A stretch of 64,000 bases of DNA from a virus. The position numbers and the translations under genes were made by a program. Location of the stretch: IMG/VR virus record IMGVR_UViG_3300029267_004179, positions 1 through 64,000 of that record; one strand, written 5' to 3'. The stretch's first letter is position 1. Each line of letters starts with the position of its first letter. The notes beneath the pieces are model-generated. The model had not been told where the DNA came from and made no database searches. It was given only the letters and a program-made list of their open reading frames with translations. Shown piece after piece: positions 1 through 64,000 of this stretch.

Positions 1-492
1 CCTTACTATAAGCCCGATTGATTCTGGGCAAGAAATAAGTATAACAGACCAAAATCTTGTCGGGACAATTGTCAAATATAGCACTGGATGGTGCTGCTTT
101 GTTCGAAAGAATAATGGCGAAATGGTAGTTGTGAAAGATAATGTTGGAACAAAAGGAAAGGCAATGCAGGTTGTTATGGGGGAAATCAATGCCAACGAAC
201 ATTAGAGAGCTTATGGATTTTTTTGATAGGGTAGGTGTTAAATGCAAAAGAAAATCCTCCAAACTCAATGGTGTTGTCATTATAGGTATGGATTCTGAAA
301 AAGTTTATTCATCAGGGGGTAATCCGTCTGCTTAAATCTCGTTTATCTTCGATAAAATGGTGATTTTTTTACGCATTATATTTGGGTAGGAGTAGTTATG
401 GGAAGAGAATCGTTTTTCAAGTTAGGACCGGGAAAGATTGGTTACCGGCCCTGACTTTTCTTGTTGTAACCATGAACAAAAGGAGGAAGTAG

Positions 493-1038
493 ATGACCCC
501 AATTAGCATTGGAGAATTAAAGAAAGCAATTAAGAGGGGTGAACCATTTGAATTTATTCCATTTTATGTGAGTGTTTTTAGCAACTGGTACCCTGCTATA
601 TTTGAAGAGGACGGAATTATATATCCAACGTCCGAGCACTATATGATGGCAAAGAAGGCAGAACTTTTTGAGGATTCCTTTATCTTGAAACAAATATTGG
701 ATACGGAGAATCCGGGAGTAGCAAAGGTTCTCGGTAGGCATGTGTCAAATTTTAACATCAAGATATGGAGAAAACATAGGTTTGATATAGTAGCTCAAGG
801 CGCTGCTTTGAAGTTCGTACAGAATCATGAGCTGAAACTTGAACTTCAGGCAACTAAAGGTAAAATTCTTGTCGAGGCCAGTCCGGTGGATAGGATATGG
901 GGGGTAGGTCTTGATAAGTCTGATAAGAAGGTTCATGACCCCTTTGAGTGGAGAGGTAAAAATCTGCTTGGTTTTGCTTTAATACGAGCAAGGCAGCTTA
1001 TAAGGAGTACAACGTGGAGAAGCAAAAACTTGAAGTAA
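493..1038 (+). CDS. NADAR (YbiA-like) family protein
   Basis: Motifs FSNWY, TSEHYMMAKKAELF, K.LGR.V.NF, LVEASPVDRIWGVG, WRGKNLLG; RBS AGGAGG. Confidence 0.93.
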   Translation: MTPISIGELKKAIKRGEPFEFIPFYVSVFSNWYPAIFEEDGIIYPTSEHYMMAKKAELFEDSFILKQILDTENPGVAKVLGRHVSNFNIKIWRKHRFDIVAQGAALKFVQNHELKLELQATKGKILVEASPVDRIWGVGLDKSDKKVHDPFEWRGKNLLGFALIRARQLIRSTTWRSKNLK

Positions 1039-1295
1039 CAGGTGTAGACATGAAAAACCATAGGGAAGTATCCGTTGACTTCTTTGATCTACTTAGTGCT
1101 GATCGAAAAAATTTTGTTATGGAATGTGTCGCTTGTTTCCAGTATAGAAACGGCAAGCGGAACCATGACGGTTCTTTAGGGGTAATTAGAATAACTCCAA
1201 AAGAATTGAATGATATTTTAGCATATGCCATGGAGCATAGTGAGCATATTACCTAAAGTAACAGGAGTACAACATGGAGAAGCAAAAACTTGAAG
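1003..1295 (+). repeat. 33-bp direct repeat (1003-1035 and 1263-1295) covering RBS and first codons of two adjacent genes
   Basis: AGGAGTACAAC(G/A)TGGAGAAGCAAAAACTTGAAG, 32/33 identical, 260 bp apart. Confidence 0.95.
1014..1256 (+). CDS. Hypothetical protein (alternative start at 1050)
   Basis: ORF with RBS AGGAG. Confidence 0.65.
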   Translation: MEKQKLEVTGVDMKNHREVSVDFFDLLSADRKNFVMECVACFQYRNGKRNHDGSLGVIRITPKELNDILAYAMEHSEHIT

Positions 1296-1513
1296 CACTT
1301 CTAAACAAGTGGCGAAAGCAGGAAAGAAGTCTTCAAATAACTACCGGCTGTGTTCGGGTGCGCCGGGATCGGGAACTACAGCTAAAGTATCTTCGGACCT
1401 GTATCTCCGATCTTGAACAAATTGTTCGGGAACGTGACAACTACTTTTGTCCATTTTGCGGTGGCAATTTGAGTGATATTGGAGAAATCAACTATGAACA
1501 ACACAAGGGTTAA
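1274..1513 (+). CDS. Hypothetical protein with C-terminal CPFCG
   Basis: ORF with RBS AGGAG. Confidence 0.7.
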   Translation: MEKQKLEALLNKWRKQERSLQITTGCVRVRRDRELQLKYLRTCISDLEQIVRERDNYFCPFCGGNLSDIGEINYEQHKG

Positions 1514-1539
1514 CAAATAGAATTATAGAGGAGGAAGTA

Positions 1540-1851
1540 ATGGATGAAAAATATGAAAACATGACACAGGAAGAAATATTTGATGGCCTTAAAAAAGGTA
1601 AATTTATGGGTAGGCCGGTTAAAGAATGGATTGAGATGGATTCGGAATATCTAAAGGCAGCACCGAAAGCTGAAGCATTATTAAAAGAAGTAGTTCGCTT
1701 GCGTGGGAAAGTATCAATATATGAAGATCGTATCCGGGGAATATGGTCTTTTGTCGAGTCGATGAGGGAAATGGAAAGAAAAGTAGGGATTAATCCTAAG
1801 AGTAAAGTGATAGGAAAACCGATAGAAGAATCACAAAAAAAGGGGGGATGA
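1540..1851 (+). CDS. Hypothetical coiled-coil protein
   Basis: RBS GAGGAGG; coupled to next ORF. Confidence 0.75.
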   Translation: MDEKYENMTQEEIFDGLKKGKFMGRPVKEWIEMDSEYLKAAPKAEALLKEVVRLRGKVSIYEDRIRGIWSFVESMREMERKVGINPKSKVIGKPIEESQKKGG

Positions 1852-2507
1852 TGACAAAAGTTAAAAGTGGAAGAAAAAAATCATGTACGAATTGTGGGCT
1901 TTTAAAAAGCATAGGGCACAAATCAATAAACAGGCTGAACTTTGTGGATATGTATAGTGCAGGATATGGATTTTGCACTTGGAAACCTGAAGAAAACGAT
2001 TTGCCAGTTTCATGGGCTTGTAAGCTCACAAAACATATAATCAATTCGCTACACCTACCGATAGTTAAAAGGGTTATTAAACGTCGCTATGGTGATCCTG
2101 ATTTTTATTGCCCGAAGTGGAAGCCTGAAAAGGTTTGTGTTTGTTCTGACCGTTTTACTACCAAAGATGTAAACAGGAATGGTTTTTGCCGTTGGTGTCA
2201 TGGGTTTGTTGACGATGAAGGCTCAAGGGGTAGTTCCCCCTATCGATACAATAGGTCGAAAGAACTACCGAAAGAGGATGGCATGTATTGGCGGCAAGAA
2301 GTATATGGTCCGGGGGCGGTTGGATTCCGAAAGATAGTTTATTTGCACCGTGAAGAAATACATGATGGAGTATCCGTGTTTTGTGATGGATGGTTAATAA
2401 ACAGAAAGATTAAATACCGATGGACCGGCCCTGTTGAAGCGCCTGAAGACTATCGTGAAGAAGACTATCGTGAAGAAGACTATCATGAAGAACAAAAGGA
2501 ATGGTAG
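1848..2507 (+). CDS. Cys-rich hypothetical protein with C-terminal EDYRE repeats
   Basis: 219-aa ORF; 15-bp tandem repeat x3 near 2445-2490. Confidence 0.75.
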   Translation: MMTKVKSGRKKSCTNCGLLKSIGHKSINRLNFVDMYSAGYGFCTWKPEENDLPVSWACKLTKHIINSLHLPIVKRVIKRRYGDPDFYCPKWKPEKVCVCSDRFTTKDVNRNGFCRWCHGFVDDEGSRGSSPYRYNRSKELPKEDGMYWRQEVYGPGAVGFRKIVYLHREEIHDGVSVFCDGWLINRKIKYRWTGPVEAPEDYREEDYREEDYHEEQKEW

Positions 2508-2708
2508 CCAATGAAAAGGACAAAATGGTTTCGTCTTGTTGATGATGGTGATTTTGTTTTAGGGTATTTTCACAACTTAATGAAAGCAAAGAGGGGTTTC
2601 AATGCTTTTGGTGAAAAATAAACTACAATGGTAGTTTATATTGAAACAATTAGTGATAAGGGATGGCAAAGGGCATCATTGCCGGAAAATAAACAGGAGA
2701 AGGTTGAT

Positions 2709-2975
2709 ATGAAAATTTATACTTATTATAGAGGAAAGGTCCATTCTCTTGAAGTTAAGGAAACAGAAAAGTTATTTATTGCCAACAAAGGAGCTGCCGC
2801 TTTTAGCTTTATTAGGAGATTTAGAAAGGATGGCTGTTGCTTAACACCTGTTGCTGCGGTGAATAAAGAAATTGGATTTCTTAAAGCGAGAATATCAGTT
2901 AAAAGAAGACATCTCATTGATGATGAGAAACGGCTTGATAAACTTCTTCACCTACTTGTCGAGACGTATAGTTGA
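2709..2975 (+). CDS. Hypothetical protein (probable start MKIYTYY)
   Basis: RBS CAGGAG upstream of ATG 2709. Confidence 0.65.
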   Translation: MKIYTYYRGKVHSLEVKETEKLFIANKGAAAFSFIRRFRKDGCCLTPVAAVNKEIGFLKARISVKRRHLIDDEKRLDKLLHLLVETYS

Positions 2976-3188
2976 TACGGTCTGAAAAAGATGTTCCATG
3001 GTGGAGGTGCAAACATCTACTTTGTGGTGTAAAGAGTTATGACGCTTGCCATCTTGGTTTCTTTCCACCTATACCTGCCGTGGTCAATGTAGAAGTTCCT
3101 TCCAGGTCAAAAATAAAAAAGCCGGAATGTTTTTATGGTGAGAATAAAATTTGTGATTGCTATACATCTATAGACAAGAGGACAAACA

Positions 3189-3605
3189 ATGAATAACTTT
3201 AAGGATGTAAAAAGAATGGAGAATAAGGCAAAGGTAATTTATTTTGCGGACGCTGGCGGTGACTTGGAAGAAGAAAAAGAAACAATAGAAAAACTACTCA
3301 AACGGAATGAAATCTTCTTCGATATAAAAGCTGTTGACCTACCACCTTTTGATGAGAAGTTTGATGTCTTGTTTTTTGATTGGGGTGGTATTTCTGTCGG
3401 TAATAGTATGCTTGAGCATTTCTGTCGTTATATCATAAATCATGCCGAAGACCATCCGGGAAATGTATATGTTATGACTTCTCAAATGACCGAAGCAGCA
3501 ATGATAGATGCCCTGTCTGTGATTCCAGATCGTCCTGAAAATATTTATTTGGACATCGGGCATGGCGATACATTGATGGCATTAAAGGTTTTTTCAAACC
3601 GGTAG
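3189..3605 (+). CDS. Stand-alone receiver (REC)-like domain protein
   Basis: VIYFAD (acidic beta1), FDVLFFDW (beta3 Asp) and VYVMTS (beta4 Thr/Ser) pattern. Confidence 0.5.
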   Translation: MNNFKDVKRMENKAKVIYFADAGGDLEEEKETIEKLLKRNEIFFDIKAVDLPPFDEKFDVLFFDWGGISVGNSMLEHFCRYIINHAEDHPGNVYVMTSQMTEAAMIDALSVIPDRPENIYLDIGHGDTLMALKVFSNR

Positions 3606-3619
3606 TTGGAGGCATAAAA

Positions 3620-4132
3620 ATGTTAGTTAATTGTCCATTTTGTGAGAATAAAATAGTGGTTTGGATGCACAATGAAGATGTGAAATTTTTTCCTCACGTT
3701 ATACTATATGAAATCCGTTGTACTTGTGATTTGTTTTGTAATGCCGATTCGGTGGAAAGGTTGTGGAAGCAAGAAAACACCATTGTTTGTTCTAGCTATA
3801 GTCTTGAAGAAGCCATAAAAAGATGGAACAAATGGGCAGTGAAAACAAAGTCATATTTAAAAAAGAAAGAAGTGGAGGACAAAATGGTAATCCGTGGAAA
3901 CAAAATGTCAGAACAGGAGGGCAAGATGGCGGTACAGGAAAAAGTAAGGAAAACAGTTGGAATCAAGGTAGTTTACGCCATTCCGAGTGAGATGACTGCT
4001 CATGAACAAGCTGAATTAGAAGAAAAAATCAATACTGCCATGATAACAATTGGTGCAAAGTGGTATGCCCAAGGGGTCGAGTTGGCAACTATGGAAAGGG
4101 ATATAGCTTTCGATGTCCCTTATGGTAGTTGA
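3620..4132 (+). CDS. Lar (restriction alleviation)-like Zn-ribbon protein, apparently fused in frame to a second small gene
   Basis: N-terminal CPFC...CxC...EEAIKRWN motif; internal GGAGG+ATG starts near 3884 and 3926. Confidence 0.6.
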   Translation: MLVNCPFCENKIVVWMHNEDVKFFPHVILYEIRCTCDLFCNADSVERLWKQENTIVCSSYSLEEAIKRWNKWAVKTKSYLKKKEVEDKMVIRGNKMSEQEGKMAVQEKVRKTVGIKVVYAIPSEMTAHEQAELEEKINTAMITIGAKWYAQGVELATMERDIAFDVPYGS

Positions 4133-4145
4133 AGGAGGTATTTTC

Positions 4146-4454
4146 ATGATAGTAAACGGCCGCAATTATGGTCTATGGGGGCAGTTCGTTGAACGCAAAG
4201 AAGAGTTCATTGGTGGTACTTTGGAAGAAACGGACGGAAGGGAAACAATTACAACAAAGATAACCGGCATCGAGTTGAAGCCGAATGGCGATGATTCTGC
4301 TTTTTTTCAAATATGTGGGGAGGATTTTAGCTGTGGTTTTGACGCTCAATGTGGAGGGGTAGATGGGGCACATTCAGGGGAAGGATGGATTGCTTTTGCC
4401 TCTGTATATGGTCTATCCTTCAAGATAAAACAGAAAGGGGATGAAGATGGCTGA
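4146..4454 (+). CDS. Hypothetical protein
   Basis: RBS GAAGGAGG upstream of ATG 4146. Confidence 0.75.
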   Translation: MIVNGRNYGLWGQFVERKEEFIGGTLEETDGRETITTKITGIELKPNGDDSAFFQICGEDFSCGFDAQCGGVDGAHSGEGWIAFASVYGLSFKIKQKGDEDG

Positions 4455-4935
4455 AAAAGAAAATGAGAAAAAAGCAGTAGATCAAGCAATCCAGTTTAAT
4501 GATATGGCTGCGAAGTGTGAAACCTGCAAAGAATTGAAGCCTTATGGTAGTTATATTACTATCGGCAGTGATTGTATAAACCCTGATGTTAAGCCACATA
4601 TAGGATCATTTCATTGTCTTGACTGTTGCTTAAAATGCTATAGAAAAGGCTCTTGCTTTAAAAATATAGATACTCCTTGGCATGTTCTGGCTCCCTTGTG
4701 CCGTGTTGCCAAGTCGTTTTATTCTGTTGAAATGGAAGTCATGTCTGAAGTCGTAAATTCTTTTACTTCCACTATAGAATATAGTTCCAAGCAAATATCT
4801 ATAGTTCTTAGTTCTGAAGATACCACGTTGCCTGAAAGTAAAGTTAAAATAAATAGTGAAATTAACTTTATTCATAGGCTTTCACAAGTGTTTGTTGCCC
4901 TGAAGAGAAGATTGATATCCAAGAAAGAAGGTTAA
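4447..4935 (+). CDS. Cys-rich hypothetical protein
   Basis: ORF overlapping upstream stop; CxxC motifs. Confidence 0.7.
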   Translation: MAEKENEKKAVDQAIQFNDMAAKCETCKELKPYGSYITIGSDCINPDVKPHIGSFHCLDCCLKCYRKGSCFKNIDTPWHVLAPLCRVAKSFYSVEMEVMSEVVNSFTSTIEYSSKQISIVLSSEDTTLPESKVKINSEINFIHRLSQVFVALKRRLISKKEG

Positions 4936-5672
4936 TATGAAGCTATATTTACTATATGGCTATGAACCGAAGACAAGGCTTATCGAAACCGTTAACGGGG
5001 AAGTTCCATTTATCGATTGGATTCAGGAGGAGATGAGAAGAATCAAAACGGCAAACCCAAACAGGGTAGTTATGATTGATGTGCAAGGGACCAATGCGGC
5101 ATTATTTGTTAATGATACCGGTTTTCGTAGGGTGGGGCAAACATTTCAATTTAAAGCTTCGATTGATGTTTAATTGATAAAAAAAGGGGGGCAGCAATGG
5201 CAACTAATTTTGCTATACATCATATAAAAGCAAAGATAAAGTTTAATACAGTATATAAATGTGCATCATGTAGTAATAAGGCTATAGGCAGGACTATGTT
5301 TGTTGAGTTTGACGGCTCATCTACAACTGAGCTGAAGGATATGGTAGATAGTATTCACCAGTCAGCTAATTATATGCCTGTTGGGTGGTCATTTAATGGT
5401 AAGTTTAATTGTGGGTGTGGTAGGTAAATGAAGATAGCATTTTCATTGCTTGCTTGTTTAAGGTGATGTTATGACAGATGAAAAGGTGATTAAAGCTGCA
5501 GTCAATGTACTTATGAAGCCTATTTTAGACTTGCTACAAGATGATCCGCATATGTGGAGTATGCGGCCATGTAGTACCTGTAGGGCAATATCGTCTATGG
5601 TAGGAAAACCGTTTGGCTGTTATTTTTATGCTCAGAAAATGCGTGAACAAAAATGCAAAAAGGAGGATAGCA

Positions 5673-7592
5673 ATGGATGATATTAAACTTCAGGCAAATA
5701 TGCAACGTGGTTCAAGAATGGGGGCTGATTTAAGAGAAAAATTCCTTGATGAAGCTATAGGTTTAAGAGAAAAATTCCTTGATGAGGCTGCAAAACAAAG
5801 TATAAAAACCACATCTACCGGTAGACCAAAAATCAATAACTTTGATAGGCTTCTTGACTGGGAGAACTTCGATAATCATATGTGTTCCTACATTTCCGGG
5901 CCGCAAGAAAAGTATGGAACATCTTTGAAGTTTAACGATCTATGTCACTATACCGGATTAAGGGTTATGACTTGGAATATCTTGAAGTATGCCCTTCGTC
6001 TGTGGAATATGGCCGGGAAGGTTAATGACTTTGAGAAGATCGCCCATTATGCACAAATGGCATGGACATTGAAAGAACAACAAAAAAGGAAACCACCATT
6101 TTTTTCTGAAGATACAGAAGGGGATTATGTAGTTGTCAGAGAAGAACCCATTAGCTTTTCAAATGTAACTGTAGATCAACTTCGTGAAGATAGTGATGAA
6201 TTCTTGAAAGTGAAGAAGGTTCTGGATAACTATCCTAAACTTAACAATCGAATTGGTGGACTGCTTGTTCATGTGGCTGTGGAGCAGTTGTGTGAGATTG
6301 CTTCTATTCCTCATAATAATACTTTCCCAGAGATTATTGATCGGATAGGCGGCATCCTTTCCACCGTCGATATGATCCATGCCGGGATGGATTTGCCTGA
6401 TGCCGTACAAGGGCTTGTTGATGAAAATAAGAAGCTGAAACAAAAGATTGAAAGACTACAAGCACTTGAAGCTGAAGCACTTGAAGCTGAACTTGAAAAC
6501 GCCTCTATGCTTAAAAAGAAAATCAAACACTTAACCAAAACAAATAAAGACCTATGCAAAAAGAATAGGGGTTTGGCCGGGCAGTTAAGGAAGGTAGAAG
6601 AGAAGGTGGAAAAGCTGAAGTCCTTGGCTGATAAAATGGATGTTGGATGTAGTGGACGATTTATAGAAAATTCGGTAGGCTCTGTGACTTCTCAAGAGCT
6701 GTCCCATGTTGTATTCGTTGGTGGTCCTGATGATGGGTATAGGATGGAACTGGAAGCAGCCAAATCATTAATCGATGCTGAAATCAAAACGGGTATTCCG
6801 ATTCGGAAAGATCCAAATTCTCTAAAATACTATCTTGTGAACCTTCAGGTTTACTATCCTATGAATGTTTACTATCCTATGAATGAGCATTCATTCAATA
6901 TGTTAGGGCTTGTTCTTTGGTATGCCGTCCCGAAAGAAATTTTTGATGTGATAAACAAATCAGACAACAAACAAATTGCACAATTCTTAATTTCCTTTTA
7001 TGAAGGATATAGAAGACTACCTGCAAACACAAATAAAATCCCTGAAGAGACTGACACCTTGAAGAAAAGGGTAGAAGAGTTGACAGTAAGGGTCAAAGAG
7101 TCGGAAAGTCAAAAGGCGGCACTTGCTATCAATGGCGATATGAAGGATAAAACAATTAAAAAACTTAAAGAATATTTCCTTTTTGATCCTCTTGATGATA
7201 CAGATGTTTTTTTTAAGAATGAAGGTGTATTCACGAACTACCAAAATTCGCCTGATGTTCTCTTTATCGGTGGGGTGCGTGATGGTGAAAGACTATCTGC
7301 TGAAGAAATAAAAAAAGAAATTTGCAAGGAGGGCTTTATAAGTCATGGTGATTTAATTACTTCCGACGATGGTTCTAAGTATGTTATCGTTAAAATTTCT
7401 TTCAACCAAAAACCCCTTGAATTTGGCGTATCCGCAAATGAAGTACTTAATCATACTTTTTTCTTTGCTATCCCTGAAGATAGCCATAAAAGCGTTAGTA
7501 TATCAAATTTCGTTTTAGAGAATCCAGGCGCAAGATTAAAGCTGTTTCTTGATAAACTTCAGCAATGGTATCGGGTGACTGATGATGGTTGA
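5673..7592 (+). CDS. Multidomain protein: DUF3310/SaV-like N-terminal region, coiled coils, two GG-x-x-DG domains
   Basis: NILKYALR...DFEKIAHY motif; repeats VFVGGPDDGYR and LFIGGVRDGER; RBS AGGAGG before ATG 5673. Confidence 0.6.
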   Translation: MDDIKLQANMQRGSRMGADLREKFLDEAIGLREKFLDEAAKQSIKTTSTGRPKINNFDRLLDWENFDNHMCSYISGPQEKYGTSLKFNDLCHYTGLRVMTWNILKYALRLWNMAGKVNDFEKIAHYAQMAWTLKEQQKRKPPFFSEDTEGDYVVVREEPISFSNVTVDQLREDSDEFLKVKKVLDNYPKLNNRIGGLLVHVAVEQLCEIASIPHNNTFPEIIDRIGGILSTVDMIHAGMDLPDAVQGLVDENKKLKQKIERLQALEAEALEAELENASMLKKKIKHLTKTNKDLCKKNRGLAGQLRKVEEKVEKLKSLADKMDVGCSGRFIENSVGSVTSQELSHVVFVGGPDDGYRMELEAAKSLIDAEIKTGIPIRKDPNSLKYYLVNLQVYYPMNVYYPMNEHSFNMLGLVLWYAVPKEIFDVINKSDNKQIAQFLISFYEGYRRLPANTNKIPEETDTLKKRVEELTVRVKESESQKAALAINGDMKDKTIKKLKEYFLFDPLDDTDVFFKNEGVFTNYQNSPDVLFIGGVRDGERLSAEEIKKEICKEGFISHGDLITSDDGSKYVIVKISFNQKPLEFGVSANEVLNHTFFFAIPEDSHKSVSISNFVLENPGARLKLFLDKLQQWYRVTDDG

Positions 7593-7660
7593 AAGGTATG
7601 GAAGAAATACTGTGATAAGGGGGATTTAAGAAGCTTAAAGTTTAAAAAATAACCTATTTC

Positions 7661-7732
7661 ATTTAGCCTGTATTAAATGATCTTTTTAAACTAATAGTAG
7701 GGTGAGGCTTTATTATATTACAGAGCTTAAAA
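7661..7732 (+). repeat. Dispersed 72-73 bp element, copy 1 (divergent)
   Basis: ATTTA...GATCT..AAACTAATAGTAGGGT...CTTAAAA; its flank CTTAAAACTTAAATAA is shared with copy 2. Confidence 0.75.
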
Positions 7733-8255
7733 CTTAAATAAGGAGGTTTGTACGATGGCTGATGAGGAAATTTCATTAAAATGGATTTTATAAAAGATAT
7801 GACTAAAGATATAGAAGTTACATGTGATGATTTTTTTGATATCTGCTCTGCTTCTGATTACTGTATGGCGGCATATTCAAATGCAAATATTTATTTTCGC
7901 AAGGATAATCTTCAGTTAATTGGGGTCCATATTCTTAAAAGCAATAGTTATTTTATCAATGCTGATTATTCTAAATTGTATTTAAAACCGGTAGAAGTGG
8001 CATAATTGGTGAAAAAAGATATTGATCAGAGATATGGTGAGAGGATAGTCAGAAAGGGTGGTCAAATTCTTTTTGATCATCATATTTATACTTCCAGAAA
8101 ATTACAAGACAGAGTAGGTCATTGTGTCAAGGTAAAGGGATATGGGTATGGCGCTATAGATGTTTCTCTATTGTCCGAACAAACAACGGGCATTGGGGGA
8201 AAGGTGATTTTATATGTATGATAGAGCATGAAGACAAACATGGGGGGAAGGTATA

Positions 8256-8510
8256 ATGGAGGCGATAAAGATTGAAGGGATGAATGTAGTTGTTGCTGAA
8301 AATCAAAATGAGTATGAGACAATTCATGGACATGTTGACCCGGATGATCCGCAGGGAGTTATCACATACTGCTTTAGGTTTTCAGAAGAAGAATTGGTGG
8401 AAATAGCAAAGACAAATAGGATATATGTTCAACTAATGACCTTTAAGTGCAATGTTCAACCGATAAATATAACTACCAAGAACCCAATTCAAAAGAGTAA
8501 GGACGATTAA
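8256..8510 (+). CDS. Hypothetical phage protein
   Basis: AENQxEYxT...FRFSEEEL...IYVQLMTF pattern; coupled start. Confidence 0.7.
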   Translation: MEAIKIEGMNVVVAENQNEYETIHGHVDPDDPQGVITYCFRFSEEELVEIAKTNRIYVQLMTFKCNVQPINITTKNPIQKSKDD

Positions 8511-9034
8511 GATGATTTTTATAATGTTTGGTCAGTGTTGTTCGGCAAGTGGTTCGATTTTTTATCAGAGAAAGACTTTACCTTCACGGTAGGCGGATGC
8601 TTCTTTTGTGATTGGGTATATACCCCAATATGGGATACTTTACAAGATGCTTTTGAATATGAAGAACCTGATCTTTCCTGCCTTGAACAACTATCCAAAG
8701 AGGCAAGAGAACTATTATTTTCAAAAATTGATATATAGGGGGTATTATGGGGGTTATGAGGTGTGACAGAAACGGCTGCGGAATTATTATGTGTGATCGG
8801 TATTCTTATGAATATGGCTATATCTGTGATAGATGTTTTGAAGACCTTTTGGAACAGCTTGGCAGTGGGACAGTTGAAGATATTAAAGAGTTTATGTCTG
8901 AACCATTAAGGGTAGTGTCAAAGCAGTCGATTCGGAGTGAACTTGAGAAAATATTTGTAGATCAAAATGCTGCTGTTGAATAGAGATATGAAGAGAAAAC
9001 ATATTTTGCACTTCTAAATAAGGAGGGGTTTATC

Positions 9035-9292
9035 ATGGATTGGGGATCATTTATGTTCAAGTTGGTTGAAGTGATTGGTGCTTATTTTGTTATTTCCGGT
9101 GTAATTACTTTTTTCTGTTGGCAATATGGAAAGGCACAAAAGAAACAGGCAGTTTATTATGAAAAGAAAGATCACTGGATTGGCTATTTTTACAGTGGTG
9201 CTTTTGGAGGTACAGGAAGGGTAGTTTATATATGCCTTATTCCAAGATTTCTTATTAGGATTGAAAGGAAAGGGCAAAACAAAAGAGTTTAA
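9035..9292 (+). CDS. Small membrane protein
   Basis: RBS AAGGAGG; N-terminal hydrophobic helix. Confidence 0.65.
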   Translation: MDWGSFMFKLVEVIGAYFVISGVITFFCWQYGKAQKKQAVYYEKKDHWIGYFYSGAFGGTGRVVYICLIPRFLIRIERKGQNKRV

Positions 9293-9311
9293 AATATAAA
9301 GGAGATAGCAA

Positions 9312-9692
9312 ATGAGCAACTATACTTTTGAAGAACTTGAGAAGCTTTCGGTAGCTGAGCTTGAAGCCCTTAAAAAAGAAAAGATGGTAGAACTTGCAGA
9401 AGTCAGACAGGGCAAGATGGTTCTGATTGGCAATATCCTGTCTTTCCAAGGGTTGATTGAAGTTGAAAAGAAAAAGATTCAATTCAATCGTAATAGTCTG
9501 AAAGAAGCTTTTTATCACCTGTATGATGGGACGGTCCCTGATTGTGAGCCTGTCTTGGTTCGTGGCTACTTTTCCGTTACACATGGGGGGTTTGTCTTCG
9601 GGTATAACTGTCAAGATGGTGGTGGTTATGTTAAATTGAAAGACCTATCGGAAGATACCATTATTAAGCCGGTCAGAATTTTGGAGGGATAA
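9312..9692 (+). CDS. Hypothetical protein
   Basis: RBS GGAGA; 126 aa. Confidence 0.75.
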   Translation: MSNYTFEELEKLSVAELEALKKEKMVELAEVRQGKMVLIGNILSFQGLIEVEKKKIQFNRNSLKEAFYHLYDGTVPDCEPVLVRGYFSVTHGGFVFGYNCQDGGGYVKLKDLSEDTIIKPVRILEG

Positions 9693-10111
9693 TCCAGAAG
9701 AAGCAAAGGGAAAAGTCATGAAAAGGCAGTTTCAATTAATGTGCCGGTACAAAAAATACGAGTTCTGCCGTTATGTTGGGTGTTTGAAGTTAAGGGAATC
9801 TGTATGTATATTAAAAGATAGGAAGTGCATCTATACCGCAAAACAGCTTCATAAATTGCTTGAAGCCAAAGGGTTTGAAATTGTAAAGGAGGATAAATGA
9901 AACAATGTAGTCATGAAAATACTCATCCTGAAGAGTGGCCGGATGGAGGCATAGAAGTCTGTGATGATTGCGGGATGTCCCGGCACGTTTGGGAGTGGGG
10001 TGAATCAGGATGGATAATGGTTCATGATATCCCAAAATGTAGAAAAAAATTACAAGAATATATAGACTGTATAAAAGCAATGCACTTGAAGAAGATTAAA
10101 AAAGACCTGTG

Positions 10112-10338
10112 ATGATCATGCAAATTTTCAAGCCTATAAAAAAAAGATAACTCCTGATACAATGGAAATTGATGATCCTTTTTATGATCATTCTCACGGA
10201 ATGAGTATTGATACTGAAATCACCTTATGCTCAGTAGTTTGTGAGGAATGGAACTATACCTTCATGAGTCCACGAAAACGCATTACATGCCCACTCTGTT
10301 TAGATATAATTAGACATTGCAAAACATATAAACTATAA
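10112..10338 (+). pseudogene. Small Zn-binding protein gene frameshifted at an A8 run (10138-10145)
   Basis: ATG 10112 is coupled to the upstream stop; reading continues in the -1 frame to ...KRITCPLCLDIIRHCK. Confidence 0.55.
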
Positions 10339-10354
10339 ATATAAAGGAGTAGTT

Positions 10355-10627
10355 ATGAAACGGGATATGATAACCGATGAACAAATAGAGAGAGCAAAAG
10401 AACTAATAGTTGAGCGTCTTCATGCTGTAATTGAACAGAAAGGAAAAGACTCATTTGCTTCTGCTCAAGAATTACGTGGGGTCCTTAATACAGAAGTTGA
10501 TGAATTCAATAAGGAAGTAAGGGTTCATGGCAATTCACGTCGCCTTAAACATGAGTTATGTGATGTTGCCATTACCTGTATTTTTGGTATTGCTTGCATA
10601 AACGCTCAAAGGTCGAAGGGTAAATGA
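10355..10627 (+). CDS. MazG-like nucleotide pyrophosphohydrolase domain protein
   Basis: S.QE..GVL..EVDE...KHELCDVA helix motif. Confidence 0.6.
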   Translation: MKRDMITDEQIERAKELIVERLHAVIEQKGKDSFASAQELRGVLNTEVDEFNKEVRVHGNSRRLKHELCDVAITCIFGIACINAQRSKGK

Positions 10628-10827
10628 AGTTATTTTAAAGGAGGTACTATACCATATTCATGTGATCCGGCAGTCATGGACCTTTTTAAAAGACAGACCT
10701 TTGAAAGGTTATTGAGATTTGTCAAACCGTCATACATGGAAATATTGTTTGGTGGGACAAGATTTGAAGGCAAAATTATTCAATTTGAAAGATATCAAGA
10801 TATTGAATACAAAGAATATCGTAATAT

Positions 10828-11406
10828 GTGGGAGTAGTTTTGCTTAAATCGATTCACCATTATCCATTTGCTTATCCGTGTAGGGTTAAGGGATGTGCCA
10901 AAAAACGGTGTAATGGTAGGTGTTCTTTGCCTTCACACATAGAAAAGAATGGCAAATGTATATCTTTTACTTATGATAGGAGAAATGAATTGAAAACAAA
11001 TGTAGTGCATTTTCTTTTATATCAGAATCCTGAAGACTATGCTTGTGGTTCTTACGGAACCTTTCTTTCTGCTACAACAAATGAAAAACTTGTTACCTGT
11101 AAAACCTGCCTTGCTTTCCTAAAAAGAAGAGCAACCGGGAAAAAAAGGTATGTAGAAAGAATAAGGTCATCAAAAACAAAGATGGATTATTTCACTACTT
11201 CTAATATAATTGGAACAGAAGAAGTGAAATCAATGAGGGAGAACGGGTTTACTTTTCGGGAAATAGGGGATATACTTGGAGTGTCAAAACAAAGAGCATA
11301 TCAAATATTTTCAACTGATAAAAGTGTGCCAAAAAGGAACGCTGAAATATTTAAGGCGATATGGTGGAACGGGAAGAAGAAAATGATGCGTGTTAGAAAG
11401 GGGTAG
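10828..11406 (+). CDS. Cys-rich protein with C-terminal sigma70 region-4-like HTH
   Basis: GFTFREIGDILGVSKQRAYQI. Confidence 0.7.
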   Translation: MGVVLLKSIHHYPFAYPCRVKGCAKKRCNGRCSLPSHIEKNGKCISFTYDRRNELKTNVVHFLLYQNPEDYACGSYGTFLSATTNEKLVTCKTCLAFLKRRATGKKRYVERIRSSKTKMDYFTTSNIIGTEEVKSMRENGFTFREIGDILGVSKQRAYQIFSTDKSVPKRNAEIFKAIWWNGKKKMMRVRKG

Positions 11407-11469
11407 ATAAGGAAGTCTTTAATACCACCTAAACTTTTTAAATAATCGGGAAGAAAGAAGAGTTGCGAA

Positions 11470-13788
11470 TTGACACCTGACGATCTATTAAACTTGACTA
11501 ATACAGCACGGCTTCTTGAATGGCAATATGAACTTGATACCTATAATGATAAAGAACTACGCAAGATTCAAAGGGCAGTAAATAAAGCCCGGAATCAGGT
11601 TGTCAGCTATGTTCAAGAGCGTGGAGATAAGATAAAGGAATGGAGTGAAAGACGGTCTGAACAGATAATTGATGAGATGGATCGTTTAACTACCGGTCTT
11701 CAAACACAACTTGGTGAAAGCATATCCAAAATGGCGACAGCTACTGCTGTTGCATCTATCCCTGCCTATAATGATATCCTATCTTTTGGTGGAAAAGTGG
11801 TTGGCTTTAATAATGTAGCTTTATCTGCCGCACAACTCAAATCAATAGTGGAAAAAACTCCTGTAGGTGGCAGACTTCTTCGTAATTCATTGAAGGATGG
11901 CACTCAAGGGTGGATGCAAAGAACATTTACTGCGAAGATGCAGGGGGAACTTCGTGAGGATTTACTCGCTGGTCGCTTGAGAGGTTTTGGACCAAGGGAA
12001 CTTGCAAAGGCGATCAGGGAGAAGTTTGATAATCTTTCTAAAAAAGAAATTATTACTCTTGCAAGAAGTTATAACCATGCCGCATCTACTAAAGCAATGG
12101 ACCTTGTTTATCAGCAGAATCAAGATGTTGTAAAAAGAGTAAAATGGACTGCTACTCTTGAAACAGGATATAAGAAAAAGGGCCGGGGAACTTGTATAAG
12201 ATGTGCTGTCCTTGATGGAAGGACATTTGAGCTTAACGACCACCCTCCTTGCCCGTTACATCCAAGGTGTAGATGCGTTTTGACTCCTGTTACCAAATCA
12301 TACAAAGAGCTTGGTCTTGATGTAGAGGAAGTAAAAGAAGGGTCAAGACCGTATACGAAGAGGACAAGGTATGAAAACATTGATGTGGGTAGGAGAAAAA
12401 AGATATTATCTATAGGCCAACATGAAGGCAATTATGGGTCTTGGTTTTATAAGCAAGGGCCAAAATTCCAAAAGGATATGGTAGGTCCGAATAGAGCAAA
12501 ACTCATCCGAACCGGAGAAATAGATTTTGATGATTTAATCCGAATAGACCCAAGAACCAATGAAGTAGTTGTATTGCGTCTTGATGAGTTGACTGGAGAT
12601 AAAGATTGGAGAAAAAGAATTGATTTGACTTCTGGATTAAGGGCTGAAGCAATAGCAGCAGAAAAAAGACAGGGAAGACTGTCAGCTAAAGCAAGGGCAA
12701 AGCTGACTAAAAAGCAAGAAGCTGATTACAAGACCAATATGATCATGAACAAGGAGAAGTGGACCATTGTCGATCTTACAGAAGCTGAAATTGCTGATAA
12801 AATAGGTGCAGATTGGATCAAAGGCACTCGACCATTTGATTTGTTTCTTGACAATGAATTTATTGAAGTTAAGACGGTTATCAGGCATAATCCAAAATTA
12901 GGACTCAATCATAAATTGCAAGTAGAGCCTGATGCAAGAATAAGAAAAGAAAAGTTTGCTAAAAAATATGGGGTACGACCGCATATTGTATCGATAGTTA
13001 AAGATCCTGATTCACCTTTATACGGGAAGATATTTTATCGAAGTGAAATAGGTGCGTGGCGTCTTAAAAACATGGAAGAAATTGCGGATTATGACGCCTT
13101 AAAAGCAAGGATATTGAAAGGTAGACGCAAAAAAGCACCCAAAGAAGCAATTAAGAAAATGCCGTCTGTTGAAACTTTAAAACAAGCAGAAGATTGGGGC
13201 AGAAAGAATCTTGCAGATGTAGTTGATTATGATGAACTGTCTCCGGAAGTTGCTCATATGTTCAATGAATATGCTGCTGGTGCAATTAAAAAAATGAATG
13301 TGAAGATCAAGCAGATTGTCTTCGATGAGGATTTATTTGATGACTTGACTCTTGGGTTATCAAAGGAAAATGGCACGCTAATATTCAATCCAAAGTCTAT
13401 TAGGACTAAAGAAAAACTTGAAGATTTAATGGAGTCTCAGTTTAAAGCTAATCAATTTACCACTTCTTCTCCCGGCCATGTTTGGCGACATGAGATTGCC
13501 CACCAAAGATATTTTCAGTTGGGTGGCACAGAGGAGATGGCAAATGCTGCTATCCCTAAAAAAGTTTTTGAGCAAATGAAAGAAGATATTAGTAAATGGA
13601 AGGGATGGTACAAAAAATACATTTCCAACTATGCTACTATGAGTGAAGGTGAATTTTATGCTGAAATTTTAGCATGGGAAATGGATGGCAGGTTTATTCA
13701 TCCTGTAATAAAAAAGTATATGGTTTCTATCGAAAGGAAGTTAAAAAAAAATCTCATAAAGAGGGTAGCTGCCGAAAACACAAAATGA
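11470..13788 (+). CDS. MuF/SPP1 gp7 minor head protein with C-terminal PD-(D/E)xK nuclease-like and HExxH metallopeptidase-like domains
   Basis: MuF motif RGTCIRCAVLDG...PPCPLHPRCRC; PFDLFLDNEFIEVKT; HEIAH...ISNYA...EFYAE. Confidence 0.85.
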   Translation: MTPDDLLNLTNTARLLEWQYELDTYNDKELRKIQRAVNKARNQVVSYVQERGDKIKEWSERRSEQIIDEMDRLTTGLQTQLGESISKMATATAVASIPAYNDILSFGGKVVGFNNVALSAAQLKSIVEKTPVGGRLLRNSLKDGTQGWMQRTFTAKMQGELREDLLAGRLRGFGPRELAKAIREKFDNLSKKEIITLARSYNHAASTKAMDLVYQQNQDVVKRVKWTATLETGYKKKGRGTCIRCAVLDGRTFELNDHPPCPLHPRCRCVLTPVTKSYKELGLDVEEVKEGSRPYTKRTRYENIDVGRRKKILSIGQHEGNYGSWFYKQGPKFQKDMVGPNRAKLIRTGEIDFDDLIRIDPRTNEVVVLRLDELTGDKDWRKRIDLTSGLRAEAIAAEKRQGRLSAKARAKLTKKQEADYKTNMIMNKEKWTIVDLTEAEIADKIGADWIKGTRPFDLFLDNEFIEVKTVIRHNPKLGLNHKLQVEPDARIRKEKFAKKYGVRPHIVSIVKDPDSPLYGKIFYRSEIGAWRLKNMEEIADYDALKARILKGRRKKAPKEAIKKMPSVETLKQAEDWGRKNLADVVDYDELSPEVAHMFNEYAAGAIKKMNVKIKQIVFDEDLFDDLTLGLSKENGTLIFNPKSIRTKEKLEDLMESQFKANQFTTSSPGHVWRHEIAHQRYFQLGGTEEMANAAIPKKVFEQMKEDISKWKGWYKKYISNYATMSEGEFYAEILAWEMDGRFIHPVIKKYMVSIERKLKKNLIKRVAAENTK

Positions 13789-13844
13789 TTGATGGCTAAA
13801 ATTGAAGGTCAGACAGGAAGTTTTGTTTATGAGAGGGAAAAGAA

Positions 13845-14018
13845 ATGACAACTAAAATTCTAAAGTGCGCTACATGTCTTTTTAAACCTACTCCACAATG
13901 GATTGACTTGAAAGCTGGTATGGGAAAACTGTCTTGTCCCCGATATAAAAGCGGTAAGGTTCCTGAATATGTAAGGAAATCAGAAAAATCTTGTGCAAGA
14001 TATAGGGAGAAGAAATGA
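13845..14018 (+). CDS. 57-aa Cys-rich protein (below ORF-track cutoff), candidate partner/immunity protein
   Basis: MTTKILKCATC...SCPRY...KVP...SCARY; ATGA overlap with next ORF. Confidence 0.6.
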   Translation: MTTKILKCATCLFKPTPQWIDLKAGMGKLSCPRYKSGKVPEYVRKSEKSCARYREKK

Positions 14019-14293
14019 TTAATATTTATGAGGGCAACAAGTGGAAAGGTGAAGTTAAAGTAAGTACTCTTAGGTTCATTTATGGTGTTGCTTCTGAGAT
14101 GGGCGATGCAGGCGCCTCTGGCATGAGGGGCATAATTGACTTTTTAAATCTTGGCTATACCGTTGATCCACAGTTAGTTGCAGAAATTATCATGTCTATC
14201 AAATTCCCAGAAGTAGATGGCATTGACAAGAGTATTTCTGATTTTTCAAATTTACTTAGTAAGTCCAAAAGACCAGTAACCCTTGCTGTATAA
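14015..14293 (+). CDS. Hypothetical protein, candidate immunity protein
   Basis: Coupled ORF directly downstream of the toxin-like MuF. Confidence 0.6.
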   Translation: MINIYEGNKWKGEVKVSTLRFIYGVASEMGDAGASGMRGIIDFLNLGYTVDPQLVAEIIMSIKFPEVDGIDKSISDFSNLLSKSKRPVTLAV

Positions 14294-14301
14294 AATATTA
14301 C

Positions 14302-14330
14302 TTTACTTTTATAATATTTGATTTTATAAT
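14302..14330 (+). promoter_or_regulatory. Sigma70-like promoter
   Basis: TTTACT-N17-TATAAT. Confidence 0.6.
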
Positions 14331-14339
14331 AGCACCATT

Positions 14340-14495
14340 ATGAAATTGATTTTACAGAAACTTGAAGCTTTGCTTAATATTTTGAAGAGGGACAACTTTT
14401 CAGGGAAAGCAGTTTTTAGGTTTGAACTGATAATTAATAGTGGAGGTTTGAGAGATGTAAAAGTTTTTCAAATAAATGAAAAACAGATTAGTTGA
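14340..14495 (+). CDS. 51-aa DUF2292/YezD-like small protein, near-leaderless
   Basis: MKLILQKLEALL...NFSGKAVFRFELIINSGGLRDVKV; ATG 9 nt after the -10 box. Confidence 0.55.
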   Translation: MKLILQKLEALLNILKRDNFSGKAVFRFELIINSGGLRDVKVFQINEKQIS

Positions 14496-14544
14496 CGGAT
14501 TTCTTTTTAATCCCTTGCCTTGAGGGTAGGTAAGGATTTATTTT

Positions 14545-14587
14545 AAAGCCCGTGTTGAGTCGCAAAGCGTCTTGGTGCGGGTTTTTT
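14545..14587 (+). terminator. Terminator/attenuator-like hairpin upstream of the head operon
   Basis: AAAGCCCG...CGGGTTTTTT. Confidence 0.55.
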
Positions 14588-14661
14588 ATTGGTAGTTATT
14601 GGCCGGATGGTCATAAATTTAATGGTAGTTGCGGATGGTGTCCGCAGGAAGGAGTCAAGTC

Positions 14662-15495
14662 ATGCCGTGGAAAGTAGATGAGAATGGACAAATTGAGGTA
14701 AAAGATGGCAATCCAGTATTCATTCATGGTGACAAGAGTGAAGCACCTTTTGATGGAGATGGCACAGTCAAGACGATTGCTGCTTTGAAGATGGAAAGCC
14801 AAACACGAAGGGAGAAGCTTCAAAGCTTTAAGAAAATAATGGAGCCTTTGAAGGATGTTGGTGTTAATATTGACACTGGTGAAGGCCTTGGTGACTATAT
14901 TAAATCTTCTGCTGATGCTGTTGAGACAGTTAAGAACTTTAATGATTCAGACCTTGTAAAGGCAGATGAGGTTGAAAAGATCAAGAAGTCACAAAAAGAT
15001 GCCTATGAAAAGAAGCTTGCTGACCAGGACAAAGCATACAAATCGGTCATTGAGAGAAAGGAAACCAGGATCAATAAACTTGACAAAACCCTGCGGGATA
15101 GACTTATTCGAAGTGAGTTTGAAAACAGTACTTTCATTCGGAAGAAAACAGTGCTGTTGCCTGAGTTTGCTTACAGCAACTTTGCAAAGAACTTTGAATT
15201 TGAGGAAAAAGATGGAATCCTTGTGCCTTTTGCTGTTGATGGTAAAGGGGATAGGATTTATTCTTTGAAGAATCCAGGTCAACTGGCAACCCCAGAAGAA
15301 GCAATTGAGATTTTGATCAATAGCCATCCTAATAAAGAAGGTTTGCTCAGAGGAAGTGATGTTGCTGGCGGTGGAGGGCAACCAAGTTTTGATGCTGGCG
15401 GCAGAACAACTATCCCGAAAGGTGACCCTGTTGCGTTTGGCGCAAATATTGAGGATATTGCTTCAGGCAAGAAAAGAGTAGCTGTAGATCAATAA
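14662..15495 (+). CDS. Capsid scaffold protein (DUF6651-like)
   Basis: MPWKVDENGQIEVKDGNPVFIH..EAPFD N-terminus; IYS..NPG..A.PEEAIEILI; position before capsid; RBS AAGGAG. Confidence 0.8.
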   Translation: MPWKVDENGQIEVKDGNPVFIHGDKSEAPFDGDGTVKTIAALKMESQTRREKLQSFKKIMEPLKDVGVNIDTGEGLGDYIKSSADAVETVKNFNDSDLVKADEVEKIKKSQKDAYEKKLADQDKAYKSVIERKETRINKLDKTLRDRLIRSEFENSTFIRKKTVLLPEFAYSNFAKNFEFEEKDGILVPFAVDGKGDRIYSLKNPGQLATPEEAIEILINSHPNKEGLLRGSDVAGGGGQPSFDAGGRTTIPKGDPVAFGANIEDIASGKKRVAVDQ

Positions 15496-15577
15496 ATTAA
15501 AGGCAGTCCGACTACCTCCATTTGGTTCCGGTAGTTGACAGGATTGCCGAAACCATTAGACAGAAGGAGGTAGAACA

Positions 15578-16714
15578 ATGCCGAACGTATTAACCGCAGT
15601 TATTCCCCAACTTTTGGCCCAAGGACTCCTGGCACTCAGAAGCAATTCTGTTATGCCAAGGCTTGTTAACAACTCTTATGACACGATGGCTGCAATGCAG
15701 GGTGCAACCATCAATGTGCCTATCCCCTCTTCCATCGCAGTTCAGGCGGTGAATCCGGCAAACGTACCGCCTGTGACGCCTGACGTCCAGCCAACCTCTG
15801 TTCCTATTCAGTTGAGCAAATGGTATGAAGCACCTTTTTATCTTACCGATAAAGACCTGAAGGAGTGTATGGATGGAACAATTCCGATGCAGGCAAGCGA
15901 AGCCATAAAGGCTGTAGCGAACCAGGTTGATGGAGACATCATGGCTTTGTACGCTGATGTCTATGGCTTTGCCGGCACTCCTGGTTCTACTCCTTTTGCT
16001 GCTGATGTTTCCGAAGCTACCGAAGCAAGAAAGGTGCTCAACAATCAGCTGGCACCTCTTGATGATCGTCGGATGGTTATTGATCCTGATGCAGAGGCAG
16101 AAGCACTTGGTCTGAGGGCATTTCAGGATATGTCTTTTTCCGGTAGTGCTCAAGGGATTGTCGATGGTGAAATTAACCGGAAGTTGGGATTTGACTGGTT
16201 TATGGATCAGCTTATTCCTTCCCATACAGTAGGTACTGCTGCTGGTGGTGGCTATACCACAGATGCTGCTGGTTATGCTGTTGGTGTGAAAACTGTAACC
16301 ACCATCGCAGGTGCTGGTACTTTTGAAATTGGGGATGTTTTCACAATTGCAGGTGACACTCAGACCTATGTTGTGACGGCTACTTTGGCTGCCCCTGGCG
16401 CCTTGAACTTTGAGCCTGGACTGAAAGTTGCTATTCCTGCTGTCGCAACTGCTATTACCCTGAAGGGTGTAGCAAGCACAGCATATCCGCAGAATTTGGT
16501 CTTTCACAGGGATTGCTTTGCTTTTGCTTCCAGACCTCTTGCTGATAACACCGACGGTCTTGGCAACATCATTCAGGCTGCAGTTGATCCGGTCTCAGGA
16601 GTTGCGCTCCGTCTTGAAGTGAGCCGTGAGCACAAGCAAACCAGATACAGCTATGACATTCTGTATGGCTGTTCTACTGTCCGTGCACCTCTTGGTGTCA
16701 GACTTTGGGGATAA
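15578..16714 (+). CDS. Major capsid protein, P22 coat (gp5)-like
   Basis: 378 aa; GATINVPIP, GDVFTIAG insertion, NLVFHRDCFAFASRPL, YDILYG; RBS AAGGAGG. Confidence 0.92.
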   Translation: MPNVLTAVIPQLLAQGLLALRSNSVMPRLVNNSYDTMAAMQGATINVPIPSSIAVQAVNPANVPPVTPDVQPTSVPIQLSKWYEAPFYLTDKDLKECMDGTIPMQASEAIKAVANQVDGDIMALYADVYGFAGTPGSTPFAADVSEATEARKVLNNQLAPLDDRRMVIDPDAEAEALGLRAFQDMSFSGSAQGIVDGEINRKLGFDWFMDQLIPSHTVGTAAGGGYTTDAAGYAVGVKTVTTIAGAGTFEIGDVFTIAGDTQTYVVTATLAAPGALNFEPGLKVAIPAVATAITLKGVASTAYPQNLVFHRDCFAFASRPLADNTDGLGNIIQAAVDPVSGVALRLEVSREHKQTRYSYDILYGCSTVRAPLGVRLWG

Positions 16715-16728
16715 TATGTTTTAATGGT

Positions 16729-16870
16729 TTGGATGCCGGCTTGCTTTTAACTCCGGTTATCATCAAATGGTTTGCTGGCATCCAATAACAGAGGAGTTTT
16801 CGCTTCACTGCGATGCTCAATATTACTCCTCCTTTTCCCTGACCGGTGGGAACTCAGCCTCCCACCGGTC
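16729..16870 (+). promoter_or_regulatory. Three consecutive hairpins downstream of the capsid gene
   Basis: Stems 16729-40/16774-85, 16791-97/16825-31 and 16841-51/16860-70. Confidence 0.65.
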
Positions 16871-16903
16871 TATTCCCAAACAAACAAAATAAGAGAGGTA
16901 GAC

Positions 16904-17086
16904 ATGTTAGAAACAGTTAGAGTAAAATCAAGCAAGCATCCGAATGGTTTCTATGTAGTGAACAAAGAGGATTTTGATGATGAGACCATGGAACTTTTTG
17001 AATCGAAACCGAAGAAAAAGGCTGCGGAGAAAACTGAGCCTGAAAGAGTTTCAAGGAAAAAAGCAGCCAAAAAGGATAAAAAGTAA
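16904..17086 (+). CDS. Small capsid-adjacent protein with Lys-rich tail
   Basis: MLETVRVK...FYVVNKEDFD; RBS GAGAGG. Confidence 0.75.
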   Translation: MLETVRVKSSKHPNGFYVVNKEDFDDETMELFESKPKKKAAEKTEPERVSRKKAAKKDKK

Positions 17087-17406
17087 TGGCTCAAACACAT
17101 ATTCTGTTAAATAATGTGGCTGCTCTTGGTGCTGGTCCGTGGTTAAAGATTCCACCTTTAAGGCTTGAAAAGGGCAGTATTCCTTTTCAGCTCATTGGGG
17201 CTGCTTTTGTTGGGACAGTTTCTCTTGAAGCTACACTTGATGGCGATCAAGCAGTAGAAGAAGACACTGCAAGAGCAAGTTTGATAAATGGTGGAAGTTT
17301 TACCAATACAGATGTAGCAGATGTTCTTTTTGGTGCTTATCCCCATATTAGGGCAAATGTAACATCTTATACTGGTGGCAATTTGACAGTCCTTGTCCAC
17401 ATATAG
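17086..17406 (+). CDS. Putative virion beta-sandwich (decoration) protein
   Basis: FVGTVSLEAT...HIRANVTSYTGG pattern. Confidence 0.65.
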   Translation: MAQTHILLNNVAALGAGPWLKIPPLRLEKGSIPFQLIGAAFVGTVSLEATLDGDQAVEEDTARASLINGGSFTNTDVADVLFGAYPHIRANVTSYTGGNLTVLVHI

Positions 17407-17415
17407 GAGTATATC

Positions 17416-17823
17416 ATGTCAGCCATGTCTTCTGTGATGGAGGTTGCTGTTATTAACTGGTTGCGTGGGGTAGCAATGCCCGCCGCACCTGCTTCCCTTG
17501 AAGTTGCGCTATATACTACTGATCCTCAAGATGATAATTCCGGTACAGAAGTGGCGGCAGGTCTTGGTTATGTTCGTCAGGCGATTGCCTTGACTGTTCC
17601 TGCTTCTGTTGTTGGTGTTGGTAGTAGTTGCACCAACACTTTAAATATTTTGTTTGGTCCTTGTATTGTTGGCCCATGGGGTAGTGTGACTTATTGGGCT
17701 GTTTTTGAAGTTGGTGGTGGTTTGCTATTCCTGCTTCATGGTTCTTTTGTTGCTGCGAAAGCTATCGCAGTTGGAGACTCTTATTCAATCCCTGCTGGCA
17801 CTTTAAACCTTTTGGCAAGGTGA
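17416..17823 (+). CDS. Putative virion structural/fibre protein
   Basis: VALYTTDP.D...GTEV...GYVRQAI...WGSVT.WAVF pattern. Confidence 0.75.
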   Translation: MSAMSSVMEVAVINWLRGVAMPAAPASLEVALYTTDPQDDNSGTEVAAGLGYVRQAIALTVPASVVGVGSSCTNTLNILFGPCIVGPWGSVTYWAVFEVGGGLLFLLHGSFVAAKAIAVGDSYSIPAGTLNLLAR

Positions 17824-17830
17824 TAAGACA

Positions 17831-18736
17831 GTGGGCTTCTTCCTACCAAAAGACAAACTTCCGAAAGATGCTATCAGGCGTCTCTTTGGGGATACCGACG
17901 CTGTTCAAATCCATGCAAGTATAGATGGTGTCGGTGACTTTGTTGGAGCTGCTAATGCTATTGCAGAAATAGTAGGCAGTGCCACTGGAAGTTTTGTTCA
18001 TGTCGGTCAACCTACTGATCCTGCTATAATTGAAATTGCTGAGACTTCTCCATGGTGGTCAAACATCTTTGATGGTGGTGGTGTTCTACCTGATCCTACC
18101 ATTCTTGAAATATCTGATACAAATGATCTTTGTTGTGGTGGTGGGATAGATGTTTATGATGAAGGAGTCCTTGTTCAGGCAGGAGTTGAGTGCCTTGATT
18201 TTATAGGTGCTGATGTAGCTGCGCAAGTTGGTGCCCCTTGTGTAAATATTTATATTCCTCCTCCATCGTATGTTTCGCATTGGAATACTAATGATGGAGT
18301 GACAAATGCTTTTGTTGGGGATGTAACTACAACTCCAAGATATGTTTCTTTGCCTACCATAGAAGGGATGCCGTTTTATGCTGCCCTTTGGGGTGGGGAC
18401 GGCGCAACCCATCCAACTACAAGAACATCCCCCTTATCTTGGACAACTCCTGAAGACTTCTCTTGCGCTGATTTAGCAACAAATCTTACAGCACAAGTCA
18501 CTGATCCATCCGGAATTATAGCTACTGTTACTGCCACTTTGAATGGAACAGGATTAACTACCAATGGTAACATATCAATTAATGTAACTGCTTTTGGGCC
18601 AGACAGTGACAAGTATCAGGCAAGAGCAACCATTTCTTTTAATGTTGCCGCTCAGCTACCGGCTTCTGGGGTTTTTACAGTGACTATAACTCATGATAAC
18701 CCAACTGATGGTGGACCATACGTATATGCCCAATGA
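17831..18736 (+). CDS. Putative virion structural protein (possible N-terminal half of a split gene)
   Basis: Thr/Gly/beta-rich; IDVYDEG...LDFIG fibre motif. Confidence 0.75.
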   Translation: MGFFLPKDKLPKDAIRRLFGDTDAVQIHASIDGVGDFVGAANAIAEIVGSATGSFVHVGQPTDPAIIEIAETSPWWSNIFDGGGVLPDPTILEISDTNDLCCGGGIDVYDEGVLVQAGVECLDFIGADVAAQVGAPCVNIYIPPPSYVSHWNTNDGVTNAFVGDVTTTPRYVSLPTIEGMPFYAALWGGDGATHPTTRTSPLSWTTPEDFSCADLATNLTAQVTDPSGIIATVTATLNGTGLTTNGNISINVTAFGPDSDKYQARATISFNVAAQLPASGVFTVTITHDNPTDGGPYVYAQ

Positions 18737-18936
18737 TAGGCGAAAGTATGCTTGAAAGAGAACCAGAAGTAGGTGATGTTGTTGAAAACGGACTTGAAGA
18801 AAGATTCAAGGTTATTCGGAAGGATGATCATTTTTTAGGACTTATAAAACAAGGTGAATTCAATCTTGAGTATATTTCAAGTATTATGTGGAGGGATTTA
18901 CAAGGTGATTGGAACAAATCTTTGACGATTATTTAA
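18733..18936 (+). CDS. Small non-structural-type ORF
   Basis: ATGA overlap; charged composition. Confidence 0.55.
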   Translation: MIGESMLEREPEVGDVVENGLEERFKVIRKDDHFLGLIKQGEFNLEYISSIMWRDLQGDWNKSLTII

Positions 18937-18937
18937 G

Positions 18938-19014
18938 TTTTAAGGCCTATAAAATTTTTACCCTATATATAGGTATTAGTTTTTTATTTTATAGGTGTAG
19001 AATCTTAAATGAAA
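18938..19014 (-). repeat. Dispersed element, copy 2 (reverse orientation)
   Basis: Exact 77-bp reverse complement of 36497-36573. Confidence 0.97.
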
Positions 19015-19026
19015 GATGGTGATAAT

Positions 19027-19299
19027 ATGAAAAAGCAAAAGATGTTAAAGGTAAGATGGGAAAATGGGGATATATTTGAGTTCAGAGAAGAAAAAGCAAG
19101 AGGACTTGCTGCTGCCGGGAAGTGTACCTTGCTTGGGGAAAATGAGGACACTGGCAATCCTGATACTATCCCTGTTTGGAAAGAGGTTGAGGATCAGGTA
19201 GAAATGGTCAGAAGCCTTTACGGTACGGATTCTGATGAACCGGAAAAACCAAAGAAAAAGAAAAAAGGAACCTTTGCGAGTCTTTTAGGCGGTGAATAA
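19027..19299 (+). CDS. Small charged hypothetical protein
   Basis: RBS GGTGA upstream of ATG 19027. Confidence 0.65.
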   Translation: MKKQKMLKVRWENGDIFEFREEKARGLAAAGKCTLLGENEDTGNPDTIPVWKEVEDQVEMVRSLYGTDSDEPEKPKKKKKGTFASLLGGE

Positions 19300-19302
19300 C
19301 CA

Positions 19303-20319
19303 ATGATTTTTTACGACGCAACTACACAAACGGCGGTTATCACAGGAACTACCGCCGCTTTGAATACACCTGTTACCAAAAGGATATCCGGTCTTTATTG
19401 GATGACTACTGGAACCACTTTCGATTTTGCATTTGCTGATCTTGATTGGCCGAATGCCGAAAGCTATCCTTTGAATCAGGTGGAATGTGATTCGTCGGAT
19501 TTTGGCATACCAGATTACTTTTTACAAGGAGGACCAGCAGTTGCAACCGATATCACAGGATGGACCACTGCATGGGATGATATTGACGATAGTTATGCGG
19601 ATACTTTGGCAATTTCTGTTGCTAATTATCGACTGTGTGGTGGCCCTGCTACCTACAGAACACGACCTTTGGATTGGGGACCAGAAGCATGGAACGCCGC
19701 TGCACCGTTGGATGTTTTAATTGACACCTATACTGACGATGCCACTAATGGCGCAATGAATATAATTGAAAACTTCAACGGTGAAAGTCAAAGGGTTTAC
19801 TTGACTGGCGCTGCTTTTAATCCGGCTGTTTTCCTTGCTACTAATGAGTTGATGCAGTTTTGTGGTACTTTAAGGGTGCAAGATGGTGATTGGACTGCTT
19901 ATCTACCTCATAATGGCACAACTATTATTAATCCTAATTATGTTGCTACCGGTGCGGCAAATCAATATTATTATCGATTTTATACTACTGACGGCTCAAC
20001 AAGATCGGGTGGCTTGTTTACTTTCAATGGGTTGACGGAACTTATGCTTTCATCCGGGAATGTCTTAATTGATATTTCTTTAGATGCAGTTAATTGGTAT
20101 TCCTTAAATGCTGACTTTATTGCTCCACCGCTATTGAATGGTAGTGGGTGCAGAACAAATTCAGGAACAATTACTGCACCCACCATTGAATTTACACTTG
20201 CTTCATATACTACCAATAATGCGGTTGCTCCGGTCCCGGCCAATAGTATTATGTTGAGAATAACCATGCCGAACACTTCCGCAGCACAATTACAAAGTGC
20301 TCACTTGCAATGGTATTAA
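19303..20319 (+). CDS. Putative virion structural protein (possible C-terminal half of a split gene)
   Basis: Thr/Ala/Asp-rich beta protein. Confidence 0.75.
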   Translation: MIFYDATTQTAVITGTTAALNTPVTKRISGLYWMTTGTTFDFAFADLDWPNAESYPLNQVECDSSDFGIPDYFLQGGPAVATDITGWTTAWDDIDDSYADTLAISVANYRLCGGPATYRTRPLDWGPEAWNAAAPLDVLIDTYTDDATNGAMNIIENFNGESQRVYLTGAAFNPAVFLATNELMQFCGTLRVQDGDWTAYLPHNGTTIINPNYVATGAANQYYYRFYTTDGSTRSGGLFTFNGLTELMLSSGNVLIDISLDAVNWYSLNADFIAPPLLNGSGCRTNSGTITAPTIEFTLASYTTNNAVAPVPANSIMLRITMPNTSAAQLQSAHLQWY

Positions 20320-20321
20320 TT

Positions 20322-20519
20322 ATGGAATATTATTTGCTGCATTTTGATGAAATAATCATCTCTGAAGGCGATATAGGTGAAATGATAGAAGAAATAAAAA
20401 ACGTCTACTTCTTTTCAAGGTTCAGAAGCTTGGCATATGCCAATAAATATGGTAAAGTTCTTGCTGAAAAAATGAAAAACCACGAGTTTATTAAGGCTGA
20501 ATTAGTAAAGGTTGAATAA
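20322..20519 (+). CDS. Small hypothetical protein
   Basis: Fills the gap; TAATG overlap with next ORF. Confidence 0.5.
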   Translation: MEYYLLHFDEIIISEGDIGEMIEEIKNVYFFSRFRSLAYANKYGKVLAEKMKNHEFIKAELVKVE

Positions 20520-20866
20520 TGGCTGCAAAAGTTATAAACTTTTTAAATGAGAAAGACCGGAAAGAAAAAGACAACTACGATGTCAAAATGCCCATGAAAT
20601 GTATGTCTTGTGGATATAAGTATGATAAAAGAGTAATCTTTGAAGAGTTTATGACTAAAATTGATGGTGAAGAATGTCCTCATTGTAGTATGGAAATGGC
20701 ACTTCCAAATGCCTTTTATCTACCTAAAGTGGGTGATGAGATTTACACTTGCTCCTGTGGAAGTGAAATCTTTTATGTTAGGAATAACGGGCTTGTTTGT
20801 TTGATATGTGGCTGTGTGACTACTTTTAAAAAACTTGCAGAAATGTATGATGAAATACACAGATAG
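20519..20866 (+). CDS. Double Zn-ribbon protein
   Basis: CMSC, CPHC, CSC, CLIC. Confidence 0.7.
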   Translation: MAAKVINFLNEKDRKEKDNYDVKMPMKCMSCGYKYDKRVIFEEFMTKIDGEECPHCSMEMALPNAFYLPKVGDEIYTCSCGSEIFYVRNNGLVCLICGCVTTFKKLAEMYDEIHR

Positions 20867-20875
20867 AGGATAACA

Positions 20876-21895
20876 ATGGCACTACCGTCTGACCCAACAA
20901 TGCTGAGAACAAGTTTCTTTCATGCCGGTGGGCAGAGAAGCTTTCACCGTGATGGGCAGCAAATATATGAGTCCTACTTTCCATCTTTGGGAGTTATATG
21001 GGCAGAACAAGTCAAGGTTCCATCCGTACCACTTCCATTAAATACGATAAGTCAGGCTCAAGTAGACGCTTGGATTACTACAAATCCTGGTATACTGCGG
21101 AAGTACAACATGTGGCCGTTGACACCTGATCCTGTTTCAAACAACCAAACATACTATATAGTTGATGTTCCTAATGGGGGAGTCCAAAAGCCGATAGTTC
21201 AAGAACAGCTTTTGACTGATCCGGCTACCGCTCAACCTTCTGGGGGCTTTGCTGTTCTTTTATTTCAAGGGGTAGGTGGTGCTACTCCCGGCGCTCCAAT
21301 TTCACCTACTGCTGGAAGGTGGTTTGTGTCGCCGGATGAAGGGTTTGTCCATTTTGAAGTTGGTTTTACTCCTGTCGATATGGGATGGGGTATCCCTGAA
21401 ATTATCTGCTATGTTTATATTGGGGATACACTTGAAGATATAGTGACTCCCGGTTCTACCGGTGGCGGTTATTGCGCTCCGTTGGTATCGGTAGGTCAAG
21501 GGCCGTCTTCCAAGACATCAAGATTCATGGTGATTAACCCAGGATGCCCCGCATATACGCCAATTTACACTGATAGGAACACTACTACTCCTTGTCCCAT
21601 CATGTTCAGCGGTGATGCCGGATATTTGAGAAGTGATGGAACAAGGTTTCAATATGATGAAGCGATAAATCTTTTTGTCATGAGAAATGCTATTGGCGGT
21701 CACATGATGCATCTTGAAAAGGTTCAGAACTTCTCATGGGTTTCTTCAAATCAGTTTTTAATCGATGTGCCTTTACAACATACTGACAGGCTGGTATTAT
21801 ATAGTCGTGGTGAAGATATATTACCTGAAGTTGTCTATAGTCAAGACTCAGATGGTGATCTCGATATAGACTTTACAAGATGCCCGGATTTATAG
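20876..21895 (+). CDS. Putative virion structural protein
   Basis: RBS GAGGA; Pro/Gly/Thr-rich; structural module. Confidence 0.7.
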   Translation: MALPSDPTMLRTSFFHAGGQRSFHRDGQQIYESYFPSLGVIWAEQVKVPSVPLPLNTISQAQVDAWITTNPGILRKYNMWPLTPDPVSNNQTYYIVDVPNGGVQKPIVQEQLLTDPATAQPSGGFAVLLFQGVGGATPGAPISPTAGRWFVSPDEGFVHFEVGFTPVDMGWGIPEIICYVYIGDTLEDIVTPGSTGGGYCAPLVSVGQGPSSKTSRFMVINPGCPAYTPIYTDRNTTTPCPIMFSGDAGYLRSDGTRFQYDEAINLFVMRNAIGGHMMHLEKVQNFSWVSSNQFLIDVPLQHTDRLVLYSRGEDILPEVVYSQDSDGDLDIDFTRCPDL

Positions 21896-21904
21896 GAGTT
21901 TATT

Positions 21905-22600
21905 ATGCCTATACACACTAAAGAAAGGCCGATGGGATCATCCATTCAGGATGTTTATAATACCATTCATGCCCCATATACGTGGGTTTATTCTGATGAA
22001 GCAAGTAGACTTGCCGCTATAGGTTTTGAGGCGTATGATGTTTATAAAAAGGCGCTTCAGCTTAATGACTATAGTGGTTGGATTCTTGTAAATCATAGTC
22101 CTCCTACTTGGATTGGTGAGTGTTCCGGTGGTATTCTTTCCTATACCGAAGATATCTTAACTGCCGCATGGACGCCGGACGGTCCTTTGGTTTATTATGA
22201 TGTAACTCATAATATGAACACCATGGATTATGTCATTTCGCTTCGGGATTCTACTACTGAAATCAGTCTTACCCCTCAGAAGTGGCGAGCTTTGACTTTG
22301 AATACCACAAGGGTTTGGGTGACTGCCGCCGCTGATCTTTCGATAGTCATGGTTGTGGTTGGTGGAAGTCTTGCAGGTTTGTTTGCACCGTTTACGGCAA
22401 CTTATACACCTACTGCCAGTTGGAGCAGATGGCAAGTCAACCATAACTTGGGTAGAAATCCACTACTTATAAGCTGTGAAAGCATTACCGGGGGTATAAT
22501 GAATCCGTGTAAAATAAGCTATATAGATGTGAATAATTTGGATGTTTATTTTGACCCGAAGGGAGCTTGGTGTCCTGCTGGAACTATAGTTTGCTATTAA
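21905..22600 (+). CDS. Putative fibre protein with VxHNL repeats
   Basis: YDVTHNMNT and WQVNHNLGRNP repeats. Confidence 0.7.
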   Translation: MPIHTKERPMGSSIQDVYNTIHAPYTWVYSDEASRLAAIGFEAYDVYKKALQLNDYSGWILVNHSPPTWIGECSGGILSYTEDILTAAWTPDGPLVYYDVTHNMNTMDYVISLRDSTTEISLTPQKWRALTLNTTRVWVTAAADLSIVMVVVGGSLAGLFAPFTATYTPTASWSRWQVNHNLGRNPLLISCESITGGIMNPCKISYIDVNNLDVYFDPKGAWCPAGTIVCY

Positions 22601-22612
22601 AAGGAGGAGATA

Positions 22613-22801
22613 ATGTCATTGACCTTTACAATCAAATTGAAGAAACCGGCGGTAGAACAGGATATCCAATGCGATAGGATTGAATTTACGCATAATGGGG
22701 ATGTCATTTTTTGGGTAGGTGAAGACCCAAACGAAACAATAAAAAGAGTCCAAACAAACGGGACGTTTTTCTCTGTTAATCTGGTAGAAGTGCCGGAATA
22801 A
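22613..22801 (+). CDS. Small hypothetical protein
   Basis: Strong RBS AGGAGGAG. Confidence 0.65.
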   Translation: MSLTFTIKLKKPAVEQDIQCDRIEFTHNGDVIFWVGEDPNETIKRVQTNGTFFSVNLVEVPE

Positions 22802-22810
22802 GGAGTAGTC

Positions 22811-24214
22811 ATGAGTAACGATCTTCCGAGAAGTAGTGTAGAGCTTGCCAATAAAGAGGTGTTTTGCAGCTTCTATACAAGAGATGAAAAGTATAGACCT
22901 GTAAACATGCGTGATTTAAGGCGCAGGGATTATTCTGTTGTCTGGTGTAAAACACTTCCGGTTAGATGGGATTATATTCGGGATAATAACGCAAGATGTT
23001 TCCCTTTTCCCAAAGGGCTGATTATTCCCGGCCAAGCGGATAAAAGATGTGATTTGCAGTTCTACAAGAATCAGCAAACTTTTGACATTCTTCCGCAATG
23101 GTCATTGCCGTCAGGGGTAGGTAATACCTATACTGTTTCCGGCACCTTTGGGACTTTTGGGGATTTAGCAAATAGAACCCGTTTTTTATCTACATCTATA
23201 GGCGCTCAATGGCCGACTGTCACAGATACTCCGAATGATTGGGTGGTTCATTTCCTTACCGGAGATATGGCTGGTAAGTCAAGGAAGCTGTGTTCTTATG
23301 ATCAAGTTACAGGGGAAGTCAACGTGGTTCACTCCACTTCTGGTAAGGCACCTTTTCCCGGATGGGGAAACAGGGGGATACAAATTGGGGATACTTTCAA
23401 AATCAGAAAAAGAAGTGGTGGTAATACTACTCCTGTAAACTGCTGCAACTGGGAATTGACTTCTAAGGTTTTTAAATCCCCTAATTCGAACAGTGCCTTG
23501 AGTTTGTACAAATCAGTCCGATTTAAATATGTTGCGGCATCTGTTGACCCAAATGTAATTGGTGATTTTGCACCTGCCGGGTATCCCATCTTTGATTCCG
23601 ATACTTTAACTATGGCATGGAGGGAAATTCATTATCACTGGCAGCCTTGGATTCAGAAGATCATGCCGTCTGATATATTTCCTTCTGCCGCAATCAATAC
23701 TCATGGCCGGTGGCCTATACAAAATGGCGCAACAACTATCGATAGTGTTACAAGGGTTTTACTTGGTACTTATCAAGTTCCTGGTACTTCTACCAATGTT
23801 CCAATTTATGTTTTTGATATTTCATATAATGGTGGTGCTTTTACAAAAAGATACGAGCTACCCACCTTATATACGATAGGAAATATGCCCCGTGGTTATC
23901 GGGTTGAGATGTGGGTGTCAACCCGAAGGAATATGTATATGCCAAGAGTAAGGTGGGGTAGAGGTCATAATCTTTCCTTTGCTGATTATTACTATCAGCT
24001 GATAGGAAATTATGTCTATGTCGATCATCGGTGGTGGGGAGGGCTGTCGGTAGATAACCAAGGCAGAAATCATATTCAATTCAATAGCCCTGTATGGTTA
24101 CGGGCAAGAAACCAGAAGACAGGAGGGGTCACGGACTTTAGCAGACAGCATATTATAGCAAAGTTTAGAGCGCACAAAGCAAGACTTTGGAACTACCCAA
24201 TGATCCAAATATAG
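22811..24214 (+). CDS. 467-aa protein with a virion-type beta-barrel insert and an Arg/Trp/Tyr-rich C-terminus; directly upstream of the hairpin array
   Basis: RBS AAGGAG; WVVHFLTG..AG.SR....YD...G...V...F...IQIGDTFKI motif. Confidence 0.8.
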   Translation: MSNDLPRSSVELANKEVFCSFYTRDEKYRPVNMRDLRRRDYSVVWCKTLPVRWDYIRDNNARCFPFPKGLIIPGQADKRCDLQFYKNQQTFDILPQWSLPSGVGNTYTVSGTFGTFGDLANRTRFLSTSIGAQWPTVTDTPNDWVVHFLTGDMAGKSRKLCSYDQVTGEVNVVHSTSGKAPFPGWGNRGIQIGDTFKIRKRSGGNTTPVNCCNWELTSKVFKSPNSNSALSLYKSVRFKYVAASVDPNVIGDFAPAGYPIFDSDTLTMAWREIHYHWQPWIQKIMPSDIFPSAAINTHGRWPIQNGATTIDSVTRVLLGTYQVPGTSTNVPIYVFDISYNGGAFTKRYELPTLYTIGNMPRGYRVEMWVSTRRNMYMPRVRWGRGHNLSFADYYYQLIGNYVYVDHRWWGGLSVDNQGRNHIQFNSPVWLRARNQKTGGVTDFSRQHIIAKFRAHKARLWNYPMIQI

Positions 24215-24231
24215 GAAAGATGATGTTAGAA

Positions 24232-24518
24232 AAGTTCAAGAATGTATTGGGGGCGGGTGTAGGAATTTACGGTAACTCTGTGGTGGTGAGGGCGGTCAAC
24301 ATCGAATGGAGCTATCCTCAAGATTCAGTTCAACTATCCTGGGGATATTCTGTAATAGCGAGAGTGGTCAACAACGCCGGGGAACCTGTGGTAGATGTAG
24401 TTCAACTACACACCCCAAACCCACTAATGTCGTGAGTGGTTAACATCATGCGGAAACAACCGGAAGATCTTGTGCAACAACTCGACGTTTGACCCGCCCC
24501 CAATAGATTCTTGAACTT
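24232..24518. repeat. Inverted-repeat-enclosed 72-bp-periodic dual-motif array; probable structured ncRNA
   Basis: 27-bp IR (26/27) at 24232-58 and 24492-518; (C/T)AAC motifs spaced 34/38/34/38/34. Confidence 0.85.
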
Positions 24519-24536
24519 AAACGGTAGGAGAAGGAA

Positions 24537-27500
24537 ATGGGACTTTTAGATAAACGAACAGTAATTTGTTTAGACTTTCATGATGCATTGGTAGCATTGC
24601 CTGTCGGTCCTACTTCCGGTGATGCTTATATCTGTTCTGTCGCTGGTAATGGTTGGACTTTGAATTACTTCTACTGGTATGACGGTGCCGCTTGGATAGA
24701 AGAAATACCTGCTTTTGGACAGGTTGCTTCCTTGTCTACTCCTGTTGAAATCAGGTGGTTTGATGGGACCGGATGGGTGTCGATGGGAGCTGCCGGTGGT
24801 TACTGGTCAAGAGATATAGGTAACGGGATCATCTACCCTACCACATTGACTGATCGGGTTACTATAGGCCACCAATTGCCTCCTATATCTGCCGGTATGC
24901 GGTTAAGTATTGGGGATGGGATTCAAACTACCTGTAATGGTGGTAATTCGGTGATGCTTTCTTATGATGGTGAGGACTGTTATTATGAGACACGATCTAC
25001 CGATATGTCAGAAGGAGTTATTTTTAATGCTGATGGGGCAGTCCCAAATAGGTCCGGTATTCTTTCTAATATCTTTTCTGGCGGGTATCCTTTAGGATGG
25101 GGAAATAATAGACTTTTCATTTTCGATTCAAGAACAAATCCGATTACTGTAAGATGTAACAGCTATAATATGATTGAGATGAGAATGCCGGTTGCTGCCG
25201 GTGTTCCCGGTTTTCTTTTGAGAAGTGGTCCGGTCATATCTACCGCTTTATTTTATATGACAAATGAAGATCAAGCGAACATCGAAATGGGTGCAAGTAA
25301 TGCTATCAATTGGCTTGATGGTGATGCAGAAGGGGATGGAGTTGACTTTTCAATCTTTATGGATGGTAATGACGCCATAGGAATTAATGGATCAACAAGG
25401 GCAATTACTTTTAATGCCGTCTATTCTTTCCCTACTTCTGATGGTTTAGCTTCTCAGGTCTTAACCACAAATGGTTTAGGTGTGGTGTCTTGGCAAAATG
25501 CCGGTGGAACCGGTTACTGGTCAAGAACATTAACAGTCATTCATCCTACCACTATCACTGATAATGTATCTATAGGCAATACTACTGGTAATGGGTACCA
25601 ATTTTTTGTATCAACAGAGATTGGGCTTGTGGATACGATTATTTTGAATCAATCAGGAAATTTTGTCCAATTTGGGGATATGGATGGTGGTGGTCACGAT
25701 ATAGCCTTCAAAGGGGATAATGCCTATATTGACTTCTACCCTATTGGCTCAGACCGTGTAATGAGGTTAAGCGGTAGTGAAGGGCTTCAATTATGGTCCG
25801 TCAATGCTGCCAATCCTTCTACTGTTGCTTCTTTGCATTTAAGACATACACGGGGAAATTATGTTGGTGGTCCTGATTATACTCAAAACAATGATGTTTT
25901 AGGAACCATCGACTTCTGTGGTCATAACAATGCAAACAATGTCGGCGCTTTTATTCAGTCAGAAGCAACTACTAATTGGACCTTGCTTCCACTTCCTAAT
26001 TGTCCTGCTGATATGTCATTTTGGACTACTCCTGATGACAATACCCAAATACCGCTTGAAAGACTGACTCTTCACGATGATGGGACTATTACTTTCAATA
26101 CTGCCTATACTTTCCCGAATGCTGATGGTGCAGCCGGTAGGGTATTGCAAACAAATGGTTTAGGAGTTCTATCGTGGGCTGTTGCTGGTGGGGCAGGGTA
26201 TTGGAGTCAAACGGGTACGGTAGTTCATCCGACAACCATCACTGATCAAGTAGCAATTCAACAAACAACTGCTTATGGAGCTACCCCAAGACCGTTGACG
26301 ATAGGAGGGGCCGGTGCCTATGGCGGTACGGCTCATTTGACAGGTGCTTCCCCACGGCTTGAACTATATGCTTCTGGCCTTACTGCCACTTATCGAGCTT
26401 ATGATATTGTGCCTTATGGTGATGCCTTACATATCAGAAATCTTGATGATGCCTATGCCGTTGGGGTAGATTTATTCGAAGGAAACCGGGATGGGGTAAA
26501 CCTGTTTGGAACCGGTGCTGCTGCGATAGTTCAAATTGCGACGGCAGGGGTCATTTTTCATAATGCCTATACTTTTCCTAATGCTGATGGTACTGCTGAT
26601 ACTGTTTTAATGACGGATGGAGCAGGAGATGTCGAATGGGTGAATCCCGGAACCTTTGCTGTTAATCAGGCAGCTCATGGCTTTACTGCTGCAACACCTA
26701 TATACTGGACCGGTGCGGCATGGGCTGCGGCTCAATCTGATGATCCTGATACGGTAGGAACTCATGTTGTGGTAGAAGTTGTCGATGCCGCAAATTTCCG
26801 AGCAGCAAATAATGGCAGGCATACAATAACCGGTCATGGCTTAACTGTTGGGGAATATTATTTTGTTTCAGACGCTGTAGCAGGCACTTTAACAGACACA
26901 GAGCCCACAACCTATAGTAACCCCTTAGTTTTTATCGAAGATGCTAATACAGCCCACATCCTGCCGTTTAGAGCAAGCCAATATCAACCAGCCACACAAG
27001 ATGGCTGGACTTTATTTTCTGGTACATTTACCTATATTTCAGCTACCAGCTTTTCAGTTTCAAATACTGCTGCTAATCAGGCTATTTTTAAAGTTGGTAG
27101 ACCTATTACATATCGAATTTCACCGGGAACATGGGATTATGGCATAGTGACAGCATATGTTGCCGGGACAATTACTCTGGCAGGTGCTTCTATGGCTGCG
27201 GGTGATGATGAGATGAAATGGGGTGATCTTGGAAAAGTTCAACATCTATCCTTTGCTGTTAATGGGGAGTTTGCTGATGCTGCCGAAAGTGACTTACTTG
27301 AAAATGATTTGAACTACTTTTTTAAATGGAAAGGTGGCTTGTCATATTGCGTTTTAATAAGTCATATTCTAACGGTAGACGATAGTGGTGTTGGCGGTCC
27401 TGCTACTGACAATCCTTTTGCCAATGTGACTATTGGAAGCAAAAGTGGAGTAATGTCTGATGTTTGTTCTTCAAATGGTGGTGATGGGTTAAGAGTAAGA

Positions 27501-27656
27501 ACTACTTGGCAGGAAACAACAAATGATATCAATGTGGCAAATTATCAAATTGATTTCGGTGATGATATAGAAATTAAAGCAACCCCGGCAGGTAGTGCTG
27601 GTGAGAATCTGGATGCTGCAAATCTAACCTTACAAGCAATTTTCGTATATGAATAA
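24537..27656 (+). CDS. Long fibre protein (1039 aa)
   Basis: Repeats FN.AYTFP.ADG....VL.TNG.G..SW..AGG.GYWS; QAAHGF; HGLTVGEYYFVS. Confidence 0.85.
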   Translation: MGLLDKRTVICLDFHDALVALPVGPTSGDAYICSVAGNGWTLNYFYWYDGAAWIEEIPAFGQVASLSTPVEIRWFDGTGWVSMGAAGGYWSRDIGNGIIYPTTLTDRVTIGHQLPPISAGMRLSIGDGIQTTCNGGNSVMLSYDGEDCYYETRSTDMSEGVIFNADGAVPNRSGILSNIFSGGYPLGWGNNRLFIFDSRTNPITVRCNSYNMIEMRMPVAAGVPGFLLRSGPVISTALFYMTNEDQANIEMGASNAINWLDGDAEGDGVDFSIFMDGNDAIGINGSTRAITFNAVYSFPTSDGLASQVLTTNGLGVVSWQNAGGTGYWSRTLTVIHPTTITDNVSIGNTTGNGYQFFVSTEIGLVDTIILNQSGNFVQFGDMDGGGHDIAFKGDNAYIDFYPIGSDRVMRLSGSEGLQLWSVNAANPSTVASLHLRHTRGNYVGGPDYTQNNDVLGTIDFCGHNNANNVGAFIQSEATTNWTLLPLPNCPADMSFWTTPDDNTQIPLERLTLHDDGTITFNTAYTFPNADGAAGRVLQTNGLGVLSWAVAGGAGYWSQTGTVVHPTTITDQVAIQQTTAYGATPRPLTIGGAGAYGGTAHLTGASPRLELYASGLTATYRAYDIVPYGDALHIRNLDDAYAVGVDLFEGNRDGVNLFGTGAAAIVQIATAGVIFHNAYTFPNADGTADTVLMTDGAGDVEWVNPGTFAVNQAAHGFTAATPIYWTGAAWAAAQSDDPDTVGTHVVVEVVDAANFRAANNGRHTITGHGLTVGEYYFVSDAVAGTLTDTEPTTYSNPLVFIEDANTAHILPFRASQYQPATQDGWTLFSGTFTYISATSFSVSNTAANQAIFKVGRPITYRISPGTWDYGIVTAYVAGTITLAGASMAAGDDEMKWGDLGKVQHLSFAVNGEFADAAESDLLENDLNYFFKWKGGLSYCVLISHILTVDDSGVGGPATDNPFANVTIGSKSGVMSDVCSSNGGDGLRVRTTWQETTNDINVANYQIDFGDDIEIKATPAGSAGENLDAANLTLQAIFVYE

Positions 27657-29101
27657 TGTCTATACTACTGACACATAGGGAATCCGGTGGATTCGGAAAT
27701 GATACCAAAACCTCTTTTTATCTTCGGTCAAACGAGATAGCTACCGGTGGTAACAGGTTTGCCGATCATTCTTCTGATGAAAATATTATCCGAACACCTA
27801 CCGGAAGTAATGTTGTTCATTCGATAGTGCAAGTGCCACCTATGGCAGGGATGACTTCTTCTATCTTTCTTCCAGGTGGTGGTGCTGCTTGTGGGGAGTA
27901 CATCTATGTTGAAGAATCTGATTCTTTCCGGTTTAGTAATGATTCGTTTACCATTGATCTTTGGTTGTATGCTGTTAGTGCTGCTACCGGTTTTGGTGGT
28001 ATATTTGGCGCTGCAACTTTTCCTACTGCTGCTGCTATGTATCAGTTATATTTTGAAACGTCCGATAACACGTTGAATTTTTACAACAACTATACTGGTG
28101 CTGGTTCTGAAAGACTTGCAAGTCCACCTATCCTTTTGAATACTTGGTATCACTTGACCATAGCAAGGGAGGGGATGAACTGGTATATGTTTCTTGATAA
28201 CAATTTGGTTGATACCCTTACTCTTAATTGGAGTACCGATCTACCCGTTGGTGCTGATTTTACCATCGGAAGGCCGTATTCTGCCGGATTGGATAGTCAT
28301 TACTTTGGCGGGTACATAAATGATTTAAGAATATCAAGCGGCATATGCAGGAATAAAAGAACACTTCATGTTCCAGACAGAAGGTGGGGGCATAGGCAAC
28401 AATATACCGGTGGGGAAAATTGTGTTTTGTTGATTACTGCCGAAGAAGAAATGGCTACCGCAACTACCTTTACCGAATGGTCAAGAAGCAGACACACGGT
28501 AAATATTTTTGGAACCGCTATGACTCCTGATCCAAATAATCGGGTAGTTGGCGCTTATTCATGGGATGATAACGGGACTCAAGCACCATTGAATCACACC
28601 TACTTTCGGATCAACGACAGCCTTGGTGATTTCGGACCTGCCGCAGCGGAAGATTATACTATCGATTGTTGGTTATGGTTGGACAGTGTTCAGACCGGAA
28701 TGGGGTCATGGGGTTTATTCACTACGGATGTTTATACTGCGGCAACAGTTATCAATGTCTTACTTATCGGCGCTCCTACGGGGATGGCCCTTTACAATAG
28801 TGGAGCTGCAAGAATTAACGGTGGTGCTGCTCCTTTCGATACTTGGTTTCATTTTGCCCTTGTAAGAAGTGTTAATGTTTGGACTATGTATTATAACGGT
28901 ACTCCTGTCGGTGGAACTTGGAATGATGGCGGTATAAACTTCAATTGCCCGAGTCATGCACTTGTTATGTGTAGGCATTGGGAGACCAGAAGATATTTAA
29001 ACGGTAAGATAGATAACTTTAGGGTAACAAAAGGTGAAGCGTTGTGGACCGCCAATTTTGCGGGTAGTTTACCTACCGAAAGAAGATATTATGAAGGATA
29101 G
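27656..29101 (+). CDS. LamG/concanavalin A-like lectin-domain protein (2 domains)
   Basis: FTIDLW...NTWYHL...GYINDLRIS and YTIDCW...TWFHFALVR...GKIDNFRVTKG. Confidence 0.85.
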   Translation: MSILLTHRESGGFGNDTKTSFYLRSNEIATGGNRFADHSSDENIIRTPTGSNVVHSIVQVPPMAGMTSSIFLPGGGAACGEYIYVEESDSFRFSNDSFTIDLWLYAVSAATGFGGIFGAATFPTAAAMYQLYFETSDNTLNFYNNYTGAGSERLASPPILLNTWYHLTIAREGMNWYMFLDNNLVDTLTLNWSTDLPVGADFTIGRPYSAGLDSHYFGGYINDLRISSGICRNKRTLHVPDRRWGHRQQYTGGENCVLLITAEEEMATATTFTEWSRSRHTVNIFGTAMTPDPNNRVVGAYSWDDNGTQAPLNHTYFRINDSLGDFGPAAAEDYTIDCWLWLDSVQTGMGSWGLFTTDVYTAATVINVLLIGAPTGMALYNSGAARINGGAAPFDTWFHFALVRSVNVWTMYYNGTPVGGTWNDGGINFNCPSHALVMCRHWETRRYLNGKIDNFRVTKGEALWTANFAGSLPTERRYYEG

Positions 29102-29228
29102 AGTTGTTCTCAATGAAGGGGTTTGCCCCGGTTGTAAACGAAAGATAATTTGGATGTATGTATTACCTGATTTTTGTCCACATTGCAATAGAAAAATAAA
29201 GATAAAGGGGAAAGTAGATGTCAAGTAA
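29091..29228 (+). CDS. 45-aa Zn-ribbon ORF overlapping both neighbours
   Basis: CPGC...CPHC. Confidence 0.5.
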   Translation: MKDRVVLNEGVCPGCKRKIIWMYVLPDFCPHCNRKIKIKGKVDVK

Positions 29229-29901
29229 TTGCGTCTTGCCGACAACTCCAACAATGGAAACACCTCCTTTTCAGCTTGAATGGAAAGCCGGTGTTAGAAG
29301 TGGACTTGCTTTCATTTCAACAAGTTCTTTTTCGGTAACTCATCAAGCCGGTGTGACCGATGAAATGTATACTGCTGGTAGACCTATAAGATACCGGCAA
29401 ACAGGAGCATGGCGTTATGGAATCATCACCTCATATGCCGCCGGAACCGTTGTTATTAGTGGGGCTTCTCTTGTTGATCTACCAGGATTGACAGAACTGC
29501 AATATGGACCTACCCAAAAAGTTTTACAAATCAACTTTGCGGTAGGCGGTAACTTTGCTGCGGTAGCTACAAACCAGATCATTGAGGACTATTTGAACAC
29601 TTACTTCCGGTGGGGGATGGCTACTTCATATTGTGTTCGGATAAGCACAAGGGTTACACAGATTGATACCGGTGGTCTTCAACCGAATGTCAATTTTAGG
29701 ATTGCTGGTAGTAATGTCGGTTCGGCAAATGCCGGTGCTGGCCTGGATGTAGCTTTGACTTGGGTAGATACAGTTGTGGATTTAACAGTAGCAAATATGG
29801 AAGTGAGCTTTGATGATGCTATCGAGATTACTACCGATGCTTCTGGAGGCAACAATGATGCTTCCGATCTAACATTAGTGGCTACCTTTGTGATGGTATA
29901 A
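29218..29901 (+). CDS. Paralog of the C-terminal ~215 aa of the 24537 fibre
   Basis: ISxxSFSV, GRPIxYR, W.YGI.T.Y.AGT...GAS, FAVxGxFA.A, YF.W....SYCV.IS, FxDxIEI shared. Confidence 0.85.
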   Translation: MSSNCVLPTTPTMETPPFQLEWKAGVRSGLAFISTSSFSVTHQAGVTDEMYTAGRPIRYRQTGAWRYGIITSYAAGTVVISGASLVDLPGLTELQYGPTQKVLQINFAVGGNFAAVATNQIIEDYLNTYFRWGMATSYCVRISTRVTQIDTGGLQPNVNFRIAGSNVGSANAGAGLDVALTWVDTVVDLTVANMEVSFDDAIEITTDASGGNNDASDLTLVATFVMV

Positions 29902-29902
29902 A

Positions 29903-31936
29903 ATGACAATTCTTGCTAACATACATAATGTTTCTGATCAAAATATATCTGTAGCAGAGCATACAACGAAGCTACTCTGCCCGTTTGACGGATCGTTTAA
30001 TGATATTTCCGATTTTTTTGTTGAACCTGTTCTTATCGGTGGAACTACTCCTACTATCAGCAATGCTCAATTAAAAATTATCGATTCTTCTTATGCTGCT
30101 TCATTCACCGGAACAAACAATGAGTATATTGACTACGGTGATCTTGAACAGTATGAAATGAGAACAAAGGACTTTTGTATTGATTTTTGGATGTATGCAC
30201 CTGCTCAACCGAATAATCCTTGTGGGGTAGCAAGTAAAATATCAGGCGGTTTTGTCGGATGGTTGGTCCAGATTAATGGCGGTTTCGTAAGACTTTATGC
30301 TTCAGGTGGAGTTATCGATATTTCCGATCCGGTAGCACATTCAATAAATACGTGGGTCCACTATGCCCTTAATCGTCAACGGGTAGCTGCTGCTTCAACA
30401 AGGGTAAGTATTTTTAGAGATGGGAAAAGAGTTGTGACAGGTTTGACTGGTGCTGTTGCTGATATTGATGCTCCCGGCGGTGTAGCAATGGAGATAGGCC
30501 GTCAAGGTGGTTGGGCGGCAAGGACTTTTTCAGGATACATTCAAAACTTCAGATTAAGGGTAGGTCACCATGGATGGACAAATAATTTTCATCCACCGGA
30601 TAGGTATTATAGAAGGAAAACAGAAGGGACAAAACTTTTAATCCACTCCCATAATCAACCTAATAATTCACTCCATATTATGGATAGTTCTTGTCAGGGA
30701 AATGCCGGCGCTGGTCATATTATAAACCGGCTTGCTGCTACAGTAGAACATTCAACTGCTCAAGCTGTTTTTGATATTAGTTCTGTTTACTTTAACGGTA
30801 CCGGTGCGATGGACTTTCCTGATAGTAATGATTGGGATTTTGGCAGTGGTGATTTTACCATCGAAGCATGGGTTTATGATATTTCCCTTGTGGGTCAGAC
30901 TATTATCTTTGAGCATTATCTTGCACCCAATGGGTGGGCTTTTTATCTGAATGCCGGGAATTTAAGATTTTGGGATAGTGTTAATGGGGTGGTTTTAAAC
31001 ACACCGGGAATTGTGATTAATACTTGGCATCATGTGGTAGTTTGCAAGGTAGGTGCGTTTATTTCTTTATATATCGATGGTACATATTTGGCTGGGACTG
31101 CTGCACCGGGTGCTACCGGTACTCCTGCCGGTGCAAGAAACCTTGATTTTGGATCAAGACAAAACGCTTCTCAGTGGTTTACCGGATATATAGACCAAGC
31201 AAGAATAATCAAGGGGCAAGGAGTCTATCCTTCAGGTGTAAATTTTACAATTCCGAATACTTCTTTCATTGAAGTGAATACAAATGGGAATGATACAAAC
31301 ACCGAACTTTTAATCCAAAGCAACACAACAAATGGTAGTACTGTTTTTGATGATAATTCAATATCCCCCACTAATCATACTATAGTTGCAAACGGCACAG
31401 CAATTCATTCAACAGCCATTGCTTCTCCGCTAAATCAAAGTTCAGTAATTGATTTTAATACCGGGGCAGGATATTTATCTTGTGGACATCATGTCAATTT
31501 TGCTTTACTTGAAAATGAATGGTGTGTTGACTTCTGGATTTATCCTACAGTAGTTGCCGGTAATTGGGCAGTCATAGAACAGTTGACCGGTGGCATTTCT
31601 CCCGGTTGGACTATATGGCAACAAAACACAAATCTTATTTTTCTATCAGGTGGGGCAAACAGATTAACCGGCACAAACATTTTAACTTTGAATAATTGGC
31701 ATCACATAGCTTTGACTTTGTTTCGAGGCCAATTACAGTTTTGGAGGGATGGTACGATATTTACACCGAAAGCACCTATCACACTGATAGCTGAATCAAA
31801 CGGAGCCGATCAGTTAAATATCGGTAGTAGATCAGGTGGAGCGCCATTTACCGGGTATATGGCTGAAGTAAGGTTATCACGAAACGTAAGGCGATTTATT
31901 TATGAGGGGGCGGCACCTGTTAGGCCGTATTACTAA
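29903..31936 (+). CDS. LamG-like lectin-domain protein (3 domains)
   Basis: DFCIDFW, DFTIEAW, WCVDFW, each followed by W.H and GY(I/M) motifs. Confidence 0.85.
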   Translation: MTILANIHNVSDQNISVAEHTTKLLCPFDGSFNDISDFFVEPVLIGGTTPTISNAQLKIIDSSYAASFTGTNNEYIDYGDLEQYEMRTKDFCIDFWMYAPAQPNNPCGVASKISGGFVGWLVQINGGFVRLYASGGVIDISDPVAHSINTWVHYALNRQRVAAASTRVSIFRDGKRVVTGLTGAVADIDAPGGVAMEIGRQGGWAARTFSGYIQNFRLRVGHHGWTNNFHPPDRYYRRKTEGTKLLIHSHNQPNNSLHIMDSSCQGNAGAGHIINRLAATVEHSTAQAVFDISSVYFNGTGAMDFPDSNDWDFGSGDFTIEAWVYDISLVGQTIIFEHYLAPNGWAFYLNAGNLRFWDSVNGVVLNTPGIVINTWHHVVVCKVGAFISLYIDGTYLAGTAAPGATGTPAGARNLDFGSRQNASQWFTGYIDQARIIKGQGVYPSGVNFTIPNTSFIEVNTNGNDTNTELLIQSNTTNGSTVFDDNSISPTNHTIVANGTAIHSTAIASPLNQSSVIDFNTGAGYLSCGHHVNFALLENEWCVDFWIYPTVVAGNWAVIEQLTGGISPGWTIWQQNTNLIFLSGGANRLTGTNILTLNNWHHIALTLFRGQLQFWRDGTIFTPKAPITLIAESNGADQLNIGSRSGGAPFTGYMAEVRLSRNVRRFIYEGAAPVRPYY

Positions 31937-32125
31937 TGGAAAAGACAAAAGTATTGATAGAAAAAGAAGTGTTGATGATGCTCATTATTGCGCTTAATTG
32001 GGAGCTTGATCCTACTTTCATGCATGAAGTGCGTGGAAAGTCTTTAAAGCTTGGTGTGAGAATACTTGGGGATAGCTCTAAAATGTTTGAATATGGCAGG
32101 GACAGGGACTGGCTTTAAAAATAGC

Positions 32126-32154
32126 TTTATTAGTTGGGAAATATCTTATATAAT
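32126..32154 (+). promoter_or_regulatory. Possible sigma70-like promoter
   Basis: TTTATT-N17-TATAAT in an intergenic gap. Confidence 0.4.
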
Positions 32155-32206
32155 AAGTGGAAAGTATCGGGAATAAACTTTTAACCTTAACGATGGAGGG
32201 TAGAAA

Positions 32207-32812
32207 ATGACTATAGGAATGATTAATCAGGATATTTTCAACATGGCGTCTTTTATGGAAAGTCTTGGGGAAGTAAAAGGCTCTGGAAAATTCAACTATG
32301 CATGTATTAAGAATAGAAGGAAGATTCAACAGGAACTTCGTGATATTCAAAGGGTCGCAAGAGAAATTCAAATGAACGAAGAGTATCTTGCCTTTGAAGA
32401 AAAAAGGGTAAAACTTTTCAATTATTATGCCAAAAAAAATCAGGATGGAAGTCCTATAGTTAATATTGAAAATGGTAGACAGGTCTGGGACATCCCGAAA
32501 GAAAAAGAAAAAGCATTTGAAAAGGCAAGGGATGAGCTACTTGAAAATAACAAGGTGGTGATGGAAATGCACACCAACTGTCAGCGTAAGGTTCAGGACT
32601 TTTTGAATGAGCCTCTTGAACTTGAACTACATAAGATTCGGCCGGATGATATCCCTGATGGTTTAACGGTAAATCAAACAGATGTGATCTACCTTTTTGT
32701 CGATGAAGATAAGGGTAGATGCCCTTACTGTAAAAGGGTATATGCAAAGAATGTAAAATGCCATTCTGCTGGCGCTTCTGCCAAGGGCAACGCTATGTGT
32801 GGTGGCGGTTGA
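32207..32812 (+). CDS. DUF1617-like helical protein (possible fibre chaperone)
   Basis: KFNYACIKN...YAKKNQDGSP pattern; RBS GGAGG. Confidence 0.55.
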   Translation: MTIGMINQDIFNMASFMESLGEVKGSGKFNYACIKNRRKIQQELRDIQRVAREIQMNEEYLAFEEKRVKLFNYYAKKNQDGSPIVNIENGRQVWDIPKEKEKAFEKARDELLENNKVVMEMHTNCQRKVQDFLNEPLELELHKIRPDDIPDGLTVNQTDVIYLFVDEDKGRCPYCKRVYAKNVKCHSAGASAKGNAMCGGG

Positions 32813-32844
32813 AAACTAACAAAAAATAATCGGGGTGAATAACC

Positions 32845-35349
32845 ATGTCTATTATTACAAGCTATCCATTTTCAAATGGTTCTGAATATACTTTTCCTAA
32901 TTCGATAGAGGTGACTGGAGGTAAAGCCCAGCTTGTACTTATAGATAATGCAGGGCAAGTTTTTAATCAACCATTTGATAGCCCAACTGGGTTTACTTTG
33001 GATAGTTCGAAAGCAGAGGTTGTTAATGGTGGGGTATGGCAAAAAGACCAACGACCCGATGCTGGCTTTAGCTTCCGGGCTACCTATAAAAGTTCTATCG
33101 ATGCGGACGTGGGTGACGGCGTGTTGACCGGAACTGGAGTAGGTGGCCCGGTTATAACCGATGGCAAGCTTAATTTGTCAGGAGGGGCAGTTCCTAAATA
33201 TGTTGATTATGATGCTACCTTGAATGCGGATAGTGACCCTTCATTCCAATCCGGTTGTGTAAGGTTCAATGTTACTCCTGATTATACAGGTAGTCCTGCC
33301 GATATTCAGGCGTTCTTTTATATTGCAAACACAGCCGGTTCAAATAATAATGCTGTTGGTTTCTTCCATAGTAATGATGGAAATATTTATTATTCAATTA
33401 GAGATAATGCTGGAGTTTTTATATTTGGAAATATTCTTTTAGGTGCTTGGGCACCCACCTCTGGCGTTGAGTATGAAATGGAGTTCAATTGGTCTATCCA
33501 TCCGACTATTCCAGCACAAACGGAAGTGCGACTTTTTATTGATGGTATTCAATTTGGAGCTACCGGTACTGCTGCTATAGGAACACGTGATACAAACATG
33601 ACCCTTTTACGGATTGGAAATGGTCCGTTGGGTGCTTGGAATACAGATTGTTTTATACGGGATTTTGTTTATTTTCCGGCAGTACAACATGATTCTAATT
33701 ATACTCCTAAGAATAAACATAATGCAAATACACTTACTGCCACCTATACCACCAATGAGGATGGTGTTTATGGCGATGGTGTTCTAACAGGGACTTTAAA
33801 TGGAGCTGCTGCCGTGGTAGGTAATCGTCTTGATCTTACCGGCATGGTTCAAACGGATTATTGTGATTATACTGCCGTTGGAAATGCAGATAGTCAACAA
33901 AGAGGTTGTATCCGATTTAAATTAACGCCGAATTATTCCGGTAGTCCTGCTCAAGACCAATGCTTTTTCAGAATATACGAATTACCAGCTTTTGATGATA
34001 ATGGAATTTGGATTCGTCATCTTGCTGCCGGGAATTTGCATATTAGGATAGAAAATTCAACCGGGGCAAATATAGTCAATAATAATCAAGGTGTTTGGAA
34101 TCCTGTTTCTGGTACTACGTATGAGTTTGAACTTAATTTTGATGTGACTCTTGGCAGAACTCAACTCTTCATTGATGGTGTTCAGTTTGGGGCTACACGA
34201 GCCAATGTAGGAGTAAGGGATCAAGCTACAACCACCGGTTTGAGAATTGGGAATGATGAAGCTTTAGGATATTGGTCTGATTATTACATTGAAGACTTTC
34301 AGTATTTTTATTCACCACAACATATAAAAGACTATACTCCTGCTGTGGCTGCTTTACCTGAGCTTCTTTATGCTGAGTCACTTATACAGCTACCATCATT
34401 TACCTATACAGGACTTGGGGCAATTCAGAACTTTTCAGATATGACATCTACCGAGATTGCAACCCCAAGATATAATTTCAACGGATTTTATTGGAATGGT
34501 TCTGCTTGGGTTTCTTCTAATGGGACTTATGCACAATCAAACGATATTGCTACAATGGCTGCAAATATTTCTTCATTGCCGGGGACTGATACTCCCGTTT
34601 TAAAAATTATTTTTCCTGATGGCAATATATTAAATTCGGTTTCCGATTTAAATCTTGAATATACCGGACAAATATTTTCAACTTCAAATCCAAAAATATA
34701 CCCTAATGAGCTTTTAAATGCAGAAGGGCTTGTTGATTTTGCCGCTACCATAACTGCTGCCGGCGCTGATGATGTTCGATTCACTATATCTGTTGATGGG
34801 GTAGAAATGTGGTGGGCCGGTGCTGCTTGGGCTGCATCAACCGGTTATGCCGATACAAACGATGCCGCAACTATCCTTGCCAATGCAGCCTCTTTTACTC
34901 TTTTGATTGCTGCTGGCGCTCAAATAAGACCGGTTGTTCATCTACATAGTAATGCCGGGGATACAACTCCTGATATTGATCTGCTCACAATCGAATTTGA
35001 TTTTTTGAATCCTCCTGATCCTGATCCGTTGAAGTGCATGATTTCCGGTTATGCTATCGATGCCGGCGGCAATGTCTGTCCGAATGCTGCGTTGGTCTTC
35101 ACACCTTCTGATAGTGGCGTTTTGGATACCAAAAATTACTTTATTACGAAGGATGGGATTAATAATGCAGCTGATGTAAACGGGTATTTTGAGCAGGAAA
35201 TTATTCGACAAGCCGAGTATTATCCAGATGGGATAACAATTAATGTCAGTATAAAACCTACTGGTGGGACAAACCATATAATTGAAAATCTTGTAATTCC
35301 TGATCAAGGAGCGATTGACTTTAATGAGCTTGTCAAAGCAAACAGTTAA
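32845..35349 (+). CDS. Virion protein with two LamG-like repeats
   Basis: Duplicated GDGVLTGT...GC.RF..TP.Y.GSPA...W.P.SG..YE.E.N...LFIDG.QFGAT. Confidence 0.8.
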   Translation: MSIITSYPFSNGSEYTFPNSIEVTGGKAQLVLIDNAGQVFNQPFDSPTGFTLDSSKAEVVNGGVWQKDQRPDAGFSFRATYKSSIDADVGDGVLTGTGVGGPVITDGKLNLSGGAVPKYVDYDATLNADSDPSFQSGCVRFNVTPDYTGSPADIQAFFYIANTAGSNNNAVGFFHSNDGNIYYSIRDNAGVFIFGNILLGAWAPTSGVEYEMEFNWSIHPTIPAQTEVRLFIDGIQFGATGTAAIGTRDTNMTLLRIGNGPLGAWNTDCFIRDFVYFPAVQHDSNYTPKNKHNANTLTATYTTNEDGVYGDGVLTGTLNGAAAVVGNRLDLTGMVQTDYCDYTAVGNADSQQRGCIRFKLTPNYSGSPAQDQCFFRIYELPAFDDNGIWIRHLAAGNLHIRIENSTGANIVNNNQGVWNPVSGTTYEFELNFDVTLGRTQLFIDGVQFGATRANVGVRDQATTTGLRIGNDEALGYWSDYYIEDFQYFYSPQHIKDYTPAVAALPELLYAESLIQLPSFTYTGLGAIQNFSDMTSTEIATPRYNFNGFYWNGSAWVSSNGTYAQSNDIATMAANISSLPGTDTPVLKIIFPDGNILNSVSDLNLEYTGQIFSTSNPKIYPNELLNAEGLVDFAATITAAGADDVRFTISVDGVEMWWAGAAWAASTGYADTNDAATILANAASFTLLIAAGAQIRPVVHLHSNAGDTTPDIDLLTIEFDFLNPPDPDPLKCMISGYAIDAGGNVCPNAALVFTPSDSGVLDTKNYFITKDGINNAADVNGYFEQEIIRQAEYYPDGITINVSIKPTGGTNHIIENLVIPDQGAIDFNELVKANS

Positions 35350-35358
35350 GGTGAGGCC

Positions 35359-35880
35359 ATGGCGATTATAGTTGAAGATGGAACAGTAGTAGCAGGAGCA
35401 AATTCATATGTGGATATTCCTTATGTTGATGTTTACACTAACGATCTTGGACTATCATGGACCGGTTCTGCCACCGATAAGGAAAGAGCAATAAAAAGAG
35501 GGATGAGATACCTTGAAGGACTTGTTTGGGAAGGGACAAAAACAAATAGGGACAATCCTCTTGAATGGCCGAGATATGATGTCACCGATAAGAATGGATA
35601 TTGCATTGATAGTGATGTTGTTCCTGAAGTAGTTAAAAAAGCACTTTGTGAAGCATCGGTTCTTGAGCTTGCAACTCCTGGAATCCTCCAGCCGAACATG
35701 GGTAGTGCTGATGGGAAAGAGATTAAACGGGAAAAGGTAGATGTCCTTGAAACAGAATATTTTGAAGGTCAAAAATATGGAAAAAAGGAGACTACTCAGT
35801 TCACGATCATTTTAGACTTGTTAACTGGCTTGCTTTCAAATGAATTTTCCGGTGCTTTTTTTGATGTTGTAAGGACATAG
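35359..35880 (+). CDS. Head-tail adaptor (DnaT-like/DnaT_2 phage family)
   Basis: MAIIVEDGT...ANSYV; LEWPR; VP..VK.A.CE; KREKVDVLETEY. Confidence 0.85.
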   Translation: MAIIVEDGTVVAGANSYVDIPYVDVYTNDLGLSWTGSATDKERAIKRGMRYLEGLVWEGTKTNRDNPLEWPRYDVTDKNGYCIDSDVVPEVVKKALCEASVLELATPGILQPNMGSADGKEIKREKVDVLETEYFEGQKYGKKETTQFTIILDLLTGLLSNEFSGAFFDVVRT

Positions 35881-35884
35881 TAAA

Positions 35885-36490
35885 ATGGCCGACTATACAA
35901 GACAAGTTCAAGGTGCCTATGATCTGATCAAAAGAAAGGGTCTCTTGATAGCTGTGAGAAGATATACAGCTTCAACTGGTGGTACTTATAATCCGATCAT
36001 AGATGAGAAGGTAATTTATGAGGCTGAACTTAACGGGGCCGTAGGGATTGGTGATCTTGCTTTAACAATTCAAAATCAAACCGGTGTCTTCCCTGCTACC
36101 GGTGGGGAAATACAAATAGATAATGAGCAGATTAGCTATACAGCTGCTGCTGGAAATGTCTTGGCCGGATTGACAAGAGGAATTAATGGGACTTCTCCTG
36201 CTGCTCATTTAGACTTAGCAAAGGTTTATCTAATTCAAGCAAGGGATATTTATTCTGATTATTCTACATATGCTGTTTTAACAAATTATGAAGACAGGCA
36301 TATAGATGGTACTTTAATTCAGGAAGGGGATTTAAAGGCTTTGATTTCTCCTTTCAATTTGGCTGTTGTTATCAAGGTGACTGATAAGTTGGTTGTGGAT
36401 GGGATTGTATGGAATATTGTCCGTGTTCCAAAAGTAGCACCGGCAGGAATGTCTCAAGTTGTGTTATATAAACTTCAGATTAGATCATAG
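35885..36490 (+). CDS. Head closure/stopper protein with inserted domain
   Basis: GTYNP; IDGTLIQEGDLK; VAPAG...LYKLQIR. Confidence 0.75.
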   Translation: MADYTRQVQGAYDLIKRKGLLIAVRRYTASTGGTYNPIIDEKVIYEAELNGAVGIGDLALTIQNQTGVFPATGGEIQIDNEQISYTAAAGNVLAGLTRGINGTSPAAHLDLAKVYLIQARDIYSDYSTYAVLTNYEDRHIDGTLIQEGDLKALISPFNLAVVIKVTDKLVVDGIVWNIVRVPKVAPAGMSQVVLYKLQIRS

Positions 36491-36496
36491 AGTTTG

Positions 36497-36573
36497 TTTC
36501 ATTTAAGATTCTACACCTATAAAATAAAAAACTAATACCTATATATAGGGTAAAAATTTTATAGGCCTTAAAA
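36497..36573 (+). repeat. Dispersed element, copy 3
   Basis: TTTCATTTAAGATTCTA...AAACTAATA...TATAGGGTAAAAATTTTATAGGCCTTAAAA. Confidence 0.97.
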
Positions 36574-36585
36574 GGGGAATAAGAA

Positions 36586-37077
36586 GTGATTGACCCAAAG
36601 TTAAAAGGTAGAATTACAAGAAATGCAAATCGGTTTTCAAGAAACCTTGAATTGATGGCTTCCTTTGCAGAAAACAATGTGGAGCAAATCATCAGGAAGT
36701 CAGTTATTGATTTATTCGGAAAACTTGTAGAAAGAACACCTGTCGATACCGGTCATGCAAGAGCAAATTGGAATATTGACACCAAATTTGATCCTTCTTT
36801 GGTTACAAGAGTAGTTGCGTCAGATGTAAGAAAGTCAAGAAAAGCAGGAGCGGCAGGTAAATCAAACGAAGTAAAGTCAATTACAGCACAAAAGGCAAGA
36901 GAATTTGAATACAATATCGTGGATCAGGTTATAGTTATTTATAACAATGTCCCTTATATTGAAGCGTTGGAAAACGGCCATAGTAAACAAGCAGCGCAGG
37001 GATTTATAGCAATGACAGTAAAGGAGTTTTCAGATCAGTTTTCAGCGAATGCAAGGCAACTTGCAGGGGAAATATAA
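36586..37077 (+). CDS. HK97 gp10-like tail completion protein
   Basis: TPVDTGHARANW; IYNNVPYI..LE.GHSKQA..G. Confidence 0.88.
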   Translation: MIDPKLKGRITRNANRFSRNLELMASFAENNVEQIIRKSVIDLFGKLVERTPVDTGHARANWNIDTKFDPSLVTRVVASDVRKSRKAGAAGKSNEVKSITAQKAREFEYNIVDQVIVIYNNVPYIEALENGHSKQAAQGFIAMTVKEFSDQFSANARQLAGEI

Positions 37078-37512
37078 ATGAATGTAGAAGATATCAGGGA
37101 AGCTTTCAATGGGTTTTTGAATGCGAATTGGACTAAAACTCCTATAGCATGGCCGAATAGGGATTTTGATATTGAAACTGATTCAAATTCAAAGGGGGAA
37201 TTCATCAGGGCTTTTACAAGACTTGGCAACGCCTATATCGGGGAGATAGGTGAGCGTACTACCGGAGCAGTCGGACATAGGTCAGGAATCTTTATGGTTT
37301 CTGTTTATGTTTTAAAGAATACGGGAACAAAGGTTGCTCTTGGATATGCTAAAGATTTGGAGGACTTGTTTAGAAGGGAAGACTTGAATCTTGTAGTAAA
37401 TGATAACTGCGGTTGTATCATAGATGAACCATACACTTATGAGATGGGGCCGGATGATCAGCACTACGGGGTTATGGTGGTTGTTCCTTTCAGCACGTTC
37501 ACTGGCGATTAA
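37078..37512 (+). CDS. Tail terminator protein
   Basis: TPIAWPN.DF; G...VSVYV....G; position before tail tube. Confidence 0.75.
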   Translation: MNVEDIREAFNGFLNANWTKTPIAWPNRDFDIETDSNSKGEFIRAFTRLGNAYIGEIGERTTGAVGHRSGIFMVSVYVLKNTGTKVALGYAKDLEDLFRREDLNLVVNDNCGCIIDEPYTYEMGPDDQHYGVMVVVPFSTFTGD

Positions 37513-37545
37513 CTTTTAACCTATTCTACCCATAGGAGGTACATT

Positions 37546-38940
37546 ATGGCTTCTTGTTCAGACATCGGAATTAGCAGGAAAAAGAAGGTGTTTGCCGTAA
37601 TTGAGAGTACTTGCGGCACACTTGAATTTCCGGCTACTACAGATGCGGTAATCCCTGCCGGTGATGCGATGATAAATCAAGTCCCGGCATTTGTTAACAG
37701 CGAAGAAATTGTTGACAGCCTTGATATTATGGATCAATTCCAGTCTGCAAATCCGCCCGGTACGTGGGAGGTTCCTATGTACTTGAGGCCGGATGCTACT
37801 CTTGGCAATGATCCACAAGGGGATGCCTTTTTTCAATCAATGCAGGGGAGTAAGAACCCTGCAACTACTTGTGCTGTTGATGATGTGGCTGGTGTTGCTA
37901 TCCCGGATACCACCATTGACTTTGACACATTGGCTGGTGGCAACCTGCCCGAAAGGGGAGTTATCACTCTTGGTGCTGAAAACATCCACTATACCGGTAT
38001 CACTTGGACTTCTTCTACTGCTGGAACCATTACTGGATGTACGAGAGGATATAACGGCACCGTGGCTGCGGCCCATCTCGATGGTGCTGCTATTACCCTT
38101 TCATCTGTTTTCTATAAACAAACCACCGATCCACCTGCATTTTCCTTGTGGATTGAATCAGATCATTTTATTCAGGGGCTTTCCGGTGCTACCGTTAACA
38201 CTGCCACACTTGCTATCTCAAATGAAGGTGCTACTATGATTACCTTTTCCGGTGAAGGTATGCAAATGGTATGGGCCGGTACGGATGAGCTTGCTGCAAA
38301 TGCTCTTGCTGCCCAAGCAGATATCGTTGTTGTCGAATCGAAGAAATATTCTCCAGGAGCAAGAATTTACAACTATACTACCGGTGATGATAATGCCGGT
38401 GCTGGCTTTGAAATTCTTTCCATCGACTATACCACCGATACCATCACCATGGGAACAAATGTTCCTGTTGGTGGTTGGACCCTTGCTGATGTTATTAAGG
38501 GTTTTCTACCTGCAGTTACGGAAGTTGGAAGTCCTATTGAATCAAGGTATACCGCAATTGACCTTGACGGTGTTGCCGGTGTTCTGCGGACAACCGACTT
38601 CAACTACTCTGTCCCGAAGCAGTATATCACTGATGAAGTGGGTATCACCTTTCCGCAGTCCTTTGTGCCGGATACACGGGATATAACTTCTTCAATGAAT
38701 ATCTACTTCAGACAGGCCGATGCCGCATATTTTTATGATGGCTTTCAGGGGAATGAAAAGGCTGTCGGGATTGCTTTTGGTGAGCAGACCGGCACCAATC
38801 GGCATTTTGACTTTTATCATCCAAGAGTCAAAATTCAAACCCCTGAAGTCTCTTCTGATGGACCTACCTTGGTGTTGACTATGGGTATGACTGCCCTTGG
38901 CACCAATGGTGAAGATTCTTTAGAGATTGGTGTTCATTAA
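37546..38940 (+). CDS. Major tail tube protein with inserted accessory domains
   Basis: VFAV.E.T.G; PAFSLW; F..PRVK; position before chaperone and TMP. Confidence 0.8.
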   Translation: MASCSDIGISRKKKVFAVIESTCGTLEFPATTDAVIPAGDAMINQVPAFVNSEEIVDSLDIMDQFQSANPPGTWEVPMYLRPDATLGNDPQGDAFFQSMQGSKNPATTCAVDDVAGVAIPDTTIDFDTLAGGNLPERGVITLGAENIHYTGITWTSSTAGTITGCTRGYNGTVAAAHLDGAAITLSSVFYKQTTDPPAFSLWIESDHFIQGLSGATVNTATLAISNEGATMITFSGEGMQMVWAGTDELAANALAAQADIVVVESKKYSPGARIYNYTTGDDNAGAGFEILSIDYTTDTITMGTNVPVGGWTLADVIKGFLPAVTEVGSPIESRYTAIDLDGVAGVLRTTDFNYSVPKQYITDEVGITFPQSFVPDTRDITSSMNIYFRQADAAYFYDGFQGNEKAVGIAFGEQTGTNRHFDFYHPRVKIQTPEVSSDGPTLVLTMGMTALGTNGEDSLEIGVH

Positions 38941-38985
38941 TCGTTGGTCCTACACTACCCTCTATGTTTAGGACAAGGTAGTTCT

Positions 38986-39065
38986 TGATGGTGGATAGGC
39001 TTGATATCAGCTGATAAAGCAGGGCTTCCCGACCTGCTTTCCACCATTATCTTTATTAATCGGGA
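38986..39065 (+). promoter_or_regulatory. Structured leader/pseudoknot before the tail chaperone
   Basis: Stems 38986-95/39040-49 and 39016-23/39033-40; loop TCCCGA complementary to TCGGGA at 39060-65. Confidence 0.55.
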
Positions 39066-39087
39066 CAGCAAAAAAGGAGAACGGGAA

Positions 39088-39525
39088 ATGGCATTTAAAA
39101 TTAATGTTGAAGCGGAAATTAACAAGATAGTTCTGCGGGGTAAAAAAGGTGAAAAGATCGCATCTTTTGATGTTAAACTGCTCCAACCTGCCGAATTTGA
39201 AAAAATTATCAAGAAACATCAAGATTATATCTGGGATTCACCTACCAGAAGGGCAAAAAAGGAAAGGTTCACCGAGCCTAATTTTTCAGCAATTTCCGAA
39301 GATCGATTTTGTAAACTGATTATTGATTGGCAAGGAATTGTTGGTCCTGATGGCAAAGAATTTCCTTGCACAGAGGAAAACAAAAAGATAGTTTATCAAA
39401 ACAACCCTGCTTTGGTTGAGTGGTTTTTCAGTCAAATAGAAGAGTTAACCACCTTGCAAGTTGATAAGCTTAAAGGAGAGGAAAAAAACTCAGGGAATGG
39501 GCCGAATGGAGAGAAAGAAAAGTAG
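39088..39525 (+). CDS. Tail assembly chaperone (G-like)
   Basis: IIDWQGI...G.EFPCTEENKK; ends ...EEKNS; RBS AAGGAG. Confidence 0.85.
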   Translation: MAFKINVEAEINKIVLRGKKGEKIASFDVKLLQPAEFEKIIKKHQDYIWDSPTRRAKKERFTEPNFSAISEDRFCKLIIDWQGIVGPDGKEFPCTEENKKIVYQNNPALVEWFFSQIEELTTLQVDKLKGEEKNSGNGPNGEKEK

Positions 39526-39899
39526 TCAATTGTGAGGATTGTGAACTTTTGTATAAAGGTGAGCCACCATGCGAAGAATGCGACAAACCAGAACTTCTAC
39601 CGGAGAATTATCAAGCATGGCAACTATGGAATCTTGCTTCTTTACATGGCCGGCCACCTTCTTTTTCAGGCATTCACCCAATATCCCATAGTGAATTAAT
39701 AAGTATCTGTGAAACACATGATGTAGGCAAGGAAATATACGACAAAATTTTAATTATTGAAAGTGTTGAGTTACCTTTAATTAGAAAAAAACAAGAAGAC
39801 GAAGCTGAAAAAAGAAAAAAGCATTTGGCTGCTAAAAGGCCGCCAACTACCAGGGGCAGAAGGTCATTCACTCCAAAAAGACCTATCAGGAGAAGGTAA
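39483..39899 (+). CDS. Tail chaperone -1 frameshift extension (GT-like)
   Basis: Slippery A AAA AAC at 39483-39489; -1 frame open from there (KLREWAEW...CEDC...CEEC.PELLPEN..AW.LW) up to the TMP start. Confidence 0.85.
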   Translation, partial: KKLREWAEWRERKVVNCEDCELLYKGEPPCEECDKPELLPENYQAWQLWNLASLHGRPPSFSGIHPISHSELISICETHDVGKEIYDKILIIESVELPLIRKKQEDEAEKRKKHLAAKRPPTTRGRRSFTPKRPIRRR

Positions 39900-42800
39900 T
39901 GTTTGCCGGTTATAAAATAGAAGTTGATACCAAGACTGCCAATATTGCTACCGCAAAATTAAGGAACAATCTTAAAGGTGTTGGTGGGCAAGCTAAAATC
40001 AGCGAAAAGGAAATGAGACGCCTTGAGTCAAGAATGAAAAAGGGTCTTGGTGCTGGTAAAGCTGCAAAGGATATGGAGTCATTGGCAAGAGCTACCAAAA
40101 TGACCCGCCTTGAAGTTGCCCGTTTTCAAGCAAAGGTAGGAAATTATTCCGGTGCTTTGGCTACTCTTTCTGGCGGTGCCAAAAAAGCCTATAATTCTTT
40201 GTTCAGTTTGAAAACTATGTTTGCATCTATGGGTGCTGCTATGGCTACCGGCGCAATCATCACTGCCGGTAAGAACTTCGAACAAACAATGGCGATAGTT
40301 CGAGGTGTCACTGGCGCTACCATAGAAGAGTTTGATGAGTTGTCTGCTGCTGCCCGCAGAATGGGTGAACAAACAGAATGGTCTGCAACACAAGCTGGTG
40401 ATTCACTTCGATTTCTTGCTATGGCCGGTTTTACCGTACAAGAAGCAATCACTGCCCTTCCATCTACCCTTAATCTTGCTACTGCTGGAAACCTTGAGCT
40501 TGGCCGTGCTGCCGATATTGCATCTAATGCTATGACTGCATTAGGGCTTTCTGCGGAAGACCTTTCAAGAGTTAATGATGTCTTTGTCGCTACAGCTACC
40601 AGAAGTAATTCAACTGTTGAAATGCTTGCTGAATCCTTTAAATATGTTGCGCCTACCGCAAAAGCACTGGGTTATGAAGTTGAAGAGCTTAATGCTTATC
40701 TTGGAAAGTTGCATGATGCTGGCATTCAAGGTTCTATGGCAGGTACACAATTAAATCAAGCTATGCTAAGAACTCATAAAGTCTTTAAGAAGCTTGGTAT
40801 AGATGGTGAAGGAAAGAGTTTGCTTGATGCTCTTGAGGCAATGAAAGAGGCACAATGGGGTGTCAACGAAGTAATGGGGGTCTTCGCCGGTCGTGGTGGC
40901 AGGGCTATCCTTACATTGATGGATATGACCGATGGTATTAATAGTTTAACAGAAGCAAATAAAAACTCTGCCGGGGAAGCAAAACGACTTGCAGATATAA
41001 TGCGGGATACTGTTCACGGTAGTTTTAAAAGGGTCGCTTCTGTTATTGAATCGGTAATGCTTGATATATTTGAAGAGTATAAAGGTAGCTTAAAAGAACT
41101 TTTACAAGATACTGCCGAATGGATAGAACAAAACAAGACTGGCCTTGTTGGGTTTGTGACTGCTCTTGGAGAAGGGGCAAAAACAGCTACTGATTCTCTT
41201 GCAGCTATTGGTGGTTCTCTTGATGCTATCAGAAAGAGTTCTGGTTTTATTGGAGATTCATTTTCCGACCATCCTGAAATCTTGACCTTTGGCATGATGG
41301 GTCTTTTCCTTTTTGGAGTTCAAGGCGGTGCTGTTGTAGGCACACTTGCAATGGTTGTTAATTATTTGAATGATGCCTCCAAAATGGCTGGAATGATAGC
41401 CGGTGGTGCTGTTGATTTTTCTACTTTTATGGATAGTAATAATAAGGATATGAAGGAGTTAATTGTGGCATTTGAAAGGGGCGGCAATGCCGGTGTTGAA
41501 TTTGTAGAAAAGCAGAGAAGAATCAAGGAACTTCAAATTTATTACGCTGACTTAAGAACAGAACTTAAGAAGACAACTGATATGCAAGATAGTTGGAGAG
41601 GAAGTTTTGTCAGTTCTTTTTATACAAAAGGTGACGACCCATATTCAAAGGAACTTGAAAAGACAAAAACAAAGATAATAGAAGTTAAGGCTGAGTTGGG
41701 TTTACTTCAAGCTCAGTCTGAAAATTATATAGATGTTTGGCAACATAAAGCTCAAGATATTTCAGCCCCATTAAGAAAACAAACAACTGAAACACTTCTT
41801 GCTTCTAAAGCAATGAAAGCATATAATGACAGTATTTATGCAATGAGGGGTAAACAAGAAGTAGTACCGGCAGACAACAGTAAATCTTTGGCTAAAATGG
41901 AAAAATATATCGAGGAAGTAAAAACCTTAAATATGTCCGCAAGGGAAGCGGATTTATATGATCAACAAAAGTGGTATGAAGAAAGACTCACTCATTTTGA
42001 AAAGTACGGTGGTGACATTGAAGCTCTTAACAAAGCAAACAACAAAACTATATCTGAAATAAATAAGAAGTACAGAAAAGACGCAATCAATGCTGATAAA
42101 AAAGCTTATGATAAACGCCTCAAGGCGATGGAAGATTATAAAAAGGGAATTCAGTCATATGCTGATGATTGGGCAGATATAAACAAAGAACTTGCGGTAG
42201 GTTTTGCTATTTCCCCCGAAGCAAACGAAGAAAGAACTGATTTTATGGAAGTGCAAAACGAATGGGACAGTATCACAGTTGATATTGAAAATGCAGCAAA
42301 AGAAGCAAGAGAAATCTGGAGGGATGCCTCTGAAGATATATCGGAAGACCTGTCTGATGCTTTCGGTAGTTTTATTGATGGGACTTATGATTCATGGGAT
42401 GATCTTGTTGACCATATGATGTCTACCTTTCAAGGTGCTGCTACTGAAATAGCAAATAAACAAATTAAAATGCTCTTTACTGATCCTGGCGGTGAAGAAA
42501 TAAAAATGACTGAGATGGAAAAGTATGCTGCTGGTGGAGGTGCCATTGCTTCTGCATTTCAGGCTTATCAAAGTGCAAAACAAGGACAGGCAGGTGCAGC
42601 TATAGCTCAAGGCGTAGGTGCAGCATTGATGGCCTATGCTGCGGCGTCTGGGAGTGCCTATGTTATGATGGCGGCGGCAGTGGTGTCTGCTTTGGGTGGT
42701 CTTTTTGGTTCTCCTTCAGGTGGTGGTGGAATGAGACAATGGCAAGTAAGATATGATCCTTATAGGAGAATGACAGATGAAGAGCTTGCCATAGCGAAGA

Positions 42801-45800
42801 GGGAAGCATATGAACGTGGTGAGTATTATGAGCCCAGATATGCAAGGGGAAAGGAATCAGCCGAAGGTGGTCTTTGGATACTCCCGATAATTGACAGGGA
42901 GGGCAAGCCAGTAGAAGGAACATATGACTGGAGAAGGCCGGTTGCTGAAGCTTTGCCAGCACCACAGACAGGATTTTGGGAAGCGTGGGGAGAAGGGTTT
43001 GAGCCTGTTGGTGATTCAAAGCAAAGGGCTATGATTGATGAAATCAACGAAACAATAGGCAAGGTTCAATCTGAAATATGGGATACTGTTAATGAATGGT
43101 TGAAAAACTTTTCCGATGCTGTTCAAGAGTCATTCCGTGCAAGAATGGAGACGATAGTTGTTAAGCTGTTTGATGTAACAAGAGGCGAAACGCTTTTTGT
43201 TACCACTGAAGATTACACCTATTGGATGAAAGAAGTGAGTCAACATGCTCAAGAAAAGTTTTTTCTTGCTATCCTTAACCCATTACGATTCACAATAATA
43301 GATGTTTTTGAAGAACTGGAAGAAAAATTTGGCAAACAAATAATAGGTGGATTCAATGTTGAAACTATACTTCAGGATGGAGAAATAGTTGATACGATAA
43401 GGAACTTTACAACTCAAGCGTTCGGGGTAAGTGCCAATTCTGTAATGGGGCGGTATTTAAGGTTTCTTGAAGAGTCAATGCAAAAGGAAGAAATGACACC
43501 TGAAGAAGTGGATAAATTAATGCAGGTTCTTGCACAATTTAATGCAGCTTATACTAAAATGATGGAAGTTTATCAAGGGGTCATTGATCATACACAAAGT
43601 ATTATATCTGATAGAACAGAATATGAACAGGCTTTATATGATATTCAAGAGTACTACCAAGATGCCTATGACACCTTAAAGGAGCTTGGTGCAAGTGAAG
43701 AACTACTTCTTGGCATTCGTGAGCAGGAAAGACAGGCAAATGAAAAGATAGTAAATGAGTTTGCAAAGGGTAGAAAAGAAATTGAATCAGAAATGAATCA
43801 GTATATTGAAGCTATCACAAATCCACTTGAAGGACTTGCGCTCGAATTGGATACGGTAAACACTCAATTTGATGCTTGGATAAGTAGCCTAAAGGAGCTT
43901 GGTGCAAGTCAAGCGGAATTGGAACATGCCGAGGTGGAAAGGCATAGAGCCATTACTGCTGCAATAGAGAGTTATTATGGTAGTCTTTTAACGAGCTTGG
44001 TCAGTCCATTTCAAGAATTGGCAAAAAGTATTGAAGAACTTCAAGCTGAAATATCCGGCGCTTCTGAAGTAGATGTCCTTTCGAAAAAGTTAAATGAAAT
44101 GAGAAAGGAAATGGGGATTGCCGGTGCAGAAGATTTGTTTGATTTTGGATGGCTTGGTGAAAACTTGGTAAAGAAAATTGAAACAGGTATAAGTGAACCG
44201 GCAAAGGAAGCTGTTGCCGCCTTATTTGGTGAAGGAAATGATCCGGGTGGTAATATAATAAGACCTTGGGATAGACATCCAGAACTTGGACCTACACCGG
44301 GAGTTATCAGTCCTTCTGCTGAACCGGAAGTTGCCGAGAATCAAGGAAAACAAGCTGCTGAAGTACTCAAAGAATACATTACTTCATGGACGCTTGGACT
44401 CCTTGAAAAAGGATCGATGGTTACAGAAGAAGCAATGAATGAAGCAATAGCAATGTGGTACCGGAATAATAGAGAGTTGGCAGGAATAGAAGCAATAAAT
44501 GAAGAGATGATCACCGATCTTATTTCATCCTTAATGGGTAGTCTTGTCGAACCTTATGTTGAGGCTGCAAGGCAAGAAAAGTTTGGGCAGGTTTATAGTG
44601 AGGCTGTTGATTTTATAAAAAGGGAAATTCAAAGAGTATTTATAAGTGAAACCGGGGCTGGTGAAAAGACTTTCGCAGAGGCAGATGTAGAGCAAATAAA
44701 GAAACAGATATGGACAAAAATGACTCAGGCAATTCCTGATGTTGATGTTATCAGAAATATCTTCTCTTCCATTTGGGATAGGTTATGGGAAGAATATACA
44801 GGGGGATATGCCGGTGTTGCTGGCGGCGTCGGGATTGATAAGGGGTTTGAAGGTCAAATTGATAGTTCTGTTAAGGCGCTTGTTGAAGAAGGTGTATCTC
44901 AGGAAGATATAGTTGAATACTTAACTGTCCTGCGGGATTACTACAAGTCATTCTTTAAACAATTAAAGGATGATTGGGGAAAATGGGATAGTGTTAAAAC
45001 AAACGCAGAAGAGGCAATTAATTTGATATCTACTGCATTAGAGCCTCAACGGTCGGTTTTGCAGAAGATACCCCAACTTATGGGTGAAAGCATAGAAGAT
45101 ATTGATGACTATATAAACAATCTTAATGAATGGGTAACTGAAGCAAAGGCAGTTAAGACAAGTTTTGAAACATTTGCAAAAGGAGTACAGGAAGCAAAAT
45201 TTAATATTAAAAAGACAACCTACCTTGCCGGTAAGACAATTGAAGAGCAGGTAGGCGCTTATGATGACTATTTAAGTCTTGCATATAGTGAACTCCAAGG
45301 TGCTTATTATGGTGACCGTCCTGAAGAAGCCTTGGAGCTGATGAGCAGAATGCAAACACTTTTGATGGAAAGGTATAATCTTGAAAATCAATTAATTGAG
45401 GAGACCTACGGTAATATGAAAAACATAGAAGCCATAGTGACTTCAATAACAGACAAAATTCGGCAATTACGATATTCAGAATATAATTTACAGCTGCCGG
45501 TACAAAAGGCAGAGATTGCGACGGAAGATTATGCTACACTCCTTCAAGCTGCTCGAAGTGGAGATGCTGCGGATATTAATAAATATATTGGATTTATTGA
45601 TACCTATTTGCGACAATCCATGGATGCTTATAAATCGAACGAACAGTACCAAGAAATTTGGGAACAAGTAAACGATGATCTTGAAAGCCTTAATCTTACA
45701 ATGCAAGCCTATACTTCCGAAGATACCATTTATTTGCAGAAGCTTAATGAGGCTGCCGACTATACCAACAATTGGCTTGAAAAAATCCAAGAGCATGCTG

Positions 45801-46546
45801 AGGAAGAAGGAGAAGAGATGGGTCAAATTATAGGCGACCAGTCTGATACCCTTAAAAAACTACTCGGTAGATCGGGAGTTATAAACAGAAGTCTTGAAAC
45901 GATAAACAATTCGATAAGTAATGTAGCATTGGCAATCAATAATCTTGAAGACCATTTGGCTTCAGCTATAGAAGGGATGGAAGGCGGCGGCGGTCTTGGC
46001 GGGTATACAGGTGGTTTATCCGAGTCTGACAGATCGATTTTGAACGAACTTGCTACTCGATACTTTGATCCTGGTACGGGAGCCGAAGCGTTTACTGAAA
46101 GCATAAGTGAATTGGCGGTTCTTTATCAGCAATTGATGGCGGGTGGTGCAGATGCTTGGAGTGCTGCTGCATCTACATTTGGTTTGACAACCGAAAGATA
46201 CCGGGCTGATTTTGAACTACTCAAAAGTATTCTTCATTTTCAGGGCGGCGGTATGGCTAAAGGCCCGGATGAAGGGTATCCAGCTATATTGCATGGCATT
46301 GAGGCAGTTATCCCTATGAATGGTGCAAATATTCCTGTCCAAATAGTTGGTGGTGGAAAGGATGCCACTTTGTTGGATGAGGTCAAAAAATCAAATCTTC
46401 TTCTTTCGGCATTGCTTAACAAGGATAGCAAGGTTGATGTTCATATAGGAAATGAGAAATTTAAAGGAACTATCCGGAAAGAAGCGAATCAGCTTATGGT
46501 TGAGGTCCATGACCGTGGCGCTTATGGCAAAATGGTTGTGCCTTAA
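39899..46546 (+). CDS. Tail tape measure protein (TP901-family core), 2215 aa
   Basis: FEQTMAIVRGVTGAT...SATQAG...LAMAG; GIQGSMAGT; C-terminal F..GG...GP..GYPA.LHG.EAVIP. Confidence 0.95.
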   Translation: MFAGYKIEVDTKTANIATAKLRNNLKGVGGQAKISEKEMRRLESRMKKGLGAGKAAKDMESLARATKMTRLEVARFQAKVGNYSGALATLSGGAKKAYNSLFSLKTMFASMGAAMATGAIITAGKNFEQTMAIVRGVTGATIEEFDELSAAARRMGEQTEWSATQAGDSLRFLAMAGFTVQEAITALPSTLNLATAGNLELGRAADIASNAMTALGLSAEDLSRVNDVFVATATRSNSTVEMLAESFKYVAPTAKALGYEVEELNAYLGKLHDAGIQGSMAGTQLNQAMLRTHKVFKKLGIDGEGKSLLDALEAMKEAQWGVNEVMGVFAGRGGRAILTLMDMTDGINSLTEANKNSAGEAKRLADIMRDTVHGSFKRVASVIESVMLDIFEEYKGSLKELLQDTAEWIEQNKTGLVGFVTALGEGAKTATDSLAAIGGSLDAIRKSSGFIGDSFSDHPEILTFGMMGLFLFGVQGGAVVGTLAMVVNYLNDASKMAGMIAGGAVDFSTFMDSNNKDMKELIVAFERGGNAGVEFVEKQRRIKELQIYYADLRTELKKTTDMQDSWRGSFVSSFYTKGDDPYSKELEKTKTKIIEVKAELGLLQAQSENYIDVWQHKAQDISAPLRKQTTETLLASKAMKAYNDSIYAMRGKQEVVPADNSKSLAKMEKYIEEVKTLNMSAREADLYDQQKWYEERLTHFEKYGGDIEALNKANNKTISEINKKYRKDAINADKKAYDKRLKAMEDYKKGIQSYADDWADINKELAVGFAISPEANEERTDFMEVQNEWDSITVDIENAAKEAREIWRDASEDISEDLSDAFGSFIDGTYDSWDDLVDHMMSTFQGAATEIANKQIKMLFTDPGGEEIKMTEMEKYAAGGGAIASAFQAYQSAKQGQAGAAIAQGVGAALMAYAAASGSAYVMMAAAVVSALGGLFGSPSGGGGMRQWQVRYDPYRRMTDEELAIAKREAYERGEYYEPRYARGKESAEGGLWILPIIDREGKPVEGTYDWRRPVAEALPAPQTGFWEAWGEGFEPVGDSKQRAMIDEINETIGKVQSEIWDTVNEWLKNFSDAVQESFRARMETIVVKLFDVTRGETLFVTTEDYTYWMKEVSQHAQEKFFLAILNPLRFTIIDVFEELEEKFGKQIIGGFNVETILQDGEIVDTIRNFTTQAFGVSANSVMGRYLRFLEESMQKEEMTPEEVDKLMQVLAQFNAAYTKMMEVYQGVIDHTQSIISDRTEYEQALYDIQEYYQDAYDTLKELGASEELLLGIREQERQANEKIVNEFAKGRKEIESEMNQYIEAITNPLEGLALELDTVNTQFDAWISSLKELGASQAELEHAEVERHRAITAAIESYYGSLLTSLVSPFQELAKSIEELQAEISGASEVDVLSKKLNEMRKEMGIAGAEDLFDFGWLGENLVKKIETGISEPAKEAVAALFGEGNDPGGNIIRPWDRHPELGPTPGVISPSAEPEVAENQGKQAAEVLKEYITSWTLGLLEKGSMVTEEAMNEAIAMWYRNNRELAGIEAINEEMITDLISSLMGSLVEPYVEAARQEKFGQVYSEAVDFIKREIQRVFISETGAGEKTFAEADVEQIKKQIWTKMTQAIPDVDVIRNIFSSIWDRLWEEYTGGYAGVAGGVGIDKGFEGQIDSSVKALVEEGVSQEDIVEYLTVLRDYYKSFFKQLKDDWGKWDSVKTNAEEAINLISTALEPQRSVLQKIPQLMGESIEDIDDYINNLNEWVTEAKAVKTSFETFAKGVQEAKFNIKKTTYLAGKTIEEQVGAYDDYLSLAYSELQGAYYGDRPEEALELMSRMQTLLMERYNLENQLIEETYGNMKNIEAIVTSITDKIRQLRYSEYNLQLPVQKAEIATEDYATLLQAARSGDAADINKYIGFIDTYLRQSMDAYKSNEQYQEIWEQVNDDLESLNLTMQAYTSEDTIYLQKLNEAADYTNNWLEKIQEHAEEEGEEMGQIIGDQSDTLKKLLGRSGVINRSLETINNSISNVALAINNLEDHLASAIEGMEGGGGLGGYTGGLSESDRSILNELATRYFDPGTGAEAFTESISELAVLYQQLMAGGADAWSAAASTFGLTTERYRADFELLKSILHFQGGGMAKGPDEGYPAILHGIEAVIPMNGANIPVQIVGGGKDATLLDEVKKSNLLLSALLNKDSKVDVHIGNEKFKGTIRKEANQLMVEVHDRGAYGKMVVP

Positions 46547-46566
46547 TCTTAAAATTAACCGTGTTA

Positions 46567-46639
46567 ATTTAGCTTATATTAAACGATCTGATAAAAACTA
46601 ATATAAGGGTATAGGGTAAAAATTTTATAGGGGTTAAAA
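46567..46639 (+). repeat. Dispersed element, copy 4
   Basis: ATTTAG...AAACTAATATAAGGGTATAGGGTAAAAATTTTATAGGGGTTAAAA. Confidence 0.93.
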
Positions 46640-46644
46640 AGGAA

Positions 46645-47916
46645 ATGCTTTTAATTGAAGTCACCATAAACGGAACAGTAAATTATCTTTCGATGGAAGG
46701 TATTGAATTGACGAGATGGTGGGATAACAAAGTGATTTCATTTACTGCTCCTAATTACACCATTAAGGATACTTATGGTGGTTATGTAGATGTTGAATTC
46801 GGAAACATAGAATTTTCACCCGATCTTTTTCTTTCTCCTAATTGGCCTCCTCCTGCTGAATGCCCTATAGTTGTGAAATATACAGATACCGACGAAGCAA
46901 GTGCAGAGGTTCTTTTTGATGGTACCTGCTATATCAGGAAAATAAACAGGGAATCAATAGTATATGACATCTTCGATGAAGCGTTTGATATAAATCTTTT
47001 GGATACTGCTGTTGATTACAATGGGGATACCGTACCGTTACCAAGAGCTTTTGGGACTGTTACTTTTGTCAATCCGGTAAGACTACCGGATGCCGGTGGT
47101 TTCCCGATATGGCATAAAGGGAATATTCAAGGAGTACTTGGAACTAATTATTTCTGTTATGATGACGGAATAGATGTTTCAGTTAATTTCACCGATCTTG
47201 GCACTACCCTACAACAAAACGTAGGGCTTGCCGGGGAACTTACATTATCAGGAGTTGGCCTTGAAACGACTCTTGACCAAGTTATGAGTTGGGGAGCTAT
47301 AACTAAACTTGGTCTTGCCTATGATAATTCCGTTGGCAGGGTAGTGAGTCCACCAATTAATTATTGGGCGGCAGGGCAGGATAAAATAATATCTTTTTTA
47401 TCAGATATATGCTTGTTTTTCACTCATCTTAATTATATCAGGAATAACACTCTTTATCTTGTAGATATGTTTCAAGATAATGGAACAAGAACTATTACTG
47501 AGTTTGAGTTCTTTCCTGCCGAGTATGATTATGAAGTCCCGATAAGGATAATAAAATCCGCATGGGAGAATCGCTTTTCTGTTTCTGAAACGATAGGGCA
47601 ATATGTTAAGCATGTTCCTGATAAAACAGAAAGGACAACTGCTTTTCCGTATGGCAATTTAATGGAAGTAACACCATTCGATGATATCAAGTCAAATATA
47701 GAAGCTGCACTTGACAATATATTACTTGTTCATCCAAAACCACGAGCAAGAGTTTCATTGCCTCTTTTGGGTAGTTTGCCTGTTCCCGGTGAAGCGATAA
47801 CTCTTGAAGATACTTCACTTGCTGAAGATACAGATGTAGTTATAAGGTGCAGAAAAATTACTTACGATTTTAATAATGATGAAGTTGTAGTAGAAGGTGA
47901 AGGGACACTGACATAA
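46645..47916 (+). CDS. Tail tip/hub protein
   Basis: Follows TMP; PLPRAFG.V..VNP...YDDG motif. Confidence 0.7.
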   Translation: MLLIEVTINGTVNYLSMEGIELTRWWDNKVISFTAPNYTIKDTYGGYVDVEFGNIEFSPDLFLSPNWPPPAECPIVVKYTDTDEASAEVLFDGTCYIRKINRESIVYDIFDEAFDINLLDTAVDYNGDTVPLPRAFGTVTFVNPVRLPDAGGFPIWHKGNIQGVLGTNYFCYDDGIDVSVNFTDLGTTLQQNVGLAGELTLSGVGLETTLDQVMSWGAITKLGLAYDNSVGRVVSPPINYWAAGQDKIISFLSDICLFFTHLNYIRNNTLYLVDMFQDNGTRTITEFEFFPAEYDYEVPIRIIKSAWENRFSVSETIGQYVKHVPDKTERTTAFPYGNLMEVTPFDDIKSNIEAALDNILLVHPKPRARVSLPLLGSLPVPGEAITLEDTSLAEDTDVVIRCRKITYDFNNDEVVVEGEGTLT

Positions 47917-48887
47917 TGAAAGTAATTTATCCTGATAAAGTAACCGGCTTGACTCCATCATCTACCCCACTAACAGGGACAATAACCTTGACAAATGGTG
48001 GTAATGCGCTTCTTGGTGTCGGCACTTCTTTTACTACCGAGTTAACAAGTCAACAAGGGGATCAAATATATTTAGATGCTGATGGAGTGATAGTTGAGGT
48101 TGATGTGGTTGCAACTGATCTTTTAGCTTCATTAACTGCTAATTACACTGGCGCTGGCGGTTCTGGGCCGGGAAGTATATATGAAGAAAAAGCGCTTTTC
48201 CCAAAGGAAAATGTTTCTGATGATCATCCAAAGAAACCGTGGAAATCCGTATCAGATGATGCGACAATGCATGTGGCTGTTTCTGGCGGTAGTAATGCAA
48301 TAGCAATCTTTGCAACAAATGCTGAAACAATAACAGTTACAGTTATGAATGATATTGAAACGATTACTTTATGGGGGCCAGAAATATATGACTTACAGGG
48401 GATAGATACTTATTATGAACTAATCACAGATACCGGTGAAAGATGGTATGTGCTTTGGGTAGATTATCCTTATCAAGCAAATCCTGTTAGTATAGTAGTT
48501 GATTTTGAATCACCGTCTGCAACAAGGGTAGGAATAATCAGAGCCGGTGCTACATATACTTTCCCAGACCCCAGATGGGGTTTGAGTGAAGGACTTGTTG
48601 ACTACTCGATAATTAAGGAATTAAGCAATGGTGCTACCTATATTCGCAAAAGAGATATAGTGAGAAAGTTTGATGGCGATATTACTATGGTAAGGGACCG
48701 TGATTTTTATAAGTTTATGCACAAGGTAATTAAGACAAAAGGACCGGGACCGCTTGCCTGGAAGGTATCAACTAATTTATCAAATTTCGATTGGGCTGTA
48801 TTTGCAAGACCGCAAAACATGCCGAGGGGAAGTCACACTTTCCCCGCTTGGAGTCGTGTCAATTTTCAATTACTTGAAGTTGTGTAG
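47916..48887 (+). CDS. Distal-tail-like protein with inserted beta domain
   Basis: N...D.P.K.W.S; VG.IRAG; GL.D.S......G..Y. Confidence 0.65.
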   Translation: MKVIYPDKVTGLTPSSTPLTGTITLTNGGNALLGVGTSFTTELTSQQGDQIYLDADGVIVEVDVVATDLLASLTANYTGAGGSGPGSIYEEKALFPKENVSDDHPKKPWKSVSDDATMHVAVSGGSNAIAIFATNAETITVTVMNDIETITLWGPEIYDLQGIDTYYELITDTGERWYVLWVDYPYQANPVSIVVDFESPSATRVGIIRAGATYTFPDPRWGLSEGLVDYSIIKELSNGATYIRKRDIVRKFDGDITMVRDRDFYKFMHKVIKTKGPGPLAWKVSTNLSNFDWAVFARPQNMPRGSHTFPAWSRVNFQLLEVV

Positions 48888-48896
48888 GAGAATAAA

Positions 48897-49277
48897 ATGG
48901 GATCATATACTTGGAATGTCTTTCCGTTATCAGGGACTGCTAATTTTGAAGGAACTGCAAGGACTGCACTTGAGCAATGGAGAACCAATGCCAGTCTTAT
49001 GGATAATGAGATAACTACAGCAAGGAGTACTTATCCGTCATTAAACGCAAGACTTGATGATATCCTTGGTAGTATCCCTCCTGGTACTATTACCTATGGG
49101 CAGTTGGACATCTTGAATGCTCCTACCGATACCTATCAACTTACCTATAATTTAGCAAGTGATAAGATGGAATGGGTAGTTCCTGGAGCTGCCGCTGATC
49201 CTGGCGATGTGCGTTTTGAAGCTGCTGATCCGAAACAATATCTTAATGAAAAATTAAGACAAAGATTTTTATTATAG
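48897..49277 (+). CDS. Minor tail protein
   Basis: EITTAR..YPSLNARLD motif. Confidence 0.65.
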   Translation: MGSYTWNVFPLSGTANFEGTARTALEQWRTNASLMDNEITTARSTYPSLNARLDDILGSIPPGTITYGQLDILNAPTDTYQLTYNLASDKMEWVVPGAAADPGDVRFEAADPKQYLNEKLRQRFLL

Positions 49278-49286
49278 GAGGATAGT

Positions 49287-50021
49287 ATGCCTTTTGCTTA
49301 TAATCGACTTGTTGAATGCAAAGCTATCGCAAATAGTGTTCAGACACAGTTTGCGAATCCGGCAGGAAAAACAACCTATATCAGAAGCATATCTATCCAC
49401 AATGCTGCTGCTGTTACTATTCCATTCGGATTGTATAATGTTCCTGATGTGGCCGGTGCAGTAGGTGTTGCTGGTGCTACAAATTGTTTCTATCTCAACA
49501 CAATAGGACTACAACCGGGTGAGATATTAACTTTTGAATTTACTCCTCCAGGCATTATATTGGAGGATTTGAATGATACTATTCAAACCTACGCTTCTGA
49601 CTTGACGGGTGCTTTGTCCTTTCAGATGTTCGGTGCTATTGAAACTACTATAGCACCGACTTTTAACTATAAGCGAATTATAGAGATGCAAGCCTTACCA
49701 CTTGTAACAACTACGATCTTTGCCAATCCCGCAGCAACAACCACTTATATAAAACTTCTGATTCTTTGCAACCTTGACCCATCATCGAATTATGTGAGGG
49801 TTTGGAATGTTCCTGATGCTGCTGGTGCTGTTGGGGTAGTAAGTGATGGAACGCAGATTTTTGGTGATTCTGTTTTGGGGATGGCGGCAGAAGAAACAGT
49901 GATAATGGAGTTCCTTGATGGCGGCTTGATGTTAGAGGATTTAAATGATACAATACAGGCAATTTCAGTTGCACCTACTACATGGAGTCCCACCATACAA
50001 GCATTTGGAGCGCAAGAATAA
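49287..50021 (+). CDS. Tail protein made of two tandem ~120-aa repeats
   Basis: FANPA..TTYI...NVPD.AGAVGV...LEDLNDTIQ...Q.FGA occurs twice. Confidence 0.8.
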   Translation: MPFAYNRLVECKAIANSVQTQFANPAGKTTYIRSISIHNAAAVTIPFGLYNVPDVAGAVGVAGATNCFYLNTIGLQPGEILTFEFTPPGIILEDLNDTIQTYASDLTGALSFQMFGAIETTIAPTFNYKRIIEMQALPLVTTTIFANPAATTTYIKLLILCNLDPSSNYVRVWNVPDAAGAVGVVSDGTQIFGDSVLGMAAEETVIMEFLDGGLMLEDLNDTIQAISVAPTTWSPTIQAFGAQE

Positions 50022-50030
50022 GGAGAAGTC

Positions 50031-50684
50031 ATGAAACGGATTTACTTCAATGATAGTGATTTGGTTATCTATGCCCCAAATTGGGTGTCCGATCTTCGTA
50101 AAAAACCAAATAGTACAAAGAATACTCAGTTGGCAAGGATTCTTGATGGTAGTTTATCGGAAACGGCTGATACTGTTAAAGATCAAAATGATGAAGATGT
50201 TGAAATCATCGAAGTTGAACCGATAGAAGTTCTTAATCAAGGGGTAGACAATGCCGGGGTGCCGTGGCTTGAGACTGAGGATGATATCGAAGATAAGTTG
50301 GATGATTTTGACATATTTGTTTGTGTTCCTGCATATCTTCATATCACTTTTAATACTGATTTTGTAGTAAAAAACGATGGTACCGATACTGTTGAGTTTG
50401 ATATAGCTTTCAGGGAAGGAAGTGATCCTGCTTCAACCTTGATAGATACTGATGATGATTTTCAGGTGGTGATGACAGAGCTTGATTACGAGTCGGTTTA
50501 TGATATTTTCACATTAACCGGGATATCCGGTGGTGAGAAAAAGGGCATCGAATATACAACTACCGGAAATCCAAAAAGGATACATATATCAGAAACCGAC
50601 TTGAAAGAAATAGTTGTTGATGGAACAGAAATGAAAGTAATTTTGGTTGGAAATGAATCAATAACCGTTTACAGGGAGTTATAA
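50031..50684 (+). CDS. Acidic hypothetical tail-region protein
   Basis: RBS AAGGAG; 217 aa. Confidence 0.7.
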   Translation: MKRIYFNDSDLVIYAPNWVSDLRKKPNSTKNTQLARILDGSLSETADTVKDQNDEDVEIIEVEPIEVLNQGVDNAGVPWLETEDDIEDKLDDFDIFVCVPAYLHITFNTDFVVKNDGTDTVEFDIAFREGSDPASTLIDTDDDFQVVMTELDYESVYDIFTLTGISGGEKKGIEYTTTGNPKRIHISETDLKEIVVDGTEMKVILVGNESITVYREL

Positions 50685-50685
50685 A

Positions 50686-52308
50686 ATGGGAATTACAACG
50701 TCATATAAGCCCGAGCAAACAATGCTGAAAGAAATTCAGGATGGCAATCCTGCGGTCAGAACATGGGAAGCATTGAGGGATAATCTTCATGAAATAAGAA
50801 ATGACACAGGCACTTTGAATAGCACTGTAGTAGGCGATATCTATATTACTGGTGATACAGTCTTGTCTGAACCCTTGTTGTGTAATGACCTATATGTTTT
50901 AAATGAAGCAGAGCTTGACTGTGGCGGGTTTGAAGTTCTTGTTCTGGGAAACCTTGTTATAAGGTCGGCAGAACTCATCAACTGTTTGAAGCTTGAGGTT
51001 TATGGAACGATTGATATCAATCGGGCTGTTGGAGATACTTCTTTCACAAATCTACTTTACTGTGATGAAACGAACTGTCATGGTCAAGCGTGGTTTTACT
51101 ATACGGAATGGGATAGAGCGGCAGGTGTAATTATTGAGCCCGCACCTACCGACTATATAAAACCACAATTGTTTGAAAGTGCTTTTTCATGGATAACTGC
51201 TTCAAACAATTATGCTGCTGCTTTTAGGTTCGCAGAAATTCATGTTGCCGGTACTTTCGGTTTTGCTTCAATTGGTGCAAATGCCTTTGCTCAATATTGT
51301 TGTCATCCGACAAAACTTTTTGTTAAGGGCGATATGAATATGTTCACTTGTACCCAACTCTTCCTTGCTGGAAGAGATATAACTACCCCTACTTCATGGA
51401 ATGTTGTCGGATCATTCACCCATAATCTTGCTGCTTTTACTTTAAACTTGACAGGCGGCGCTGGCGGCGCTGGCGTAATCGCCACTCATGCCGGTGCTGG
51501 TGGGGAGTTTAATGGTCCACCAAACCAAACTGTAGGTGGTGCTACTGCTGGAACTTATAATGGTGGTGGTACGGGATATCGTGGAACCGGTGCTGGTGCT
51601 GCCGGTAGTCAAAAAGGTGGTGCAGGTGGTGCAGGTATTAATGGTCCCGGCGCTGGTGGGGGCGGTGGAGGCGGTGCTACTGACTTCAACTTTTATTATG
51701 GTAGTGGTGATCTTGGTTTAACATTCAACATGACATCACGTGGTGGTAATGGTGGAGCTGGTGGAGGTATAGGTGGTAATTCCGATGGTGGTGATGGCGG
51801 TGATGGTGGTGATGTAGCTGTTAGGTATACTGCCAATCAAATGACAATGCCTTTTACTGTTACTGGCGGGACCGGTGGTGCTGCTGGTGGCATTGGAGCT
51901 GCCGGTGCTAATGGTGCTGCCGGTAGCTCAAGTCATATTGTCGGAGCAGTTTTTGCCGGATATCGACCTGATATTCCAGTTCCTACTACTGCTGATGGTG
52001 CAACTACTGCTACTCTTTCATGGAATGTTCCTGCTGATGATGATGGTGACAATCTTGATTTCCAAGTAGAAGTAGAAGAAAAATATACTCCATTTGTTTT
52101 TGTGACAATTTATCAAGATGATAGTGATGCGAGTCCAGGTAAATTTTCTGGCGCTCCCCCTTATGCTCAAGGCGTAGGGAGTGTTACTTACACACCCGGT
52201 GGGTTAACTTCAGGGCAATTGTACCGTTGGAGAGTAAGGGCTTTCAAAGATACTTCCACTTCTACATATAGTATTTTTACACAATGGCGTGAATTTTATG
52301 CTACTTAG
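50686..52308 (+). CDS. Gly-rich tail protein with C-terminal FN3-like domain
   Basis: GGxG repeats; TLSW...D.DGD.L.FQVEV...LTSGQLYRWRVRA. Confidence 0.8.
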   Translation: MGITTSYKPEQTMLKEIQDGNPAVRTWEALRDNLHEIRNDTGTLNSTVVGDIYITGDTVLSEPLLCNDLYVLNEAELDCGGFEVLVLGNLVIRSAELINCLKLEVYGTIDINRAVGDTSFTNLLYCDETNCHGQAWFYYTEWDRAAGVIIEPAPTDYIKPQLFESAFSWITASNNYAAAFRFAEIHVAGTFGFASIGANAFAQYCCHPTKLFVKGDMNMFTCTQLFLAGRDITTPTSWNVVGSFTHNLAAFTLNLTGGAGGAGVIATHAGAGGEFNGPPNQTVGGATAGTYNGGGTGYRGTGAGAAGSQKGGAGGAGINGPGAGGGGGGGATDFNFYYGSGDLGLTFNMTSRGGNGGAGGGIGGNSDGGDGGDGGDVAVRYTANQMTMPFTVTGGTGGAAGGIGAAGANGAAGSSSHIVGAVFAGYRPDIPVPTTADGATTATLSWNVPADDDGDNLDFQVEVEEKYTPFVFVTIYQDDSDASPGKFSGAPPYAQGVGSVTYTPGGLTSGQLYRWRVRAFKDTSTSTYSIFTQWREFYAT

Positions 52309-52316
52309 GAACTGAT

Positions 52317-52625
52317 ATGTTATTACCAAAAAAAACAGAAAAGAAGCCGAAAAAAGAAGGTAAAATAATAGATGAAATAAAAGGCATCCATGATCTTGAA
52401 TTTCAAGCTAAAATTGATGCAGAAATTCTTTTACAAGTAAAAGAAATACAAAAGGATGTCTTGAGATACAATAGAGCTATGGAAGTATATAATGGAATAA
52501 TAGCAGAGAAGGAGCGAATTGCAAAAATTACCTCAAAAAGAATTAAAGAAAGTATCAGCTCAAACCGAAAAGTATTTTCGAAAAGAAAGAAAACAAATAA
52601 ACAAAATATAAAGAATAGGAGGTAA
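52317..52625 (+). CDS. Basic hypothetical protein, paralogous to next ORF
   Basis: EFQAKIDAEILLQVKEIQKD ~ EYDAQYDANTLARAKNILKD. Confidence 0.6.
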   Translation: MLLPKKTEKKPKKEGKIIDEIKGIHDLEFQAKIDAEILLQVKEIQKDVLRYNRAMEVYNGIIAEKERIAKITSKRIKESISSNRKVFSKRKKTNKQNIKNRR

Positions 52626-52627
52626 TC

Positions 52628-52900
52628 ATGGAACAACCAATGACAGATGCAGAATATGATGCTCAGTATGATGCAAACACTTTGGCGAGAGCAAAGAATA
52701 TCTTAAAGGATCAGAGTAGAAAAAGTGCCGCTGAAAAAGCAGCAAAAAGGATGGTAGAAAAAGAACAAAAAGAAGCTGATTCCTTAAGGGAGATTGCTGC
52801 CGGGAACGGCATTACACCTTCACAAAAAACTTCTTCGCCATTGACTGATGGTCTTCAAGGAGCAATGGATTCGGCTTATGGCGGGAAACGCTATCGGTAG
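52628..52900 (+). CDS. Hypothetical phage protein
   Basis: RBS AGGAGG. Confidence 0.7.
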   Translation: MEQPMTDAEYDAQYDANTLARAKNILKDQSRKSAAEKAAKRMVEKEQKEADSLREIAAGNGITPSQKTSSPLTDGLQGAMDSAYGGKRYR

Positions 52901-52911
52901 GTGGGGTAGTT

Positions 52912-53037
52912 ATGCCATTCGAAAGTAAAAAACAAGAAAAATGGATGAGAATAAACACGCCCAAATTGTATAAAGCTTGGGTTCGGAAATATGGTCATTA
53001 TAAACCGAAGAAGAAGAAATCATCCAAAAAGAAATGA
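52912..53037 (+). CDS. 41-aa basic MPFxSxxQ-type phage peptide
   Basis: MPFESKKQEKWMRINTPKLYKAWVRKYG...KKK. Confidence 0.55.
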   Translation: MPFESKKQEKWMRINTPKLYKAWVRKYGHYKPKKKKSSKKK

Positions 53038-53052
53038 CTGAGGGGGGAGGTC

Positions 53053-53928
53053 ATGACAATAGATAATATTTTTCAGCCTATCGTAATTGCAGGTCATGAA
53101 GTTAACTATGATTTTTTGCAATTAACACCTATTACTCACAATGTAAAAGACTCCTTCACGTTCTCCTACGGCGGGTTTACTTGGGTTATATGCACTAATG
53201 TAGATCAAGGACCGAACGGTGGTGGTTTGACGGTTTTTAAAGAAGTAAATGGTATTTTGACTTTCCATGCAAATCTTTTTACCGGCAGATACAAAATGTG
53301 GGCTCCGAGAGTGGTCATTGAAGACGATGTGCTATACGTTTTGGTTACTGACACACAAGGGACCGGGAATGAGCCTGACTGGTACAACCACATGAGGGCT
53401 TTTAAGTTTCAGTATGCTATCTTCAGTCCTACCAATTGGTGTAGCAATCCGGGGAAAATTGTTGTAGGTGATGACTCCTTCGGGATTATAGATGTTGAAC
53501 TGTTCAAAATCGGGGAGTTCTACTACCTTTGCTATGTCATTATGGACTGGCACCAAGGGGAATGGTGGGACTTATGGTGTTCTTGTGCTAATAACTGGTC
53601 CGGCCCATTTACTTCTCCAAATAAGGTTAACTTTTCGGGAGCGACAGAACACGGAATAGAAGAAGCGCCTTGTTATAATAAAGATGATGGAATGTTTTAT
53701 TTTTCAGTCAACGACAGTGCTACCATTTCATCTTTAAGGAGAGGTTATTTAATAAGCAGCGGTATAAATGCAGACGGTTCACAAATCCTGAATTTGAGCG
53801 AGGATGATATGTTTAGGATGCAAGATGTCAGTGGTGGACTATGTACCCATCCTGATTTTTGGAAAGGAAAAATAAGAGCAACTGGAAAAGGTGTTCATGG
53901 ATATCACATAATGGAGCAAATCATCTGA
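53053..53928 (+). CDS. GH43-like five-bladed beta-propeller glycoside hydrolase
   Basis: KDS, MWAPRV, IIDVELF and EEAP motifs in GH43 order. Confidence 0.7.
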   Translation: MTIDNIFQPIVIAGHEVNYDFLQLTPITHNVKDSFTFSYGGFTWVICTNVDQGPNGGGLTVFKEVNGILTFHANLFTGRYKMWAPRVVIEDDVLYVLVTDTQGTGNEPDWYNHMRAFKFQYAIFSPTNWCSNPGKIVVGDDSFGIIDVELFKIGEFYYLCYVIMDWHQGEWWDLWCSCANNWSGPFTSPNKVNFSGATEHGIEEAPCYNKDDGMFYFSVNDSATISSLRRGYLISSGINADGSQILNLSEDDMFRMQDVSGGLCTHPDFWKGKIRATGKGVHGYHIMEQII

Positions 53929-53941
53929 TCGGAGCTGTAAA

Positions 53942-54298
53942 ATGCCTACCAAAAAAGACGATCCTTTCTTAAAGTTGGCTACCGCTGTTGAAAAATTAAC
54001 AGGTAATCATCTTTGTGCTGGCGATAACTGCCCCAACTTCATAGGAGTAAAAGCATCTCAAAAAACATTTCAAGTGATTGTAATTTCTTTGATGGGAGTA
54101 TTATGTATAATGGCAGGGGCAGTTATGCTTCAGCTTGCCGCATTTAAGGATGATTACAAAAATGATTATGCTAAGGTACAAGATGTTATAACAAGGGTAG
54201 GTGTGGTAGAAAAAGACATAGAAACGCTTGAGATAAAAACAGACAATATCAATGCTCGTGTCTATAACCTTCAAATAAAAAATGCAAGGACTCCATAA
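53942..54298 (+). CDS. Single-TM coiled-coil protein (lysis-cassette accessory)
   Basis: One hydrophobic helix followed by heptads. Confidence 0.6.
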   Translation: MPTKKDDPFLKLATAVEKLTGNHLCAGDNCPNFIGVKASQKTFQVIVISLMGVLCIMAGAVMLQLAAFKDDYKNDYAKVQDVITRVGVVEKDIETLEIKTDNINARVYNLQIKNARTP

Positions 54299-54299
54299 A

Positions 54300-55334
54300 A
54301 TGTCATTCTTATCGAATCTTATTTCAGGTATCACCGGCAAGAAGCTTGAAGAATCGGAACGACTTGTGGATGAAGCAAAATTAAGGATTCAATCGGCTTC
54401 TCAGGAATTACTTGAAGCAGCTTCAGAAGCAAAAGAACAAAGAGACCAGCTTGCTTTAAGTGAAAAAAAGTATAGGAATTTATTTCACAATTCACCGGTA
54501 GGTATGTTCAGGTTAAGTAACGATGGAACAAAATTCCTTGAAGTCAACAATAGGTCTGTTGAAATTCTTGGCTATGATAGTGTTGAAGACTTGATGAATG
54601 TTCATCCGATTACTATTTGTGCGTCCGCTGACGTTTTTCATCGCATCCAATCAATACTTGATAACAAAGGAAGGGTTATCAAATATATCTTTTGTGGTCG
54701 GAAAAAGAATGGAGAAATTGTCACATTGGAATCATCCATGAAGGTCTACCCACACGAAGATTACACTGAAGGGACTGTGATTGATGTCACTGAAAGGGTG
54801 AGAATAGCAAAGCTGAAGCAATATGCCTATGAACTTGCCAATCAAATGGTTGATCTTGCGTGGTATAAGGATAGTAATTTGAAGTTTTTGTTTATTAATG
54901 CTTCCGGTTTAAAAGTCCTTTTCGGCCCGGATATGAAGCTTTCTGATGTAGAAGGATTAAGCGATATAGATGTTGTCAGAAAACATTACAAGGGAAATTA
55001 TGATTCAAATCTTGTCGGAGAAGTCTGTCAAGCTACCGATAAGAAAACTATCGAAGCACGGAAACCATCCCGATTTATTGAAATTGCTAAAAATTTGGCA
55101 GGAGTAGAAGTCTGGCTTGATGTTTTTAAGGTGCCTTGTTTTGCTACTGATGGAAAATTTGTATCAATAGTTGGAAATGCAAGGCTTATACATGAGAATA
55201 TGCGGAGTGAATGTTCTTCTTTTTTAAAAGAGAAGATGGAAGAAGGCAAGGTTGATTTGGTTGCTGGGAAATTTTATCACCTAAAAGAATTTGAATATGC
55301 CGAACTAAGGGAAAGCATAATCGATAAATCTTGA
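54300..55334 (+). CDS. Coiled-coil + tandem PAS domain protein with no output domain
   Basis: SEKKYRNLFHNSPVGMF...VN.....LGY...DVTER; second PAS WYKD..KFLFIN...WLDVFKVP...G....IVG.AR. Confidence 0.88.
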   Translation: MSFLSNLISGITGKKLEESERLVDEAKLRIQSASQELLEAASEAKEQRDQLALSEKKYRNLFHNSPVGMFRLSNDGTKFLEVNNRSVEILGYDSVEDLMNVHPITICASADVFHRIQSILDNKGRVIKYIFCGRKKNGEIVTLESSMKVYPHEDYTEGTVIDVTERVRIAKLKQYAYELANQMVDLAWYKDSNLKFLFINASGLKVLFGPDMKLSDVEGLSDIDVVRKHYKGNYDSNLVGEVCQATDKKTIEARKPSRFIEIAKNLAGVEVWLDVFKVPCFATDGKFVSIVGNARLIHENMRSECSSFLKEKMEEGKVDLVAGKFYHLKEFEYAELRESIIDKS

Positions 55335-55348
55335 AAAGAATCATCATC

Positions 55349-55421
55349 ATTTAAGATTCTATCAGCATAAAATAAAAAACTAATATAAGGGTATAGGGTA
55401 AAAATTTTATAGGCCTTAAAA
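55349..55421 (+). repeat. Dispersed element, copy 5
   Basis: ATTTAAGATTCTA...ATAAAATAAAAAACTAATATAAGGGTATAGGGTAAAAATTTTATAGGCCTTAAAA. Confidence 0.96.
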
Positions 55422-55438
55422 AGGAAATAAGGAAGCCG

Positions 55439-55867
55439 ATGGGAATCTTATTTAAACATTTTTCAGAAGTTCCTGAACGATTATGGAAATGGGATAATTT
55501 CAAACCGAATGAGTATTATCTTTTTTGCCCGTGTTGCGGGGAGTTCTACCTTGATTTTGAAAGTATGGATCGACTTCAAGCTGCAAGGGATAATATCGGT
55601 AGTCCTATTCGAATTAACAGTGGGCATCGATGTCCTATTCATAATGCAAGGGTAGGTGGCGCTCCATTATCTCAGCACAAAAAAATTGCTTTTGATATTT
55701 CTGTTTTTAATAGCGACAAAAAGAAAGTCCTTGAAGGATTAAAAAAAGCAGGTTTTACCACATACGGGTTCTATAAAACTTTTGTTCATACTGATATTCG
55801 TAAGGGTAGAATGTGGTATGGAAAAGGAGGTAAAGAGGCATGGATGGGATTAATTGGGCAGACGTGA
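55439..55867 (+). CDS. Endolysin, peptidase M15A family
   Basis: FCPCCG; INSGHRC..HN..VGGA..SQH...AFDI; FVH.DIR. Confidence 0.92.
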   Translation: MGILFKHFSEVPERLWKWDNFKPNEYYLFCPCCGEFYLDFESMDRLQAARDNIGSPIRINSGHRCPIHNARVGGAPLSQHKKIAFDISVFNSDKKKVLEGLKKAGFTTYGFYKTFVHTDIRKGRMWYGKGGKEAWMGLIGQT

Positions 55868-56370
55868 TAGGGGTAGGGGCATCTGCTGCCACCGGCGGCA
55901 TTTTTGGACTCGTTGGTAGTCTTGTCGGCGCTGTTGGCAAATATTTCCAAAAGAAACAGGAACAGTCGTTTCTTCGGGAAAAATGGGATTATGAAACAAA
56001 GCTTCTTGAATTGAACATGAAAAAAGGAATACAAGAGTTTGATCATGAAATGGCATTAACCGCTCAACAAGGATCATGGTCGGGGCTTGAAGCATCGTAT
56101 AAGCATGATGCATCTATAGGGCCAGTTCACAAGTGGGTAAATGATATAGTAAAGTTGTTTAGGCCGGTCTTAACTATCGCACTTTGGATTTTATGCGGAA
56201 TAATCTTTTGGTGGTTTGGGCAGAAGGAGTTTTCTGAAACCCTTTCATCAGAAGATATTTTTATTTTAAAAAGATATATGATCCATACCACCTTCTTTGC
56301 TGCTGGTTCTGCTGCAATGTGGTGGTTCGGAGAACGGTCTTTAACTCCACCTGATATGAAACACAAATAG
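55840..56370 (+). CDS. Putative holin
   Basis: WV.....L.RP.LT; three hydrophobic segments; WWFGER; adjacent to endolysin. Confidence 0.75.
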   Translation: MDGINWADVIGVGASAATGGIFGLVGSLVGAVGKYFQKKQEQSFLREKWDYETKLLELNMKKGIQEFDHEMALTAQQGSWSGLEASYKHDASIGPVHKWVNDIVKLFRPVLTIALWILCGIIFWWFGQKEFSETLSSEDIFILKRYMIHTTFFAAGSAAMWWFGERSLTPPDMKHK

Positions 56371-56378
56371 GTGATGCT

Positions 56379-56705
56379 ATGTTTAAAAAATACAAAGAAT
56401 GGTCGATAGTAAAGAAGATTACCGCTATCTGTGGGTTGATAACTGCCTTGGCAGGGGTCGTGACTCTTCTTTTTACTATCGATCATCGATTTGCTAAGAG
56501 TAGTGAGCTGAAGAAAGTCAAAACAAGGCTTGAGCATAAGATTGAAAGTGATCATTATCAGTGGTTGGAGCAAAGATCATATACTTTAAAGGATAGATAT
56601 ATTAATAAGCCTATGCCGCAGTCTGTGAAAGAAGAAATACGGAAAATTGAAGATGATTTGAAGTGGTTAAGGGAGAAGATTAAAAGCCTGATGAAAGATG
56701 ATTAA
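56379..56705 (+). CDS. Single-TM protein, last gene of the late operon
   Basis: N-terminal TM then coiled coil. Confidence 0.65.
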   Translation: MFKKYKEWSIVKKITAICGLITALAGVVTLLFTIDHRFAKSSELKKVKTRLEHKIESDHYQWLEQRSYTLKDRYINKPMPQSVKEEIRKIEDDLKWLREKIKSLMKDD

Positions 56706-58867
56706 TCATTGTGAACAAAACACAGATCACCTATATGATCTTCCCATAATTGAACGTGTGCTTGTACTTCAGGATCATCTTCCAGCCCTTTTTCTTTGAT
56801 GATATCTTTTAATTCTTGAACTATTTCTTCTGTGACAAGTAGTCCTTTTATTATCTTGGATGTTTTCTCTGAATAACTTTTTCTATTTTTGAGCGGGTTT
56901 GGGAAAAAAGCAATAGTAGCACCCATTTCACTTTCCTTTCTTCTTTTTTGGCGTCTTGGCCTGAAAGATTCTTGATCTTGCTTCTACAAGTTTTTCTATA
57001 ACAACATCAACTTCTTCTTTTTTAAAAATCATCGAGTCCCAAATTGTAGTGCCTGGGTGTTTAATTTTTAGCAGAATCCTTTTGACATCATCTCCTCCTC
57101 TTGGGATATATTTAGACGCTTCTACTATGAGTTTGTCTCTTTTTAACTTTTTTTTCTTTCTTATTCTTTCCATAAAGTTTCCTTTTTTGTCAAATTACCC
57201 ATTCACTTGGCCTTCTGATTTTAAAGTCGCCATAGAAGTCTCTGCTTGAAGGATTATCTTCAGAAGAAAAACCTTCTTCACCTTCTATACCTACCTCATA
57301 TTTTTCATCCAATTCTTTGTTGGTAAATTGCTTAAAGAATGAATTAAGGATACGGAAGAGCTTTTCATAGACAATAATCTTGTTTGCTACTTCTTTCATA
57401 ATTTCATCGAAATGGGTGCAATACTCAGGAGAGATTACTGGGGTGTCATTAGATTTAAATCTAATGGCTTCATTTGTCCCATCTGTTAAATATTCTATGC
57501 GAAATAAACCATCATCTATATAGTCAAAAGTAAAGTCTTCATATTTATCATGTATGAAGTCGAATAGATCACATTGAAGCATTACAAGTTTTGTTTCCAT
57601 TATATTCCTCCTATTGTATTGTGACTTCTTCAACTGAAAAGAAATCACCAAGATGGGTTTTTACATTTTCAATTAGAAGCCTTGAGTCTTCTTTGTCTTT
57701 TCCTTCCGGCATATTATCTGTTACTTCTATCATTTGGTTGATGAAAGTTTCATCAATTATCTCTTCTCCAGGTTCCCCGAATTTAAACCCAAGAGGATTT
57801 GGTCGGAATTTAAAAAGTAGTTTTTTCATAATTATCACTTGTGCTATAGTGTGTGTATAGTTCTTTTTATATCTTCAAGTTTTTGTTTTTGTCCTGAATT
57901 CTTTTCCGTCTTGCTCGTTCTTTTTCAGCATCCTCTTTTAGACTTTTTAACTCAAGACAAATAGCCTTAACATTCCCGGCAGTTTCTAAGATAATTGTGT
58001 TATCATATACTACTTTAAGTTCGAATATGTTGGGCTTTATACTATAAACCCCTATATAGCTGTTAGTATCAGATATGATTTGGTTTCCTCTTGTTTCGGG
58101 GTTCATTCTAAGTCTAATTATTTCTTTTTTATACCTATTTATCTGACGGTTGATTGTTTGTTTGTTTTCTTCCAAACTTATCCGTAGTCTTGCATCTTCT
58201 TTTGAAAGGTCAAACTTTTCATTTGGCATTTTAGAACTCCTTTTGTTGAAGCCATTAATCGAACAACTATATCTAATTTATTCATAAACCTTGCGGCAAT
58301 GTCTGTCTTTCCAAGGTTGTTGGGTTTTTGCGTATCTATAGCATTTATCTCCATAAACACCCTTTGCTCCATAGTGGGCGAAACCACATAGTGGACAGCT
58401 ACTATAATCACCTATATTAAAAATCCATTCACAGGAAGCACAAACCCTTAATTTTGCGTGTTGACCCATAGTCTAATCCATTGGCGTCATATACCCTTCG
58501 GTAATTTGATATAATTCACATCTGAACACAGTACAGCTACTTGTATTTCTTTTTTCGCAATTGGAACAGAAGATATAGCAGTGTTCAAGTTTTTCTTTCA
58601 GCTCATCACATTCATTTTCACAGGTATCATATTTTTCTTTTAGTTCATTGACTTCTTTTTCATATTCGAGTTTTTCACTTCCAATGATCTCAATAATCCC
58701 TATTAGATCATCAGTTATTGATCTAATAGCATAGGTGTTAATCACAATCTCCTGCAACCGGTTAAAGTTTTCTTTTCTGATTACAGGAACACATTTTAAT
58801 TCTGTAGCCATTTTGATTATTTTTTCTTCTGCTTCTTTTATGGTTTTTAATATTTCAGATGTTTTTA

Positions 58868-59167
58868 TCATTTAATCCTCCAGCATCTTATTCCCAAATG
58901 CCCATTTTCAACCACCTTTCGGCAGGTGAAATCCATATGCTTTTCAATTCTGCATTTCTTTGCTTTCTTCCGGCGAATAACACTCTGTTTAATGTTCATA
59001 ATGGTGAAACATTGATCACGATATGTTTTTGTCTTGATAAAGAAAGATTCACCGATGCTCATTTTATGGAAAGGGTATTTATTGAATGGCCTTGGTTTAT
59101 TCTTTGGTCCTCTTTTGATTTTTGGTAATGGTATTCCAGATTCAACAGTAGGCATATGGATAGTCAT
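58868..59167 (-). CDS. Putative small DNA-binding phage protein
   Basis: VESGIPLP...KYPF..M.IGESF...GIRCWR motif. Confidence 0.65.
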   Translation of the reverse strand: MTIHMPTVESGIPLPKIKRGPKNKPRPFNKYPFHKMSIGESFFIKTKTYRDQCFTIMNIKQSVIRRKKAKKCRIEKHMDFTCRKVVENGHLGIRCWRIK

Positions 59168-59524
59168 ATATCCCCCATCTTTCCTTTTGCTTCTTCGTCA
59201 AGAAAAATCTTTTCACCCTTTGAAATGATGGTGAAAGACAGATCAGGATTCCCGTAAAGAATATAGTGTGCAAGGGTTTTATACTTGTCTTCCCGGTCAG
59301 CAAAGAAGGATTCAACCTTATGATCATCCCATGATGCAGGGATAACTATCGGGATATTTAAGCTAATTTCCATTTTGGCATATCTTTTAATTAAAATACA
59401 TTGATCGCTATGTACTTCGCCTACCCTTGACAAACATCCACGGCATATACAATCAACATCCCCTACGGCTTTTTCAGTTACGATATAATCCGACATCTTA
59501 ACTACTCCTTACAAAGTCTGATTT

Positions 59525-59832
59525 TTACCAATTCTTCGGCATGACCATAGATGTGGAGCCCTTTACTTGCTGTGATGATGGGCCGGAAGCAACTACAATT
59601 TCATCAACCCTTTTTTCAAGATTCCCTAAACTGAAGATATATGGAACATATTCAACACACAGTTCACACCGGTAAAAGGTTTCTTCATCATTGTTGACAA
59701 GTAGTCCTTTATCGAATAATTTGCAAATATTGTTACTACGATCAATAGGGCAATCACCACATTCTTTTTCTTTTTGTTTGTAGGTATCTGCCGGTTGAAC
59801 TTTATGTATTTTTTAGAGTCATCGGTTATCAT
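59525..59832 (-). pseudogene. Cys-rich gene frameshifted at an A6 run
   Basis: MITDDSKK then -1 frame IHKVQPADTYKQKEKECGDCPID...CELC...; that frame has no early start codon. Confidence 0.55.
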
Positions 59833-60142
59833 TACTTTTCTCCTGAGAAACATGTGATCCACATAATGGGCATTTTGGAAGTCCTTTATTTTCACAATCT
59901 TCTATGTCACAATCTTCTATATATCCTTGCCAAGAGCAGCTTTCATTACAGCATATACACCGAATACCAGGTAGGTGGTTATTAACAAAAGTTTTACTTT
60001 CTATTTTCATCAATCAAGTTCCTTAGTTTTTTCAACTCCATTTTAATCAGTACCCAGTCTTTCATTGGAGATTCGTTGGTTCAGAATGCTTCTGAAAATA
60101 GCTTGTCGAGTCTCTGTTCATATTTTGGCAAGGGCTTAATTT

Positions 60143-60730
60143 TCATTTTATTTTACTCCACAATTCCTTTCTGAAAATATAGATATTGGCTTTTGTTCTA
60201 CCTACTTTCAATGCTTCTTTTTTTGTCCACATAAAAATATCAACAGATCGTGTTATCTTCTTGCCTGTCCTTTTTGACTTGAATCCCATTCGATCATCGA
60301 ACATAAAGATACCATACCCTTCAATCCAGATATAATCACCACGATTAAGTAACATCACCTTTTCAATATCTCTTGAGATAGCACAAATGCCTTGAGCCAC
60401 GTTGGTTTGAAAGGCAGTTGTAAAAGGTGTATCATCTGTTTCATCAATGGAAGGACTATATGCAGTCACTTCTACCTGTGGGATGCAAAGAGCAAGGAGT
60501 TTTTGGGAGAATATTGTGTCTTTGATTATGGATAGTTGTCGGTTGGTCTCGGTCACTTCTGAATTGACTTTTTTAAGGATGTCAAAGTTGTTTTGGTTAA
60601 AATCAGACGGAGCAGTAAGAAATTTGGTATCGTAAAGTATATTCATAATGGCGATTGTCAGTATAGTAATTAATATAGCCAAAACTACAATTATATAATT
60701 TTGGGCTTTATCCCCAATGCTTGCTTTCAT
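60143..60730 (-). CDS. Membrane-anchored 3D-domain (MltA-like) protein
   Basis: N-terminal TM; VTAYS...TD.TP.TTA; AISRD; IEGYG...DDRM; VDIFM. Confidence 0.85.
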   Translation of the reverse strand: MKASIGDKAQNYIIVVLAILITILTIAIMNILYDTKFLTAPSDFNQNNFDILKKVNSEVTETNRQLSIIKDTIFSQKLLALCIPQVEVTAYSPSIDETDDTPFTTAFQTNVAQGICAISRDIEKVMLLNRGDYIWIEGYGIFMFDDRMGFKSKRTGKKITRSVDIFMWTKKEALKVGRTKANIYIFRKELWSKIK

Positions 60731-61649
60731 CCAAACTCCTTTATATTTTTATTTTTCTTCTACTACTGAACAATCACTTGGACCGCCTACCCATGAGTCA
60801 AGATAAGATTGTGCTTCTTGTTGTGATTCAAATTCAACCGGTGTTTCGCCTTGTCCTTCAGGACTTTTTTCAAAAAAGCCAAGTCCTAATATTTCACCTA
60901 CAAATAGCCCACTTGTTTTTTTGATCTTATGCAAAACGGCATGGTTGTTGTTCCTTTCATTGCCATATTTTGTTTTCATTCAAAATCATTCATATTTTTA
61001 TTTTTATTTTTAAGCTCAAGAAGTATGTCGGCTAATACTTCTTGGATCGCTTTGACATCTGCTTGTAGCTCATCAACCTTCTGTTGATTTTCTATCGCTA
61101 TAGTTTTGGTCGTGATGTATTTAGGCTTGTTGGTGGTCTTGTTGAGCATGATGTTTTCAAACCAAAGAATAAAGGGAAAGACAATAGTGGCAGTAATAAA
61201 AACAATAAGAACACTCTTCCATATATCCTTTTTAAGTTTCATATCTATCCCCTGTTTATAAATACTTTACAACATATCCGATTAGGTCAGAGACTCCATG
61301 CCCCATTTCACATCCTGCGTGACAACTTATCAGAGCCAGTGGTTGACCTATAAGGATTTCCGGCATAGTATACCCATGAACAACAGCTACCAATATCTGT
61401 TGGGCATGGTTCTCGTTGGTGCAGCTATCGTCATACACCTTTCCACATAACCGGCATCTATACTGGAATATTGCTGTTTTCATATCTACCCCTTGAACTA
61501 TGGCCTCAATCACTTATGAAGTAATAATGTAAAAAAAGATTAGTCAAGACTGCTGCAAGAAAACAGGAAATTACAAAGGTAGCAATATACATTTCCCCTT
61601 ACAGCTTCTTCACTAATTTTTTTATTTAAGAAGTCATTAATCTTTTTCA

Positions 61650-61942
61650 TTATTTATCATATTCTTTCCTTATTCCTATGGCGTTAATTCTCATAGTAAG
61701 CCCTTTAATATCACGACTTATTTCTTGTAATGAATGGTTCATCTCTTCCATTGTTTGGCTTATTTGATAAAGACCGACTTCTTTTTGAGTTTGAAGCCCT
61801 ACCGATGTTTCTACTAATTCAGTTTTGGGCGAGGCTTCCTGTACTCCTTTTGACATTATTAGTGGAATTAACACAGAAAAACAACACCAAGAATAGCAAA
61901 CACAATCATCAATTCCATAAAAGTTGCACCTTTACTACCCAT
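61650..61942 (-). pseudogene. Type IV prepilin-like protein, frameshifted at a T5 run
   Basis: MGSKGATFMELMIVFAILGVVF then SVLIPLI in the -1 frame; G|xTxxE signature. Confidence 0.6.
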
Positions 61943-62363
61943 ATTTATTTTCACAGCCTGTATCCTCCCCGATCATATTTTTAAAACCATATTTGACTGC
62001 TACGGCTTTAAAGAGTGGTAAACCATATTGTGCATAATAACTATCAGCGGAATCTTTTAATTTGTCATCAAGAACCCAAAGCCACATCTTAACAACGGCA
62101 AACATAAAACTTGCAGAAATACCTCTTTTGTTCAATGCCTTTTCAAACCCAAAAGCTATATCGCTTTCCAGTTGCTTTAATACATTTTCTTCTGTGAACT
62201 CTTTCGGCGTCCAACTTTTACCTTCTACCAACTCCATGCCAAGTAGGTCAAGTTTGTCTTCAGGGAAATAATCTGCAAGACGCCGGAAGTCACGTCCATC
62301 AAAGCAACGCCTTTCAAGCTCTTTAGTCTTAAGGGCAGTATAGATGTCTTTGAGTGTTTTCAT
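61935..62363 (-). CDS. Hypothetical phage protein
   Basis: FGFEKALNKRGISA...YAQYGLPLFKAVAVKYGF. Confidence 0.75.
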   Translation of the reverse strand: MKTLKDIYTALKTKELERRCFDGRDFRRLADYFPEDKLDLLGMELVEGKSWTPKEFTEENVLKQLESDIAFGFEKALNKRGISASFMFAVVKMWLWVLDDKLKDSADSYYAQYGLPLFKAVAVKYGFKNMIGEDTGCENKYG

Positions 62364-62781
62364 TTTTCAAGCTTCCTTAATGTAATTACGTTTTCCATGG
62401 TTGTCCTGACATGACCCTTAATATCCGGGGTTATTCTGGTTTCAATTCTAAGGACGAAATATAGCTCTTCACTATCCATAAATCTTACACGCCTCCCGTG
62501 AGGTGGATTAAAGATAACATTCGTTACCCTTTGAAGTTGAGTTCCCTTTTCATTGACAAAGACCGTTTCTTTCTTGTATCTCATGATTACACCTTCTTAT
62601 AAAAAAACTTCCGTGGGATGGAGGGAGACCTATTTTTTTTGACAAGAACACCTTTTTGAACCATGCCTTCAAGCAAATCGTGTTGGTAGCATTTAAGCTC
62701 TGATGGAGTATACCAAACTTCACATTCCATTCTTTTGAGAATTTTGTTCTGTACTTTGCTTAATCTTTTCATATGTGTAAT

Positions 62782-62806
62782 AACCGGGGCAATAGATGCC
62801 CCGGTT
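62782..62806. terminator. Perfect 10-bp GC-rich hairpin downstream of the Hc1-like gene
   Basis: AACCGGGGCA-N5-TGCCCCGGTT; weak U-tract. Confidence 0.5.
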
Positions 62807-62833
62807 CCTTTACCTGTTAAGATACAGTGGGTA

Positions 62834-63076
62834 TTACCTTCTCACCCTTCCATCATCTTCACTTTCCCTGCTTTTTCTTATGGTGATTATATCTTTCCTG
62901 ATTTTTGTCGCAGCTTTGATCAGCACCATCATTTCTTTCCTTACTCTGGTCGCTGCAGCCTTGACGCCGGCATCAAACTTTAATGCATCGTTTTTGATTC
63001 CATGGATTTTCTCTTCATTGAAATAATCAGTGAATAGTTCGTCGATGCCTTCTTTTATTTTGACTTTTTGCCCCAT
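62834..63076 (-). CDS. Histone H1-like (Hc1 family) protein
   Basis: DALKFDAGVKAAATRVRK.M....K....IRKDI. Confidence 0.75.
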   Translation of the reverse strand: MGQKVKIKEGIDELFTDYFNEEKIHGIKNDALKFDAGVKAAATRVRKEMMVLIKAATKIRKDIITIRKSRESEDDGRVRR

Positions 63077-63396
63077 AATGCTTCCTTTCTTTGTATCTGT
63101 TATAGTTAATTGGCTAATAAAACAACAAATCAGTCATCACCTCCTTTTACGCCTTATTCTTTTCAAACTACTTGTCCTTTTCTTTTTACTGCTTGGTGGC
63201 ATACTCCTTATTTCTCCACAGTCATAAGCATAATTTGCCCATAGCCTACACTTTGTGCATTTTTTAAGCTTTGGGTGATTCACATCTCCCGGCTTTCTTT
63301 TCGACATCTCTATACAAACTTTTAAGTTAACATGAATTTGCCTTCTTTTGCAATAAAAGTAATTATCCATAATCTGTTAAGACTTTCTTATTTCCC

Positions 63397-63468
63397 TTTT
63401 AAGGCCTATAAAATTTTTACCCTATACCCTACTATTAGTTTCAAAAGATCACATACCCTGTGTTAAAT
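63397..63468 (-). repeat. Dispersed element, copy 6
   Basis: Reverse complement reads ATTTAA...GATCTTTTGAAACTAATAGTAGGGTATAGGGTAAAAATTTTATAGGCCTTAAAA. Confidence 0.93.
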
Positions 63469-63631
63469 TGCAAATAGCTATGTTTGTATTTATTATAAGC
63501 CTTAAAGGGGCTTTATTTGTTAATTAAAATTATTAGCTAAAATCTTGTCTGTTGATTAGTATAGTTAATAGGGTTTAAGTTTAAAGATATTTTAAGTTAA
63601 CCAAAACATCCTTATGAATGCTTGTTTTCAT

Positions 63632-63762
63632 AAAAGAAAAAAAAGAAGAAAAAAAAGAAGAAAAAAAAGAAGAAAAAAGAAAGAAAGAAAGGTTTATAAA
63701 GAAAGAAAGAATAAAAGAAGAAAATAAAAGAAGAAAACAAAAGAAGAAAATAAAAGAAAAAA
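63632..63762. repeat. Polypurine low-complexity tract with 12-bp AAAGAAGAAAA(A/T)-type units
   Basis: ~130 nt of almost only A/G. Confidence 0.85.
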
Positions 63763-64000
63763 TGACTGTCAACTACCATGAAAAAATGGATACGTTTGAA
63801 CAGAAGTAGTAAACAAACTTGTTGTTAGCAGAAGTAGTTGTTCAGCCTTCGGCTGTCTTCGCATGACATAGTCATGCTACGATTTTTAATTGCTATAAAT
63901 TTTGCTCAAAATATTCTTTTAAAATCCATATAGACTTTTAAGTTTTTTAAGACTATAAAGAATCTTTCTACTAAAAAGTTTTTGCGATATCAGCATCGTT

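Follow-up and report, generated by a model that had tools for sequence, protein, structure and literature searches.

The 287-bp element at positions 24232-24518 of the phage record IMGVR_UViG_3300029267_004179 is a real and unusual singleton that belongs to no known array family. From its sequence we tentatively read the element as a non-coding structural module located inside a late polycistronic transcript whose genes lie on the same strand. This is the most economical reading because a near-perfect 27-bp pairing stands beside decayed repeats, the codons of the open reading frame (ORF) that runs through those repeats are used in a random-like manner and the repeats share a hairpin. The record analysed is 104,019 bp long with a CheckV rating of complete, and the window, the whole stretch of DNA given here, is its first 64 kb. 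All genes near the element are on the + strand, are tightly spaced and mostly have strong Shine-Dalgarno sequences. The element occupies the 322-nt gap that separates a gene encoding a 467-aa protein from a gene encoding a 1039-aa protein, and lies within a block of unannotated and Laminin-G-type structural genes (Pfam, PHROG) between the major head and head-closure genes. The features are:

15578-16714, major head protein gene
22811-24214, + strand, upstream gene, 467 aa, no Pfam or PHROG family
24031-24092, + strand, possible fourth copy of unit 1, isolated, in the 3' end of the upstream gene
24220-24435, + strand, small ORF of 71 aa, or 70 aa if the second ATG (24223) is the start, weak AGGA Shine-Dalgarno
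24232-24258, + strand, left arm of the 27-nt inverted repeat, within codons 5-13 of the small ORF
24277-24348, + strand, unit 1, with motif A GGTCAAC at 24294 and motif B GTTCAAC at 24328
24349-24420, + strand, unit 2, with motif A GGTCAAC at 24366 and motif B GTTCAAC at 24400
24421-24491, + strand, unit 3, with motif A GGTTAAC at 24438 and motif B GTGCAAC at 24472
24492-24518, + strand, right arm of the 27-nt inverted repeat, its first base being the last base of the second in-frame TGA (24490-24492), which it abuts
24537-27656, + strand, downstream gene, 1039 aa, acidic, strong Shine-Dalgarno
35885-36490, head-closure protein gene

The 467-aa protein is basic (pI 9.7, 7.7% arginine, 3.6% tryptophan) and its AF2 model (pLDDT 31) was too poor for a fold search. 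Its sole known relative is P0002 (43% identity, same C-terminus), encoded by a Logan contig of 4,342 bp. Over its final ~330 aa the 1039-aa protein shows 40% identity with the C-terminal end of a 795-aa protein (10001-12388 of the locus compared) of IMGVR_UViG_3300018080_000113, an otherwise unrelated 140-kb phage. This sequence similarity suggests a shared fibre or receptor-binding module, and the gene beside the element is probably a fibre gene. The two loci are not syntenic, because the ORF upstream in the 140-kb phage (481 aa) is unrelated and the C-terminal module is the only part in common. Within the 1039-aa gene there is also a 37-nt direct repeat, 89% identical, at 26093-26129 and 26556-26591.

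The original prediction was of a hairpin-enclosed array of two alternating motifs, and its outer boundary proved accurate: the 27-nt inverted repeat lies at 24232-24258 and 24492-24518 with 26/27 positions matched and the arms 233 nt apart. As RNA the stem consists of 12 bp, one G-G mismatch and 14 bp and has a duplex energy of -46.8 kcal/mol. A census of the complete 104,019-bp genome turned up no second long-range inverted repeat as good as this one, and in shuffled genomes (n=3) the longest arms were 19-21 nt at most with more mismatches. The outer stem was present in all folds of the region and both neighbouring start sites stayed unpaired. The right arm ends 9 nt upstream of the Shine-Dalgarno of the 1039-aa gene. 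Excision of 24232-24518 would leave a 35-nt spacer, an ordinary size, from the stop at 24214 to the ATG at 24537, and hence the element looks like a discrete module of the intergenic spacer. As the arms match at 26/27 positions while the adjoining repeats fall to ~55% identity, the stem pairing seems to have been maintained or to be recent. The stem is long enough for an RNase III substrate (a continuous duplex of ~20 bp or more), with transcription through it read from the orientation of the genes. No promoter-like site was found on either strand at 24215-24536, nor is there a U-tract 3' of the stem. Genome-wide, the only other strong local palindromes are beyond the window: at 73196-73249 a 14-nt loop sits on a perfect hairpin stem of 20 bp, and at 100729-100814 a 30-nt loop sits on a 28-nt stem matched at 24/28 positions. 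The 9-mer ATGATGTTA at the start of the small ORF (24220-24228, + strand) recurs inverted in unit 3 (24442-24450, - strand), probably by chance.

The coordinates predicted for motifs A and B and their 34/38-nt spacing were all correct, as was the 72-nt periodicity: alignment of the sequence to itself at an offset of 72 gave 133 nt of 60% identity (E 1.6e-6). The three units are mutually 49-58% identical with longest common blocks of ~8-16 nt, and TRF called no array at the element. The positions of the alternating motifs thus stood, but the accompanying contrast between conserved motifs and variable spacers was only marginal (25 invariant columns; clustering permutation p 0.05-0.08). Hence, a picture of conserved repeats and variable spacers is not clearly distinct from that of an evenly decayed triplication. 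A covariance model of the unit found no further copies elsewhere in the 104 kb. The top genome-wide match to unit 1 is the isolated copy at 24031-24092 (37/62 positions, versus a background maximum of 32), which is read in a different frame and lacks the hairpin.

These properties bear on the possibility that the element is a functionless relic, in which a tandem triplication, whose source might be the 3' end of the upstream gene, has decayed and illegitimate recombination at a mosaic joint has recently left an inverted duplication as well. The unit-1-like copy in another frame of the upstream gene, the decay of the units with their marginal motif clustering and the singleton status of an element for which relatives were not found would all be consistent with such a history. 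We consider it very improbable. Arms matched at 26/27 beside repeats of ~55% identity call for selection or for an event that happened very recently, neutral decay would not be expected to produce the compensatory changes between the unit stems described below, and phage genomes tend to shed useless DNA.

The 72-nt units are in register with the small ORF and thus can be read as 24-aa repeats. The ORF begins with ATG ATG (24220/24223) 5 nt past the stop codon of the upstream gene and lies in the frame of 24187. The frame remains open for 82 codons, which has a chance of ~1% among stop-free shuffles, and unit 3 has a TGA (24433-24435) where unit 1 reads AGG and unit 2 reads AGA. In public gene calls the ORF has 70 or 82 aa, although these calls come from near-identical contigs only; such contigs in the protein collection all yield the same small ORF. 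It could be argued that the element is a small orphan protein gene of 70-71 aa, or of 89 aa before the AGA-to-TGA change in unit 3, which encodes 24-aa beta-hairpin repeats, was possibly acquired horizontally and has its translation tuned by the inverted repeat that encloses it. The register of the units, an ancestral 89-codon frame ending exactly at the right arm and the acceptance of the ORF by gene callers speak for a protein, as does the 5-nt gap between the upstream stop and the ATG, which permits translational coupling. In addition, this frame is the best of the six, the amino-acid composition is typical for genes of this phage, and a 3-periodic Markov model gave +5.9 bits, a low but positive value at the 6th percentile of real windows. 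AF2 predicted beta hairpins for the read-through ORF, albeit with a pLDDT of just 51, too poor for a fold search.

The coding tests disagree in part but on balance point away from translation, and they make a protein gene doubtful. The total codon score of the small ORF was 0.08 versus 22+/-8.8 for real-gene windows, and so resembles stop-free shuffles (-3.3+/-6.4) and spurious ORFs. When only synonymous choices were scored the ORF gave -12.8 versus 6.1+/-4.5 for real-gene windows, none of which (0/265) scored as low, and the stop-free shuffles gave -8.95+/-4.7. Expressed per codon, the synonymous score was -0.18 versus -0.05 to +0.19 in seven small neighbouring genes, and GC3 was 0.49 in the small ORF versus 0.34. 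Mismatches between units fell on codon positions 1, 2 and 3 in the ratio 39/31/31, and thus have no 3-base periodicity and no third-position excess, the opposite of what protein-level selection gives. Moreover, unit 3 resembles unit 2 at least as well past the stop codon as ahead of it, and the differences between units in the hairpin stems preserve pairing rather than protein sequence. A HMMER search of 1.84 billion protein representatives returned only repetitive eukaryotic FN3 and F5/8-C proteins plus one ORF of 12-aa repeats, and these were rejected as homologues because their scores were sums of ~27-bit stretches; hence no credible homologue exists among these representatives. There was also nothing in Pfam or the PDB sequences, and no usable match in the ESM Atlas.

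Given the random-like synonymous use, the differences between units that lack 3-base periodicity and the hairpin changes on both sides of the stem, the proposal that the element acts as non-coding RNA fared somewhat better than the coding alternative, whereas its more specific guide or template role found no support. The same non-coding reading is weakened by the 82-codon open frame, by the ATG with its weak Shine-Dalgarno and by the positive Markov score. A tandem repeat having a period that is a multiple of three can yield a convincing, probably spurious ORF that gene callers accept. Two other translational schemes were discarded. A programmed -1 frameshift joining the ORF to the upstream gene would lack a slippery heptamer in 24187-24214, and the stem lies beyond the stop. 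Recoding of TGA was ruled out because TGA ends 12/51 genes in the window. TGA is the stop codon of 1 of the ~29 genes of the structural block 19303-52625 versus 11 of the 22 genes elsewhere in the window, a scarcity that may reflect how strongly expressed late genes choose their codons. As tightly packed genes elsewhere do end in TGA, it is no sign of recoding.

We turn to RNA folding within the arms. The G-C-closed pentaloops that had been assigned to each motif have stems of only 1-2 bp and carry no statistical weight, whereas the long stem at 24306-24353 was recovered in both the minimum-energy and centroid folds. The 233-nt interior is not more stable than its dinucleotide shuffles (z of +0.79 and +0.60 on the two strands), and it is the outer stem that gives the element as a whole its z of -4 to -5. 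When the three units were folded together with RNAalifold (register 24277), the consensus contained a small helix near motif A and, around motif B, a hairpin of 8 + 4 pairs with a palindromic core. The cores of this hairpin are AGT-TCA-ACT in unit 1, GTAGT-TCA-ACTAC in unit 2 and TTGT-GCA-ACAA in unit 3, and hence the stem sequences differ from unit to unit. In the consensus 83% of the cells were paired, versus 69+/-4% in shuffles, and 8 pairs were changed on both sides; 0/500 shuffles reached these values, and pairing fell to 28-53% when the register was slid. Since the three sequences tested had also supplied the structure, two further nulls were run. Against column-shuffled alignments, energy had p 0.026 and compensatory pairs p 0.002, and only 0.13% of ~1,500 triplets of consecutive 72-nt windows from elsewhere in the genome folded equally well. 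In the outer part of the stem the 5' side is pyrimidine-rich in unit 1 and purine-rich in unit 2, a swap not expected under neutral decay.

Taken singly, only the unit 1 hairpin (24308-24351, -13.6 kcal/mol, z -2.3) is clearly stable. The unit 2 hairpin is ordinary (-12.1 kcal/mol, z -0.8), whereas that of unit 3 is degenerate and weaker than its shuffles (-4.3 kcal/mol, z +1.2). This weak third hairpin and an interior of unexceptional stability count against the non-coding reading. The G-U pairs fail to identify the strand of the unit hairpins. A scan of 23800-24900 against Rfam gave no match at E<=10, and ARAGORN found no tRNA or tmRNA in the window. The units were therefore rejected as tRNA-like.

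The shared hairpin could also be the business end of an RNA acting in trans, in which processing of the stem (by RNase III) would free a ~250-nt RNA whose three hairpins serve as a multivalent scaffold or decoy for an RNA-binding protein. The partner might be the basic upstream protein or a host RNA-binding factor, with a role in virion assembly or host takeover. Apart from the guide role, this is what the original prediction proposed. The conserved loop and core with covarying stems, an outer stem like those that flank the rRNAs (textbook knowledge) and the pI of 9.7 of the upstream protein argue for this scheme. We nonetheless judge it quite unlikely, because there are just three units of which the third is degenerate, the interior is not unusually stable, no Rfam family matches, the genome has no second locus and none of the neighbouring proteins has an RNA-binding domain (Pfam, PHROG). 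If true, such a cassette would be a kind of phage non-coding RNA for which no family has been described.

We return to the structural module of the late mRNA, for which a mechanism can be proposed. Duplexes become substrates of RNase III from a length of about two helical turns. Upon transcription the arms would pair to give a 27-bp duplex with one mismatch that loops out 233 nt, in which three hairpins around AGU-UCA-ACU could form, one per decayed 72-nt unit. The host RNase III would then target the duplex, and cleavage of the stem would split the mRNA of the 467-aa protein from that of the 1039-aa protein. The structured ends left by cleavage would set the relative stability or translation of the two mRNAs, and a ~250-nt hairpin-repeat RNA would be freed. 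Transcription through the element, its cleavage by RNase III and an effect on the flanking genes are what we infer from the arrangement. For comparison, RNase III binds or cuts Correia elements that are transcribed together with their neighbours (PMC2649163). Should the stem prove to be a processing or insulating signal, this phage would offer a clear example of a long-range duplex that uncouples two structural cistrons and excises the intervening RNA, and the element would be a handy model for the origin of such modules in tightly packed late operons.

The inverted repeat can also be viewed as acting in DNA rather than RNA. The element might be an inverton whose 233-bp segment is flipped by a recombinase of the host. 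It might instead be a MITE-like insertion in which the 27-bp arms are the terminal repeats, or a binding-site array in which a protein binds TAGTT-C-AACTA palindromes spaced at 72 bp. Arm length and segment size are typical of invertons, of which putative viral examples have been reported (PMC13501310, PMC10028968). As an insertion the element would be clean, splitting a spacer of 35 nt and perhaps bounded by a duplicated AA. Its composition is unlike that of the genes of the phage, and motif B has an 11-bp palindrome at its core. These DNA-level schemes are unlikely, given that six-frame searches of the complete 104-kb phage genome gave no match to serine, tyrosine, large-serine or IS110-type recombinases (PF00239, PF00589, PF07508, PF01548) and no ParA or ParB. 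Moreover, an internal promoter-like site is absent from both strands, the flipped orientation offers only a featureless 42-aa ORF, and a 2-bp AA duplication is weak evidence. The element is present as one copy in the phage genome, and scans of IMG/VR, JGI metagenomes, GTDB genomes, INPHARED and PLSDB gave no other copy.

Those scans were of several kinds. Exact-pattern scans with the arm or with the A-B-A motif geometry gave zero matches in IMG/VR, JGI metagenomes and GTDB genomes. Scans of the same three collections by back translation, and also with the P0001/P0002 alignment, gave no relatives of the flanking proteins, and blastn and tblastn searches of INPHARED phages together with PLSDB plasmids found neither relatives nor copies. 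The case carries limited weight, as the element stands alone in a lineage from which hardly any other phage has been sequenced. A Correia-like MITE was specifically discounted on its one genomic copy, the zero arm matches in the collections searched and the presence of only a 2-bp AA at the ends. The element was likewise set aside as a partition centromere, as the phage has no ParA or ParB, and as an attC-like site, because the outer heptamers lack the canonical G and C.

The genome does contain an intergenic repeat family of nine copies, 55-90 bp long with a conserved core of AAAACTAATA ... TATAGGGTAAAAATTTTATAGGCCTTAAAA, to which the element does not belong, the sequences being unrelated. 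Five copies are in the window (18929-19016, - strand; 36490-36586, 46564-46646 and 55347-55435, + strand; 63383-63441, - strand) and four beyond it (68763; 76229, - strand; 88156; 103918, - strand). The core lies 10-25 nt upstream of the Shine-Dalgarno and start of the next gene, and by sequence the family looks like a phage-specific promoter of T7-like TAATAC..TATAGGG flavour. An RNA polymerase of family PF00940 was not found, in a search whose control was uninformative. The copies at 18938-19014 and 36497-36573 are exact reverse complements (77/77), whereas the others differ at several positions, and this pair flanks the 17.5-kb fibre/lectin block that holds the element. Direct tandem repeats occur beyond the window at 86568-86766 (~100 bp, 98% identical) and 76033-76123 (~42 bp, 100% identical).

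The original prediction had compared the element with guide arrays and retrons and had found no partner gene in the window. As regards reverse transcriptase and Nop/Tas, that absence extends to the whole genome: reverse transcriptase (PF00078) is missing, and the Nop domain (PF01798) gave no match at E<=0.1 genome-wide with controls detected in four archaea. For Cas families, it was borne out by Pfam and PHROG in the nine proteins scanned around the element. The TnpB/Cas12f-type domain and a phage-encoded RNase III are also absent genome-wide. With no such enzymes or recombinases, only three decayed units and a mismatched geometry, a guide-array, template or retron-like role is unsupported; the unmatched TIGR geometry, the missing partner domains and the lack of Rfam or tRNA matches leave guide-array, retron and DGR readings in the same position.

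Each family was weighed on its own characters. A CRISPR array is made of direct repeats, 24-48 nt long and nearly identical, between which lie unique spacers of about the same length. The units here are only 49-58% identical and TRF called no array, and the repeat structure is not that of a CRISPR array. Rfam gave no match. A retron, in which a reverse transcriptase gene adjoins an ncRNA with a1/a2 inverted repeats, was rejected because the phage has no reverse transcriptase, the terminal inverted repeat being the only resemblance. A DGR template was rejected for the same lack of the enzyme and because the differences between units are not limited to adenines. TIGR arrays have 36-nt units with 8-12-nt spacers and lie beside a Nop-domain Tas gene (PMC12045711). 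The element, with a 72-nt period, motifs 34/38 nt apart, 16-20 variable nt, three units and no Nop domain, is not such an array.

The closest known systems each share some of these properties. TIGR-Tas loci resemble the element in having two alternating conserved elements with short variable stretches, and both occur in phages; in the stem-loop type of TIGR the segments are variable yet consistently palindromic (PMC12045711). They differ in that TIGR arrays, which have box C/D motifs, usually run to 5-15 units, versus three units and a 72-nt period here. Invertons provide the likeness of a 27-bp inverted repeat around a segment of ~230 bp beside a probable fibre gene, but this phage lacks a recombinase gene, an internal promoter-like site and a meaningful alternative ORF. 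REP/BIME sequences are tandem imperfect palindromes, regularly spaced within operons and transcribed as hairpins that affect mRNA stability. However, BIME palindromes alternate in orientation, share sequence and number in the hundreds per genome together with a RAYT transposase, whereas the three units of the element have the same orientation and differ in their stems. Correia elements and other bacterial MITEs are ~100-300 bp long and intergenic with ~26-bp terminal inverted repeats, and are co-transcribed with their neighbours to give a hairpin RNA that is bound or cut by RNase III (PMC2649163, PMC10969869). Those elements are multicopy with a defined target duplication, whereas this one is single copy and has an internal 72-nt triplication.

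The RNase III processing sites, both the T7 intercistronic sites and the long-range stems around 16S and 23S rRNA, resemble the element in placing a long near-perfect duplex between cistrons in a polycistronic transcript. In this phage cleavage is a prediction from sequence, and the enzyme would have to come from the host, since the phage encodes none. The T7 sites are local hairpins of ~50-60 nt with an internal loop, unlike the 27-bp stem that closes 233 nt in this phage. In the rRNA case the stem surrounds a cargo RNA that cleavage releases, as proposed here.
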